Source: Tubulanus polymorphus (taxonomy: Eukaryota > Animalia > Nemertea). Taken from it: DNA of 64,000 nucleotides. The notes under the pieces are model-generated. The model worked only from the letters and a program-made list of their open reading frames with translations. It did no database searches and was not told the DNA's origin. Positions 1 through 64,000 of the stretch are shown here, one piece after another; position 1 is the first letter of the stretch, and every line of letters starts with the position of its first letter. A program made the translations under genes and the position numbers. The stretch covers positions 3,100,001 to 3,164,000 of the forward strand of contig NC_134035.1 in the NCBI RefSeq assembly GCF_964204645.1, in the 5' to 3' direction.

Positions 1-286
1 AATTACCTCTAAAACAACCATAACTCCAGTCACCCCACACACCAGTCTTGGTCACACTACCCATACTATTATTCATTTGGTAATACATTCGAAATCTAAT
101 GCTAATAGTAATACTATTGAAATTTTAAAAGTTTCCCCGCAGATTCAGTTCTAGCCAGCCAAATAAAAATGAACCCATCCGCATTATTTCTCAAGCTACC
201 GGCCCTGTCCACGTGGTACAGAATACAACATGGTATTCAATAGTGCGAAGAAAAATGAAATCCATTCGAAAAAAACGAATACTCAC

Positions 287-3200
287 TATCAGCGGTACGA
301 TTTTGAAGTGGAATAATGGACTATACACCGGACATCCAGTATCGACTACAAATCGGTGCTCCCATAGGGTTGTATTTTGCCAATACGTGTTCTGAAAAGA
401 ATTGTTCAAGTTTTCCAAGTGATCGTTAAATTTTAGTATCATGGTTTACAGAAATGTAATCAAGTGGTCGTGATGGCTTTAACTGCAGCAGGGAATTTGG
501 GATTTTGGTATAGAGTATTTGAATTTTTCAAGGTCCCTCAAAATGGTGGCATGAAATATAACTGATTGACCTTTTCCAATAAAACGCAATTTTCAATTAA
601 TATACGCATATATTTTCCACGCATACGCCTGGAGTTAGAATTGTCTTCACTTGAGCATAATTTTCAAAATTATTTTTCGGGAGTTCGCCTAAATAGAACT
701 GGACCCGGTTCTACGGTTGTTACTCAAGAGTTCCCTAACAACTCACAACTGGAGAACTGAATCTCGTATAGCGCGCCACGAGAACGCCTTCTTTAACTGA
801 TATCTTTTCCCATGTCGCCCTGACCGAGATCTTTGTTTAAATTATTGTTCAAAAACTAAGGGAAGAATCATTCCTAAGCCTTCGTGAATGAATCATACGA
901 ATAAGTACTTACAACTTTCGTTTCGGAAGCGAAAACCTTCGCTATGGCGATTTTCGGCTGTTTTCGAATACCACGACTGTCGAATGTCAACCGAATCGGA
1001 TCGAGATAGTGATTGCATGTCGGAAAGAGCAGCCGCGACGCGTTGTATTTGTTCTGTATTTCAAAAAGAAAAGTATAACAATATAATGCGACTTCTATCG
1101 AAATGGGAAAATCTATTTCCTCCGCAAGTCCGGCGGTGGCGCGAGGATCACAATGAAATGACTCGCTGAAAAAAGATTTCCGGGAATTTTCTAATCGCTT
1201 AGAGATAAGTCGTCTCTTTGGTGCTAATTTGTATTTCCAATTCAGTTCGCTGAGTATAAACCGTCGTTTGTTTAAAAGTCGTCATCATTATGATCGCATG
1301 AGTTCAACGTATATGATGGTCGCTGTTGTTAAGAAATATTTCTAAAAGGAGTTCAAGACATCTGTCCACAGAAGACTCTCCTTTGCATTTGAACTGCTGT
1401 AAATAGGTAACCCGCGCTAAATAAGTAACATTTAATAATATCATTTCAAAAGTAAGTTTTCAAAATATTCAACCGAGGCACTTTGATCGGTATGATGGTT
1501 GAAGTATACGATCAACACTGTGTTTTTTTTGTTTTCCTTGGAGAAAGGTTTTACGAAAGCGTTTATTTCATAAATTAGAATGTGAAATCTTGCAACACAC
1601 ACTTACCGATAGAACAGACGCGTGAAATCGACTTCCATCGAAGCCCGTCCGCATACCCGACAGTACCCTGCGCATCAGATGACTAAATTGTAACAGGTAC
1701 ATATCGACTTCAGTGTCGGCCGTTACTCTGCCCGGCCTTGACGAGCCGGGATCATCCTTCGTTTTGTTCGTGTTCTTCTTGAACGATGAAGGTACGTCGA
1801 TGTACAGATCGTTGAGTTTCAACAGTGTTTGGCTGGGCGGAAACGCGACCGTTCCTTCGTCGCTAGGGCCCTGTAAAATGCGATGAATCATTTCTATTCT
1901 ATTAAGCTTTCATGCGAATTATATGATCTGGTAAAAACAGAAACAACATTATCAACTAAGGCTTATAAAATCGCACATTTATTATCTGTCACTTGGGTCG
2001 AATTATCTCATCTCTTAGAACCCTAACAGTAGAATATGAAATAAATTCTCATTTCGTTGTTTTACTCGAATCATCACTTTAGGCTAAAAAGAAATCGACG
2101 GTCCCTGATTCAAGTTAGGAGGGGGTTTACTGTGAAAAGAACTGGCTGCAATAGGGTTATACGTACCTCCAACGTTCCGCATATCCATTTATAGGACTTA
2201 ACGCCTGTCTGGTCAACTATATCAGCTAACTGAAAAATATGGAATAAAACTGTCGATCGCATGTCAGCGTGACGCTGTTTTGATTATCATTAATAATCTA
2301 ATAACTTATAATTATATCGTTCAATCAAGTTGAATGACGTCATCGGTATCAGCAGCGATCGATGTAGCCATATTTAGCCATGTGTAGGCATAGGCAAGAA
2401 GGCTGGAAGTTTTTAAAGTTAATTCATTAAGCATTCCTTTACTTTTTCAAGACCTTTTCCTTGTATCGCCCCATGAATATCTGACTACAGACTGAAGTTC
2501 AAAATCTTAGTTTATACGCCCATAATCATCTTTTTGTATACCTCCCTTTGTACCGACAATCAAGTTGTAATTCAAGGGGAAATAAAGTTATAATCATTAT
2601 CATTCTTCATTAATTTGTGGTTATTTCTTTACATCTGTTATCATTGCCCATCTGTAGGTCCGGTGAAAGAAAAACACGACCGTATCTATGTCGCGCGATC
2701 TTAGTAAATATACGATGTCGTCGATGCTGTCCGGGTCGGCGCCGATCGTGTAGCCGACCTCTCCTTGATAATACGCTAATTTCGTCCCGCGAATCATCAG
2801 CGGGTATATATTCTCGACCAACCAACCGGGTTCCAGTAGAATCAACGTTTTCACCCGCTCTACGTCTGCGAAATGAGAGAAAAATAAACTCGTTTCTCTA
2901 TCGATTTAAAGGAGAGTTTGAAAATATTCCGAGGTCGCCATGATGCAGTTCCACAGTTGTGAGTTAAGATTTGACTCAAGTTAACTCGCTTGAAATGAAC
3001 TGATTTTAACTCAGAATTAACTCTACCTGACAACGGTGGAACCGGGTCCAATATTTTCGTAATGACATTGGCAATAAATAGATATTGAGTGAAAAGGGTA
3101 TATAATGATTATTAACATGACTGTGGAACTGGATGTCCATGTTCACAACGCGATTTTGGTAAACATAAGCTTATACGGAAAAAACTAATCAAAATAGTAA

Positions 3201-5484
3201 AAAATGCACCGTATAGTTTATTCATTTTTTAATCCCTACTACATTTTTATGTTCAATTTGAATTTCAAATACGCCTACATCCATCCGTTGGGGTTATCGA
3301 CATACATTAAAATGCACTAAACTACGCTTCGATAATTTTGCTTTTGCTCACCATATTCCATGTTTAGAAAAAACTCAAAATCGTATAAAAATCACTGTTT
3401 ACCAGTAATGACTTGGATTTAAGAAACCAAAGACCCCCATCGGACTTAAGTCATAAGCCGTGGCCGAGACAATCGGCTGCATGATGTAGCTATACATTCT
3501 GGGGCTTTTTAAGTTACGCTGCCTTATCCCAAACTAGAAGTCCTGATTATATAGAAATTCGTCCGCGATCAGTAAATCCAAATATCAGAAATACTGTATC
3601 GAGGCTGCCGTTTATGAATGAATTAATCAATGTTTCCATTTTTAATTTTACAAAAAGAAAACTGTTAGTTTAAGAATGGCTAATAGAAATAAGTCTAAAC
3701 GTCACTGATGCCTTAGTTTTGGAAATGGCTCATAGAATTGAGTCAAAACGTCACTACTTTTTTTGCCATAATTTTTGGTTTCTTCGGTATCCCAATAGTG
3801 AAATTCGGTAGTTAACAAATTAACAATGATGCAGATATTTCTAAGGTAAAGGTAACTAGAGTTTACATACCTACGATATAATGGATATCGTGTAGGAGTA
3901 AAACTCTCTCCGACTGTAGGAATCGCAGTAAATCCGCCGTGGTCAGCCATGTTTGTTCCCTAAACGGCTGCATGTTAACTATCGGTCCGGCGATCTGACC
4001 GGTCAGTCGCAGGTGCTCCGTTTGTAAGTCGTCCACGGGCGTGATCACGAAATAGGGAATGTTTTTGAGAGCCGATATCGACGCGGCGCTGGCTACGTAG
4101 CTACCGACCAAAAAGTCAACTCTATCGACTTGATTTCTTTCGTACCATAGCAGATCTGAAATGAATGATGATATATATTGAATATAATGTATATAAATTC
4201 AATATATAACGTGATGCATTGACGATATATTTTCCTTTATAGTTTTTGGAAAGGGCACATTTGTATCCCGGCAAGAAAAGATACACTAATAATAAGTTGA
4301 ACATGTTATCATGTTAAACATCTTGCGTATCTTGTGAGTCGAGGCAACAGCCCGGACGGTCCAACAAAAGGTGACTTGTCACCATAAAAGACTAAAACCG
4401 ACAACTAAAGACAAGCAATAGTTCGGTAATCGAATATCCTAATCGATATCAAGAAGTGGTACGACACAATGTGACGATAAATAATGCTGGGACTAGCATT
4501 GATGCGTCATTTCGGCTGTGATCAATTAGATTAAAATGGCTTTTAGTAGTTCTGCCGTGATTAAATGAATAAACCATGCACGTAGATCCAACGGGTATAT
4601 TTAACTATCTCCGGGGATTAGTTCGATATCTAGCGCGCAAACTAATTCGATAGTGGTTACATATTCGACAATACTTCGCTTTTAATCGTAAATCCAATGT
4701 GGTAACGTTTTACGCGGAGTATGGAATTTTTCATGACATCGACATCACTATAGCGATCACTAACCAGCTGCGCGTAAGCCTACCTGTTTCAGAGAAATAC
4801 GACGATCTTTTTTCGGGAACTACTCTGAATTCTACGAACATTAACACGTAGCAGGCGGTCTGCGCCACTCCCGTTCCGTTACTGCCATAATCGAATTCGG
4901 TGAGATGGTACACGGTGCCGAAACGGTCCCGCAACAGCATCAACTCGGCTCGTTCCAGTAACGTATTGTACGGGTCGTTTCTATCCCTGGTTCCGACGAT
5001 ACCTTCGAATAGAAAAATATTCCACAAGATAGAATATTCAAAAATCCAACAAAGGGCATCTAAAAAGTATGAATCAAAATGGATAGAAATAACGCGGAAT
5101 GAAGAAGTTCGGCTCTCTCGCATAATGCATTAGCGATTTGTGAGGAATAGAATTATTGATGTAATTAGAAAACTTTATCTGAAATAAAAATTACTGCTTA
5201 GTTCAGCTCGAAATGTGTATTTAACTCCTTAAGGGCAAAGCTATGAACTCGAGAGGCGAGTCTCTCGGAAAAATATGACATTCAAACTCGCTACGTATCG
5301 AGGTATTACGTATAGACCTACCTATTGTCATAAATCTCATATCGCTCGAATTTTGACATCTCTTCACCGCTCTACCCAAATAGGGGTCCGGGGCATCGGC
5401 GGCGACGAATTTGTGAATTGCGACCAAACCCAGCAACGCCGACAGAATTATCAAAGAACAACGGAAGGTATCGTTTATCCACAT
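287..5484 (-). CDS. Ionotropic glutamate receptor-like protein, 5' portion (signal peptide + ATD/ANF-receptor domain + start of S1); 3'-partial
   Basis: Phase-consistent GT-AG exons: 5484-5322, 5002-4784, 4155-3871, 2865-2633, 2229-2167, 1870-1607, 1053-913, 391-287. Translation shows a signal peptide (MWINDTFRCSLIILSALLGLVA) and ATD-like motifs IGIVG, VDFLVGSYVASAASISALKNIPYF, TADLLRFLQSERVLLLHD, SYKWICG and LTFDSRGIRKQPKIAI, then FKIVPLI, which resembles the start of iGluR S1. The gene continues beyond position 1. Confidence 0.7.
2946..3050. mobile_element. MITE (family with GGCCC-GGTTCCACAGTTGTGAGTT-type termini)
   Basis: Imperfect terminal inverted repeats (CAGTTCCACAGTTGT...ACAACGGTGGAACCG). 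Related copies at about 700-764, 33149-33252, 44030-44120 and 61173-61265. Confidence 0.6.
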
Positions 5485-5538
5485 GTTTGTGAACCAAACC
5501 GGCCGTTAGGTCTAAAGACTGGCCACCCGAACACCCTG

Positions 5539-5547
5539 CTTTTTATA
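5539..5547 (-). promoter_or_regulatory. Candidate TATA box of the iGluR-like gene
   Basis: TATAAAAAG on the minus strand about 55 nt upstream of the ATG at 5484. Confidence 0.35.
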
Positions 5548-6996
5548 CGACTAACACGTCAATTTAGAATCCGGTGATATAAAACACTTTGCCATCCCCC
5601 TGAGATTTTGCGCAGTATTCCCATTGTAAATAACAAAAATGCATTAGTGGCGATGACATGACTATCGTATGGAAACATATTGTAATCGTTGGTTTATTAG
5701 ATTTCAGTGGTGTGCGCTCACCGAGTCGGCAGCGCATCATGTTGCGGGTACATTATCATAATATCCAGTGAAAATTATCATTATCGCCTTAGTATCTGAT
5801 ACATTTTTTTTTCAAATGAATTCCACTTTAACCTAGACAAGACTTTGAATTTTGGTTTTAGAAAATATTTTATCCGAATATGTTTGCATAATCGTAGATA
5901 GGTTGCTAGGGATATGGGTTGCGAATCTCTGTAATGGTTCAGATGTATTGCGCTTATTTACCAATAGCCATGTTGGGGCTTCAAACGGGGATGGACGAGT
6001 CATTTGTAAGAAAATAGAATGATTAATTTTCACGGGGTCGGTTTTGAGTTTGATGAGTTTTATGGTTAACCCGCCCCCGTGATACTGAGATTGGAAGTTT
6101 TAACACGTTTTGGTTTGCGGCTCTGTTGCCTTTGTTTTTGGGTTTTGTTATTGCTCCGTTCGGATCTTGGGTTCTTAAGACTAATCCTATTAGATTATTC
6201 ATTTTAACCCGCCCACGACGGGACTACGAACTTCGAATTTGCCCGAGCCCCAGATGATGCCGGCTTTCAACCCCTCTGCGATGTAGTATTTTGTTTATTT
6301 ATTTTCTTTTTATTGTCGTTAGCAACAAAATTTCTACTACAGTCGATTTTTATGATCTAAAAACGTAATCGCTTCTGTTATCAGTTTTCCCTCGGGTCCA
6401 ATCGTAGTTTGACTAAATAAATAAAATTTAGCGTTGAATTGAACAAAACCAACTGAATAAAAGTTTAATTGAATTGAAAACGAAGGCGCGATAAATGCAG
6501 AGACGTGGAGACCAATTCCAATTCAGCTATATTGAATTGTCGGATTAATTTGTGCGGTATTTTCCTGTCGATTGTCTGTTTCTCATCAGGTAGGCAGGTA
6601 GGTGCATCTATGGAATTTCAATATATATCTCGAAAATCTTTTCAGCTATCGTTGAGTGCTGTTGTGATCTATTGATGTTTGCTTAGAAAAATGTTGTCAA
6701 TGCGTGACGGTGACGATCTTTTTTTTGCAGTCGCTAAAAAAGGTCTACTACTACACACAACTCCATCCCCGTTCCGGCACTCTCAATGAATATGCCCCAG
6801 TTTACATACATGAACATGCATCAAGAGATGTATGAGCCTCCAATGAATGAGGGTTTTGGAGTCCTCAGCCAGAATTTTTCTGAAAAATAAGTGCATCCGA
6901 TTCAATTCATTGAACAGTTGAATTGATGCCGGGTTAGGCTAGGTCCAACCTTGGTCCTTCTTGTCCGTTCATTATTGGGTGTTTCAAATTCATATA

Positions 6997-7310
6997 TTGT
7001 TAGATTGGTTGTAGAACCAAAATGAGCTTAGTAGACTAGTCGGAATTATTAGAATGATTTACGGAACCAAAATGAGCTGAAAAGTTATTAGATTGGCTTT
7101 GGAACCAGAGACTGGTCAAATTGTTAGGTTGGCTATAGAACCAGAGCTTAGACTAGTCTTAGATTGTTAGATTCATTATAGAATTGAAATGAGCTTAAAC
7201 TACTAGATTTGATTGGTTTTAGAACCAAATTGAGCTTCGACTGGCTTCCCAAGATGATATATTAGCTATGGAACGAAATGAAACTAGACTGGTCTTTAAT
7301 CTAGGTCTTG
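6997..7310. repeat. Degenerate minisatellite (units of about 40-50 bp) derived from a MITE interior
   Basis: Recurrent TTAGATTGGYTRTAGAACCAAAATGAGCTTAGACTRGTC units that match the interior of the MITEs at 10782-10930 and 60436-60573. Confidence 0.7.
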
Positions 7311-7724
7311 ACCGTGTATGAGGCCTGAGAACCTCTTACAAATGTAACAATATTAGAATGCTTTGAAAGACACGTGTCGCTGTTATTGATTCAATGTTTT
7401 GTTGTGCGTGGCGCCGTGCAGCGTTCAACGTCTGCCAGCTCTCTCTCTCTCTATATTGACTAACAACAGATAAAGCTTGATGTGTTACGCGATTTCAGGT
7501 CACAAGCAAGGAGCAACTACTAGCATTCGCTTTAACTAGCAGCATTTCACAGGGTATGAACAAGAAGTGCTTCGTCTTATCTCTTCCCATTCGAAGGTTA
7601 GTCGATTATTATTCCCATAATCTATTTATGCAGTTTTTCAATAAGGCTTAATTTTCGATTATTCTTATGATGATCGAAATTGTTTATTGTTTTGTTTCGT
7701 CTTCAACGACATGGATGAATCCAG

Positions 7725-7857
7725 CGCCGGCTGTAGTTGCTCAAAAGTTGGTTAAAGATAACCGGCCGATAGATACTATAGTAACGATGAACTTTTAATT
7801 GCCACTATGTCATTTTATCCACTGGTGTACTCTAACCAACCTTTGAGCTACTGGCCC
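7725..7857. mobile_element. MITE (GGGCCGGTTGCTCAAAAGTTGG family)
   Basis: Inverted termini GTAGTTGCTCAAAAGTTGGTTA...TAACCAACCTTTGAGCTACTGGCCC. A better-preserved copy lies at 33018-33145. Confidence 0.65.
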
Positions 7858-10781
7858 TAGGTCTTTATGGGACTACCATCATAGTCTCGGAATATTGAGT
7901 GCCCTGTTTATCTAAAGGCCCTTCACGTCAAAAAGGACACTTTGAGATTTGATGCTATTAGGAGATTTTAGTTGACCTTTCTTAACTTCGAATCTAATTG
8001 CTTTTCGAGTTTGGTGATAATTTTGATAAGATATTGGAAATGTAAATGATATTCTATTGCAATAGAGATAAGGGTTGAGATAAGGGTTATAAAAGTGTTT
8101 GAATTAAGAGCATTTGCACCGAAATCTGTCATTATTTGCTGCTTTTTCACATGACAAAAACAACATGCGTGTAGCAAACTTCAAAATGCGGGTCATAATT
8201 ATTGATTAACTGGGCTCTTTAGATTAATTCCTAGTCACAATGAAATATTGTTATTGCTATATTAATACTGAGTTATTTTACTACAGAGATATATCGACAA
8301 TTTTGATTTCAACTTTTGATAAATATAGATATTTTGAATTCCGTCATGGCGTCTATATGCGGCGCGGGTCGAAAAATCTCTACGCATTGTTTTGATATTA
8401 TTCGCGGGTATCGTTGAACTAGGTTGCATATAGAACCCGTGACGTCGAAATAACTGGTAAAAATGCGGTTTCGGAGTTCTTCATTTTTGCCATACACGCG
8501 CGTATAGATTGCAAATGTGCAGACATTTTAAAAAAAATTCTGTTCTATTGACTGAATAGAAGACCCGCAATAATACGTTACACTGATGTTTCGGGTAGTC
8601 TGAGATCGGATAGAAGCATTCTTAGAATTAGCTTCTATACATCTTCAGAGATTTATTTGTAAAGAATGGACCTATTCATTACGTGGAGACGCGACGGATT
8701 AGACTTTGTATCGATTCCGACTGTCGCCGAGTCAACAGTGAAGTAGATCAAACTGAGTCGGGTTAAACGAAATTCTGGACGTACGTGCCGAAACACCGAG
8801 CGATGACCGAGAACGGAGAAGCAGCGAACACGAACACAACATTTCCGCGAAAACGACGATTTTATCGATTTGCGCATGTGTTTACATGTTCGGCGTGTCA
8901 AGGTCGTCCTATTGATTCCCGTCGTCCCCGCCCACTGTCGATATTTCTATGCGTCGCGCGCTCGCGGCTTAAGCGTGGATTCCCTCAGCGCATAGATAGG
9001 ACGAGATTCGAGTATTGAAGATTTTAAATGCTTTATCCTTCTATCACTTGCTACAGGGCCCAGTTTCACGAAAAAGTTTACTTCAAATTTTTGGTGTAAT
9101 TGCTTTTGGATACTTTATGTTTTCAATAAGGACAACAATTTAAACACTTGCACATAATGCATTCTAATGCAGTTTGCAAGTTGATTTTGTAAGTATTATG
9201 TACTATGGCAAATAAATTTTTTGTTAAAAAAAACAATTCAAGCTTAACCGTTTTTGGCTTACACTTTTTCGTGATACTTGAGCCAAAACCGGATCGACCA
9301 CAAATTTGAAATGATTACAATTCAACTCTGATTTAATTTTTTGAATGAATTTTGCGCGGTAGATTAACGGTGGACTGGTTTTCAAACCGATGTTTACACA
9401 TCTTAAAACGAATTCAGATCCGGTTCTCAAATATCCAAATACATGTAGAAATAAAACGACGCTCAATAAACTGGGGTAAATCAATTTAAAGCAGTGTCCT
9501 CTTGACAGGAAACATACACTTAACTAACACTTACAGATTTAGAGTGTCCTTTTCACGAGAAATGTCTTAGCTTAAAATGTCCTGTAGCGCTTTTTATGTA
9601 GCCCAATGGAGCGCTCGATAATCAGGGTCGCGTGGCAGTCTCATAAGGACCTACTGGATTCACCCCTATTTTAGAGACCATCCTCTAAGGTTTCAATATT
9701 TAAAAATATACCATATACTTGTTAAATCTCAGTATCTGTTTTTGTCATTTGTCATGATATACCAGGCCTGATGACGACAACTATTTTAGAGTAGTTTCTA
9801 CTCATTTCATTGAGAGCTGAAATACTTCCAAAAAAAAATTGAAATACTCTTAAAATCACAAATAGTTTTGAGTACATATTCAATTACGCAACTATTTTTA
9901 ATGTGAAATTACTTTTTAATTTTCATTGATAACTACTGCTATTAGTGAGATATCAGGTAATCTGGTCTGAATTACTGTCCATTATCAGTATATGTTAGAG
10001 TTGTGGTAATTTCTCAATTATTTCCTAACTTCCCTGATATTGGTGTATTGTGTAACTGCACTGATAAAACTGTGTCATTTCAATGCATGAAAAATGATTC
10101 TCAGTATGGTTATTACATCATATTTTACAAATATAATTCGCGGTCATATTTCACGATTATCAAACGCGTTCGGTGAATTATCAGCGTCAGAAAAAAATAT
10201 AGAAAAGAGATAAATCCCTCTCGGTAAGAGTTTTTAAGCGTGACCTGGTTGCAAAATTGCGGCAATATGAATTATGCCGATGTTTTATATGACAAATTGT
10301 GCAAGCGCTTGATATCAGCTGCCGAAAAATACATACGGAAATGTTTGAATATAATATACACATGGTATTAAAATGACGATTTCCGAGAATCGACTATTGA
10401 ATTTTTTTTTTTTCTACGGTATATATTAGATTATTCATCCCCTGCTGCAAACATCTGCTATAGAATTGAGCAGCTTGTAAGTTATTGCAGTCTGTGCGTT
10501 GAAGTACGAATAGGGAGAATATTCGATATAAATGATTGCACAGCTAGAATACTGTCCTGTCAGGGTCATCGCTGATCGGGGTGGAAAATCAGAATATTTT
10601 CCTTAATTTTCCACGCAGAGAAAATCAGAATTATTTTCCCTGCATGGAAAATTTAAGAATTTTCTTTAAATTCAAGGAAAATCTGTAATTTTGAAAAGCA
10701 GCTCAGTCATTAGAATACGCTTCATTGAGCTCCGTTAAGCGTATTTCACTCAAATTAAAATGGAAGACCTTCTATTTCCCC

Positions 10782-10930
10782 GGGGCCAGAATTTGGCACA
10801 TTCGTGACTTCAGTCCAAAAGTTGTCTCAAATCTTAACACTGATCTAGACTTTGTTAGATTGGCTAGATGGAACTAAGATGGTATTAGACTGGGTCTTAA
10901 ATCTACGCCATGATCGCGTGCAACTGGCCC
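10782..10930. mobile_element. MITE, degenerate reverse-orientation copy of the 60436-60573 element
   Basis: GGGGCCAG...CTGGCCC termini and a shared interior (TTGTTAGATTGGCTA..GAACTAAG). Confidence 0.6.
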
Positions 10931-11831
10931 TTATGTTCTCATATGTTCTCATCTCTTCACAAAAAAATTGAAATATTCACAGTTCCAACACTACAAAAGG
11001 CTTTATTTATACAAACAATTCTAGAAAGGATCCTCTCTGCATTGTCAATGTCCGGCAGTGTCAGAAGATTGGTGCTATTATCACAGTTTGCCTTTGTTCA
11101 AGTTTCTAATCACGAAAAAAAACCAAGGAAAGAATCAAATTCAACATCTTCCAACTCAGAGGTGAAATCAGAAATTCCTTGTACTATACTGTCTTCATAG
11201 GTTCATCTCTATTTTAAGTATCCCGGCAAAAAATCTATATTACCCTCGGGATAGTGGGATACTGCCAAAATCGAGCCCTGGGCACAGAAAGTAAAAGTGC
11301 AAAAACCGTAGACCTAGATTAAGTTTCCGCTTAAATCGCATCGCGTTGTTAAAAACTGCCCCGTCCAAAGTCAAGAATTTTCTCCTTCAAGTACACATCC
11401 CTGGAAATCAATTGCCTCTGCTCGGTTTCGAATTTCTGTACATCTGAGAAATTCTGCACGGCAGGGCAATCATGCGATGGCTTTTTAAATGACAGTCAAC
11501 TCTTTTTCACAGTCTGCTCTCCTAAAAGTGCTGTAAGGCCTATACGCTGTTGTTGTTATCGACAATTTTTTTGCGCCTGTTTTTTTTCTTCGTAAATATT
11601 ACCTTTCGGTATTTATCTTTTCGTTAGAAATGTAAATAAAAGCGATAGACGCAGAATGTTGTTAGCGAATAAAAGCCATCCATCAAAATATCGTATTTGA
11701 CATTTGCCGGGAGTTTTAATTCTGTTTCTGCTTACCAGTGGTACTTACTACTGGTAAAGTCTTTATGAATTTTCCCGGTACTATTGTCCAAAATGTGAGA
11801 CGATATTCTCAGTAAAACATTTCACAAAATT

Positions 11832-11988
11832 AGGCCGATGACCACACTAGAGATCATCGTCAGGTGTCACACCTGATGATGATCTCTAGGGTGAGATTGA
11901 AACGTCGTGTCTTTTATATATTTTAGATTTAATAAATAAATTCTGGTTTTTAAATTCTTTTAATCTGTAAATAGTGGGATTTTATCTT
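11832..11988 (+). mobile_element. Penelope-like pLTR remnant / retrozyme-like insertion with 13-bp TSD
   Basis: Direct repeat ATTTCACAAAATT at 11819-11831 and 11989-12001. A short inverted copy (11847-11867) precedes a hammerhead motif, followed by an AT-rich tail. Confidence 0.7.
11869..11910 (+). ncRNA. Minimal type I hammerhead ribozyme motif
   Basis: ACAC-CTGATGA-T-GATCTC(TAGGGT)GAGATT-GAAA-C-GTC-GTGT: intact core, 4-bp stem I, 6-bp stem II, palindromic ACGT stem III and a GUC cleavage triplet. Confidence 0.7.
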
Positions 11989-14949
11989 ATTTCACAAAAT
12001 TGCTCATCAGTGTTCTAACTAAAGTATATTGTATTTTCTGGTGGAGAAATCGGTTTTATAGATGGGTATTACTTTAAACCTGGGGGGCAGGGGCTGAAGC
12101 GATTTGAAACCAGTCACTAATGTCTATTAGGCTATAGTTAATTCTCAGAACTTATAGAAAAGTTCAGTAATATTGTCACTGACAATATTGAAAGTTCTAT
12201 TTTGACCATTATCTCTTTGAAGAAAAAAGAGCAGTTTATCCAATTTGTTTATTTGTTGAAAATCATAAATGATAAATGATAAATGCATAATATTCTACTC
12301 CTTACTTGGCGGTGCTGGTCAACAATTCATCTTGATCTAGGCCCCTATATCTAGAAAAATTTCTAGAATTCATTTCGAAATTTAGTTATTCTCAACTCTA
12401 TCTGATCAACTTAATGAATGCACTAGCATAAAATTAATGAACTATTTACATGCGGAAAATCAGTTTCAAAAATCAGGACTGAATCACGAGATTGAATAAA
12501 ATGGCGACCGTTTTTATCCGACATTCCGAAATGTCTGTTTTGTATATTTTTTCCGAGAACGAACGAACGAGTGGCCGCCTTTTCAGCCAACAACGAACTG
12601 AGCGAGTGAAATAACTGACGTGTTCGATAAACACAGACGTGTGAATTTTTACCCTTCCCGGCAGCGCCGACGCGCACGTCACGTCTGCCAGTCAATATAT
12701 CACTCACTTCTAGGAAAAAGCGTTCTCCATGTTGTTATCAGTGCCTGGATCGTTTATTTTTCCTATCGGGGGTCACACGTATCGTATGTGTATAATAGGT
12801 TCCGTTAGAATTACGAGAAACGAATCCGATTCCTAGAAATTTGTCATAGTTTCCAAAGGGGTAAATATTTATAATCGAACTCAGTCGAGCGCGGAGTAGT
12901 CATGCAACGTGTTTATCGTCGCGTTAGAATATTACGCAACGCATCCGATTCTCCTAGAAATTCGTCATAGTTTCCTATACTGAATAACGATAATATTTAT
13001 AACCGGGGTCACAATCGAGTGTGGTGCGAGTCTAGTAGTCACGAAGCGTGGCTAACGTCAGGTAGACTCTCATTAAGCTTCTTTCCGTCGCGGCAACAAA
13101 CCGGTTAAATCTTTTATCTCAAATAGTAGAATTGACTTCTCGTTCGCCGGATGACAGCGTTAGTATTTCAGGCCGGATTGTTGACCGCAATTATCGGATA
13201 TAGATAAGACCGATTCGCTGATATTCATCGCGCGATCAAGATTTCGTAGCTGATATCGTAGGGTAAGTAGTTTACGCTCTGAAATAGTCCTTCGCAACGA
13301 AATAATTTGGGGGTCGAAATTATTTGGCAACACTTGTTATTTGTCAAATTAGAACACAGTAAATGAAGACGCAGACAGTATTATCAAAACATATTATGTT
13401 ATATCAGATTTGCCGACTTAATCATAAATTCACGGTTTTATGGATATGGCAAATGTACAACTAATGGAAGACCTGGATGAATAACCGTTTATTACAATAT
13501 TAAATGCTAACGCTATCCCAGACACGGAGACCTATATAAACAAGATTTACGCCTGCAGACAAATTGATATATGACGCAACAACGAAAGTAATATACATAA
13601 TTGATGATGACTATCCTATATCACCGCGCTGCTTATGATTGGTTTTTGAAGGGCAATAAACACAATACATAACTATTTCATGGTCGCGGGCACCGGTATT
13701 TGATTTTTCTTCACTGGATGAAAATATCATATCTCTGCCAGGGCCTCTTTGTACAAGACCCTCATAATATGCTTTGAGTTGCCCTTAATCACTAATATGC
13801 CTACAATGCCTTTGCAATGGTTCATAAATTTGTTTACATCTCAATAGAGAAGAAGGAAACTGCCTATTAACCAAGCAGTAGGAGATTAGACGAACTGGCG
13901 AAGGGATGAAAAGATCTAAACCATCCCCATTAATTTCACTATAGTATCGATTTCTAAGATTTTTCGTGCTAATACGCCGGGCGAGGATGAAAGAAGATTT
14001 CTAGGGTTTGTTACGACGGTAGTACCACCACGGGGGTTAGCGGAATATTACTCTATTTACAGAGTTATTCATTAGAGAAATGATCGTTGAGAACATATAG
14101 TTTCAGTAAAAATATTGACATCGAAGTTGATTATTTGAACGTTGATCGTCTGTCTGATATTTCCTCGCCTCGTGTAATGAGGAAACTTTAAAAGTGCTGG
14201 AAGCTGTTGAATGCTGAACAGACTATAGAATACCCTGATGTGCCGTTCCGTTCATTTCAGCACCGACGCGTAATGATTGATGCTGATCTCAATGGAATTT
14301 TCTAATGGAAATTCAGAGAAGCGAAATAAATCAAATCAGGATATAAGCCGCGATCGCACGAGCATTTTTGGCCAGTGCCAAATTTGGCAACCAATCAGTG
14401 GTTTACGCTTTCAAATTCGACACGGGCCAAATTTGACTCGGGCCTGATGCGGGCCGATTCGGCCCTGGCTTAATCATCTCGTTGTGATCGTGGCTATAGG
14501 TTCTCTATTCAACCTAAACTGGTCAAAGTTAAGTTATCTTTTCTCTTAAAACGTGTACTGCCAGACTTTTGCAACCAAACTAACCGAGGAACTACTGTAT
14601 ATATAGCGTAAGTGAAGTTTCACTTGTGTCGTCGAGTTGTCCTTTACGTCGCGCGGGTATCATAGTGATTTTGTTGCCATATCGACAACCGTATCCTAGC
14701 ATTTATCGTAATTGAAAGAGTAGGCAGCTAGCGATCCTAGGGAGGGTAGATTAAAGGTAATTAGACGAACTGGAACTTTTTCAACGCAGAGATGGGATAT
14801 CAATAGTGAAATTGTTATTGCAGTAATCCACAAGGATGTAGTTTTTGATCAAATGCCAGACTCGAGGCTAGGAAATGTTATCTTCGTCGCGTTTATGTTT
14901 TCCTCGTGTACTCGTCAGCAATGTTTGTCATTCAGGTTTATGCGCAGCC

Positions 14950-16906
14950 ATGACGGTTGGGGCTCGAACGGCCAGGCATCTCTTCAATGTAGTCAAGTAT
15001 GGCTGTATGGCTCATTGTCTAGTGGAGTTCACAGGAACCGTCGTACAGGTGAGCAGGATTCAAGCTGGCCGAATTCATAAATCGATTTCCTAGTGGTACG
15101 AATCATATGTTTGTTTGTTTCAGTGTGATGGGCCATCGATGTCGCCGACATTGAAGTCTAGGGATCTTGTTCTTGCTGAAAGGCTGTCTGTTGGTCTTCG
15201 GAAAATCGTACCGTACGTATAGGCCTACGTAACGTTAATATCTTTTCCATTTCAGGCTGTCAAGCATTATCCCTGCTTTCCAAAATTTAGCGTGATTTTT
15301 TGGTGAAGAAGGTGCTTTTTCCCTACTTACAAAAATGCAGTCCTCTTGCTGAAATTCTGAACGTCTGCGTGTTTTGAATTTCCGTATCCATGGTAAAAGT
15401 TCTGGTACTGCCACCTCAGAAGTCGATACCAATCATACCCGTGCAGCATGTTTTCAATGGTGAACGTGCCAGAAAATAAGACTTGAGAATATTGGAAACA
15501 AAGTATTTGAGAATGGAATATGTAATGGCCCCAGTGAAGCCATCGAAAATCCTGACCAAGTTGATCCTAACTCCCCACTTCACCTTTCAATGGTTCCACT
15601 TGACAGCCCGCCATTTCAATGAAACTCAGTCTCTGATCGTCATCAATTTCTATCTGAATTTCTATCTGTATTTTGAAGCCAGCTTTAATCATCTAGTCAA
15701 ATCACATGAAGTCTGTCTCAATTTGCTATTAAATCTTCTCTCTAACGTTTGCAGGGGTGACATCGTCATTTGCAAGTCGCCGACGAAGCCCGGACAACAG
15801 ATCTGCAAACGAGTGACCGCTCTAGAAGGAGAGTACGTCACAGTCAGTCATGGACCGGCGAAAGGAAAGATGTTTTACGTAAGTATATATACAGTTCCCC
15901 AAGGGTGGATCTAGGGGATGGTCTCAAGGGTCCGTCCACATGATGCCTGCGCCAACCCATTGAGGTGGCTCTTTTCGTCAAGACAGATATCATTTCGACA
16001 CGCCTCCACTCGGAAATTGCGACCTTTCAGGATGTTTCCTACACACAGATATACAGGAACCAGTTTTATAGACCGGTTATACCTTTAACCCAGGGGTTAA
16101 CTCTATTGGAAATTAATTGAGTTAGCCCCCGGGTTAAAGGTTATACCAGACTAGAAAACCATCCCAAGTATATCTTCAGAAATAACAAAACCCGAGGGTT
16201 CCCGATAGAGGTCCAAAACTTGACTGCTTTATTGGAGAAACGTCCTTTCTTTTCTTCTGGACCCCCGGCCTTCCAATTTTCTCAAACCTGCCTCTGTACA
16301 ACCCACGTACTCTTCAAAATATGATCACGTTTACGTCGATTACTGAATGGTTTTACGCTTAACGAGATGAAAATCGATCGTGACAAAATCGATCGTGATA
16401 GAAGAAATTTCCCAGCGGCGAAACGACAGACTCGAGTCTCGGTCTAGATTTTATGGTCTAGTATTGGGAAATGATTTGAGCACACAATCCTCAAATCCAG
16501 CAAAACCTAAAGACCTCATAAAGCAGCAAATTACTTTGATTTTCAAGATTTCCTTAACACGACCTCCCTATGCCAGTAGTATTAATATCATTCACTATAC
16601 CAGTCATACCACACACCACTATCTACGAATGTTGTTTACGAGAAATTAATTCCGTATTTTTTTCTCTCTTCTCTTTCGAAGGTTCCGCGGGGTCACGTTT
16701 GGCTCGAAGGCGACAACGGCGACAACTCGATCGACTCGTGTTACTACGGCGCCGTGCCGTACGGTCTGATCACGAGTCGCGTGTTCTGTCGCGTGTGGCC
16801 GCCCGCCAGTCTCACCAACAAGCAGTTCATCTTGCCGACGAACGTCACGCGCAACCCGGCCGTCTGCGACCAGAAACCGACCGGACCAGAAACCGACGAC
16901 GAGTGA
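14950..16906 (+). CDS. IMMP1L: Mitochondrial inner membrane protease subunit 1 (S26 peptidase), 178 aa
   Basis: Exons 14950-15048, 15124-15212, 15755-15878, 16682-16906, all GT-AG and in phase. Motifs [15 protein letters not shown] (catalytic Ser), [14 protein letters not shown] (catalytic Lys), [27 protein letters not shown]. Confidence 0.95.
16056..16165. mobile_element. Palindromic MITE in IMMP1L intron 3
   Basis: Long hairpin (TATACCTTTAACCCAGGGGTTAACTC...GAGTTAGCCCCCGGGTTAAAGGTTATA). A second copy lies at about 58229-58339. Confidence 0.65.
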
Positions 16907-18120
16907 TTATTGCAATCGGTCCAACTGTAGAAAGTGTACAAAAAAAAGAAGAAGAACTACGAATCTATACTATAGAATAACGCGAGTTGGAAAATATACT
17001 ATAGTTCACAGTATTATTACATTTAAAAGCATTAAAAACTGCCAGTTATATGAATGAAATTCAGAATTCGAGATGCATTTCGCCGATTTCGAAGTTGCGT
17101 AGAGATCGAGTCCTGCTGAGAGAGCATTTCGTGAATATTTGGAAACTTTGTCTCGTAGAGATTGTGAAATAGAAATTAGAAAACGGTGAAAATGACTGAT
17201 GCCTTATTCGTTAGCGTTGGGATAGTTTTACATGTACAATATTGAGCAGTGTAAGTTGCAGTCGCACGGCTGCAGGTCATAATCTGGCTGTGAATTTAAA
17301 TCGGTGAAATTTAACTCCAGTGGAACCTCGTTACAACGATCTTTAGGGGACCAGAAAATCTGTTTGTTATATCCAGTATGCAATTAGTAAAATTGTCCTA
17401 TTTGGGGCGATATTCTAGGTTTACAATAACCGATAAATTGTTATATCAGAGGTTGTTATAATGAGGTTCTATTATTTCAGTTAACTCCACTTCGCTCGGT
17501 GGTTTTGGGACTGTAAATATCTCACCGACTGAGTGAGTTGACCCAGGGACATGTAAAAACAAGTTTACCGAATACTGTGCTGACAATCGGCGAAAAAGGA
17601 GGTTTTATCAAATAAGACTTTAATGCCCAAAACATTCAGTCGGTTTTGGCAGAGTTTTGGCAGAGTTGACCGGTACCCTGAGTAGGGCGGACTCTACCGT
17701 ACGCTTCCATATTGTGCATAATGTGGTTACGCAAGATTTGAAGCAATAACTGCTAAATATGAATTCGTCTGATCACTCGGGTGCGAATGGCTCCATTTCT
17801 ATGATTTGATATGGTGTACTTGTAAAAAGATTCATTTTTGTTAGAAACATTACGAAAAATTTGTAACTATCAGCCACGCAATGGTGGGATTCCGATTTAG
17901 TGGTGTTCAGCAGTTACCGATCCACCAGATGGTAGATTGCGACAGTATCGGCTCGCCCGCCGAGCGTGTTTGCCATATGACGGTCTATGTCAGTGTTTTA
18001 TTCAATAAGTAACAGTTTGAATAGACAAGCTGCATATATTGGATTGCGTGAATGAATATTTTTCCTCTAGACTGCATCTGGTGGTTTCCATGTATTAGAC
18101 TATATATAGCATGAGCCGTG

Positions 18121-18320
18121 CAGTCGAAGTCCGTTATAACGCTGTCATCCTTTTTAATACCACTATCACGATAGTGCCAACATTTTTCAGAGAACATATT
18201 TGCTCAATCAACCTCAAATTCAATGATAAATACCATTCTGTTTAAGGCCAAAATCCATGTTTTTTGGCGTTAAACAGAATGGTATTTATCAACCGCGGCG
18301 TTATAGAGTACTTTTACTGT
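18121..18320. mobile_element. Tc1/mariner-type MITE
   Basis: CAGTCGAAGTCCGTTATAACGC...GCGTTATAGAGTACTTTTACTG termini. A reverse copy lies at about 50515-50705 and a related element at 17318-17473. Confidence 0.55.
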
Positions 18321-18551
18321 ATATACCACATACCAGCTGAGCCCACGTTTACATACATGTTTGATCCGGATTTCTCATAAACTGGATGAATTGCATCTGT
18401 CCAAAATGATTCGGAATTAAGCTGGTTTTGCTGTACTAATGTCTAACACATAAATTGCACGTTATTCCCCGGTGTAATTTACATATTCGCTCGATTCAAT
18501 GAAAATGGCGTAAGGATCCAAGCTTCGTCGAAGAGGTGTAACTTTTGATAA

Positions 18552-18910
18552 GGGGCCATTCATAAGAGTACAATCACATCCACTGGGGAAAGGGTTAACC
18601 CTTTCCGTGCTGACTAATCAATACCCTATAGTGCTGGAGATAATTTGAAAATTTTTAGAAATTCCACCCTAGTGTGTTGAATAACTGGAATATCACTATA
18701 GTGCATCTACACCGCAGCGCAGTGTATCGTTAGTTACTAATATTTCACCATGTTTGACAGGTGCTGCCATTTTTCAAGAGAAATTACATCACTGATTTAT
18801 ACACCGCACTGCGGTGTAGACGCACTGAAAGGGTTTTAAGGGCTACATCAAACTAAAAATGATCGAAACGAATTTTAGATGCGAGTACATACACTTTTAT
18901 GAATGACCCC
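18552..18910. mobile_element. Harbinger/Tourist-like MITE containing a nested piggyBac-like MITE (18599-18833)
   Basis: Outer TIRs GGGGCCATTCATAA / TTATGAATGACCCC. The inner element CCCTTT..GTGC...GCACTGAAAGGG follows TTAA and matches 56948-57235. Confidence 0.7.
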
Positions 18911-21579
18911 TTAATTGACACCTCGTTATTTTGTTTTTGATTTGGATAAAGTTACCTGTTGTCTTGTAGGTATTAGTCAGTCAGTATGACGCATAATCAG
19001 TTGGTTTCACCTCTGGCTACAGTTCCACAGTTGTGTTGTTGTTTTGTTTGGACATTTCTCTCCGAGTTGAAGTACTAAAATTGGAAATGAGATCTAATAT
19101 TGACGCCGTTTGTAGATATCGAAATCAAAAAAACTGTCGAACTGTCCGAGAGTGTTACATCTATACCGTTTAGAATGGCTTAACCTTGTGAGATTTTGAT
19201 ATATCACTCTAACCCTATTTGAAATGTATGCGGGGCTGAGCCAGAATGTTACTTAACTGTAACTTTTCTGATGACAGGGCAATATAGATCATGTAAATAA
19301 TATCCCCAAAGCCGAGTACTGAAGGCTCAATACAAAAAAAAAATGGGTAAAGGTTCCTGCTTCAGAAAATGTTCACTATCTGAATCGTATTTGTTGCACT
19401 AATTAGGTCTTTAGGGCTTTGCTGCTTTGTAAATTGAGTTGAGAATACTTTATTTTTTGAAAGGCGCTATAAAATCTATTGTCCCTGTTGTCCAATTTAT
19501 ACCGCAAATACGGTCTGGCGTCTGTCTTGTAGATATGAATGCAATTATTGGATAAAGAATGGAAGAAATGTGCATGAAAATGAAAATAAAGAATGTTTGA
19601 AATGCTGAACACTAAAACTAGATACTGTTACCCTATTGAATACGAAAAAGAATTTCGACAAGGATTTCGATGTCACTAGCTTATCCATAAGTCCTCTCTC
19701 AAGTACCATCAGGTTAAATATTCCAGCTCTTATTGCATGTTTGACTACGATTTGAATTGATATTCGACCTGCGACTCGAGTGTATGCGAATTATGAAAAC
19801 AGTTTTAATAGTCAGGGTAAATGGGTGCTTTTCGCGCACTTTATAATATGTGTATTTTATTGTGTATATATATTTTTGAGATGCTTTTGCATTTTGCATT
19901 TTCCTTGTGTATAAGTTCTATCTCGGAGTACTCCAAAGTTCTCTATTGATGCCTTGACAGTTTTTGTGTACGCGCTGTCTTACATAAGCCGTATTTTTGT
20001 AAAAGTCTGATCCCGGTTCTTGTAATCGGCTATGTGTTTCTCTGCATGTTTTGTATGATAGTCTCTAAAAGAGTCAGTTCGTTTTGGAGTCCATGGTTTG
20101 TATGATGGACTCTAAAAATATTCGTTTTTGGAGTTCATGGTTGAATGCTTGCAAGTCGTTGGTTTTTTCTTAGTATATATGTTAGTGTATATGGTTCAAT
20201 TGCATTGATATCCTTTGAAAAAAAAGTGAATCTGAATTGTAAAAGATATTTTTCAGGTCCTGTGTATAGAAAGACATAGAATACGTAGAAACTTGTTGAA
20301 AGGTGATGAAAATACTGTAGTCAATATGAGTAGTTATCGTTTGCCTTTGATTATCGCATGTCCCGAACGAAACTTAAAACATGGTTCTCACAGTACAGGG
20401 AAATTGGGAAAAACTTGGGAATTTTGAAGTAATATTCCTAGTTAGGAAATATTTGGGAATTTGAGTAATTTTCCTCTAATCAGGCAAATATTTTGGGAAA
20501 TTAATTTACATTTCATGTATTGCATTTGCCGAGGGGAACTTTCTTCAGCAATTTCTTTTGAAAATTACCTTTAACCGGTAACCACTAAAATGTTGACTTA
20601 TAGTATGGCGATATCTGTTCATGTTTACGAAGGCCCAATTTTCTATTTGGGTAAATTGAAAAATCACCCATGAAATACTTGGGAAATTTTCATTCATGTA
20701 ACGGTGGGAACCATGTTGAATTTTGCCCAACTCTTCTTAAGTTTGAAGATTTATCAGGCGTAGTTTGTACGTATTGTAGGCATGTCGGTCAGCATCCTTT
20801 CGTCGCCAGTACAGCGACAAGTAATAAGTAGCTAGGCTTCGTTGACGACAGTAGTACACTCACTTACATTCGTTCGTGAACCAAATACATGTATTATATA
20901 GCAATACTTCTTGTAGTAAAACTGATCTAATTCATTCATTAGTAACAGGTAACCGTTTCGCGGCATTAAGGGTATGAACTGGATGTCCCATTTTAATAGG
21001 ACGATTTTTATTAAGAGTACCGGTAAAAAGCTATGTATATTTTTATGATATAATGTATGTAAATGTATGGATAATAAATTTCGTGAAAATATTCGAACTT
21101 CTTGATGAGTTTTTTTTAGGTCTTTTAGTTTTGAGGATTCATTTGACAGGAAAGACAGTAGTTCTAAGCTCATGCCCTTTGGGACCTTTTGCAGAACGAT
21201 TCCCATTCATGAAGTAAAAAAAAAAGTCTAAAGAATGAAATCATTTTTTGTTGCAACGATTGGTTAAACATTTGTCAATACAAAAGTGGAACTCTATCTA
21301 GATATATCTCTATTGCACGCTCGTATATGTGTATATACGTATGTCGTAGTGAACGGATATAACAGGTCACATATTCAACCAGTAAAGTCTATACCATTAA
21401 TACATGTAGTAAGTACGGTACATGAACTACGGGTTTAGTTTTAACGTAAATGAGTTGAATCCTATACGTTATCGATGCAACGATCCTAAATCTGGATGTA
21501 TACAAGTTTCATTCGAGCAAAAACTGATACCGTTAGTGAGTAAAATACTTCGCTTTTGTTTTCACGTATAGGTAGAATT

Positions 21580-23213
21580 ATGAGCTTTTACGATCGAATG
21601 ATGAACTCGCGGTTTGTGCTGCACACACTGTTAGGGATCGGAGTCGGTGTGCTGATATACAAGTCGAGGAAGGACAGAGCGAGAAGGAATGCTATTCAGC
21701 AGAAACTCAACTCAATACCGCCTGGTATGTGTCCAAAAGTCTTACATCTATCATATTCAAGCTTTTTCGCATTAACTGATTATTTTTATCATTTATCAAC
21801 TAATTTGCAGGTTTAAGTTATAGACAATGCGACGTAATGGAAAGCTCGCTGGACGTCGCTCACCGAGTCGGTGGTCTAATCGACACTAATGTCCTGTTTA
21901 TCGAATCAGATCGAGAAATCGGTAAAGAATTGGTGCAGAAATCCGTCGATTTGTTGTGGGATCGTTACATCATGTTGAGGTTGAAAGTCTTGACGGTGGA
22001 CACTGGCGCGCGGATACTGCCACGATTTCTGGTAGAAATGGAACGATCACCTGTGAAATGTCGAGTCGAATTACGAGACGGGAATGACTGGAAACAGGTG
22101 TTTGAGTCGGAGATTCTACGACCGCTTGACTGCGACGACGGTCCACTGTGGAGAGTGTGCATGCTGAATGTGGACGAGTTCAAATACGCGTTTGTGTTCA
22201 CGTTCCATCACGCGATCGTAGATGGCGCTGCGATCATGCAGATTTTAACCGAATTCCAACGAAACATAGATGTGTTGTTGCGAGGAGTTGAACCTCAGAT
22301 GCCAGACGACTACAGCGATCACAGCCAAGTCATAACACCTAACCTGTCCGAAATGTTGAAGAACGACCCACGGTATGCTTGGTCTATTTCTGATGTGACT
22401 ACCCCGTTACGATTAAGCAAAACAATGTCCACTCCTGACACCGGTTTGGCCGGTGAACTGAGCCGCACACTTGGACCGAAAGGGTCAATCGAATATAAAA
22501 CCAGTATCGAAGAGTTTGAACTTTCCGAAGTACAATCTTCAGCGTTGAGAAAGAAGTGTAAAGAAATGAAATGTACAGTTCATGGCGCTTGTACAGCGGC
22601 CGCTGCTTTGGCTTTGAGAAAATTGGCACAATTAAATGATATAGAAGATGAGTATCTTAGAACATTTCCAACCAGTTTAAACGTCAGTATGAGGAGATAT
22701 GTTAATGCTGCTATGAACGGTCGTTTGGGTAATTTCATTTCAATCATTGGTCTTCCTGTTATGTTGGTGAAGCCCGGCAGCCAAACTCCAGTTGAATTCT
22801 GGGAGCTAGCTCGCGAGTCTACCGAACAGGTTCATCTAGGACTGAACGACGGATTACAATTTCTCTTCACGAAGATGTTAAAGCTTATGCGTTATTTCGG
22901 CTCCGATCGTGGATTCTGTGATATGTGGTCGGGCGGCGGTGACAGTCCTCGTCATAAAATGTTCAATATATCCAATCGTGGTCTGTTCAAGAATGTTCCT
23001 GGTGAGCGTGTTACACGGATAACTGGGGTGTACTGGGCCACTGCCGAACACAGCTGCCCTATGGGCAGATTTACACATAACGTCGTCTCTTTAGACGATA
23101 AGATGTACTGGTCGGTTACTAATTACCTGAACGTAACGCGTCGAGAATCAGCGAGACAATACGCCGATCTGATCAAATCGATTTTAGTCGAAAATATAAT
23201 TCGTGTAGAATGA
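21580..23213 (+). CDS. Membrane-anchored HHxxxDG acyltransferase (condensation/PapA5/alcohol acyltransferase fold), paralog 1, 515 aa
   Basis: Exons 21580-21724 and 21811-23213 (86-nt phase-1 GT-AG intron). N-terminal hydrophobic FVLHTLLGIGVGVLIY followed by a basic KSRKDRARR; motifs GPLWRV, FHHAIVDG, CTVHGACTAA, VSMRR, LGNF, ISNRG. Confidence 0.9.
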
Positions 23214-24220
23214 GAGAGATGCTATTAGTTCGGTTCACGAACACGAGTGTTAATTTGAATACGAAGGCTTCGTGCAATCCATTCCCTAGACTGGGAACCC
23301 GCCATTTGAATAATGTATAAATGTATAGCCAATCAGAGATCGTTTGTGATGAGACAATGTGTATATAAATGTAATGGTAAATATCTATGATAAGATCCTC
23401 AAATTCATGATAAATCACAAGTAGTTGTGTAACGATTTCTAGAACAGGGTTTCGCGTACGAACTTCCCGTCAACCGGATTATGAAAACTATGAATATGCA
23501 TGACAAGTAATGTCCAGCAAACGTTGAGTTTTGGAACTATTAAAGTAATGCTTTTTTCAGACAATATTCGATATAAAAAGCCCTTTTTGGGCTATTGGCC
23601 ATTTTGGCCTTTTTTCGTTGAATTAAAACTTTTAACTTCGGGATGTCAAGCTGTACAACGGGGTATGGGAGTCAGGACAGTCAACCGTGGTTCATGGCGC
23701 TGACGGTCGTTTCTTTACACCTGATGTTATATTATATATGTAAAAATATAAATAAAAAATTTCGGGTGAATATTCGAACTTTTATATGAGTTTTTAATTT
23801 TTTCTGTTGAGGATTCTGTGACGGACAGGGAGGCCCATTAATCTAAGTTCATGCCCATTGAGACCCTTCGCAGATCGATTTCCATCTATGATGTGAAAAA
23901 CGTCTAAAGAAAGTAATAAACTTTTGTTGCGAATCAACACAACGAATGTTTGAAAATGTAAAAGTAGAACTCCAGCTAAAAATAGCTCTATTGTGCGCTC
24001 ACGTATATAAAAATAGTGAGCGGGTAAAATAGGTCAAAATATTCAACCTATACCAGCAATACATGTAGTGGGTTCATGAACGATGTGGGTTTAGTTTAAG
24101 AGTTAAAGTATATTTGTGATCAAGGCAACGATCCTAAATCTGGATGTATACAAGTTTCATTCGAGCAAAAACTGGGACCTTTGTGAGTAAAATACTTCGT
24201 TTTCAAGAATCGGTAGCATT

Positions 24221-25849
24221 ATGAGTCTTTACGATCGTGTGATGAACTCGCGGTTTGTGCTGCACACACTGTTAGGGATCGGAGTCGGTGTGCTGATATA
24301 TAAGTCGAGGAAGGACAGAGCGAGAAGGAATGCCATTCAGCAAAAACTCAACTCTATACCGCCTGGTATGTATCTCAAGTCTTATATCTATCGTATTCAA
24401 GCTTTGTCGCAATAACTGATTAATTTTATCAAACTGTTTGCAGGTTTGAGTTACAGACAATGCGACGTTATGGAAAGCTGGCTGGACGTCGCTCACCGAG
24501 TGGGAGGTCTAATCGACACCAATGTCCTGTTTATCGAATCAGATCGAGAAATCAGTAAAGAATTGGTGCAGAAATCCGTCGACTTGTTGTGGAATCGTTA
24601 CATCATGTTGAGGTTAAAAGTCCTAGAGGTGGACACTGGCGCGCGGATACTGCCACGATTTCTGGTAGAAATGGAACGATCACCTGTGAAATGTCGAGTC
24701 GAATTACGAGACGGGAATGACTGGAAACAGGTGTTTGAGTCGGAGATTCTACGACCGCTTGACTGCGACGACGGTCCACTGTGGAGAGTGTGCATGCTGA
24801 ATGTGGACGAGTACAAGTACGCGTTTGTCTTCACGTTCCATCACGCGATCGTAGATGGCGCTGCGATCATGCAGATTTTAACCGAATTCCAACGAAACAT
24901 AGATGAGTTGTTGCGAGGAGTTGAACCTCAGGTGCCAGACGACTACAGCGATCACAGCCACGTCATAACACCTAACCTGTCCGAAATGTTGAAGGACGAC
25001 CCACGTTATGCTTGGTCTATTTCTGACATAGCTACCCCGTTACAATTAAGTAAAGTAATGTCCAGCACTGACACCGGTTTGGCCGGTGAACTGAGCCGCA
25101 CACTTGGACCGAAAGGGTTAATCGAATATAAAACCAGTATCGAAGAGTTTGAACTTTCCGAAGTAGAATCTTCAGCGTTGAGGAAGAGATGTAAAGAAAT
25201 GAAATGTACAGTTCATGGCGCTTGTACAGCGGCCGCTGCTTTGGCCTTGAGGAAATTGGCGCGATTAAACGGGATAGAAAATAAATATCTTAAAACTTTT
25301 CCAACCAGTTTTAACGTCAGTATGAGGAGATATGTTAATGATGTCGATATGAAAGGGCGCTTAGGTAATTTCATTTCACTAATCGCTCTTCCGCTTGTAT
25401 TAGTGAAGCCCGGCAGCCAAACTCCAGTCGAATTCTGGGAGCTAGCTCGCGAGTCTACCGAAAATGTTCATCTAAGACTGAACAACGGATTACAGTTCGT
25501 CTTCACAAAGACTTTAAAGCTTAGAGGTAATATCGGCTCCGATCGTGGATACCGTGATATGTGGTCGGGCGGCGGTGACAGTCCTCGACATAAATTGTTC
25601 AATATATCCAATCGTGGTCTGTTCAAGACTGTAACTCCGGATGAGCGAGTTACACGTATAACGGGGGTGTACTGGGCCACTGCCGAACACAACAGCGCTA
25701 TGGGCAGATTCGCCCATAACGTCGTCTCTTTAGACGATAAGATGTACTGGTCGGTTACTTATTACCTTAACGTCACGCGTCGGGAATCTGCGAGACAATA
25801 CGCCGATCTGATCAAATCGATTTTAATCGAAAATATATCTGAAGACTGA
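24221..25849 (+). CDS. Membrane-anchored HHxxxDG acyltransferase, paralog 2, 516 aa
   Basis: Exons 24221-24365 and 24444-25849 (78-nt intron). Same architecture, with FHHAIVDG. Confidence 0.9.
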
Positions 25850-25884
25850 GAGAGATACAAGATCGGGTCCGGGACCAAATTACT

Positions 25885-25948
25885 TTAATAATAATTAATA
25901 ATAATTTAATAATAATTTAATAATAATAATAATAATAGTAATTAATAA
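25885..25948. repeat. Imperfect (TAA)n microsatellite
   Basis: TAATAATAATTAATAATAATTTAATAATAAT... run just after the paralog 2 stop codon. Confidence 0.85.
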
Positions 25949-26485
25949 CTTTACTGTATTCCGGATCCAGAAAGGTATTCTGTTCAGGGCACCTTTCTTT
26001 GGCCACTGGCCAATTAACAGACACCCGTGTGGCATCATTAAGGCTCCGAACACTAAGGTGTTGGAGAATATATGTAATCAGGTGATGAAGATGCCGCACG
26101 TGTGACTGATTCTTAGGACAGGGTTTTCGTACGATCTTCATCTCACCAAGTGACTTATAAAACTGTGGACACTATACAAGCGTTCCAGAACTATATCGGG
26201 CATATAAGGCTGTTGGGACCGTTTAAATTATCATTTTTCAGCCAAGATTCAAAAGGAACAGCCATTTCGGACTGTTTGCTAGGCTCTTCTTCGTTAGATT
26301 ACAACATCTAACATCATTATCCAGAGGAACGTATGGAAAGGAAGACGGTCAACCGGATGGTTCCTGGATTCCTATCATACCATTATGCACCATATAGATT
26401 AATGAACATTAAACGGGCCTCGATTATTGCTCGATTATATGCAGTGACTGCTAATGTACATGAATAAAAAGATGTTAATTAATAA

Positions 26486-26517
26486 AACTTGAACTTGAAC
26501 TTGAACTTGAACTTGAA
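26486..26517. repeat. (AACTTG)n microsatellite
   Basis: About five tandem AACTTG units. Confidence 0.85.
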
Positions 26518-26680
26518 TTAACATAAGAATGGTTCAAAAAGTGTTGTCAAAACAAACATGGAACTCCCGACACATTCTCGCCGAGATAGCAGTAAATGAC
26601 GAGGTCAAATACGACGAGTAATTCACATGTAATAATCTACCTTCAAATACGAACACCATACATTAACTTGACACATAGGT

Positions 26681-28295
26681 ATGGGTTTGTACGATCGTGT
26701 GATGAACTCGCGGTTTGTGCTGCACACACTGTTAGGGATCGGAGTCGGGGTGCTGATATACAAGTCGAGGAAGGACAGAGCGAGAAGGAATGCCATTCAA
26801 CAAAAACTCAACTCAATATCTCCTGGTATGTGTCTTATATCTATCGTATTCAAGCTTAGTCGCATTAACTGAGTATTTTATCGAACTGTTTGCAGGTTTA
26901 AGTTATAGACAATGCGACGTAATGGAAAGCTCGCTGGACGTCGCTCACCGAGTCGGTGGTCTAATCGACACCAATGTCCTGTTTATCGAATCAGATCGAG
27001 AAATCGGTAAAGAATTGGTGCAGAAATCCGTCGATTTGTTGTGGGATCGTTACATCATGTTGAGGTTAAAAGTCCTAGAGGTGGACACTGGCGCGCGGAT
27101 ACTGCCACGATTTCTGGTAGAAATGGAGCGATCGCCTGTGAAATGTCGAGTCGAATTACGAGACGGTAATGACTGGAAACAGGTGTTTGAGTCGGAGATT
27201 CTACGACCGCTTGACTGCGACGACGGTCCACTGTGGAGAGTGTGCATGCTGAATGTGGACGAGTTCAAGTACGCGTTTGTGTTCACGTTCCATCACGTGA
27301 TCGTAGATGGCGCTTCGATCATGCAGATTTTAACCGAATTCCAACGAAACATAGATGAGTTATTGCGAAAAACTGAACCTCAGGTGCCAGACGACTGCAG
27401 CGATCACAGCCAAGTCATAACACCTAACCTGTCCGAAATGTTGAAGGACGACCCACGTTATGCGTGGTCTATTTCAGACATTGCCCTATTTCGATTTAGC
27501 AAAGCAATGTCCACTCCTGACACCGGTTTTGCCGGCGAACTGAGCCGCACACTTGGACCGAAAGGGTCAATCGAATATAAAACCAGTATCGAAGAGTTTG
27601 AACTTTCCGAAGTAGAATCTTTAACGTTGAGGAAGAAGTGTAAAGAAATGAAATGTACAGTTCATGGCGCTTGTACAGCGGCCGCTGCTTTGGCCTTGAG
27701 GAAATTAGCGCAATTAAACGCTATAGAAGATAAATATCTTACAACATTTCCAACCAGTTTAAACGTCAGTATGAGGAGATATGTGAATGCTGCTATGAGC
27801 GGTCTTTTGGGTGATTTTGTTTCAGTCTTTGCTCTGCCACTTCTGTTAGTGAAGCCCGGCAGCCGAACTCCAGTCGAATTCTGGGAGCTAGCTCGCGAGT
27901 CTACCGAACAGGTTCATCTAAGACTGAACGACGGATTACAGTTTGTCTTCATGAAAATGGCAAAGCTTAAGCGTTATTTCGGATCCGATGGTGCATCTCG
28001 TGAAACGTGGTCCGGCGGCGGTGACCGCCCTCGTTATAACATTTTCAACATATCCAATCGTGGACTGTTCAAGACTGTCCCTGGTGAGCGTGTTACGCGG
28101 ATAACTGGGATATACTGTGCAACTGCTGTTCACGGCAATAGCAACATGGCGAGATTTTCCCATAACGTCGTCTCTTTAGACGATAAGATGTACTGGTCGG
28201 TGAATACTTACCTGAACGTCACGCGTCGAGAATCGGCGAGACAATACGCCGATCTGATCAAATCGATTTTAATCGAAAATATATCTGTTGAATGA
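26681..28295 (+). CDS. Membrane-anchored HHxxxDG acyltransferase, paralog 3, 514 aa
   Basis: Exons 26681-26825 and 26896-28295 (70-nt intron). Active-site motif FHHVIVDG. Confidence 0.9.
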
Positions 28296-29320
28296 GCTTT
28301 GTGTGTGCGCCGTGAATGTCGAAAATGACGGGACAAAACCACGACCAGCGGAATTCTGCAAAATGACAAACCGAATATTATATCGATCTCCCTTCGTTCA
28401 CAGTATTCGGCTAAGACCAGTAAGACATCTGAATACCTTTATCGTTATATGGTTTTATTCGTTGAAAGAAATGTAAATTTGTGTAGTTCCGAAAATAGTT
28501 GTAGTTTAATGAAAGTAATAAAGCGTGCAGAAATTGAATTTGAAATTTTATTTGACCATAGAAATGCTGAAAACCGTAAAATTGTAGTAACAACGCCGTG
28601 GGTTGTCTCACAACCGTTTCGTGCAAAACTAGACAAAATAAATGATAAAATCATTTCTTGCAAACAAGCTTACGATGCCTTTGAAGAGCCTTCACGCGCT
28701 CCTTGGCCAACTCTCACTAACACTAACACTCCGTACATCCTTCCATCAAGGATATCGCGTAGGCTTACTGTTACGTAGATGAACTACATTTGCTACATCG
28801 AAATTGATATAATACACGAACGAAACCATTTTTATTGAAACCTGCTTTTTCATCGATTATACCCACTTGCTGCTATGTACTACACCATCTTCTCTCATTT
28901 GATTGGGCGTCCACTTAATTAAAGGTTTACACGGCAAGACCTCCTGTTAACGATGCCCTTCATTCCCCTCATGACGCACCGTTGCTGCCCTGATTTTCAA
29001 ATGGTTATTCCAAGATAAAACGCGTTACGCCTTAATCGACGTTTTTAGTATGAATGATATCCGCCTCGGTATTGGATCAGCGATCAAACGCGGAATCATA
29101 TCTCATTCTAAAATCACTTCTCATTACGATACAAGCAGTAGCTCAGGACTCGGTTTAGTCATCAGCAGCACATGGTCATCGGATTGATCTTCGTCACATT
29201 TAGGTGTTATAGTTTACTTGATATTCTGGATTAGATTTACTGGTTTTCGACGCTAAGTATTAAAAAAAACATACATATAACGGTATTCTTAGCTAACTAC
29301 TCCAGGGGAATTGTACAGCA

Positions 29321-30907
29321 ATGGATGGTAAGTGTTTTTAAAATAGAATTTATGATAGACCCGCATTCCATCGGCATTCCGATTTTATCACGTTTTTACA
29401 ATGAAAATGTACACAGAAACGATGAGTACTCGGTACCATAGAATTCATTTCCAGCTAAAGATGAAACATCTTCCGCGGTAGCGGATGACGCGCCAACAAA
29501 AAGTGATGACGTGGCACTGTCGACAGCAAACGCCCTACAGCCGACAGCGCCCTACGACCAGACGCCAGCGGACGACTTTCTGTCGGTGCTACGACCTCCA
29601 GCCGCCGTCGCGCCAGTAGCTGGTGAAAAACCACCACCACAGCAGCCACAGCAGCAGCCGATCTTCGCTAGGACGAACATCAGTTTCCCGATGTCGAGAC
29701 CTGTAGCAGAAGCGGCACAGCCACCGTCGTATTTCGAAGCCGTAAACGCCGTAGAACCGGGTCGACCGTCGATGACGCCGCATCGCGGGGCTGAATTCGC
29801 GTCCTGGTTGAACGCGGAATGTCCCGGCGACACGCGAGTGAATCCCGACACGAATCGACTAGTAGACGTAAGGAGAATAGATCGTCGTAACTCAGAAATA
29901 CTTGTAAAATGCGTTATAAATTCGAGCTGATAAGCGTGTATCATATCTCATGCATAAAATAAACATTGTTGGCGTAATTGAAGTAATAAAGAGTCATCTA
30001 CAACATCCGTGTTCGTAACAGAAAAATACAAACGTTTTACTATAAGCTCTATTAACATTATTTAGGCCAGACATTCATTTCATGTTACTAACATTGGAAT
30101 TATTTCCCCATTTCAGAACGACTTTGAGAAACCACCCTCGTACGGATGGCTGGCCGGGGTGACGGCTTTATTTTGTTTTTTCGCCGCTATCGCAGCGTGG
30201 CATTATTCGTCGCAGGTATGGTATAGTACAGGTTGGACGATAGTTCAAACTAAATCAAAGAACTAAGATGTTTATAGCCATTAGCGCGGACATGAAAGGA
30301 ACTGTCGGTAAAAAAGAGAGTTGATAATCAGCGCAATGGAACCTTTCCTAATAATGTAAAATTTTCCCATTTATGTCAAATGCGACGACGACTCGAAAGC
30401 GGTTTAGGCGGTCTACGTCCGAATCGACCGAGTGTTGGTCTACTCCCGAGCAATCATTTCAATGATGATTGCTCGTAGCTAACTCAATGCATACAAATGC
30501 ATACAAATTATGTATCAGAAATCTGAAAGTATGCGACGTTTTGAACTGTCTCTATAGCGGACGCATCGTCAGATGTGAGAGAGTCCTTGTATTCTGATAT
30601 TAACTTTTGATTGATAAATTTCATTTCTAATCTTTTAAATTTGTATATAGTTGGTTTCGATCTTTCAATCACTTCTCCACGTCTGAGAGTGTAGGGGGTG
30701 GGGGTGGGGGCTATTCTTCTACTGTACCGCTGATAAACTTCTATATTCATACTTCAGGTTGGGCCCCTGTGGTCTCAGGGACGATACGAAGAAGCTCGCC
30801 GATATTCGAACAAAACCAAGACGATAGCACTAATCGGAATATTCATTGGCTGTGTGATAATCACTGTATTGGGCGTCTACTACGGAATACTGTTCAATGG
30901 GTTTTAG
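29321..30907 (+). CDS. CD225/dispanin family (PRRT1/IFITM-like) proline-rich transmembrane protein, about 222 aa
   Basis: Exons 29321-29327, 29455-29867, 30117-30215, 30758-30907 in phase. Pro/Gln-rich N-terminus, then PPSYGWLAGVTALFCFFAAIAAWHYSSQV...GRYEEARRYSNKTKTIALIGIFIG, the CD225 pattern. Confidence 0.85.
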
Positions 30908-31764
30908 CCTGAAACTCGAACGCTGGGTAGCGTGTCGTCCATTATTCATTCGATATTATTCACTGGATAATCGTCAATTTCTCATGTCAGTAATCGGAGA
31001 CAGCTGGACGTCAGACAATGAATGATAAAGATGTTCGTCGATCCAGTGAACCTGATCAATTGAGTTCCTGACATTTCTGGATTTCCCGTAATTGGAAATT
31101 ATTTCTCTGTGAAATAATTTCCGAATTTTTCTTAAAATATATACACATCATATATTGAAAAAATGGATTTTGCTAGAAATTAGTGTCAGTCAATTCTGAG
31201 CGAATCGGGCGAGAGAGTGGAACAACCACTGACTAAACTCGGACGCTTCCAGGAATACCCGCCATAGCCTAACAACTTGTACGATGAAAGCCAATCGAAG
31301 ATGATCGAAAATGCTGGTCATTGCAACGATTCTTTTCAAATATTTCTTACTAAAACATGCAAATTACATTTCAGAGACTCAAATATTGTTAATTTGCATT
31401 ACAATAAATTCCTTCACCCATCGCTGCGATGAAATTTCAAGTATTTAACTCAAGATTATTTCTTTGGGATGATGTTTTACGACACGCGAACAATAAAAAT
31501 GTCCTTAATTCGTATGTTTCAGTATTCGATTATCCTTATTCATAAACACTGTGTATTTGCGTGAACCTTTATATTAAATACCTGATAATCTACAGGCGAA
31601 CGATCAATTTATTTACGACTTATTTGACACAAATTTGTACTCGACATATTTTCTCCAATCGTTTTGCTTTACCGAACCACACTAGATGGCGTATGGGCTG
31701 TACATCTCCCTATTGAACACTTTTTTCTATCTCCCATCTGCATCTTTGGAAATGATGCTTGATC

Positions 31765-31865
31765 TTAGAATAGAGATTGACCGAATAGATTTCGTTTGAT
31801 TTGTTTTTCGATTTGGTGCCCCTTACAAGCCCACCCCACACCTGCCGGGAGCGGAAACGGACGAA
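31765..31865. repeat. Interspersed repeat (three copies in the window)
   Basis: AATAGAGATTGA..TTTCGTTTGATTT..GGTGYCCCTTACAA..GCCGGGAGCG also occurs at about 34890-35000 and, reversed, at about 52080-52200. Confidence 0.65.
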
Positions 31866-33017
31866 ATGATGTTATTAACACGATTCTGATCTGTGACATC
31901 TACACCGGTACGATTCGCAACTTTGAGTGTCGATCCGTTTAACGTTGCTTGGACAGCTAGCCCCCCCCTCCCCCTGCACGTAATGCATTATAAAGTATAT
32001 GTATACATAGATAGAGACTAGGGAAACCTATTTAATTCTACAAAAAGGTAATCATTACGAAAATTGTATATAAACTGTATTGTATATATTTGCACTGATG
32101 ATAACCTAGGTTGCGTTACCCAAAATCAAATGCACTTGGCCAATAATCTTTGTACGACCCCTCAATGCTTCAACTTAGTCAGGGCAAAAAATAATTTCAC
32201 TCTTATCGTTTCTTATCTTATTCATTATTGGAGCGGTCGTAAGATTTCCCGAAATAGTTGGCATACCTCTCTTACAAGGGATCGTCCATTAATGTACGCA
32301 GGCCTGATGGACGACCCCTCAATACAGCGATCCGCTCGATAGTGGAGCGACCAATATTCGCATCAAGGTAATCATTTTTTTATCGTAAAGACCTGAATTC
32401 AAACGATGGGATCAAGTCTAGGTATAATGTTCGTCGCTTTTTTCGTCGAACAAGACAGCTCGAATTCGACAGGAAATTCTATGCTGCCTGTACATAGTCT
32501 TTGTTTCGAAGAACTTGAATCCGTGTCATTTGCATATTTTCAAAAGGTCTATAATCGAGAAAACTGGATCAATGTTTGTAGGCGTTATTGCCCCAGACGG
32601 CGATAGGATATCTAAAAAAGCACGTCGAACATTCGATTCTCCAATCATGAATTCAAGCGCGCGCAGAAAATAAACGAAGAATCTAAATTATACAATGGTA
32701 CAAAGTGGCTTTTGAAGAAAATCATGACCGGGCCCCGTACGAGAACTAGCCGAATGACTATATACACAGGAGGCCCCTAGATTACACAGGGCGCTTATCA
32801 AGAAACTGAAATAAATGGAACACACAGGAATCAACACCCTTCCTACAAAAGTGGTCAAAAGGGGGAAAATATCTAAAGGGGATCGGCCCAAATTAGAATG
32901 CTTCCGGATTAAAGAGGCTTAAATTGATGCACGCCATCTTGAATATATAATACATCACGTGAATTATGAATCTTAACTACAAAAAACAAAACATAAATAA
33001 AAAACAATAAATACCTG

Positions 33018-33252
33018 GGGCCGGTTGCTCAAAAGTTGGTGAAAGATAACCGACGGATAAATACTATAGTAACAATGTACTTTTGATTGTCACATTTTCC
33101 AACTATCCACTGGTTAACTCTAACCAACTTTTGAACAACTGGCCCCAGGGCCTCGTTTCACAGTTCTGAGTTAAATTTGAAAACATTGAGAACATTGAAA
33201 ATGAACTGATTTTAACTCAGAGTACTCTAACTCACAACTGTGGAACCGGGCC
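33018..33252. mobile_element. Two different GGCC-ended MITEs abutting at a CAG trinucleotide
   Basis: 33018-33145 (GGGCCGGTTGCTCAAAAG...CTTTTGAACAACTGGCCC), then CAG, then 33149-33252 (GGCCTCGTTTCACAGTT...AACTGTGGAACCGGGCC), then CAG. Confidence 0.75.
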
Positions 33253-33409
33253 CAGAGCTCTACATCGCTGCTAAACTGTACAAAAGCAGAATCGATTTCA
33301 AAATTCAAAATTCAATCATTCAACAACCGGTTCAGAGTTAAGGATATAGGAAAAACGTTAGGAAATCAGAAAAAAATAATCAGAAGTCCTAAAAGGCTAT
33401 AAGATTACA

Positions 33410-33445
33410 CATAGAACTCAAATCAAATTTGATTTGAGTTCTATG
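33410..33445. repeat. Perfect 36-bp palindrome flanked by the 7-bp direct repeat GATTACA
   Basis: CATAGAACTCAAATCAAA|TTTGATTTGAGTTCTATG; GATTACA at 33403-33409 and 33446-33452. Confidence 0.85.
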
Positions 33446-36400
33446 GATTACAGTATTGTATGTGTCCAATGATTTACCGAACTAAGGCGCTTACAATTTT
33501 CCTTTTTTCAAACAACTTTTTATTTCGATTGAAAAATATGTTTTTTTTTTCGTAAAATGGCTTAACAAAAAAGGGGTTCGCGTGTAAGTATCTTGTTTTT
33601 AGGTTTTTAGGTTTTTACGCAATGAACCGCTCGAGAAATATTGACACAATCCGCAGGCCCTAGATATTCCATGTAATAGCGTGCGCTGGTGAAAATGGAA
33701 AATCCACGATTAAGTTATTTACGCGTACATTCATTTCATTCATCGTGACGACAATAAGAAAGAATGTGTATTCGTCGCGGATAAAGGACACGTCAGTAAC
33801 ACATATTTACGCGTGTGGTACTTCGAGATTTATGGCTGCAGAATACTGCAGTTTCGACGACCAGGGACCCGATTCGATTGAAAGGCGTCTTTATCGAGAT
33901 CTACTAAAAAAAGCAAAGCCAATATACGTAGATCTGAAGATCTATATTTTTCGAACTAAATCCCTCGTTGACGAATCTTTAAGTTTATGCGGGATTTTCC
34001 GCTAATGCCGATCGTCCAATCAAAACGTTTCTTACCGTCAAAACAACGCGCTATGAATAAAACCGAGAAAACCCAAACGCGTCCTTTATCTCAAGGTATA
34101 ACATTTAGCGATCTATAAAATGATAGTCGTATTTCGCGACACTTGAAATAGTCGAAGGGTTTCTCGTATTGTTCGCACGAATGTCGGCACACCTGGTCGT
34201 AACATTTCCGATGCCAAACGCGAAACAATAACAGGTACTGCTGCTGATGCAAGGGCGAATGTATCAAGAGGTAAGCCCGACGGAAGAGCTTACTTCCGGC
34301 ATTAAAGTAATTAACAAAGATGGATGACTTCGAACTCGCTTCAAAATGTCGATCAGATTTCTAAACTAATCATGAAAATGATAATAAATCGGTTTTTTTT
34401 CATACAGCGCTAAATATCATAACGACAGATAAAGATTATTCAACGCTGTAGATAGTCTGAAATAGAATATTCCCTCGAGCTAAAACATCGCAGTTGTAAG
34501 TTTCATTAGAAATAATATGTTTTAAGTATCTTCTTAAAGATTTGAAACGACTTACTCCGAATATTCGGGATATGTTTTGGTAGTAAGTTCCATAGTGTTG
34601 ATTGGCTACCAATAAGAACCGTTGGCTACCATCGAGAACCGTTTTAAGTGTTGATACTGGTATATAAAACTAACCCGTGTAGTTACTTACATTACACATA
34701 CACCAAGTAGTTTTTCAGACGAAAGACTTTTTTCACAAAATGCGAAAAAACTGCGAAAAGCGCTGGTCAAGTGGACCATTAGTTCTATTGGTATATTCTG
34801 ACTTGCTAGTACGCCTGCCCCGGGTTTGAGCACCGGTGAGCGCTAGTACAATTCTTCAGTGGTAGAATTTTCATTTTTTTAAATCTTAAAATAGAGATTG
34901 AACCTGTTATTTATTTCATTGGTAAATTTCGTTTGATTTTTTTTTGAGTTGGTGTCCCTTACAAACTCATCACATTTGCCGGGAGCGAAACAGGAGGTTT
35001 GATTTTGAAATCGAGATGCCGATACCGATAGATGTCCATATTATATTTAATGTTGCAAGCCAAACTAAAACCTTCAAGTTCTCTTATCGGTGTATATGGT
35101 ATTTATCCACAAAACGATCTGTGCGTATTTTTTTTCTAAATCAAAATACGTGACATACTTCAGAGCTCCACGTAGGATCGCAGTGTGAACAAGTTATATA
35201 GAATCAATAAATCAGTCTAGATTTAGTCTTTTGTTTGTTAAAAAAATTTTTATTTCAATGTCAAAAGGAGGGCACAAATAGATTTTACATAACTGCAAAA
35301 CTAGAGATTCACGCGGTTAGAATGTTGCAGAAATCCATCAAACCAAACGGTGAAATATTATGAAATGCGCATCAGAAATAGTCTTAAAAAAATAGAAAAA
35401 AACGACGGCAAAATGGCGGCTATTGTGACTGTAAAATGCCGTCCAAAAAACGTGCCGCATATTCATGCTATTATTCATTTATTTCATCGCTTTGTATTTG
35501 CTATTCTTATAATAGAACCTAAAGCACTGTTTATGTCATAAAATGTCGAAATATTTCGTCGCGTGTTCAACCGATTGAGACTTTATAATCCAATCCAATG
35601 GCGGATCCATTGGGGGATTCCCACTTTCCTGACCACGTGACCTATTGAAAATCCACGCATCTTATCTACTTTACTGACCTTGGCATATAATGTGCATTAA
35701 AATTGATAAAGATTTACCTAGATTTATCAAAATATTCAAGACACCTATGGCTACGACTATTGAGTGCCCTTTTCATATAAGGCAAACCCCCTTTCTTCCA
35801 GCCTGGATCCAACCCTGTTGTCTGTCTACCTTGAATTCTATAGTCAAAATATCAAAAGCCAGTCGGAAATAAGTTCATCATAAACACGGGGGGCCAAACC
35901 GAGAAAAATCGATCGTTTTCGGCGTTTGCCGCGTTTCTAAGGAAGTGGCTAGTTTTTTTTAAATTCCACTCGAGATAAACACGTTTCGATTGGGCATTTT
36001 TGTTCGCTCGTAAAAATGCACGTGTTCGTCGATACTCGACCGACGCGATCTCTTGTGCGAAGTGCCCGTATAATATTTGACAATGCGGGCAGCGTATCGG
36101 GACACGCGCGCGTCGCCGGCATCGCCACCAACACCGCCGCTACGACGACCAGGGCTCGAACGCGCCATCGAAATACCGGGACTTGTCAACTTCCAGGAAA
36201 CAAGCATACCGCGATGCTTTGCGTGCGTGTACAATAGGCCGAAATAACGCGCGTATAGATAAAGACTCGACATCTAAACGATATCATCATATTGAGTGGT
36301 GGTATATTGTCACCACCGCGGTCACGTTTAAAAGAAATTGAGAAACCTGGAAAAATGTTTGCCCGGACGAACATTTTAAGATGTATACATGCACCAGACA

Positions 36401-37573
36401 ATGGACGCGTTTGTTTCAGGGCAGGTGTGACTCTCAAGCGCGCCGGGCCTGCACCGAATGATTTACAATCTTAACGACCGTTTGTCACAGAGTCTAAGAT
36501 TTTTTCGATGATGTCATCACTAAAAGTTTATCGTCATCATCACCTGCCATACTCTTGTTTGATCTCGTATATGTAAACATGTTTGCGTGATAGAGGCGAC
36601 TGCGGTCTTGTTTTCGTGTATTTCGGCGGCGGCGCGCCCGACATTTATTCGACATCGACGTCTCAATGAGCTGTGAGAAAATGTATTTTTACGTTTGTTG
36701 TCTGGGGATGAGGTGAATTTTTGAATCTCAGAAACCGGGTATTAGTTGCGTGAGAACCTTCACAGTGTCTGTTGAGTACCGGTCGAGACACCACGTGCGC
36801 AGAGCCATCATTCGAATTCACTTTTGATAACATGCACTTCCTTGAACCAACTACATGTACTTATACCTAGAATCATGGAAATGATATAACCTCAGTCCTT
36901 GCAAAAATAAAACCAGACTCAAATTGGATATAAAATGAATAAAGTAATTCACTTGTTTCCCGAAAACAGTTACTTTAATCCGATTTAGAATTTAAACTCC
37001 GTCAAACCGTGTAAAAGTGGCGTGAATTCCACGGCTTTGCACCCTCCGGAAGGAGTAGGTTGTGACGAAGACTAGGGGTGCTCCGGTAGAAGGGGGACCG
37101 AGAACACTCTGCCACAATGGCATTTCCAGCGTAAAAAGACGATTCATTGATCTATATCATCGGACACGCAAAGCAAGCCGGGGCTTTGATTTAAGACACC
37201 CGGGTTTGCTTTTAGTATAAGAATGGCTTAACGAATAGGAATACCTTTACATAGGCGTGATGATAATATGTTCAGTATAGGTGTTTGCCTTAACTCGCTA
37301 TAGCGAATGATCGTATCAAACTTTGCGTGAGTAGATGGACGAATATAAGCTAGATTATACGTTCATAGAACTGGTCTCTTCGTTTTAGAGTGCATTTTCA
37401 GAAAATGAGGGGTGAACTATCTATGTAACGTTGACACGAATTTCCGAGAGATTTGTTTTCTTCCGACGAGGCGCCCGATGTTAAGAAGTCGTTTTATCCA
37501 GCGTAAACTAAAACCACTCAATCTCTTATTATCAAAATCTCGTAATATTTGCAGATATTTTTTTTGAAACACG

Positions 37574-37690
37574 ATGAAAGCTGAATCGCAATCACCGAAA
37601 ATCTCACGAGAGGCCGAAACCGATTTGGTCGACGACTCGGAGGATCTGAACGACGAACGTTGTTGCACAGAAGATAATCCTAAATCTATC
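37574..37690 (+). CDS. Candidate alternative first coding exon of the ETS gene
   Basis: Acceptor TTTGCAG at 37554, ATG at 37574, 39 codons (MKAESQSPKISREAETDLVDDSEDLNDERCCTEDNPKSI), then a GTAAGT donor in phase 0, compatible with the exon at 40097. Confidence 0.55.
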
Positions 37691-39420
37691 GTAAGTATCG
37701 GTGTGATTCGCACTGGGAAATCGAATATTCTAGACAAATACTCAGCCGTGTAGTATTTCAAATTGAAACAAGAAACCTAACTTGTAAGTTAATTGACGCT
37801 CTGAAAAATGATGCATATTATATTGCCTAATATTGTCGACAATAAATGATGTAATATAGACTATATGAAATTTAGGATCAAAAACGTTATTTTCGGATTG
37901 AATATATCGATAATTGAATTGAATTGACCGGCAACCAGTCTAGCCCCGATGTATTGATGACGTAGTGCACATCCTCTCAAAAAATAACTATTAAAATCTA
38001 TCAAAAATTAATTTGGAGTTATGATTACACGGTTTTTAAGGCGTCATGAAATCAGTATTTCATATGAAGTTCAAGAGTGTATTCGTGCGCGGCGCGTTCG
38101 TTTATAGCCAAAAGCACATCAATATTCACGTCAAAACACATTTGTTCATCAAAGCTTTTAGATAAACTAGTTTTAGTTTTTCACGTAAAAGCAATGAGCA
38201 TGTTTTATATATTGTATATACATGATTCTTAGGCTGAATAGACTATCATTATCAAGTGTATTCTTTGGCAAAAAAAAAATCATTGTTGTTGAAAAGCTGT
38301 CCCAAATAGATGATATAATATATTGATATAATTCAGAAGAATAGATTTTGTATATCACCAATTGTCGGTGTTTGATTTTGTTTATCAACTTCTATAACTG
38401 CGAATTCATCAGTCTCTTCCAGTCAGGTCCTTCGCTTAACGATGAAACATATTACAAAATCATAGTTCACTTTATTCGGCAATTCGAAGCGAATTGGGGA
38501 AATCCCACAACCAATGATTACATTCGAGTGCCTCTTCACGCGAAGTGCTAAAAAATCTGAAGAATGACACGAACAATTCAAGTCGATTTTTGGGACTTTT
38601 GGGATGTCCTATGAGGAAATATCACAAGTACACTAAATCGAAAAGGTTTGGTGATAAGGAGGGAGGGATGATGAAGTACCTTGTCCATTAAACAGCCGTT
38701 CTATCGTTATTCTACTTGCTTCCTCGGGCGCGATTCCTAGAACGTTCATTTTCTAAGAAAGTGCGCTTTTTTTTCTTTTAAATTTGACCCTGGAACTACC
38801 ACTGCTATAACCATCTAAATACAGTCATTATGCGGTTATTGATAAACAGAACAGCATTTAGAAATTTCGTGAACCGAGACGCAAATATTAATATTGCTCG
38901 ACTTTCGAGAGGTTGTTCTGGGAGAAAAACTGTGTTGACGCCGAGAATTCTACCTCTTTGATAGACACCGTGCGGTTCTCGACCGCAATAGCACGCGCGC
39001 TATCAAATAAGTGGCACGACCCCGGCAAGTCAGGCTCGTGTACGGCCACGCGCCCAGGGTATCAATAGTGATTTCATTGTCGTTTTATCAAAATAAATAC
39101 CCGATTGTCATTATATCGTCTGACGCGTGCGCGTGCGCAGTGACGAGGGCGTGAGTGTAGAGCTCCGACCGCATCAGTTGTTGACACTTCGAATCAGTTC
39201 GTCCCGTAACGAGCAACGAACTAGGAAATAGTTAACGTCGATCTTTCCTGTTCAACTCTGAAATACTTCCCGAGTTTTTCTAAAAGCCTTTTGTTCGCCA
39301 GGCTTCATCGACAACACTGAACCCCTGGCGGCTTCTGATCAGGAATTGCAATTATCTTTTTTTGAAATTTACAATTTCTTCCGCATTTCAAACGTTCATA
39401 AATCAATATATACATATGAA

Positions 39421-42400
39421 ATGGAAGTTTTCGCCAGTGGACCGTACCACCACCACCATCCGCCGGAGTTGATTTGGAGTCCGAGCGTCGCGGCCGAGGT
39501 GGATTATAACTTACACCAGGTAAAGCATATTTTCGCCTCAAAGATTAGGTAGAAAGTTCTAACTCGACGATTTCGTCTCAGAGATCTTCTATACAGATTC
39601 GACAACTGTTCATCTTTAGATAGGAATAGTTGTCACTCTTATGGCATGTGTTGGGTTGATTTTCACTATTTTCACGGGGGGTTTTCGATTTTGAAATCGG
39701 TTATCGAAGTAGAGAAGTTCACTGATCGGTCTTACGATATTTACAGCATTTTCTATATTCAAATCGAAGAATTCTAATCGGAAATTGCGTTTTCGCTTCG
39801 AATAAGGTTTCAGGAAAAAGGTGGGAAAAGCGACAACCTCTTCCCAGAAAAAAAAACTTTTTAGAACATTTATTTCGTTGAATTTGCGATTCCTGGAATA
39901 TTCGGATACGTAGTTTAGAACTCAAGCTTCAAGATTAATTTTCCTAATTCGTTCAAAAATTTGAGTAATTCGTGAGCATTCGCAAGTGCAAGAAATTCAA
40001 CTTAAGTCAAGTCCCGCAGTTGATATGAACGTACACGGAAAGATAAATCGGGATCGCGTTATTCTTTCGTTTAATTCGGATCGGAAATATTTTCAGGCCG
40101 AATGGGACGCGAGGACCGGATACGAGGAAATCGTCGGATCGACGTGTGACGCGATCAGCGACGAATCGTCTTACCCGGTCGCGGACAGCGAGACGTCGAT
40201 TCGTTCTCTGAGAAAGATCAACAACAATAACAATAACGATGAAGACGACGAAAATAGCTATTACTACCAAAAACAATTATTACAAGAACACGAAAAAACG
40301 TACATAACGTTAGAATCGAGGAAGATCAAGCAAGAAATAGGTAAGATTTTGTTATGAACGATTTCATTCCTATATAGCAGGCTCTTCTTACTAAGCCGCT
40401 TAATGTAGCTTTGAATGCAACACCTTAAAATACTGATATATCGATGCTATCGTCGTCAGCTAAGAAACCGATGATGTCTAGAGAGTGTCCGTATGAAATG
40501 TCCAAAATATTGAATGCCATTGCAGATTTCGAATAATATGAATGAATATAGGAATTTATCAAAACGTACGGCGTGAGGGCCATAGGTGGGTGAATGGCAC
40601 TGAAAGGGAATGAAATAAGGGAATTTATAACATATCAATGCTATATTTCCCTTTTTGATATTGTTTGTGAACAATCGCTAAGATTTCATAATGAACGATC
40701 TCGTTTCTATATAGCGGGCTCTCTTTACTTAAACGCTCGATGTAGCTTTAAATACAACCATTCGAATACTTATGTTTCTCTTTTTGATATATTTCTTGAC
40801 AATCGGTTTCATAATGAACGATCACATTTCTATAGCAGGCTATTTTTCGTCCCAAGCGCTTCACGTTAGCAGCTCATGATCTTGTAAAATCAATCCCTTT
40901 TCTATTCAAACAGCCAAAGCTTTATAAAAACAACAAGCTTCAGTTGAAGTAATAAGTCAATGCATTTCGATAAACTCATTACTTACGCGAAGCTTATTGC
41001 TTTTATATAACTTTGGCTGTTCAATCATTTGAACTTTCTACCGAAAATGTACTGTTCCATTGATATTTTGAACAATTTCTTCGATATACAACTGTGCAGG
41101 GAGCCAGCTAAGTTTTGAGGAACATTTTTTCGGGGTGGACTGAAACCAACTCCGGTTATAGGAGAAATCAGAAAATTTCAATCAGATTTCGTAATAGAGT
41201 CGATTTGTCGTAGTTTCAGATGATTATAGTCACGCGTCACCGGAATCCGGATTCGATCCTAACAACTTCCAACCCGACTTATGGACGGACTCGCAAGTGA
41301 TCGGATTTCTGTACCACGTAGGCAAACAGATGGGTTGGAATATGAAGGGTTTTCTGGGCGAGAACTTCCAGGGAGTGTCCGGACTGCAATTGTTTCAAAT
41401 GACCGAAGTGGAGATGATCTCTCGGGAGCCGCGCTACGGCGCGCTCATGTATAAGTTCATCAGCGATTTTTTCAAAGGAAAATGTAAGTTCAGTTTTTCC
41501 CTTCAATCGAACGAACTATTATATAGTGTGCGTGCGACGTCACAGCGCGTCATATCGGACGCTAGAGGCAAGGATTTAAACTACTGAAGTCCAGTTAGTC
41601 GAATGTCCGATATGACGCGTGCTTTTGCTTAACGTCGTTCGTATGTTGGTTTCCCACGATTGACAATATATTGGATTGTCCATTAACCCTAACGACTGGA
41701 CTGCGACTTGTTGACTGCACCGCAGCAGAACTCGCTTGTCACTCAGTGACGGCATCATGCCTTATTCCGCCGAAAATTTTCAAAGTGGATTTGAAGACTG
41801 AGACACAGATGGAGACTCTCTTATGAGGTCGAGATCACATTCACGTAACGTCCTAAGCGATACATGCTATAAAAATGATCCCTAAAAATATGATCTACGA
41901 GGTATTTCATTCCGAAGAGTAGGAGCTGAATAGTAAAATGACCTCCATCCAATAACCTTTTCGACTTTTATACTTCTATTACTGACAGAATTGTAAAACA
42001 ATTCTTACCACGATGAAGCTCAGAAAGCTGAACTATAAACTACATCTCTTGACATGATATCTTGAATGGCCGTCAGTCATAAATTTCACAGCTGTATTAA
42101 ATAAACCGGTTTACATAAATAACTTCACCTACACCGCGTACATGGAAATTACACCTCCGCCCAAAATAACACTCGGCACGTTTCGATTGGTCTCTACCGA
42201 TCCCGGAATTCTCTTCTGCGGCGCGATCGTTTCTCTACCTATTACGGAATCGCGGAAAATCTGTAAACCTGATAGACGCAGCCGGTATAGAGAGTTTCTA
42301 ATCCGGATTCGATATTCTTGAACTGGAATATACGACCGATCGAAACCCCTGCCTAAACGAATAGGCCGTAGGTAGTAGGTGGATTTGCTAATGAACTGAT

Positions 42401-45400
42401 ATCAGCGAAAATCCAAAGTTTATCGATCGAAAACATTTACAATGATTTAATACGCTATGTTCTGCGCATTTCAAGAAACTCGATTCATATTCCATGCACA
42501 CACCATTCATAAATCTATCATTTTGACTGTTTCGTTTCAGCAAGTAGTGATTGCTCGTATACATACACGTCAGCTGACGAATCGTCGCAGACGTCGCCAA
42601 GTAGTTTCTCGAATACGTGTGATTATTCAAAATTATCCGGTAAGTTTTGTCTCTTCGATTTAGTAGTTAGTTTATTTTCATTTTCGATGATCATTCGTGG
42701 ACTTTAAAAGCGAATTAGAGTCCATGAACGTTCTTAAAAGTAGCGATCGAGTTAGCGAAAACCCACGATACACAAATCTAAACAACCTGTTTTATTCCTC
42801 ACGTTTCGGCCGGAATAATTCCGCACATCTTCAGGGTTTATTTGAAATTTTTTTTCGAATTTAGAAATTCTTATTTTCTCTGTGAAGATGGGTGGAAGGA
42901 TTCCACCCGGAACGTAAGGAATAAAACAATAGCAGTTGTTTAGATTCATATTTTTGGTTTCGCCCAATGATAGTCAGAACGGTTATAATCTCAACTATTT
43001 ACAACCATGATACCCAATAGTTTCAAGTATCCGATATACGTCGAATAGTTATCATTAACTATTATTGCTGATAGGCATTAACGAGTGGTTGATAGTTTGA
43101 ATATATTCAGAATAAAACCTAACCCGAAGTTCTGTTGATTGAGGGAGGGCTATTCAGCTTTGATAGAACAGGGTTCCCTAACTTTACTGATCTAGATTAA
43201 AGAAACTTTATCTAAAATTGCGTCTGCTGACTGAATTAGTCCTGACAACGAGCACGTCAAAATGAGTTTTAATTTATAGCTAGGGGTCGAAATTGATACT
43301 TCGAAATACAACGAGCCAAACCAACCAGCGTCGAATTCAAAGTTTTAAAACAAACGACCGCTATTTTCTGTACGATAACAATATCATAATAGGTTTAGAA
43401 ATGTAACGACCCTCATCGGATGCTGGCGAAACAAGATAATGATCAGTGCGCCATTCTATTGAAATTGTTTTCAAACAATTCTATTTATGGTGTTTGTATA
43501 TCTAACGCGAGTCGAATTATCTGTAATTATGTTTACCACATGCACAGCGACGTCATTGAAATCCATTCAAAAGCCCTTTTCAAATTGCGGCGAAATTGGT
43601 CTTTTTTTTGTATGTGGCAATTTCGATAAAATGAAGTCTCCCCTCTCATTATTTATCATTGGTTTGTATATTAAGTACATATATATGAATTCATATATGA
43701 TGATAAAAGCTTGCACGTGATGTGGCAAAAATACTGTTATAAAATATCATGGTATTTAAGAGCGAAGATGAAAGTTCATGCGCCCTTTTCATCTAAGATC
43801 TATATTGTAATTGTCATCGGCATAATACCGTTCAAACTGCCTGGATCGGCCGATGTTGGCTCAAATTTGTTAAACTAAGAATTAAATTATACCGCGTTCA
43901 AGTTGTTTGACGACTTTCCATATGAATACTTGGAAAGAAGTCCCCGCTTTAAAGATGAAAGTTGATAATCATAATGCGCCCTCTTCACCCAAGATCAGTT
44001 TATTGCCATTATCATTGGGAAAATACTCGAATCCAGTTCCACAGTTGCGAGTTCGAGTTAACGCTGAGTTATAGTTCATTTTCAGTCAAATTCGAACTAA
44101 AAGCTGTGGAATTGGTTCCAGGTTAGTAGCAACCTATATGATCCTATGTTGTCACCTCAACTCTGTAGGGGAAAAAGATTTTAAAACTTGAGAATTTCTG
44201 TGATATCATGTTCAAGTTAATGAAAATTTGTATATGAAATATTTGAAGTCAGTATCGTGCTGTTCGGGGATCGAGTTTTGAGTTAGGAATTAACTTCGAG
44301 TTAAAATCAAACCGCTTTCAATGTTCACGTAACTCTGAGTCGAACCTCAAGAACCTCCTGAGTCGAACTGTGGGTTCAGAATTCAGAATCCAAGCTACAC
44401 TACTATAATGATAAGATAATGATGATAATAATAATTGTCATAAAATAGCGCAGGCATCCAAACCAGAGTCGGTTCAAATGCGCTCCAAATTTGGTATTAT
44501 TACCCCCAGCCTATACTATTAGACATAAATTGATTGATGATTTGGTTATGGTAAACTGTACGTGTTTTGCAGAAGAACCGATAAGCGTTTTGATCAACGG
44601 GCACAAATACGACTTCGACGCCGATCCCAACTCCTTGAATCAGCCATTCACCGGACATTTCTTCAGTTGTATCGGTGGCGGCGCTGCCGAACATCAACGA
44701 CATCTCTACGAGTACGAACAGAAATTTGATCCGCGATCGATCGAGGGACAATATCATCATCATTCTTATCAGCAGCATCAGCAACATCAGCATCAGCAGC
44801 ACCAGCACCAGCAGCAGCAGCAGCAACAACATCAGCAGCGGGCGTCGCTACCGTCGTTCACGTCGACGTATCAACCGATCTTATCTCGCGAATTCGCGCC
44901 CCGTTTCATGGACGACCGCATGGACGACCGCTGCGGCGACGCCATCTACGACGGCCTGTACGTAGACAGCGATGTGCTCCCCCTGGTGCCCGAAACCGTC
45001 AGTAAACGATGCAGACGCGGAAGCACGGGGTCGTCCAGTAAGGAGTCGATGTACGGCGACCACATTCCGACGTCGAAGAAAAAACCGAGCAATCGAGGCA
45101 GAAAACCGGGTCAGTGTAAGTAGTAGTTGATGATCTTAACTACGGAGTTCAATTTTGTTTCGTGAAATCCATGAAATCGGAAAAATCCGACCGGTCCAAC
45201 TAATACATATTCTTCCGAATTATCAGGCAAAGGAAATCATTTGTGGGAATTCATACGAGACCTGTTGGGCAACCCGGATTTCAATCCGAAAATCATCAAA
45301 TGGGAGGACCTGAGCGCCGGAGTGTTCCGCATTGTGCAGTCGCAGAAGGTCGCCGAAATGTGGGGCCGAAAAAAGAAAAACAGCAACATGAACTACGAGA

Positions 45401-47567
45401 AACTCAGCCGCGCTCTCAGGTGAGTTCTTCTTGAGCTTGTTCGCGTATTGCTTTATATAGCGATACTATATTCTTTCAGAAGTATCGCGTTTCTGCTTTC
45501 GGCGTGTTCCTCGCTTTAGGTTACACCGGTGGGCGACACCACCCCTGGATCTACAGCAGTTTCGCGAATCTAATCGGGCTAATTTCGAGATGAATTCGTT
45601 GAAAATGAAGAGTGTTTCGGGCAACTAATCGGAATGTGTATGTGCACGAAAATGCCAGAGAAACTTAGGATGAACGAAGAAATCCGAATGATCGTTGTTT
45701 TCTAACACATCGAAAATCTGATGAAACGTTACGCGTTGCAGATCTCAATCTTCTATCTGAAGCTAACTCCCTCAGATATTCGATGCGCATGCGTATATAT
45801 GTTCATTTATGTGCTCAGGACCTCACCTCAATCATTCTAATCTATAGATTACTTAACAAACGAACTACTAACACCAGACATTAGATATTAGAAGTTTTTA
45901 TCGGGTCACATTCAATCGTCCAGACTTAACATTGCAATTATGGTCAGAAGGTGAATTACCTGTTGCGCATTGATACCTGCATCGCCTCAAAAGACCAGGA
46001 AGATTTTGCAAGAGAGAGTTTTTTTTTCTTTATTTAATCGTCTGTTTTGATATTTTGTTTGTTAGGTTCTCGCGTACTGCTGGCTATTTTGCTGATCTTC
46101 CAAAGAATCGAAATTTCCCTAAGAAGTTATGCTTCAAATTTGGACCAAAAGCGACATTTTAGCGCAGGAATGCATGGTAGGCAAATCTAACGCTTCAAAG
46201 CAGATAAGAAATGAATGACATTGTTCAAATTCAGTGGCAGATCTAGGCCATATGTGAGATACGACAAGTGTCCTTCAAAATATGTATATATGCATAGTTA
46301 TATATAGATCAAAGTAAATCCCCAAATCAGCAATGCCCAAAAGCCTCTAATATAATGCAACAAATATGACTAGACGGAATTTTCATGTTCCAAAACACGT
46401 GCTCTACGAAGGCGGATTTAGCGTCCAAGGGTTTCGGACTATCCCCCCTCTAAATTGCGAAGCCCAGCGTAAATTATTCCTAAGTGACCAGTTTTCCGAT
46501 GAATAAAACCCAATTTACATTTGATATGCAATTTTAACCCTGGAAAGCCTTGAGAACGTCTTTACTTATTTCCATGCATGTAATTCACCCAAATCGTCAA
46601 CATTTTGCAGCATGTGAAGTTCTTCTAAGCAAATTGACCCAGCAAACATTCATTCGTTACCTAATTTGACTAGATTGACAACTAAAGCGCTTACCTTAAA
46701 TCTAGTAATTCCATCGGTCATGTTTGGTGCTTTCACAAACTCCTCTCGCGGTACTATACTCCTCTGTACTATCCCGAAAACGAACAACTTGGAGCAGGAA
46801 ATCCATCTAAAAGTTCAAATATAGTAACGTCACACTTTGTCATGCTGAAGACATGTTACATCATAGTGCATTCAGTTCGATTGGTTGTTACATTGTTCCC
46901 AGAATCCACACATATTGACCACATGTATATGTACGTCATATTGGCCTAAAATGGCAGTCAATCGTGGCATTTTACTTCAGGAGGTCGCTTATTACGCTTG
47001 ACGGCCATCGTGACTCCCGGTGGTGTCGCGTAGATAGGCGGGGTGGTTCCGAGGGGGTCTCGCATGAAATAAGGACCTACCAGAGCAACGATGGGGTCCT
47101 CTCTCCTACATATTTCCCGCTTTTACAACCATTGCTTGGATTACGGTTCGATTCTTACTGATATTTACTTCGCAAGTAAAACCCGTTATAAAGATACAGT
47201 TAAACACGGTTAAGTCGTCGTATATAGATATCGATGACTTACACCACGGAGTCCATGCTACACTTGATGTATTGGATATAGAAATACAAATTGGGACTTA
47301 AAATAGAGACGACCTGAGTCTTCGGTAATATCTCATCAGTTGACGACTTAACCGACTTTTACTGAGGGCCTTTACACGTGTATATTAGACGTTTCTATGT
47401 TTTATTGCAGGTACTATTATGACCGGGATGTTTTGAGACGGGTCGGCGGAAAGAGATTGGTTTTTCAGTTCGGCGATAAGGCACGCGACTGGCGACCGGC
47501 CATCTCCCCATCCGGCGGGCACGAAGTCGAATCTTATTTTCACTACAGACCTATCCATCCTGTCTAA
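39421..47567 (+). CDS. ESE-subfamily ETS transcription factor (EHF/ELF5/ELF3-like; PNT/SAM + ETS), canonical isoform about 532 aa
   Basis: Exons 39421-39519, 40097-40340, 41220-41483 (PNT: PDLWTDSQVIGFL..FQGVSGLQLFQMT..YGALMY), 42541-42639, 44573-45115, 45227-45419 (HLWEFIRDLL..IIKWED..GVFRIV..VAEMWGRKKKNSNMNYEKLSRALR) and 47411-47567 (YYYDRDVLRRVGGKRLVFQFGDKARDW). All phases are consistent. Confidence 0.9.
40909..41022. mobile_element. Foldback/MITE-like inverted repeat in an ETS intron
   Basis: AACAGCCAAAGCTTTATAAAAACAACAAGCTTC ... GAAGCTTATTGCTTTTATATAACTTTGGCTGTT. Confidence 0.55.
44755..44838 (+). repeat. Coding CAG/CAT/CAC repeat (poly-Gln/His)
   Basis: Encodes HHHSYQQHQQHQHQQHQHQQQQQQQHQQ in ETS exon 5. 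Confidence 0.85.
46066..46162 (+). CDS. Alternative terminal coding exon of the ETS gene (variant helix-3 end and wing)
   Basis: Polypyrimidine acceptor TTTTGTTTGTTAG, phase 2, encoding (R)FSRTAGYFADLPKNRNFPKKLCFKFGPKATF*, which parallels the canonical ...KRLVFQFGDKA. Confidence 0.75.
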
Positions 47568-50500
47568 ATATGCGCGATATTCAAGAAAGAAATTTGCTTC
47601 TCGGAGGAGCATGGCTTCGAAATGTATACATAATAAGAGGACGATATTAGGAAGAAGAGGCGTCTTTTCTTTCCTCGTTATTATCTCGCGTTCCTCGTAA
47701 AATGTAATGGATACAGTGAAAAAGAACAGATACGTCGAGGCCGAAGCGATAAAGATGCATTTATTCTGTATAAAACACGTACGAATATACTAGAAAAGAT
47801 TTATTTTTGTATCGGAACTGAAGTTCACGAATTAACGCTTCACGTAATTGTAGGGCATTATAGCGTATAGGTACTTCACTCATAAAAGGATCTGCTTTTA
47901 ACATATTTTTGTATAGTTTACTACGGTCTATTTTGATATATCATAAGTATAATTGGTATCAAAGGTGCTTCTTGTGTAAGCTCGATATTTGCTAAAGCTG
48001 TTTTGTAAAAAGACGTTTTGAATAGCCTTGCAGTAGTTTTCGCGCGGGCTGCAGTAGTTAAATCTTTTCAAAAACTATTTAGAAATTTCAGTTTTTCCCA
48101 AAAAGCAAATTTGATCTTCTTAAATCCGATTACGTAAAACTTAACTGCGTAACTAAATCGGGGGATACCACCAATAACCATTTCGAGTTCAATGTACGTA
48201 TAGTCGGTAGTTTGAGACAAAAGTTATCATATTAACATGTAGTTTTATGTACATACGATTTCTTATTCAAGCTTTCTTTTTTTAATGCTTATTTGCGAAC
48301 GACCGTGTCACCGTATTATATAGTGTCAACCGAGTCACGCGCAGCACGCCGTGCTTTGTGTACGTACACACGCGGTGTGACCGCTTTTTCACGAATTCTA
48401 AAGATGCCATTGTGCATTGGCGAGGGATTTCCCCGAGGAATGCGCCCCGTTTTAGTATTACTCACCTGTAAATAACGATGTTCAACGCAATAAAAAGATG
48501 TACAGAATTTCTATTATATACTTTATATAGATGCTTTTATTTTAATATTGATAAAATGTAAATAGAAAATCCGTCGATGATAATAATATGAAAGAGAAAT
48601 AAACGCGAACTTAAAAAGTCAATCGAAATTGTCCGTTTCCGTTTACGTGTAGGGCTGTTCTTCCTAAGAAAAGACGAAGTTGGAGATAGTAGAGAAGATT
48701 TGAAGGGGCAGCGAAGTATTTCTAAAACCACCTAAACCCATTCTTCCGATTGCATCGGCGGTAATTCTGTTTCACGCGGACGAATCTCTTGAGGATTTGA
48801 CTTAGAAAATTTTTTTTAAATAATTAATGGAGACATCTATTTTGGATTTCATTTGAACCAATACTTTTATTTCACATCTATTCAACTATATAAGAAAAAA
48901 AATCTCAAGGTGGATTTCCCCTTTAAGACAGACATTAATCAGGACCCAGTTCCACAGTTCTGTGTCAAGTTAGTTGTGAATAAGATTTTTGAGTTTTCCA
49001 TTCAATCCAGTAAGGTTCAGCGTTTATATTTTCCGAAATGCCCTGCATTCACTTCGAGCACTGTACATATTTCACACATTATGAATGGTATCTTCTCGTT
49101 AAAACGTACATTCATGTTTTTCATGAACCCGCATGACTCAAACTATTCAAACCAACCCGAACAACAACACCTATTGATATTAGAAACACTGAATAAATTC
49201 GGGAAATACCACTCATTTCCTCTCATAACGGTCAATCGATTTTTTTCAAAAATTCAAAAATTATCAACGCTGAATAGATATATCATTTCATACATAGTGG
49301 TCTAAATGCGGCTTTATTGTAGGGAGTGTTTAATACAATGCATAGAAATGATATAGTTAGGCTTTTAAAAGCATCATTATACGTGTTGATATGAACATAC
49401 GCAAAAATGAGAGAGCCATAGATGTAAACGCGCCTACGCAGAGTCGCAAATTTTTGGTATGCAATAACTCTTACGTCTGAATGTCCTCACATTAACCCTC
49501 TCAGCTATTCGGTCTAGTAGACTTCGCTTAAGTCGGATCTTTTGGGACCGAAAACATGCGTCCGACCTAAGTGATATCCGAGTAGGATGTTATATATTTC
49601 AATATTTGGTGTAACAACAACAAATATTTCAAAACATGTCCGAGTTGTTGCAGTGAACGGTTAGAGTTGTGGGTGGAGTCCAATTATCCTTGAATTAATC
49701 ATTCGAATGCAAGTAATTACTGCAAGGTATATCAATGATTCATCAGCACGCTGTCAAAAACTGATGGTGCACCTTAACACATGTGATAAGTGCTTCACCT
49801 GAGACTTTCTAATTGAAACTGATGAACTACAAACATTAGACTATAGATTATACGTCCTTATGTGAGATTATTATAGACCAGTTGTCGTCTGCAAATCAAA
49901 TCATCTTCCTTGAAATAGACGGGGCTGTTTACGGCACCAAAAGAAATTCATTAGTTCATGCTAGCAGTTGTTGGATTAATTGTCAAACCAATGTACTACA
50001 ATGAAATCATGTAATGGAATGTATTGGAAATTGTGCAATTTGAAATTGTGTGTATCGGATATTCCATGTAAAAAGACAAATCAACTAGAAACACGTCCAT
50101 CAGTCGTTTCAAAGGCTACAGCGACTGCTCGCGAATAGTCTGTCGCACGGGCGGATCCGGGATACAAAGAAATGGATCCAGAATACAAAGAAATAAAAAC
50201 GGCGAACAGTTAGAAAGGGCAAGTTTTCACGTAGAACGAAAAGCCAAAATTCCAGTGCATTTGCATACAACTTTATTAGCCACTTGAACATTAAAGAGAA
50301 TACAAGCTAAATCTTGCGCTACACGCACTGATGCTGTCTTGTTAGTTGTGAGTGGAAAAAGTGCCCTGAGAAATATTGCCATTGTATATTCAAAAGGGCA
50401 CAGGAGAATATTGGGACGGTAGCACGCGCTGCTTGTCTGGATCCGACCCGAAAGATGGAGTTCTCACTGGGACTTTCGTGAATAAAGTAAATAGGTGATG

Positions 50501-50895
50501 AAAAAATACAGCAAAAAGTCCTTTATAATGCCACTATTGGGGTGGATGAAAAGCGATGGCGTTTAATGAATTTCGCAGCAATATAAAGAATGGTATTTCT
50601 ATTGAATTTGAGGTTGGATCGAGCAAATTTGTTGGGTGAAAAACGTTGGCGTTAAGCGAGCAATGGCATTAAAAAGGATGGTAGTGTTATAACGAACTTC
50701 GTACTATGTTTATAACTCAAAAGTTACTACGATTTCAAAAACATACACCGACAACAAACCGCACGTAACTAATGATATTATGTGTTCATATTTTTTTTGG
50801 TTGATTTTATTGATGCTGATATGAGATATTGACAAAAAGACCACGTATCTTTTGCTGGATAACTGAACATTGAATTCGATTCGTTTTCGGTTAAA

Positions 50896-53800
50896 CTATA
50901 AATTGCAGTCGTTGGCAAAAGCCAGTAAGTTCTCCGTTCTGCGCGGAACGTTCGTCAGCACGTCTTCCGTTGCTCTGAAACAAGACGAGATAGTGAACGA
51001 ATTATCTTCGAATTTCAGGAAAAATATCGAGACGACACGACGAGTCAACTTTTTGAAAATTATCAGTTGTCACTTACACCGATTGGAGCCACTGCGTCGC
51101 GGCGGTTTGTCCGATTTCACCGGGCTGAGATGCGATATATTTTGCCAGTATTCCCGCCTGTAACATAAGATAAAAATACTATAAACAGACACATGTCTTA
51201 CTCTCAATTCAATTCGAAATGCAATCAGTAAATAATCATAGAACGGTATATAAAAAAATTCGATACAACGAATGAGTTTAACAACAATTTAAATACAGGG
51301 AGAAAGGTGTAAAAAAAAAATTGACATATACAAACAAATGAATTGTAAAATAAGTACGTGCAAACAAATGAAAAATCAAAGTAATATTTCCATGTGTAGA
51401 CCACATTTTCTTGATACATTCTTTCACTGTATATCATGCAATATGAACGAATGTAATTATCAATTAATATAATAATGTATCCACATAATGTATAATAAAT
51501 ACTACTATACTATTAAACTAAGGATAAGAAAAGATGCATTCCTAGGTCAATATCACTGTGCAAAAGTTGTTTATAGAAAAAGTGGAAGAACTGGAAGGGG
51601 ATTTCACGGATAAAACCCCCGAAGGTCGCGAGCGCGTTCCCATCACGACTTGGCGTCCCGGAGTCGAATCCGAACGCTCTAACCACTCGCCCACAACGAA
51701 ACGATATCAAGTATTCAGACTTACGACGTGCGGTGCCGAGTATGATGTTCCTAAAATAAGAGCGGTGCAAAACAGCGTGAGCGAAATGAAAAAAAAAACT
51801 CATTCGTAACAGACGAGTGGACCGTTAAGTGTTATATGTACCCGATATAGTGGTATAGTTACAGTCGGACAGTCGAAAAGCCACGGTGATATTATCACCG
51901 GGAGCGTAGATCGACACACATCTGCCGTAGTTGGAATAAGAACAAGCTTCATCCGCCTGATTCGAACACGCTACTGTAATACTAGAAACGAAAAAACGAT
52001 ATTTCAGATAATGCACAAAAAAGTCTGTAAATTCGAACGTCGATCATACAACTAAATCTGTACTTCGATTTCCGAATTCAGAATCAAACCCCCTGTTCCG
52101 ATCCTGGCAGGAAAGGTGGGTTTGTTGTAAGGGACACCAAATCAAAAAAAAAATCAAACGAAATTTACAAATCAAATAAATAACAGGGTCAACCCCTATT
52201 TCAAGATCAAAGAAACGAAGACAACGTTCGTCAGACAATTTGTGTCCGTATCATATAGCGTGTTGAATTTTTGAACACGGGTATATGGGGTACAGGAATG
52301 TACGGTTAGATCGAATATTTTGTATCCCCTAAATATTTGTATAAGTATTGCGGCATCATAGTGATATCCAAAGATATCACCGCGACAACGGCGAAAAATA
52401 CACTAGGAACAACATGAACTAATCATTCGGCCTCGATGAGCGGGTTTTATAGAGTCTGTTTTACAGATCTGCGAATGGCGTACTGACTTTGTTCTTTTCG
52501 GATATTGAATTGAAGACGTAGTTCATAGTCAGTTATCTTACGTGATAAAACAGCGATTCACTATAGGCTCATACTTACACGTCTCTGATCCCGCCCGGCA
52601 TCGTGCGACAGGCGTCCTGCTCTCCGTTTCCAGCAACGGCTACAACAACGATTCCAGCATTCATTGCCGATTCCACGGCTCTCTTCAGTAAGTTTGACTT
52701 TCCGGCGATGAGCGAAAGGCTAGAAATTAAGATCGCAGAATTGTTTCCGCTTACCTTACTTAAGATGATACTTCAAGTGCGCGCGCACTAGAAAAAGCTC
52801 GCACGTGATGTGACGAAAATACTGTCAAGCGCGTGCTATGACGTCACAGCGTCGTCCAATGTGACGCGTATAAACGACGTATATATATCGACGCATCGCG
52901 TGTCATAATGGCCACCATCTCAGGGGCGGATCCAGGGCCAGACATCGAGCGCAAAGAAACGGACACGATACTCTATCCACGCAACGAGCGTGAAGCCTAA
53001 AGTGGGGATGTGGAAAATATGGGAATGATACAGTGCATATATCAATGCAATTTCCAGGCATTTGGGTGAGTTGAATAAGCCGCTAAGCCCAAGTCATGGA
53101 GGGCTTTAGCGGGTGGAAAAATGCCCTGTAGAAAATTGCAGTTCTTGAAAAACTCACGGAAAAATGGCGATGTGAACGCTGTCCGTATCCGACCCGGTCG
53201 TAAAAAAGCGATTCTTATAACGTCCGCAAGTTATAATTATAAATGGTACTTACTTGATTATAGATTTCCTCGGGAAAGATTTCGCTTGATGATCTGCGAT
53301 AACCCAATCTATTCCGGCGATAAGCGTCGAGATTTGGCCGGACCCGATGTTATCCGTTACTTTCACCGCTACAGCAGTAGCCTTCCTCGCCACGCCGACC
53401 GTGTTACCCACAGCAATACCTATCATTAGAAATAATGAAATGATAATAATGGTAACACCAATCTATAAAACTGGGCCCGTGACTAAGATTAATCAGTCAA
53501 TATTTTTTTCTGAAATTAAGAAAGTATCTTTTATCTCTCACTCACTTGAAACGCTGGTGCCATGGCCGTAGTCATCCGTCTGCTGAGATGGGGTATTTAC
53601 AAAATCTGCTCCCTGTACGAAAAATTACTATTATTTTCCATAATCACTCGATATATCAGCGAAATCGACTTATAACTAAAGTTTCGTGAGGTTTATGCTA
53701 TACACATACGATAAAATCTAAGAAGTTCCACCCTTACTTACTTGCTAATACACTCAATCAACCGAAACCGAATTTAAATCTACGGCTGGTCAGGGCATTT

Positions 53801-55927
53801 GGTGCGTAAATGCTTAGAGTATTTATCCGAATGATTCAGATGAACACTTCAGATGAAAATGTTAACTATAAGGATATGGGTCATCGTTTAACTTACCCAA
53901 CGTACGCGACTAGATCCTTGCGATTGGAATTCGTCGTGTGTCATAAGAATGCCGCTTTAACAGACGAACAACCAATTCACAATAGAAAACAAATAATCAA
54001 GTCATCGAATAGAAAAGGCTGAATTCATATCTTTGCTATACTTACGAGTCTAGAAAGTAAACATCAACTCCTTCTCCAAGATCTGTAAAAGTATAATTTC
54101 AAACAACGAACTTCACCAGGAGACCAGACTGTTCGTTATAACCGATGGTTCGTTATCCAGTATGGAATCATTAGAATTGTTCCATTTGTTATGTCAATAT
54201 CCGTCAGACTCATATATTGTTCCTATTTGATACTACTTACATTGCGAGTTAAAGTCGTAAGTTCCATCCAAGTCCAAGTTACGTTTTGATATTCTTTGCA
54301 GACCCTGAAACGAAGTAGCAATATCAGCCACGGCGGATCCGTAAATATGAACTATTAGAAAAAGCAACTACGAAACCTGAGACCAGCATTCTGTTCAGGG
54401 GTGGATCCAGAGGCCAACTGTGAAGGACTTGTCACATGCCAAAATAGCACTTTTATGTCCAAAAAGACAATATTATGTGTACTCCCGCATTGAAATACAC
54501 CAATGAACTTAACTTTCAGAGTATATATATATTTGCGCCACGTTTCGGCTAAAGAATATTTCGGCTAAAGACAATAAGCCATCATCAGGCGTACTGTACG
54601 CCTGATGATGGCTAATAGTCTTTAGCCGAAACGTTGCGCAAATATATATGCTCATCTATTCAAGTTTCTCGTTTTGGCTGAATTTATTGTGGGATTTCTC
54701 TCGTTATCATCTTACACGGATATTGTTTATCTTCTCGTCTCACCAATGAACATAGTTGACAAAATCAAATAGGGCACTCAAAATGAAATTAGATGGACTG
54801 GATCCCCCTCCCCGTGGCTGTTTCGATTCGTCGCATAAACTTACCCACGGAGCGTCCGACTCAGATGAACATTGGCCGGAGAATCTGAAAGAGTATTCTC
54901 AGAAATTTATTTTCAGTCTTCTTTAAGCGTAAGACCATATATCATTTTCAGGGTCCACGATGGACTTATCGTTTTAAGGTCCATGGTGACCATATGACCA
55001 AGCGAGGATCAATTTAGCTGATATATGTGTAAAGCTATGTAGATGTGTAGATTTGAGTAGATCTATGTAGATATGTAGATTTGTGTAGAGCTATGTAGAT
55101 TATAAACACAAGTCACGCGTATGTTAGTATAAAGCTACATGCGTCATATTGGACGTCAAATGGTCGTCACACCGTGGCTTATAACGCATTTGGTGGACAA
55201 TCTGACGTACTGTGACGTAACGTGTATATAAACACCCTATAGTTTAAATATATATTGTTCAACTTACTGGGCCACTTGACACGGTCCATCTTCTTCGACA
55301 TCCGTGACGAATTTTTCTTTCTCCAGCTTCGCTCTCAAACTGGAAAATAGATCGAATACGGCGTTTTAACTACCCCAGCAGAAAAGATGGCTACCTCTGA
55401 AATAGTACGATGGTTTATCGAAGTGTGTCGGTGACTTACGAGTTTGGGCCGGAGACCTTTATCAAGATCGTGTCACCGAGAGTTTTCGGGGCGAAGCGTG
55501 AATCTAACCCGCGAATGAGGTCGGCGCAGGCTAGACAATTGAGAAATATATATATACACATAAATCTGAACGTGACACGGCCAAACTGCGGATAGATATG
55601 ATACAATGCCGATGACAAAAGAGCCATTGGAAATTCATCTCAGTAAGCGAATCTACTTAAAGTATTCTCAAAAACATACGAACTATTCGAGTTGCCTAAT
55701 TTTACCTATCATTCGTATACTTACTACTGTCATTTTCCAATCCTACCAGTAAGCTGTTGCCATCAGCTGCAACGCGAAACCCACCTGAACAAAATATACA
55801 CAATAACAATTTATCTGAAGAACCCCCGTGATATGAAATATAGAAAATATCGAATCTTTTAATTTCTACCTGTCAACAAAAGCACGAGAACCGCAACTAC
55901 CATCATTCGTGAAACGGGGCTGATCAT
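50896..55927 (-). CDS. Secreted S8 subtilisin-family serine protease (proteinase K/aqualysin/PCSK9-like) with I9 propeptide, 392 aa
   Basis: 15 in-phase exons: 55927-55870, 55784-55725, 55530-55440, 55339-55268, 54884-54845, 54304-54241, 54082-54046, 53954-53897, 53612-53546, 53419-53254, 52719-52579, 51981-51842, 51750-51725, 51157-51078, 50974-50896. Signal peptide, VEEDG, PWGLQRIS, VDVYFLDSGI (Asp), GHGTSV (His), VAGN (oxyanion Asn), SNYGRCVSIYAPG, SGTSYSAPHVAG (Ser). Confidence 0.92.
54509..54740. mobile_element. Penelope-like inverted pLTR remnant with 11-bp TSD, inside a protease intron
   Basis: CACCAATGAAC at 54498-54508 and 54741-54751. A long inverted repeat (about 54525-54650) carries hammerhead cores; the TGGGATTT-containing tail resembles that of the 11832-11988 insertion. 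Confidence 0.7.
54599..54638 (+). ncRNA. Minimal hammerhead ribozyme motif (GUU site)
   Basis: CGC-CTGATGA-T-GGCTAA(TAGTCT)TTAGCC-GAAA-C-GTT-GCG. Confidence 0.6.
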
Positions 55928-55980
55928 GATCACCAGTCGACGGCAGTAAGCAACGAATTAATAAGCCTAACTTTTTGCGA

Positions 55981-55988
55981 CTTTTATA
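55981..55988 (-). promoter_or_regulatory. Candidate TATA box of the S8 protease gene
   Basis: TATAAAAG on the minus strand about 55 nt upstream of the ATG at 55927; GATA-like (GATAA) sites lie further upstream. Confidence 0.45.
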
Positions 55989-56947
55989 CAAATTCGGGCG
56001 ACCTTATCGGAGCAGAGAATCTGCGGGATTATTACATTTTTCGGTTTCATCCATAGAACGACTGAATTTATGTCTTTAATTTAGAATCGTCTTATTGAAA
56101 AAATCGGTATAATTCGGTGCAGAGTGAAACTTGTTAAGATGGAGAATTTTCTGATGAAATTAATCCGTGGCGACGTCAAATAACAGGCCACGTATCATGT
56201 TCAGATAACGGGTGCGGTTACTGCGGCGATCGTGTCTTATCTCAGAAACCGAGAAACTACGAGACTTATTAAAACCGTTTTTAGCCTCGAACGTTAATAA
56301 TATTGATGTTTATCGAGTTGATGAAAGATTCTAATCGTCGAAAATTAAAACTTTCGTTCATCGACAAACGAGGTCCTCGTGTAAGACGCCCGCTCTACCG
56401 GTTGCCGCAAACTGTATCTGAATTCCGCGACGATTTTGCAATTGTTTTTCATTGTTTCAACGACGAAATTTGAAGAAAATCCGACCAAAAACAAGGAATA
56501 TACACAAATCTATTTTCTTGATTTTCTACGGAATGAATACCACAATAAGTCACAAATTTCCATCTAGTGATCCTCCTTAGGGTTAGATACGGATTCAAAC
56601 CATGTGTAGTTTTAGTATGGTGAAGTATGCAGAGAGTTGGTATCTCGACTTGGCCAATCTTGGGAGTCATCTTGGAGTCATCACTGCAAGGAGTCCTGTA
56701 CAGAGAGATGCAAAGATAAACGATAGATATGGCATTGACTTCGGGGTAACCAGAAGGCTGCACAAAAAATCTCATACAAAAACAACACATTCGAGACGAC
56801 CGTTTTTCTAAAAATAATTTAATCTATTAGAAAATAGATTTCCCCATACATGTATAAACTATAAACAACGCGCGGTTTCGGTATTACAGAGTCAGTCACG
56901 CTTGTGTTTGTCCTTCGTATAAAGATAAAGAAAGTACATGCACTTAA

Positions 56948-57235
56948 CCCTTTCAGTGCTGACTAATTAATACCCTATAGTGCTGGAGAAAATTTGAAAA
57001 TTCTAAAAAATTCCACCCTAGTGTGTTGAACAATGGGAATACCACTATAGTGCGTCTACACCGCAGTGCGGTGTATCGTTAGTTACTAATATTTCACTAT
57101 GTTTGACACTTTCTGCCATTTTTCAATAGAGATAATTACAAATTACTAATTACATCAATACACCGCAGTGCGGTGTACTAGCAAAATCCATCACTGATTT
57201 ATACACCGCACTGCGGTGTAGACGCACTGAAAGGG
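56948..57235. mobile_element. piggyBac-like MITE
   Basis: TTAA on both flanks and TIR CCCTTTCAGTGC/GCACTGAAAGGG. Other copies at 18599-18833 and 58163-58498. Confidence 0.85.
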
Positions 57236-58162
57236 TTAATATATATACATTGTTACAAAACCTTACAAAACTACAGTCAGTCAGAAAACGATAGTAGTGT
57301 AGAACAATTGGCTGGACACGATATCATAGTTTCAGAGGACGAAATACAGAGTGGAGACTATTAATTGTTCGATCTATACATATCTACATAGCAAAATATA
57401 TGATACAAAGTGATACAAACTATACAACTAACTTCGTTATACAAAAAAACTCGAATCTACGTAAGATTCAGGACTGCTGCCAACCTCTGAAAAGTGCTAC
57501 AATAACAAGTTGATCTTTCATCTGCAGGACAATTTCATCGAAATATGACAGAAAATGTCAGTTATCAATGGTCTCTAAAGATCTTTCACGTTTTTGAAAA
57601 CTTCATCGACTTCTATAACGATGAATTGACTACTAGATCATTCTTATAATGTAACTCCGTATCCAGCGTCTATTTGAGTTGTATTTAAACAATCTCTTAA
57701 ATATCAATTTAAGTTAAGACTTCTACATTTGACTACTAAATCATTCCGACATTCTAATACTGTGAACAGCGTCTAAATTTTCCATTTCAGTTTGAATTCA
57801 ATGAAACACATGATATAAATAAACAATGATATCTACAGTAATTACGGATAACGACTACTTTGATCACATGCCCTCCAATGTATGATGGCGTGATAATGGA
57901 ACGGTCACACAATTGACGATATTCAGAATTTATTACAATCTATTCTGACTCTCGTAGCGAGCGAGAAAAAATATGCGGGTAGGTTCATTTTTAACTTGGT
58001 TGGAAATGAAGGGGGTGTGTGGTGCTCCCCGAGAAATTTTTCATGCTCAGATATGGCCTGTGAGCGATATCAGTTGGTAACAACAAAGGTAAACGAACAA
58101 ATTTGATAAACATGGGATTAAATATGTTGTAATAGCCGTAAATGTAACGTTTCTGCTTAAAA

Positions 58163-58498
58163 CCCTTTCAGTGCTGACTAATTGATACCGATAAGTGCAA
58201 GAGATAATTTTAAACTGTTAAAAAATTACCCCCCAGTTTTACAGACTGATATTACCTTTAACCCCGGGGCTAACTCAATTGAAAATGAATGAAGTTAGCC
58301 CCGGGGTAAAAGGTAGTACCAGTCCGTAAAACCGGGCCCTGTATGTCTTAAAATGGGCATACACAGTGCGGTTTATCATTAGTTAATAGAGAAAAACTTA
58401 TTGCTTATATCATCGATAAGGTGTGGTGCGGTGTACTAGCGAAGTCCATCACCGACGAAGTCCATACACTGCACTGTGGTGTAGACGCACTGAAAGGG
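58163..58498. mobile_element. piggyBac-like MITE with a nested palindromic MITE (about 58229-58339)
   Basis: Same TIRs as 56948-57235; the interior is interrupted by a copy of the 16056-16165 family. Confidence 0.75.
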
Positions 58499-58719
58499 TT
58501 AACATTTTCTTTTGAATCAAACTAAATTTTTCCCCCTTCACACACTATAAGCCTGTTATTACAATTGTACGATCGTTCCATTATCTTCTACACAGAGGAT
58601 AGATCAGATTATCCGTCAGGACGGCAGGATGATTGAATATTCGAATTCATCACACGTGGCGTAAGACAATGCGACAAATTCCATTTCTTTTAACTAGATT
58701 CTCTATCGATCAGTTCTGT

Positions 58720-61700
58720 TCACGAGGTTAGTTTTAAAGTCGCTAGGACGGCGGCGAGCAGAACGACGCCGGTCCGCGGTATCAAATTCGCGCCGGCGCC
58801 GGCGAAAAACGGATAGAAGAAATCGTACGGCAGACGCACGGTGAATAACGGGATTTCAGCTTGCAGCGATACGGCCGGGACGGACGCGTCGACGAACGTC
58901 ACCGACGTTACCAGTTCGAATTTCTGCGTCTGCGACTGTTCGGTTCCCGGCTGACAATACTGACCGATACACTGAAATATAACAATACAACGAATAAGAT
59001 GCAGACCAACCAGATACAGAACGCGTGATTTGTGTATCATTCTCCCTCTGCAAAAAACCAGACCCCGACTACCTTCACCAATCTCTTGGTAATACTTTTT
59101 TCGCATAAATGACAGAAATTTGACATCTGAAACTAGTTTTAATTGTAAATGAACTAGAAATTGACTTTTTCCCCAACTATTCCCTGACATGCACGTTGTT
59201 TACCCCGACTTGATCTGCTAAGAATCCAATCGATTAACACAGTCAAATATATAAGACATAAACAGAAACAATTTGATTTTATGCGCGATCTAGCAATCTC
59301 AACACATTTCCCTCACTTTTCCCTGATGTTTAGCTCTTTTTTTTCTACAAAATTTCCTGACTTTTCCCTGATATTTAGGTTCTTTTTTACAAAATTCCCT
59401 GATTATTCCCCAACGATTCCCTGATTTCCAGGTAAGTTGCCACCCTGTAATCGGTTTATCCTACACAAATACACCTCATAGGTATCGTAATCTTCGACTG
59501 GCAGAGTTTGCTTGCATTCTGCCCTTGTCTGCACAATCGCTCGTACCTTGAATTGTAAATTCTGTTGTTTATCCCATGTGTATTTAACGCCGAGTATCTT
59601 CGGCTGCGGGTTGCCGAGAGCGCCGACGTTCGCGTAGATTATCTCGATATGCAAACCGAGAACCAAGTTGTAACATCCTCCGCTCAGCGACACCTGCGAA
59701 ATAGATTCAAAAATGTAATTTCCTTCCGAACTAGAAAATCATAATGTAAGTAGCATCGATGAAAATATGCGATAAGTATGAAACACTAAAAACAAAAACA
59801 TTTTTCTGGCTTGTTTTGTGACTGTATGCTCCTCAGCAAGAAACAATGCTTACCAAAATACTGAGCTTCAATAACAGTTCAACTGATCATAAAAAACCCT
59901 GACACACGATAACCAATCAATGACAACTTGTGGATCACATGACTAATCAAAATCACCTCCATTTTGAATGGTATCATGTGATACAATGAATACATCGACA
60001 GGTCATGTTGAAGGTTTGTTTCAGTGTTTCTTGTTTGGCTATATACACAATAGCGGGTGAACTAAACATCGAAACAAAGCATAAACACAAAATCTGTTAG
60101 GCAGATACAGTAAACTAACCGATGCTCCTGAAGGAAGGTTGTCCTTGATAATTGGCACCCAATCACCGACGTTTTCTACGAGAGAGTTTCCAAATGTTGC
60201 CACGTAAGTCGGAGCGTCTCCGAGTAACGCGTTCGACACTGACGTCTGCAGAACCTTGCACACGTTCGTTATGTTCGCTAGCGACAACCTGTAAATGGAA
60301 GCAACGTCGATTAGATGAAGTTTTTTTGGCAGAAGAAATGCAGGTTTTCATTTTTTCTTTTCATACGAGATTTGACTTTATTTCATTAAATCATCAGTGT
60401 GGTTCACTAAGGTACATGATGTACATTAATAGCAGGGGCCGGTTGCACAGTTATGGCTTAGACTTAAGACCATTCTAAGACCAACTTAGTTCTATAACCA
60501 ATCTAACAACTTAAGACTGATCTAAAGATTTAAGACCACTTTTTGACTTAAGTCACGACTGTGCAACTGGCCCCAGGTTTTCATCTGGAGCTAATTCTTC
60601 AAATGTCTATTGTCTAGTGTCTGTAGTTCATTTTCAATGAAAAATAGTGAATTTCTGAACATATGTGAAGTTTGGGGGATCAGTTTAGGTTAAGTGTGCT
60701 GATAAAATGTCCAATATCTGGAGAATTTACTTCAGTTCCAGCTGAAAATATCTCAGGTGAAGTTCTGAACACATGCGAAGTTCGGGGGATCAGTTTTTCA
60801 ACTAGTAATCCACTCATTAGTTCAGTTTCGATTGAAAATATCTGGCATGAAAATCTGGACGATACGATTTATGAAAATCATCATCGATTGGAAGAATAGT
60901 GATAACTATGGAATATCCGAGGGGATGCGGGATCTGTACGACAGATACCTGTTTAACATACACTTACTCAAACAAACATCCGCTGCGAATATTGACTCCG
61001 AATTTCACGGATTCACGTTTGCCGATTTGCGTCAGACACGATCCGCCCGGTCCCGGTCGTATCACCGTCATCCACTGATTCCTGTCCGTATTAATCGATA
61101 TCGCCTGCGTTTATTTCGAGTTAAGGCTTATTTTCAATGTCGTCAACTTTTTTTAACGATACAGTAATACTCTGGGCCCGGTTCCACATTTGTGAGTTAG
61201 GTTTAACTATGGCCAAAAATAAAAATTGGTAAAATTTTGAGTCTTGTCCCCCCAATGATGGGGTTCCTGAAATACACAACTTAACTTCATTTTTAGTTGA
61301 AGTCAAATAAAAGGATATTTCAAGGTTCCGGTAGAATCTTGCTGGTTTACTAATTTACCGGCCATAACGGGTTCGCCGACGCGATACCCGGGATTACCGC
61401 TGTATTTAAACGCAGGAGACGCACCAGCCTGAAATAACGAAAACATCCAGAAATAAATTTCATCATAATATTGCGACCCGGACACAGTTCAAGCTTAGAA
61501 CGGTGAAGTTTTAATCATTTACTCATTGGAAACAAGAAGTTACGATTGAAATCAAAATTTGGAGTTATACATTTTGCTAAGCCCTGGCATTTCTATTTTT
61601 TACAGGGATGGGTTTAGGGGCTGGTCAAGGCGGTCCGGACCCCTGCCTTTCCATTGAGGTAGCCCCCCTTTTCGTCAAGTCAGAGAAACCTGTGACACAA

Positions 61701-63980
61701 ATCCATTCGGAAATTGCATATTTTTCTTCAAAAATACCTAACACCGAGGGTTGGACCCCGCTAGTAGCCTATGACGCCCTGCTTTATCAGAAAAGTTCTT
61801 TAGTAATTTCCTCTGTTCCCCTGCCTTCAAATTTTCCAAGATCCGCCCGACTCATACCACTAATGGTAGGAATTTAACAAGAGAAGTAGTGGTTTCATTC
61901 GAAAATGCGTTCCATATGTACCCGGTAACTACGTACATACCTGCTGCGGTCTGATATAAGTGGCTTTATAAGTCTGACTCAACGGAAGATTACTATCCGT
62001 GATATCGCCGAGAGTGAACTGCACGTTTACCGAGACGATGCCTTTCGTTCCGTTCTGCGAAATGATGTATTCGACCTTGAAATAAAAAGATTAGGATTTT
62101 TGTCAAAGCTATATAATAATAGGCCTATGATGAGTGAACTAATGCTGTACTAGTAAGAGACCGATATGTTATGTCGTTACTACATCATGTACGTAAATAA
62201 ATATGAAAAAATATGGAATATCAAAAGAAAGTCCATAAGCATATTACTGATTTAAAATATGAAAATAGGTTTCAAAAGCTTAGAACTTAGCCTGAGAGCT
62301 AGCACTACGAGGGTGGCGACTCTACTAATGTGACTATTTCGCTGACATGGACGTTGTTTTTCGTGAATCGATCTGTTAAGAATTCAATCAATTAAATACA
62401 TAAAACATAGGCAGAAACTGTTTGAATTTATATAGGATCTAGCAATCTCAACAAGTTTCCCAGATTTTTCCTGATTCATAGTTCTTTTACAAAATTTGTA
62501 GACTTTTGACTCTTTTAAAGAAAATTCCCGGATGTTTCGTGGATTTCCAGCGGCCACCCTGACTGACTACTTTTTAGAATCAGATGCCGAATTACCTCTT
62601 TCACGGCGTATCTACAAGTTTTCGTAGCGGTGTCGTACTGGGGTGTCGGCACCGAGTCCACGATTCTGCAGTTCTCGACGATTCCTTGAGCGCCGACGCA
62701 TTTCGCCGGCAATACAGGATCTATAGGCATCTGTTGGTCGTACAGCGGTGTCGTTACCCCTAAAATAGAATACCAGATAATCAGAATCAACCTGGCAAAG
62801 AGTATGGCCTTGTTTCACTAAAAACTGTTGAATCAAGTCGTAGATATTCAATTTCTGAGGCAGACGATAGGCAAATGATTTAAAAAAGAATTATTTTTTC
62901 AATTGTTTTTTTAAGTATTCCAAGGTAAATATTCTAATGAATAAGAAAAGCAAACTTTCTCAGAAGGACGCAGTCTTCTAAAGTTTAACTTTTTGTCAAA
63001 TTTCAATCAGGTTCAACTTACATGTTTCTGGATTTGAAGCGTTGTACAGTTTTGGAGCCAGCACGGACGGAATCTGAAATATAATATTGAGAATGGTGAA
63101 CCTTACGTAACGAGGACTCTACACCGCGGCAATCGAGGATTACGCTCGCGGCGAGCGAGGATCCAACAGGTGGAGCTAGCGTGTGAACGTTACGCGTTCG
63201 AAATCGACTTACGGGAATCACTCGGAATCCGGAATAGAACGTCGCGGCGTCTAAAGCGTATGACGTCTGACACGACTGAGCGAGAGGCGCAAGTTTTCGG
63301 ATACACGTAAACGATTGATCCATCATAAACGCTGTAACGAAAATAAACACGATTTGTAAACAACGCGAGGCGTACAGTAAAAACCTCTCTATAGTCGCGA
63401 TCACGCGAGCGTTTCTCATCCGAGTCAAATTCGGCTCGTGCCGAATTATAACAAGGGTCAAATTACTGCGTGCCAATGCTAACTGATTCTGGAAGTGATT
63501 CACCTCTCCTACCAGAGCGTCAGTTTGATAGCATTCTAGTAACGAGTGAGTGATTTACGTGTGAACGCGCTCACTAATTACGCACGGGCCAAATTCGAGT
63601 CTGTCCAGGCCAGTTAAACCTGTCACCTTTATGTGATCATGGCTTAAAGCGAACCCTCTTAGTTCTGGATAAAATGTTCACTACATATAGGTACAGACCA
63701 TTTCCCGATCCCTCGAAATTTTCTTATCAAATTTCAGCCACAAAGTCGGACTTTCTAAATCGTACTTAGCGGTCCATCACAAGACACTCTTTCGAGATCA
63801 GTAAAGATGCTTCCAGTACCAAAAACATGCAAACACAACAGTTTACCGTAGACAAGCAATCGATAGAACCTTACCGGCCGGATTGGTATCGTCACATTCT
63901 GAAGATATCGCCGGTCGAGGTAATCCCAGTTTCCCGAGGATATTAGTCTGATTGAACAATGTATATATCGGTTCTCCGCT
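58720..63980 (-). CDS. TCTN1: Tectonic family ciliary transition-zone protein (TCTN1/TCTN3-like), 5'-partial
   Basis: Exons 63980-63875, 63331-63213, 63073-63022, 62759-62596, 62075-61941, 61428-61319, 61108-60968, 60288-60120, 59693-59547, 58971-58720. Motifs CDDTNPAAF, SGNPGYRVGEPVMAG, VKFGVNIRSGC, YVATFGNS..DWVPII, VGALGNPQPKILGV, TSVTFVDAS, LPYDFFYPF plus a hydrophobic tail. The exact paralog is uncertain. Confidence 0.92.
60436..60573. mobile_element. PIF/Harbinger-like MITE with CAG TSD
   Basis: CAG-GGGCCGGTTGCACAGT...ACTGTGCAACTGGCCC-CAG. Confidence 0.8.
61109..61318 (-). other. U12-type (minor spliceosome) AT-AC intron in the tectonic gene
   Basis: 5' site ATATCCTTTT at 61318-61309, branch site CCTTAAC at 61126-61120 and terminal AC at 61110-61109. 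Splicing gives in-frame ...GTLK|QAISIN. Confidence 0.9.
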
Positions 63981-64000
63981 CTGAGAAAAAAAAGTACATG

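Follow-up and report, generated by a model that had tools for sequence, protein, structure and literature searches.

Three adjacent genes in the ribbon worm Tubulanus polymorphus encode stand-alone proteins with the HHxxxDG motif, and raise the questions of which enzyme family they belong to, how that family came to reside in an animal and what reaction its members may catalyze. The genes are set within a 14-Mb chromosome-scale piece (C11), of which a 64-kb window, the whole stretch of DNA analysed, provides the positions used below.

Structure of the tandem triplet

Three intact two-exon genes, coding for proteins of 515, 516 and 514 amino acids, occupy positions 21580-28295 of the forward strand. 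Their long forward-strand open frames containing HHAIVDG or HHVIVDG run at 21837-23213, 24446-25849 and 26790-28295. Coordinates, sizes and motif in the preliminary description all proved correct, as did the tandem arrangement in units of approximately 2.5 kb (direct repeats with spacings of approximately 2633 and 2452 nt) and the splicing of a short anchor exon to an uninterrupted catalytic exon of 1.4 kb. In all three genes exon 1 measures 145 nt and codes for a transmembrane helix and a basic flank, the intron is 70-86 nt long and of phase 1, and the splice sites are alike (donor G/GTATGT, acceptor TTTGCAG/G, the slash marking the exon boundary). The exon translations of gene 1 equal, piece by piece, the RefSeq protein P0001 (515 aa, uncharacterized protein LOC141912490 isoform X1), which was used for whole-protein work, the exon pieces being searched separately. 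The features are:

21580-21724, forward: gene 1 exon 1, 48 codons plus 1 nt, equal to residues 1-48 of P0001
21613-21660, forward: gene 1 transmembrane helix, approximately residues 12-27, with the basic flank next
21725-21810, forward: gene 1 intron, 86 nt, GT-AG, phase 1
21811-23213, forward: gene 1 exon 2, 1403 nt with stop, residues 49-515, the whole condensation-domain fold
22206-22226, forward: gene 1 catalytic motif HHAIVDG, with His181, His182, Asp186 and Gly187
24221-24365, forward: gene 2 exon 1 (anchor)
24366-24443, forward: gene 2 intron, 78 nt, GT-AG, phase 1
24444-25849, forward: gene 2 exon 2, catalytic domain, HHAIVDG at 24839-24859, protein of 516 aa
26681-26825, forward: gene 3 exon 1 (anchor)
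26826-26895, forward: gene 3 intron, 70 nt, GT-AG, phase 1
26896-28295, forward: gene 3 exon 2, catalytic domain, HHVIVDG at 27291-27311, protein of 514 aa

Apart from these three, no open frame above 210 aa is present in the 64-kb window, which fits the earlier observation that neighbouring genes are intron-rich.

The condensation-domain superfamily and AzeD

All three copies match Pfam Condensation (PF00668; 54-58 bits, E 1e-14 to 1e-16, cut-off 30.6) and, with a lower score, Pfam AATase (PF07247; 34.6-37.0 bits, cut-off 22). Among the 46 members of the family assembled here, Condensation matches 40 and AATase exceeds its cut-off in 38. An AlphaFold model with a pLDDT of 91 predicts a two-lobed, V-shaped fold of two halves resembling chloramphenicol acetyltransferase (CAT); it was built from the 46-row alignment A1, and single-sequence prediction of P0001 gave a pLDDT of 32. 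The N-terminal membrane helix and linker (residues 1-44) are followed by the CAT-like C-domain (residues 49-515), with HHxxxDG on its N-terminal lobe. The motif is canonical in all three copies; all 16 Tubulanus paralogues retain its second His and the Asp-Gly, and across the family Asp186 is invariant, His182 is present in 41 of 46 members and His181 in only 31. On profile, predicted fold and HHxxxDG, the three proteins belong to the Condensation-domain/CAT-like superfamily, so that the condensation/PapA5-type fold proposed earlier is borne out.

Narrower assignments fared differently. Of the profiles suggested in the preliminary description, PapA_C stayed below its cut-off of 30 (25.7, 17.8 and 18.4 bits); NCBIfam PapA5 reached 13.7 bits against a cut-off of 396, and PapA5 proper was rejected. 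Membership in the WS/DGAT wax ester synthases was likewise rejected (WS_DGAT_cat 14.8-18.6 bits, cut-off 23.6; TIGR02946 26.7 bits, cut-off 310). Adenylation and carrier domains are absent, only C-type Pfam families matching these discrete proteins of 514-516 aa. Unlike the modular condensation domains found in nonribosomal peptide synthetases (NRPS; PF00668, including the starter C domains CDA-C1 and RzmA-Cs), the worm proteins belong to no module, and they are separated from NRPS C domains in the tree.

The closest characterised relative is the bacterial AzeD of the "C_standalone" clade. The family profile aligns with AzeD over its full length (E 2.2e-49; next chain 3.4e-27). AzeD is by far the best match in both sequence and structure, at an identity of only 16%, and no other C-domain subtype lies as near to the worm proteins. 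AzeD of Pseudomonas aeruginosa (PDB 8S6L), the founding and only studied C_standalone member, is a soluble protein encoded in an NRPS cluster and acts as a cofactor-free dehydratase on a free intermediate, by a mechanism tied to its Pro-His variant of the motif; the first His is variable in approximately one third of its clade, and eukaryotic relatives are unmentioned (bioRxiv 10.64898/2026.07.17.738954). The worm proteins differ from AzeD in having His-His instead of the Pro-His variant, in carrying an N-terminal membrane helix and in being encoded outside any biosynthetic cluster.

PapA5 of Mycobacterium tuberculosis (PDB 1Q9J) is weakly related in sequence (family profile E 4.6e-8), has no membrane helix and works with a partner polyketide synthase carrier protein, whereas the Tubulanus genome yielded only two ketosynthase loci, a count that is a lower bound. 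The fungal Atf1/Atf2/Sli1 enzymes (AATase, PF07247) are eukaryotic, membrane-associated and acyl-CoA dependent, with alcohols, sterols and xenobiotics as substrates. Their likeness to the worm proteins is by profile (AATase above cut-off) and by predicted structure, where the models are similar (TM 0.74); as far as seen, they do not have the worm-type arrangement of N-terminal anchor and G-x3-R-x5-E motif.

Distribution, introns and age of the family

The preliminary description treated the genes as a singular occurrence in an animal, which overstated the case. Full-length relatives with 25-31% identity occur in Cnidaria (corals and sea anemones), Hemichordata (acorn worms) and Mollusca (a snail), namely the Condensation domain-containing proteins of Nematostella (A7REQ3), Acropora, Porites, Ptychodera, Glandiceps and Gigantopelta, which share family, length and N-terminal anchor with the worm proteins. 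They were found by exhaustive protein search; a word-based search (exon-2 query, alignment A1) gave almost none. Similar predicted structures also form large arthropod clusters, and further clusters from plants, oomycetes and fungi were seen in the Atlas. As expected earlier, no characterised animal orthologue was met, and a description of the animal family was not found in the open literature searched.

Among bacteria, one full-length relative, anchor included, lies in a polyketide synthase (PKS)/glycosyltransferase cluster. Bacterial relatives are found directly after a macrolide-type glycosyltransferase and once inside a PKS/sulfotransferase/MFS cluster, neighbours that point to a tailoring context. 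A bacterial genome search with the bacterial member P0020 alone returned no relative. In the tree a branch with 100% SH-aLRT support divides the stand-alone family from NRPS C domains; the family forms phylum-level clades in the other animals, while the soluble bacterial relatives P0002, P0003 and P0148 branch at its base; these three alone represented the soluble bacterial relatives, AzeD and its 35 homologues being left out. A grouping with P0020 outside all other anchor-bearing rows (animal and unnamed) was not rejected by the AU test (44 rows, LG+G4, p 0.083). The animal family as a whole may be of ancient bacterial origin.

The Tubulanus genome holds 16 intact paralogues on eight chromosomes, 21-29% identical to the window gene, and in addition one fragment. 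The acceptor lies at the same site in 16/16 paralogues, and a matching upstream anchor exon is detectable in 13; the shared site indicates that the intron is older than the family expansion. In contrast to this phase-1 intron and 16-gene expansion, the animal relatives encode anchor and catalytic domain in a single exon, as seen in Nematostella, Ptychodera and Gigantopelta. An N-terminal hydrophobic helix ahead of the conserved G-x3-R-x5-E motif is found in 32/46 family members, one of them bacterial. Since full-length anchor-bearing relatives are single-exon in cnidarians, hemichordates and a mollusc, and a bacterial relative also has the anchor, the anchor is ancestral, and the intron between anchor and catalytic domain is a gain of the nemertean lineage that preceded the family expansion. 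The intron comparison suggested earlier thus runs contrary to the idea of an added targeting exon. Retroposition or recent horizontal acquisition in the worm is equally unsupported, given the 16 paralogues, eight chromosomes and one intron site.

Recent horizontal transfer into the worm, or bacterial DNA contaminating the assembly, would account for a long catalytic exon without an intron and for nearest characterised relatives that are bacterial, but is scarcely credible and was rejected, since the genes have spliceosomal introns and a chromosome-scale setting, the 16 diverged paralogues share one intron site and other animals have phylum-level clades of their own. The triplet itself is younger: the three genes are recent tandem duplicates, 87-89% identical, of one member of the old 16-gene Tubulanus family. 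They might be unexpressed, decaying or non-catalytic copies, as the fragmentary family member elsewhere in the genome could suggest, and a 2015 sequencing run, only guessed to be RNA, contained almost no words of the stretch. This is nevertheless very improbable, as all three frames, all six splice sites and the catalytic motif are intact, the RefSeq model shares the same structure and dN/dS amounts to 0.32-0.36 for exon 2 and 0.09-0.15 for exon 1. The three copies are under purifying selection (dN/dS 0.3).

Proposed reaction and biological meaning

Our best guess at the reaction, with an even chance of being right, is that an acyl group passes from acyl-CoA to a lipophilic acceptor. Under the positive-inside rule, the strongly basic flank that follows the helix (+5, compared with +2 ahead of it) would hold the catalytic domain at the cytosolic face of an internal membrane, although the charge of this flank varies among homologues and is negative in some, which counts against this placement. 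The membrane would be that of the endoplasmic reticulum or, given the modest hydrophobicity of the helix, the mitochondrial outer membrane. There His182 may serve as the general base towards a small molecule that is free and soluble in the membrane, most likely so that an acyl group would pass from an acyl-CoA thioester to the hydroxyl or amine of the acceptor and yield an ester or amide. Transfer to such acceptors is the reaction of PapA5, WS/DGAT, Tri3 and yeast Atf1/Atf2. The diverged paralogues could cover different acceptors or acyl chains in specialised lipid, defence-compound or detoxification chemistry. The dehydratase activity of AzeD, and PapA_C and WS_DGAT_cat scores under the Pfam cut-offs, count against an acyltransferase.

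The acyl chain might instead come from the carrier protein of a fatty-acid or polyketide synthase and be off-loaded onto an alcohol, as in PapA5. This is improbable: the few ketosynthase loci stand against 16 paralogues, the window has no synthase gene, and both PapA_C and PapA5 itself match poorly. A search of the Tubulanus genome turned up no NRPS-type C domains either, which leaves the 16 enzymes without megasynthase partners and favours CoA thioesters. Less easily set aside, if still rather unlikely, is AzeD-like chemistry without an acyl donor, in which the conserved His would promote dehydration, another elimination or isomerisation of a free small molecule at the membrane. AzeD being the best match, and itself a stand-alone dehydratase of the C family, speaks for it, as does the variable first His in both its clade and the animal family. 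Against it are the canonical HH of the window genes where the AzeD mechanism is linked to Pro-His, the low identity, the AATase match, and the fact that dehydratase activity in C_standalone is known from AzeD alone. Acyl transfer from acyl-CoA is the reading kept here.

The gene structure offers a clean case of intron gain within an otherwise intronless, possibly bacterial-derived gene family. We tentatively propose, with clearly less than even confidence, that these proteins represent a so far unrecognised class of animal-encoded enzymes that tailor natural products or lipids. The class would be an ancient, membrane-anchored offshoot of C_standalone that animals acquired from bacteria before cnidarians and bilaterians diverged; it would have persisted in several phyla of marine animals and multiplied in the ribbon worm, where it would make esters, amides or dehydrated metabolites particular to that lineage, for defence or signalling. 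Animal-encoded small-molecule biosynthesis is only now beginning to be recognised, as in the coral terpene cyclases and mollusc polyketide synthases. Animal NRPSs are a further example (PMC10531068). The family described here belongs to the NRPS condensation superfamily, has an intact catalytic motif, is under selection, extends over no fewer than four marine phyla and lacks a known product, and it ties animals to a just-defined bacterial clade whose sole studied member performs unexpected chemistry. Identifying its substrates could bring new animal lipids or defence compounds to light, and would also yield soluble single-domain catalysts for ester and amide formation.

Structure and divergence of the tandem genes

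The 64-kb window covers positions 3100001-3164000 of chromosome piece C11 of the nemertean Tubulanus polymorphus. Three long open frames on its plus strand encode the motifs HHAIVDG, HHAIVDG and HHVIVDG, and the direct repeat units of the corresponding genes are spaced about 2.5-2.6 kb apart. Besides these, no open frame longer than 210 aa was found within the 64 kb.

15483-15914, plus strand: open frame with a match to Peptidase_S26 (signal peptidase), which probably represents one exon of an adjacent gene
21580-23213, plus strand: gene 1, anchor exon and catalytic exon
24221-25849, plus strand: gene 2, same arrangement
26681-28295, plus strand: gene 3, same arrangement

As read from the sequence, exon 1 of each gene begins with ATG and comprises 145 nt, and the phase 1 donor (G/GTATGT) and acceptor (TTTGCAG/G) are common to the three. 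The introns of genes 1, 2 and 3 are 86, 78 and 70 nt long, the second exons 1403, 1406 and 1400 nt, and the predicted products 515, 516 and 514 aa. The exon pieces were searched separately, and the whole-protein analyses were based on P0001, the RefSeq protein for gene 1 ("uncharacterized protein LOC141912490 isoform X1"), which is identical to the exon 1 and exon 2 translations when compared piecewise; its Gly49 codon is interrupted by the intron. Exon structure, reading frames and P0001 agree with the preliminary description of three intact genes of approximately 515 aa with HHxxxDG in units of about 2.5 kb, and a short exon for the hydrophobic anchor helix, spliced to a single catalytic exon of about 1.4 kb, recurs in all three.

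The copies share 87-89% protein identity, have undamaged frames and splice sites, and display lower dN/dS in exon 1 (0.09-0.15) than in exon 2 (0.32-0.36). Synonymous divergence is mosaic (21811-28295), with dS of about 0.1 over codons 1-150 of exon 2, against 0.26-0.42 over its final third. Since, in addition, genes 2 and 3 share 94% identity in the intron but have dissimilar upstream regions, gene conversion among the copies is suggested. One sequencing run from 2015, guessed to be RNA, holds almost none of the words of this stretch; four other runs are of unknown kind.

Fold and distribution of the family

All three copies exceed the Pfam cut-offs for Condensation, with 54-58 against 30.6 bits, and for AATase, with 35-37 against 22 bits, but score below those for PapA_C and WS_DGAT_cat. 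The AlphaFold model of P0001, built from the 46-sequence family alignment (pLDDT 90.9, pTM 0.91), places a long helix at residues 3-44, followed by a domain of two lobes that spans residues 49-515. A Foldseek search with this model yielded 259 or more PDB matches at E ≤0.001, and the best 50 of these were all condensation-family or CAT-type acyltransferase chains. Profile and structure searches thus concur on the condensation/PapA5-type fold proposed earlier, with no other fold in the top 50.

Foldseek values for selected structures matched by the predicted P0001 model
CDA starter C domain: 30.3
PapA5: 29.5
Tri3: 28.4
RzmA starter C domain with C8-CoA: 28.0
WS/DGAT: 25.2

An exhaustive protein search gave 4506 matches at E ≤0.001; among the 150 best, some 60 are stand-alone proteins matched in full length, with 440-570 aa. 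They include cnidarian (Nematostella, Acropora, Porites, Actinostola, Exaiptasia), hemichordate (Ptychodera, Glandiceps) and mollusc (Gigantopelta) members and one named bacterial member, from a Candidatus Schekmanbacteria MAG. Two more lie on eukaryote-like contigs of 390-460 kb with sparse, short gene calls, among them trypsin and CUB fragments on one contig. On a 459-kb eukaryote-like contig the full-length gene is accompanied, at a distance of about 6 kb, by a second Condensation-family fragment (L022, 2794-3675, minus strand); Tubulanus is therefore not alone in having local duplicates of the family. The motif is degenerate in some cnidarian-clade members (P0013 of the Acropora cluster and alignment rows P0008 and P0010), and in the Acropora cluster Gln occupies the catalytic His position. 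Members lacking the canonical motif may be inactive or have another chemistry. ESM Atlas neighbours by features and structure, which serve as leads to candidate homologues, include fungal alcohol acetyltransferases and PapA5-like clusters from bacteria, as well as clusters from oomycetes, plants and arthropods; those of the arthropods are large and consist of uncharacterised proteins of 536-550 aa.

Introns and origin

In 32 of the 46 aligned members, the bacterial one included, a hydrophobic helix stands at the N-terminus, ahead of the conserved motif. In Nematostella, Ptychodera and Gigantopelta the gene is a single exon, anchor included, and one exon covers residues 6-517 in Glandiceps. The anchor is thus ancestral and the Tubulanus intron a lineage-specific gain, which contradicts the earlier proposal that a targeting exon was acquired.

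The Tubulanus assembly contains 16 intact copies on eight chromosome pieces and one fragment. Identity between the paralogues and the window gene is 21-29%; other tandem sets comprise three copies on C5 and two on C2, and two copies on C3 are separated by 36 kb. The x-H-x3-D-G motif is kept in all 16. An AG acceptor lies directly 5' of the conserved G-x3-R motif in 15 of them (the paralogue at L016 carries Gln in place of the Arg and was hence missed by the pattern search), and a short upstream exon with a hydrophobic helix and a phase 1 G/GT donor was located for 13. Because these features are common to the paralogues, the intron predates the family expansion. The 17th copy (C3, 24325481-24326057, two short minus-strand pieces) is probably a pseudogene.

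In the tree the stand-alone family is split from NRPS C domains (SH-aLRT 100%), with the soluble, bacterial-looking P0002, P0003 and P0148 at its base. The anchored core is a polytomy of hemichordate, mollusc-containing, cnidarian-containing and at least two Tubulanus clades. The starred branches are compatible with a single nemertean origin, which is favoured since the Tubulanus copies have the intron in common. As to the horizontal acquisition envisaged in the preliminary description, recent transfer into Tubulanus is excluded. The Schekmanbacteria protein is placed within the cnidarian-containing clade, and a tree forcing it outside all other anchor-bearing rows, animal as well as unnamed, is not rejected (p-AU 0.083), so that an ancient bacterial origin of the family is possible.

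Genomic context and putative function

A UDPGT/EryCIII-like glycosyltransferase lies directly 5' of the family member in both bacterial relatives examined.

L020, 7460-11563: P0020, the anchored Schekmanbacteria member, preceded by this glycosyltransferase and a sulfotransferase; the cluster further encodes a KS-AT synthase, a hydrolase and an MFS transporter
L024, 35-2696: P0148, a soluble member, directly 3' of the glycosyltransferase
L023, 8001-9491: Gigantopelta aegis family gene
L023, 11743-12684: single-exon UbiA prenyltransferase gene, 2.2 kb downstream

The two Gigantopelta genes might form a small metabolic gene pair. No biosynthetic neighbours of the worm genes were seen within the 64-kb window, only two ketosynthase loci were found in the Tubulanus genome, and the family-profile search of that genome returned no NRPS-type C domains.

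The window proteins combine a membrane helix with a C-type catalytic domain that is intact and under selection. The helix is flanked by charges of +2 before and +5 after, so by the positive-inside rule the catalytic domain would face the cytosol, where acyl-CoA is supplied. A signal anchor of the mitochondrial outer membrane would likewise be consistent with the modest hydrophobicity and basic flank. In the reading that we prefer, His182 would assist the transfer of an acyl group from acyl-CoA to the hydroxyl or amine function of an acceptor soluble in the membrane, and different paralogues would serve different substrates; we consider the chances of this scheme to be evenly balanced. The main rival, which seems rather unlikely, is a chemistry without acyl donor like that of AzeD, which dehydrates a free pathway intermediate and founds the "C_standalone" clade of discrete condensation-family proteins (10.64898/2026.07.17.738954). 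The family profile matches AzeD over its full length (E 2.2e-49; next chain 3.4e-27), as compared with E 4.6e-8 for PapA5 and 3e-6 for WS/DGAT. In AzeD, however, Pro-His replaces His-His, whereas the window proteins have His-His (HHAIVDG/HHVIVDG); the first His varies in one third of the clade, and eukaryotic relatives go unmentioned (10.64898/2026.07.17.738954).

The annotation of these genes reads uncharacterised only, and a literature search for a description of the animal family found no paper. The family is an animal, membrane-anchored form of a known kind of enzyme rather than a categorically new system.

What the first reader, a model, noticed from the sequence alone, without database searches (positions are those of the whole stretch)
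45227..47567. Splice-switchable ETS DNA-binding domain: two alternative exons complete the recognition helix and wing
Seen: the intron falls inside the second invariant Arg codon of LSRALR, and two downstream phase-2 exons with strong acceptors can complete the domain. Exon 47411 gives canonical YYYDRDVLRRVGGKRLVFQFGDKA; exon 46066 gives FSRTAGYFADLPKNRNFPKKLCFKFGPKA. The variant keeps the K-[KR]-L-x-F-x-F-G-x-K-A beta-4 pattern, so it looks like a diverged exon duplicate rather than chance, but it replaces YYY with FSR and lengthens the wing by 5 aa. A possible donor (ATG|GTAGGC, 46176) and an AATAAA (46502) allow either cassette or alternative-last-exon use. Established: in Ets-1 the two Arg residues read GGA, the following Tyr and the beta3-beta4 wing contact flanking DNA and partner proteins. 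Inference: one gene makes two ETS proteins with different DNA specificity or affinity, or a built-in antagonist.
Basis: partly seen in the sequence, partly recalled or inferred. Interest (0 to 1): 0.85.

Follow-up and report, generated by a model that had tools for sequence, protein, structure and literature searches.

The report
Ancient splice switch inside an ETS domain
A ribbon-worm gene for a DNA-binding regulator finishes its DNA-reading part with either of two neighbouring exons, and this exon pair is shared by worms, clams, lamp shells, water bears, ticks, spiders and nematodes, so one gene has probably made two differently tuned regulators for over half a billion years.

Summary
The window is from the nemertean Tubulanus polymorphus. 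The gene is LOC141912774, its only detected ESE/EHF-class ETS gene.

Exon 45227-45419 ends inside the second invariant Arg codon. Two homologous exons follow:
- 46066-46176 encodes a variant helix-3 end and a wing 5 aa longer, then stops at TAG 46160.
- 47411 onwards is the canonical exon.

RNA contigs from two independent studies carry joints 45419>46066 and 46176>47411. So the first exon is an included 111-nt cassette, not a last exon. The skipped form was seen only as RefSeq isoforms X1-X3. The variant is RefSeq isoform X4.

The variant exon is not chance. A profile of 32 non-nemertean "long-wing" tails hits it at E 3e-17.

The order exon 1, long-wing exon, canonical exon recurs in brachiopod, annelid, scallop and tardigrade loci. 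Ticks, spiders and nematodes have matching isoform pairs. Lineus and Caenorhabditis keep only the long exon.

The long exon always replaces the Tyr that sets ETS +4/+5 specificity: Phe, Thr or Asn. AlphaFold folds the variant domain confidently and it matches Elf3-DNA (TM 0.85).

The effect on DNA binding is inferred, not shown. I found no paper describing this exon pair. FoxP is the closest precedent.

The parts
41297..41482 (+). Part of the exon coding the divergent Pointed (SAM_PNT) domain of the same gene. Boundaries are approximate.
   Evidence: The ORF translation matches residues about 143-204 of RefSeq isoform P0151. Pfam SAM_PNT scores 22.3 bits, just under the 24-bit cut-off.
44572..45115 (+). 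Linker exon with a Gln/His-rich tract at 44752-44844. It has two donors 6 nt apart, after 45109 and after 45115.
   Evidence: RNA contigs of X2 and X5 begin this exon at 44572, and joint 45115>45227 is GT..AG. RefSeq X1 (..PGQCKGN..) and X2 (..PGKGN..) differ by the two donors.
45227..45419 (+). ETS exon 1: helix 1 to most of helix 3. It ends with AG of the second invariant Arg codon (phase-2 intron).
   Evidence: Translation. Pfam Ets 78.7 bits, profile positions 1-59 of 81. RNA joints on both sides.
46066..46176 (+). 111-nt cassette exon. It encodes the long-wing variant of the helix-3 end, strand 3, a longer loop and strand 4. The coding part is 46066-46159, the stop TAG is at 46160-46162, and the donor follows 46176.
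   Evidence: Translation. Joints 45419>46066 and 46176>47411 in RNA contigs of two studies. Profile hit E 3e-17. Identical to the end of RefSeq isoform X4, P0153.
46502..46507 (+). No evidence that it is used.
   Evidence: The sequence is present. RNA run X2 has depth 0-8 over 46265-46566.
47411..47567 (+). Canonical ETS 3' exon (YYY, short wing) with stop TAA at 47565-47567. It is coding when the cassette is skipped and 3' UTR when the cassette is included. The transcript runs on past 48500.
   Evidence: Translation. Canonical-tail profile 43.5 bits, E 4e-12. It forms the end of RefSeq X1-X3. RNA contigs cover 47410-48500.

Best explanation
This is the 3' half of the only detected ESE/EHF-class (nematode ETS-4-like) ETS transcription factor gene of the nemertean Tubulanus polymorphus.

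The ETS domain is cut by a phase-2 intron inside the second DNA-reading Arg codon. Two tandem, homologous exons can each restore that Arg and finish the domain.

- Cassette included (46066-46176): helix 3 ends in Phe-Ser-Arg instead of Tyr-Tyr-Tyr, the strand 3-strand 4 wing loop is 5 residues longer, and the protein stops at the cassette's own TAG. The canonical exon then lies in the 3' UTR.
- Cassette skipped: the canonical exon (47411 onwards) gives an ordinary class-II-like ETS domain.

Shown: both splice joints of the included form in RNA; the homology and deep conservation of the exon pair; a confident ETS fold for the variant.

Inferred: the switch changes DNA-site preference, mainly at core position +4/+5, and probably backbone contacts or partner contacts of the wing. 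One gene would then regulate two partly different target sets. The long-wing form is a working DNA-binding domain, not merely a blocker.

Confidence by claim: about 0.9 that this is a real, selected alternative exon pair giving two ETS isoforms; about 0.55 that the main effect is a change of DNA specificity.
For: RNA:
- Contigs of run X2 (exon depth 500-900 against intron depth 0-16) and of run X5 (a different study, 2014) both carry GT..AG joints 45419>46066 and 46176>47411.

Annotation:
- RefSeq isoforms X1-X3 are canonical and X4 is the variant.

Homology:
- The long-tail profile hits the cassette at E 3e-17.
- In the alignment of 34 long-type domains, P-K-K-L, F and G of strand 4 are invariant.

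Purifying selection:
- The cassettes of Tubulanus and Lineus are identical at 79%, 86% and 41% of codon positions 1, 2 and 3. 22 of 29 residues are identical.

Same order of exon 1, long exon and canonical exon:
- Lingula, Owenia and Mizuhopecten and Paramacrobiotus.
- Eight groups of proteins share an identical 50-residue upstream part but carry long or short tails. They include ticks, spiders and nematodes.

Long exon only:
- Lineus and Caenorhabditis nigoni.

Structure:
- AlphaFold2 model of the variant domain: pLDDT 91.8, pTM 0.83, strand 4 shifted from 81-84 to 86-89.
- Best Foldseek match is the mouse Elf3-DNA complex 3jtg, TM 0.85.

Residue logic:
- The Tyr after the second Arg sets +4/+5 preference. 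Changing it to His, Asn or Gln moves an ETS domain between specificity classes (PMC2905244).
- Long exons carry Phe, Thr or Asn there. Short exons carry Tyr or His.

Biochemistry in a relative:
- C. elegans ETS-4 binds GGAA and GGAT equally, with Kd about 1 nM (PMC2940738).
- The C. elegans protein P0200 is of the long type.
Against: - No contig shows the skipped joint 45419>47411. The canonical isoform rests on RefSeq models whose evidence I could not see, and contigs cannot give isoform ratios.
- No binding data exist for any spiralian Phe-Ser/Cys-Arg variant.
- The nemertean cassette ends early and lacks the Gly-Trp that follows strand 4 in other phyla. It also has Arg where others have Gly in the wing loop.
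- Pfam's Ets profile does not score the variant tail: the match stops at profile position 70 of 81, and the exon alone gives no hit.
- That P0200 is ETS-4 rests on the names svh-5/Tag-97 of its Pristionchus relative and on my recollection of WormBase synonyms. It is not a tool result.
- The AlphaFold model used an alignment of the same family and says nothing about DNA affinity.
Confidence: 0.72

Rival explanations
1. Built-in antagonist. The long-wing isoform keeps the Pointed domain and the linker but binds DNA weakly or not at all. It would act by titrating partners or blocking sites, as a dominant-negative form.
For: All three helix-3 Tyr residues are replaced. The nemertean tail is truncated before the conserved Gly-Trp. 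Pfam gives the tail no score. In the FoxP precedent the alternative isoform was predicted to have lost direct base contacts.
Against: Both invariant Arg residues and the strand 4 K-K-L-x-F-x-F-G are kept. The fold is confident and ETS-like. Lineus and Caenorhabditis keep only the long exon. ETS-4, probably of this type, binds DNA at about 1 nM.
Confidence: 0.13
2. Partner switch rather than DNA switch. The longer wing and the changed helix-3 end mainly alter protein-protein contacts, such as cooperative binding with neighbouring factors or autoinhibition. The DNA motif would stay the same.
For: Solved ETS complexes among the Foldseek matches are partner complexes: FOXK1-ELF1 8bzm, SAP-1/SRF 1k6o and Ets-1/Pax5 1mdm. 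The invariant P-K and P-K-K of the long loop could form a docking surface.
Against: The residue that always changes is the one shown to set +4/+5 preference. No partner is known for this class in any protostome.
Confidence: 0.12
3. Poison cassette. The exon serves only to bring in a premature stop and lower the output of the canonical protein. Its peptide would be irrelevant.
For: Formally it is a stop-containing cassette upstream of the normal stop.
Against: The peptide is conserved across phyla at E 3e-17. Third codon positions are free while first and second positions are held. The stop lies only 14 nt before the last exon joint. The included form is the one assembled in both RNA data sets.
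Confidence: 0.03

Closest known systems
FoxP / FoxP1 alternative forkhead-domain exons (Santos et al. 2011, PMC3002244)
   Same: A tandem exon duplication dated to early Bilateria. Alternative splicing swaps part of a winged-helix DNA-binding domain, including residues critical for DNA specificity. The fold is kept. Some lineages or paralogues retained only one of the exons.
   Different: A different transcription factor family (forkhead, not ETS). Here the switch is a stop-containing cassette, so both exons sit in one mRNA. The ETS pair is documented here in protostomes. Amphioxus has a pair of two short-wing exons, and I saw none in vertebrate sequences.
Vertebrate ESE subfamily (ELF3, EHF, ELF5) and the mouse Elf3-DNA structure 3jtg
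   Same: Pointed plus ETS architecture and the HLWEFIRD-type helix 1. The canonical exon reads YYY...G-[KR]-R-L-V-[FY]-x-F-G. The best structural match of the variant model is 3jtg, TM 0.85.
   Different: The vertebrate proteins retrieved here carry only the short canonical tail. No long-wing exon was seen among them.
C. elegans ETS-4 (Thyagarajan et al. 2010, PMC2940738)
   Same: Nematode proteins of this gene, including C. elegans P0200, carry the long-wing tail with the same 5-residue insertion and P-K-K-L. ETS-4 is a sequence-specific activator that binds GGAA and GGAT alike.
   Different: Caenorhabditis has lost the canonical exon, so it has no switch. The nematode tail starts Thr-Tyr-Tyr, not Phe-Ser-Arg. 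The paper treats ETS-4 as a SPDEF orthologue. The identity of P0200 with ETS-4 was not proven here.
ETS specificity classes I-IV (Wei et al. 2010, PMC2905244)
   Same: Class differences map to the residue after the second Arg: Tyr in classes I and IIa, His in IIb, Asn in III, Gln in IV. They also map to the strand 4 residue after K-R, which is Leu or Tyr. Both Tubulanus exons keep the class-II Leu.
   Different: In vertebrates the classes are fixed in separate genes. Here the class-determining position is toggled by splicing within one gene, and Phe or Thr at that position is not among the four classes.
COE/EBF duplicated HLH exon (PMC2394523)
   Same: An internal exon duplication that creates a variant motif within a transcription factor domain (title and abstract).
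   Different: Inclusion is mandatory in vertebrates rather than a switch. It affects a dimerisation motif, not the DNA-reading helix.

Membership tests
ETS domain (Pfam PF00178) | Profile match above the curated cut-off | tested here: met
   Exon 1 alone scores 78.7 bits. The canonical isoform P0151 scores 104.9 bits over profile positions 1-80 of 81. The variant isoform P0153 scores 78.5 bits over 1-70 of 81. The cut-off is 26.9 bits.
ETS domain (Pfam PF00178) | The variant exon on its own is recognised as the C-terminal third of the domain | tested here: not met
   No Pfam hit at E up to 10 for window:46067-46159. In P0153 the match ends at profile position 70.
ETS domain (Pfam PF00178) | Winged helix-turn-helix fold: H1, S1, S2, H2, H3, S3, S4 | tested here: met
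   AlphaFold2 model of the variant domain has pLDDT 91.8 and elements H5-14, E23-27, E32-35, H38-48, H56-65, E72-73, E86-89. Foldseek finds 109 PDB matches at E up to 0.001. All 50 listed are ETS domains, and the top match is 3jtg with TM 0.85.
ETS domain (Pfam PF00178) | Two invariant helix-3 arginines that read GGA | tested here: met
   LSRALR is present in both isoforms. The second Arg codon AG|G is completed by the first base of either exon.
ETS domain (Pfam PF00178) | Sequence-specific binding to GGA(A/T) | not testable with these tools
   The only indirect support is ETS-4 of C. elegans, probably of the long type, which binds with Kd about 1 nM.
ESE / EHF-ELF3-ELF5 class (protostome ETS-4-like) | N-terminal Pointed domain plus C-terminal ETS domain | tested here: inconclusive
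   SAM_PNT scores 22.3 bits at residues 140-204, just under the 24-bit cut-off. The orthologues in Lingula, Owenia, Mizuhopecten and Lineus carry PF02198.
ESE / EHF-ELF3-ELF5 class (protostome ETS-4-like) | Closest relatives by sequence are ESE-class proteins | tested here: met
   The best hits of exon 1 are proteins that their sources name ETS homologous factor, or Elf-3-like or Elf-5-like.
Tandem-duplicated alternative exons (mutually exclusive exon type) | Neighbouring exons that are homologous, in the same phase and of similar length | tested here: met
   Both exons start with the G that completes Arg. They share K-[KR]-L-x-F-x-F-G-x-K-A. Each exon's profile cross-hits the other exon. They lie 1,234 nt apart.
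Tandem-duplicated alternative exons (mutually exclusive exon type) | Never together in one mature mRNA | tested here: not met
   RNA contigs of X2 and X5 contain the cassette spliced to the canonical exon. Exclusivity holds only at the protein level, through the TAG at 46160.
Poison (NMD) cassette exon | Stop-bearing cassette whose peptide is not under selection | tested here: not met
   The peptide is conserved across phyla. The codon-position identity pattern of 0.79, 0.86 and 0.41 shows purifying selection.

The most novel reading that the evidence does not exclude
The last common ancestor of protostomes, and perhaps of bilaterians given the amphioxus exon pair, already used splicing to toggle the specificity-determining residue and the wing length of one ETS factor. 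A single ESE/ETS-4 gene would then cover two DNA-specificity classes with distinct target sets. Lineages later fixed one form or the other: Caenorhabditis and Lineus the long form, vertebrates the short form. Phe-Ser/Cys-Arg (Spiralia) and Thr-Tyr-Tyr (Ecdysozoa) would define ETS binding classes beyond the four known from mammals.
Probability: 0.45. Interest if true: 0.78.

Novelty: new member of a known kind. Interest (0 to 1): 0.62.

Why it matters
ETS factors are a textbook case of many paralogues with nearly the same DNA motif. How they gain specificity is a long-standing question.

Here, one gene swaps by splicing exactly the residue that mutagenesis has shown to move ETS domains between specificity classes, together with the wing. 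The arrangement has been kept in at least six protostome phyla.

- It gives a natural, matched pair of domains for testing how helix-3 and wing changes tune ETS binding.
- It bears on C. elegans ETS-4, which would be the "variant-only" survivor of an old switch.
- It explains wrong gene models that fuse both exons or drop one of them.
- It adds a second deep example, after FoxP, of a winged-helix DNA-binding domain diversified by tandem exon duplication.

The raw isoforms are already in RefSeq as automatic models. The new part is the recognition and the evolutionary reach of the pair.

Tried and rejected
Tested and rejected:
- Chance open frame. Rejected by the profile hit (E 3e-17), the RNA joints and the orthologous exons.
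- Alternative last exon with the AATAAA at 46502. Not supported in Tubulanus: RNA depth is 0-8 downstream of the cassette, and the donor at 46176 is used.
- A feature shared with the paralogue. The E74/ELF-like gene on contig C5 has the same intron position and phase, but only one 3' exon, 254 nt downstream.

Searches that gave little or nothing:
- The search for homologous proteins on the variant tail of P0153 found only 3 proteins, because of the word-index limit.
- The look-up of encoding contigs had no record for P0064, P0200, P0249 or P0251. The C. elegans and tick loci could therefore not be read, and C. nigoni was used instead.
- Seven literature searches found no description of this ETS exon pair.
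- The search of earlier findings held nothing on it.

Limits on what I did:
- The skipped joint 45419>47411 did not appear in any contig.
Window sequence was searched exon by exon, by reference. Whole isoforms were taken as the RefSeq proteins P0151 and P0153 returned.
Full report
**What is in the sequence**

- Exon 45227-45419 encodes KGNHLWEF...YEKLSRAL. It ends with AG of an Arg codon in front of GTGAGT.
- After a long pyrimidine tract and the AG at 46064-46065, exon 46066 supplies the missing G. It then reads 31 residues and a TAG at 46160-46162.
- After ...ttattgcAG, exon 47411 also supplies a G. It then reads YYYDRD...KRLVFQFGDKA... and stops at TAA 47565-47567.
Whatever happens downstream, a transcript that includes it ends the protein at ...KFGPKATF.
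- Pfam recognises exon 1 as the first 59 of 81 positions of the Ets profile (78.7 bits). It recognises the canonical exon weakly and the variant exon not at all.

**Is the variant exon used?**

One search for sequencing runs gave five holders from two studies. I laid four runs on 44000-48500.
- Run X2 (2024) has depth 500-900 on exons and 0-16 on introns. Run X5 (2014, 19 Mb of contigs) behaves likewise. Both are therefore RNA.
- Both carry contigs with GT..AG joints 45419>46066 and 46176>47411. X2 also carries 45115>45227.
- The exon is therefore a 111-nt cassette, spliced on both sides, with the canonical exon downstream in the same mRNA.
- No contig shows the skipped joint 45419>47411. Contigs drop minor variants, so this is not evidence of absence, and no isoform ratio can be given.
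- The AATAAA at 46502 has no support: X2 depth is 0 at 46416-46566.

**Which gene, which organism**

A phmmer search of exon 1 against 1.84 billion representatives found a 100% identical protein. An exact look-up names it: Tubulanus polymorphus (Nemertea), LOC141912774, "uncharacterized protein".
- Isoforms X1-X3 (540, 538 and 534 aa) end with the canonical exon.
- Isoform X4 (XP_074660267.1, 520 aa) ends with the cassette peptide.
- The whole protein has a divergent Pointed domain (22.3 bits, cut-off 24) and the ETS domain.
- A six-frame Pfam scan of the 268-Mb assembly shows 12 ETS hits (a lower bound). Only this gene is of the ESE type.
- An E74/ELF-like gene on contig C5 shares the intron position and phase. 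It has a single 3' exon 254 nt downstream. The duplication is therefore specific to this gene.

**Not chance, and not young**

- Compared only with the canonical exon, the cassette scores 37 (BLOSUM62 local). 6 of 500 Markov shuffles of the intron reach this score.
- About 30 of the 150 best representatives carry, directly after SRAMR, a tail of the cassette type: F-[CS]-R-x-A-G-Y-F-x-x-V-P-K-x-G-x-[FY]-P-K-K-L-C-F-[KR]-F-G.
- In an alignment of 34 such domains, P-K-K-L, F and G of strand 4 are invariant, and the P-K of the loop is nearly so.
- A profile built from the 32 non-nemertean tails hits the window frame at 46067 with E 3e-17 (59.5 bits) among 2,900 six-frame fragments. It touches the canonical exon only at 20.9 bits.
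- The cassettes of Tubulanus and Lineus longissimus are identical at 79%, 86% and 41% of codon positions 1, 2 and 3, with 22 of 29 residues identical. That is the signature of purifying selection on the peptide.

**The same pair in the same order elsewhere**

I fetched loci with the look-up of encoding contigs and scanned them in six frames. The order exon 1, long-wing exon, canonical exon holds in:

| Species | Phylum | Locus | Exon 1 / long / canonical |
|---|---|---|---|
| Lingula anatina | Brachiopoda | L003 | 12550 / 13054 / 13711 |
| Owenia fusiformis | Annelida | L004 | 12349 / 12695 / 13879 |
| Mizuhopecten yessoensis | Mollusca | L005 | 12513 / 12991 / 13732 |
| Paramacrobiotus metropolitanus | Tardigrada | L008 | 21044 / 21473 / 21957 |

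In Mizuhopecten the canonical exon lies beyond the annotated gene end.

- RefSeq isoform pairs with an identical front and long or short tails exist for Lingula and Paramacrobiotus.
- A second search seeded with a nematode domain adds ticks, spiders and nematodes. In all there are eight groups with an identical 50-residue upstream part and both tail types.
- Lineus (L007) and Caenorhabditis nigoni (L009) hold only the long exon. No canonical exon was found on either strand at E up to 0.01.
- Branchiostoma lanceolatum ELF3 has two tandem short-wing exons used in isoforms X1 and X2.
- The pair therefore goes back at least to the protostome ancestor.

**What the switch changes**

- The long exon always replaces the Tyr that follows the second Arg. 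It is Phe in nemerteans, brachiopods, annelids and molluscs. It is Thr in nematodes, chelicerates and the tardigrade, and Asn in Schistocerca and Coptotermes. Short exons have Tyr, or His in a few.
- Wei et al. 2010 (PMC2905244) showed by mutagenesis that this Tyr controls preference at core position +4/+5. His defines class IIb, Asn class III and Gln (with a Ser) class IV. One or two such changes move ELF4 between classes.
- The strand 4 Leu that distinguishes class II from class I is kept in both Tubulanus exons.
- The loop between strands 3 and 4 is 5 residues longer in the variant.
- AlphaFold2 with the family alignment gives a confident variant domain: pLDDT 91.8, pTM 0.83. It has the same elements as the canonical model, with strand 4 moved from 81-84 to 86-89.
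- Foldseek places the variant model on the mouse Elf3-DNA complex 3jtg (TM 0.85). All 50 listed PDB matches are ETS domains.

**Likely mechanism**

- Shown: a cassette with its own stop decides which of two homologous exons finishes the DNA-binding domain. Both versions are under selection.
- Inferred: the two proteins differ in site preference and perhaps in wing-mediated contacts.
- The long form is unlikely to be only an antagonist, because two lineages kept it alone.
- C. elegans ETS-4 binds GGAA and GGAT equally at about 1 nM (PMC2940738). The C. elegans protein P0200 is of the long type. Its identity with ETS-4 rests on the names svh-5/Tag-97 of its Pristionchus relative and on my memory of WormBase synonyms, so I mark it as probable.
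- In nemerteans the long form may even be the main one. It is the form assembled in both RNA sets. Lineus has lost the canonical exon. The Tubulanus canonical exon fits its family profile less well (43.5 bits against 46-73 bits in the other loci), while the cassette fits its own profile at 59.5 bits.

**Comparison with what is known**

- Seven literature searches found no description of alternative ETS-domain exons in this class. A survey of molluscan ETS genes does not mention it (PMC10664356).
- The closest precedent is FoxP. It has an early bilaterian tandem exon duplication, alternative splicing within a winged-helix domain, changed specificity residues, and retention of one exon in some paralogues (PMC3002244).
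- I therefore file this as a new member of a known kind. It is not a categorically new mechanism.

**Limits**

- Contigs, not raw reads, were laid, so there are no junction counts.
- The skipped form was not seen directly.
- No DNA-binding data exist for any Phe-type variant.
- The taxon sampling follows what the protein collections and twelve locus look-ups allowed.
Whole isoforms were the RefSeq proteins returned.

Noticed in passing
window 45105-45121: Two donors 6 nt apart, after 45109 and after 45115, add or drop Gln-Cys just before the ETS domain. RefSeq X2 uses the first and X1 the second. The RNA contig of run X2 uses 45115.
   Followed up: partly
G000:C5:22918900-22919400 (L002), minus strand: The E74/ELF-like ETS gene has its intron at the same place and phase, inside the second Arg codon. 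It has a single canonical 3' exon 254 nt downstream. The intron position therefore predates the split between the ELF and ESE classes.
   Followed up: yes
L006 15077 and 15241 (Branchiostoma lanceolatum ELF3): Two tandem short-wing 3' ETS exons, about 160 nt apart, are used in RefSeq isoforms X2 and X1, both 466 aa. The upstream one resembles the ecdysozoan short exon (..VP/PV..RRLVYKFGPxATGW). The downstream one resembles the vertebrate and spiralian short exon. This hints at more than two ancestral exon types.
   Followed up: partly
L003 13672 and 17580 (Lingula anatina): The canonical exon and its upstream flank occur twice, identically, about 3.9 kb apart. This is either a recent duplication or an assembly artefact.
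   Followed up: no
L004 about 21085, minus strand (Owenia fusiformis): A further canonical-type ETS 3' exon (E 1e-9) lies on the opposite strand, about 7 kb downstream. It is probably a neighbouring ESE paralogue.
   Followed up: no
proteins P0171 (Pinctada), P0084 (Owenia), P0209 (Pristionchus), P0222 (Strongylus), P0227 (Steinernema): These public gene models read from the long exon straight into the canonical exon, giving a tail with two wings. They are most likely annotation artefacts caused by this exon pair.
   Followed up: partly
proteins P0232 (Coptotermes), P0255 (Schistocerca): Insect long-wing tails start Asn-Tyr-Tyr. Asn at this position is the class III (SPI1/PU.1) determinant in mammals.
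   Followed up: no
window 44000-44150, 44453-44603, 45812-45962: Short stretches have very high summed contig depth in both DNA and RNA runs, up to 22,555. These are dispersed repeats, one of them inside the intron upstream of the cassette.
   Followed up: no
window 44752-44844: A Gln/His-rich coding tract (HQQHQ...QQQQ) lies in the linker exon. Read laying skipped it as a repeat.
   Followed up: no
L007 about 16620-16650 (Lineus longissimus): About 20 nt after the cassette's stop there is a donor-like AG|GTGCGT, as in Tubulanus. No canonical exon follows within 7 kb. This may be a relic of the cassette architecture.
   Followed up: partly
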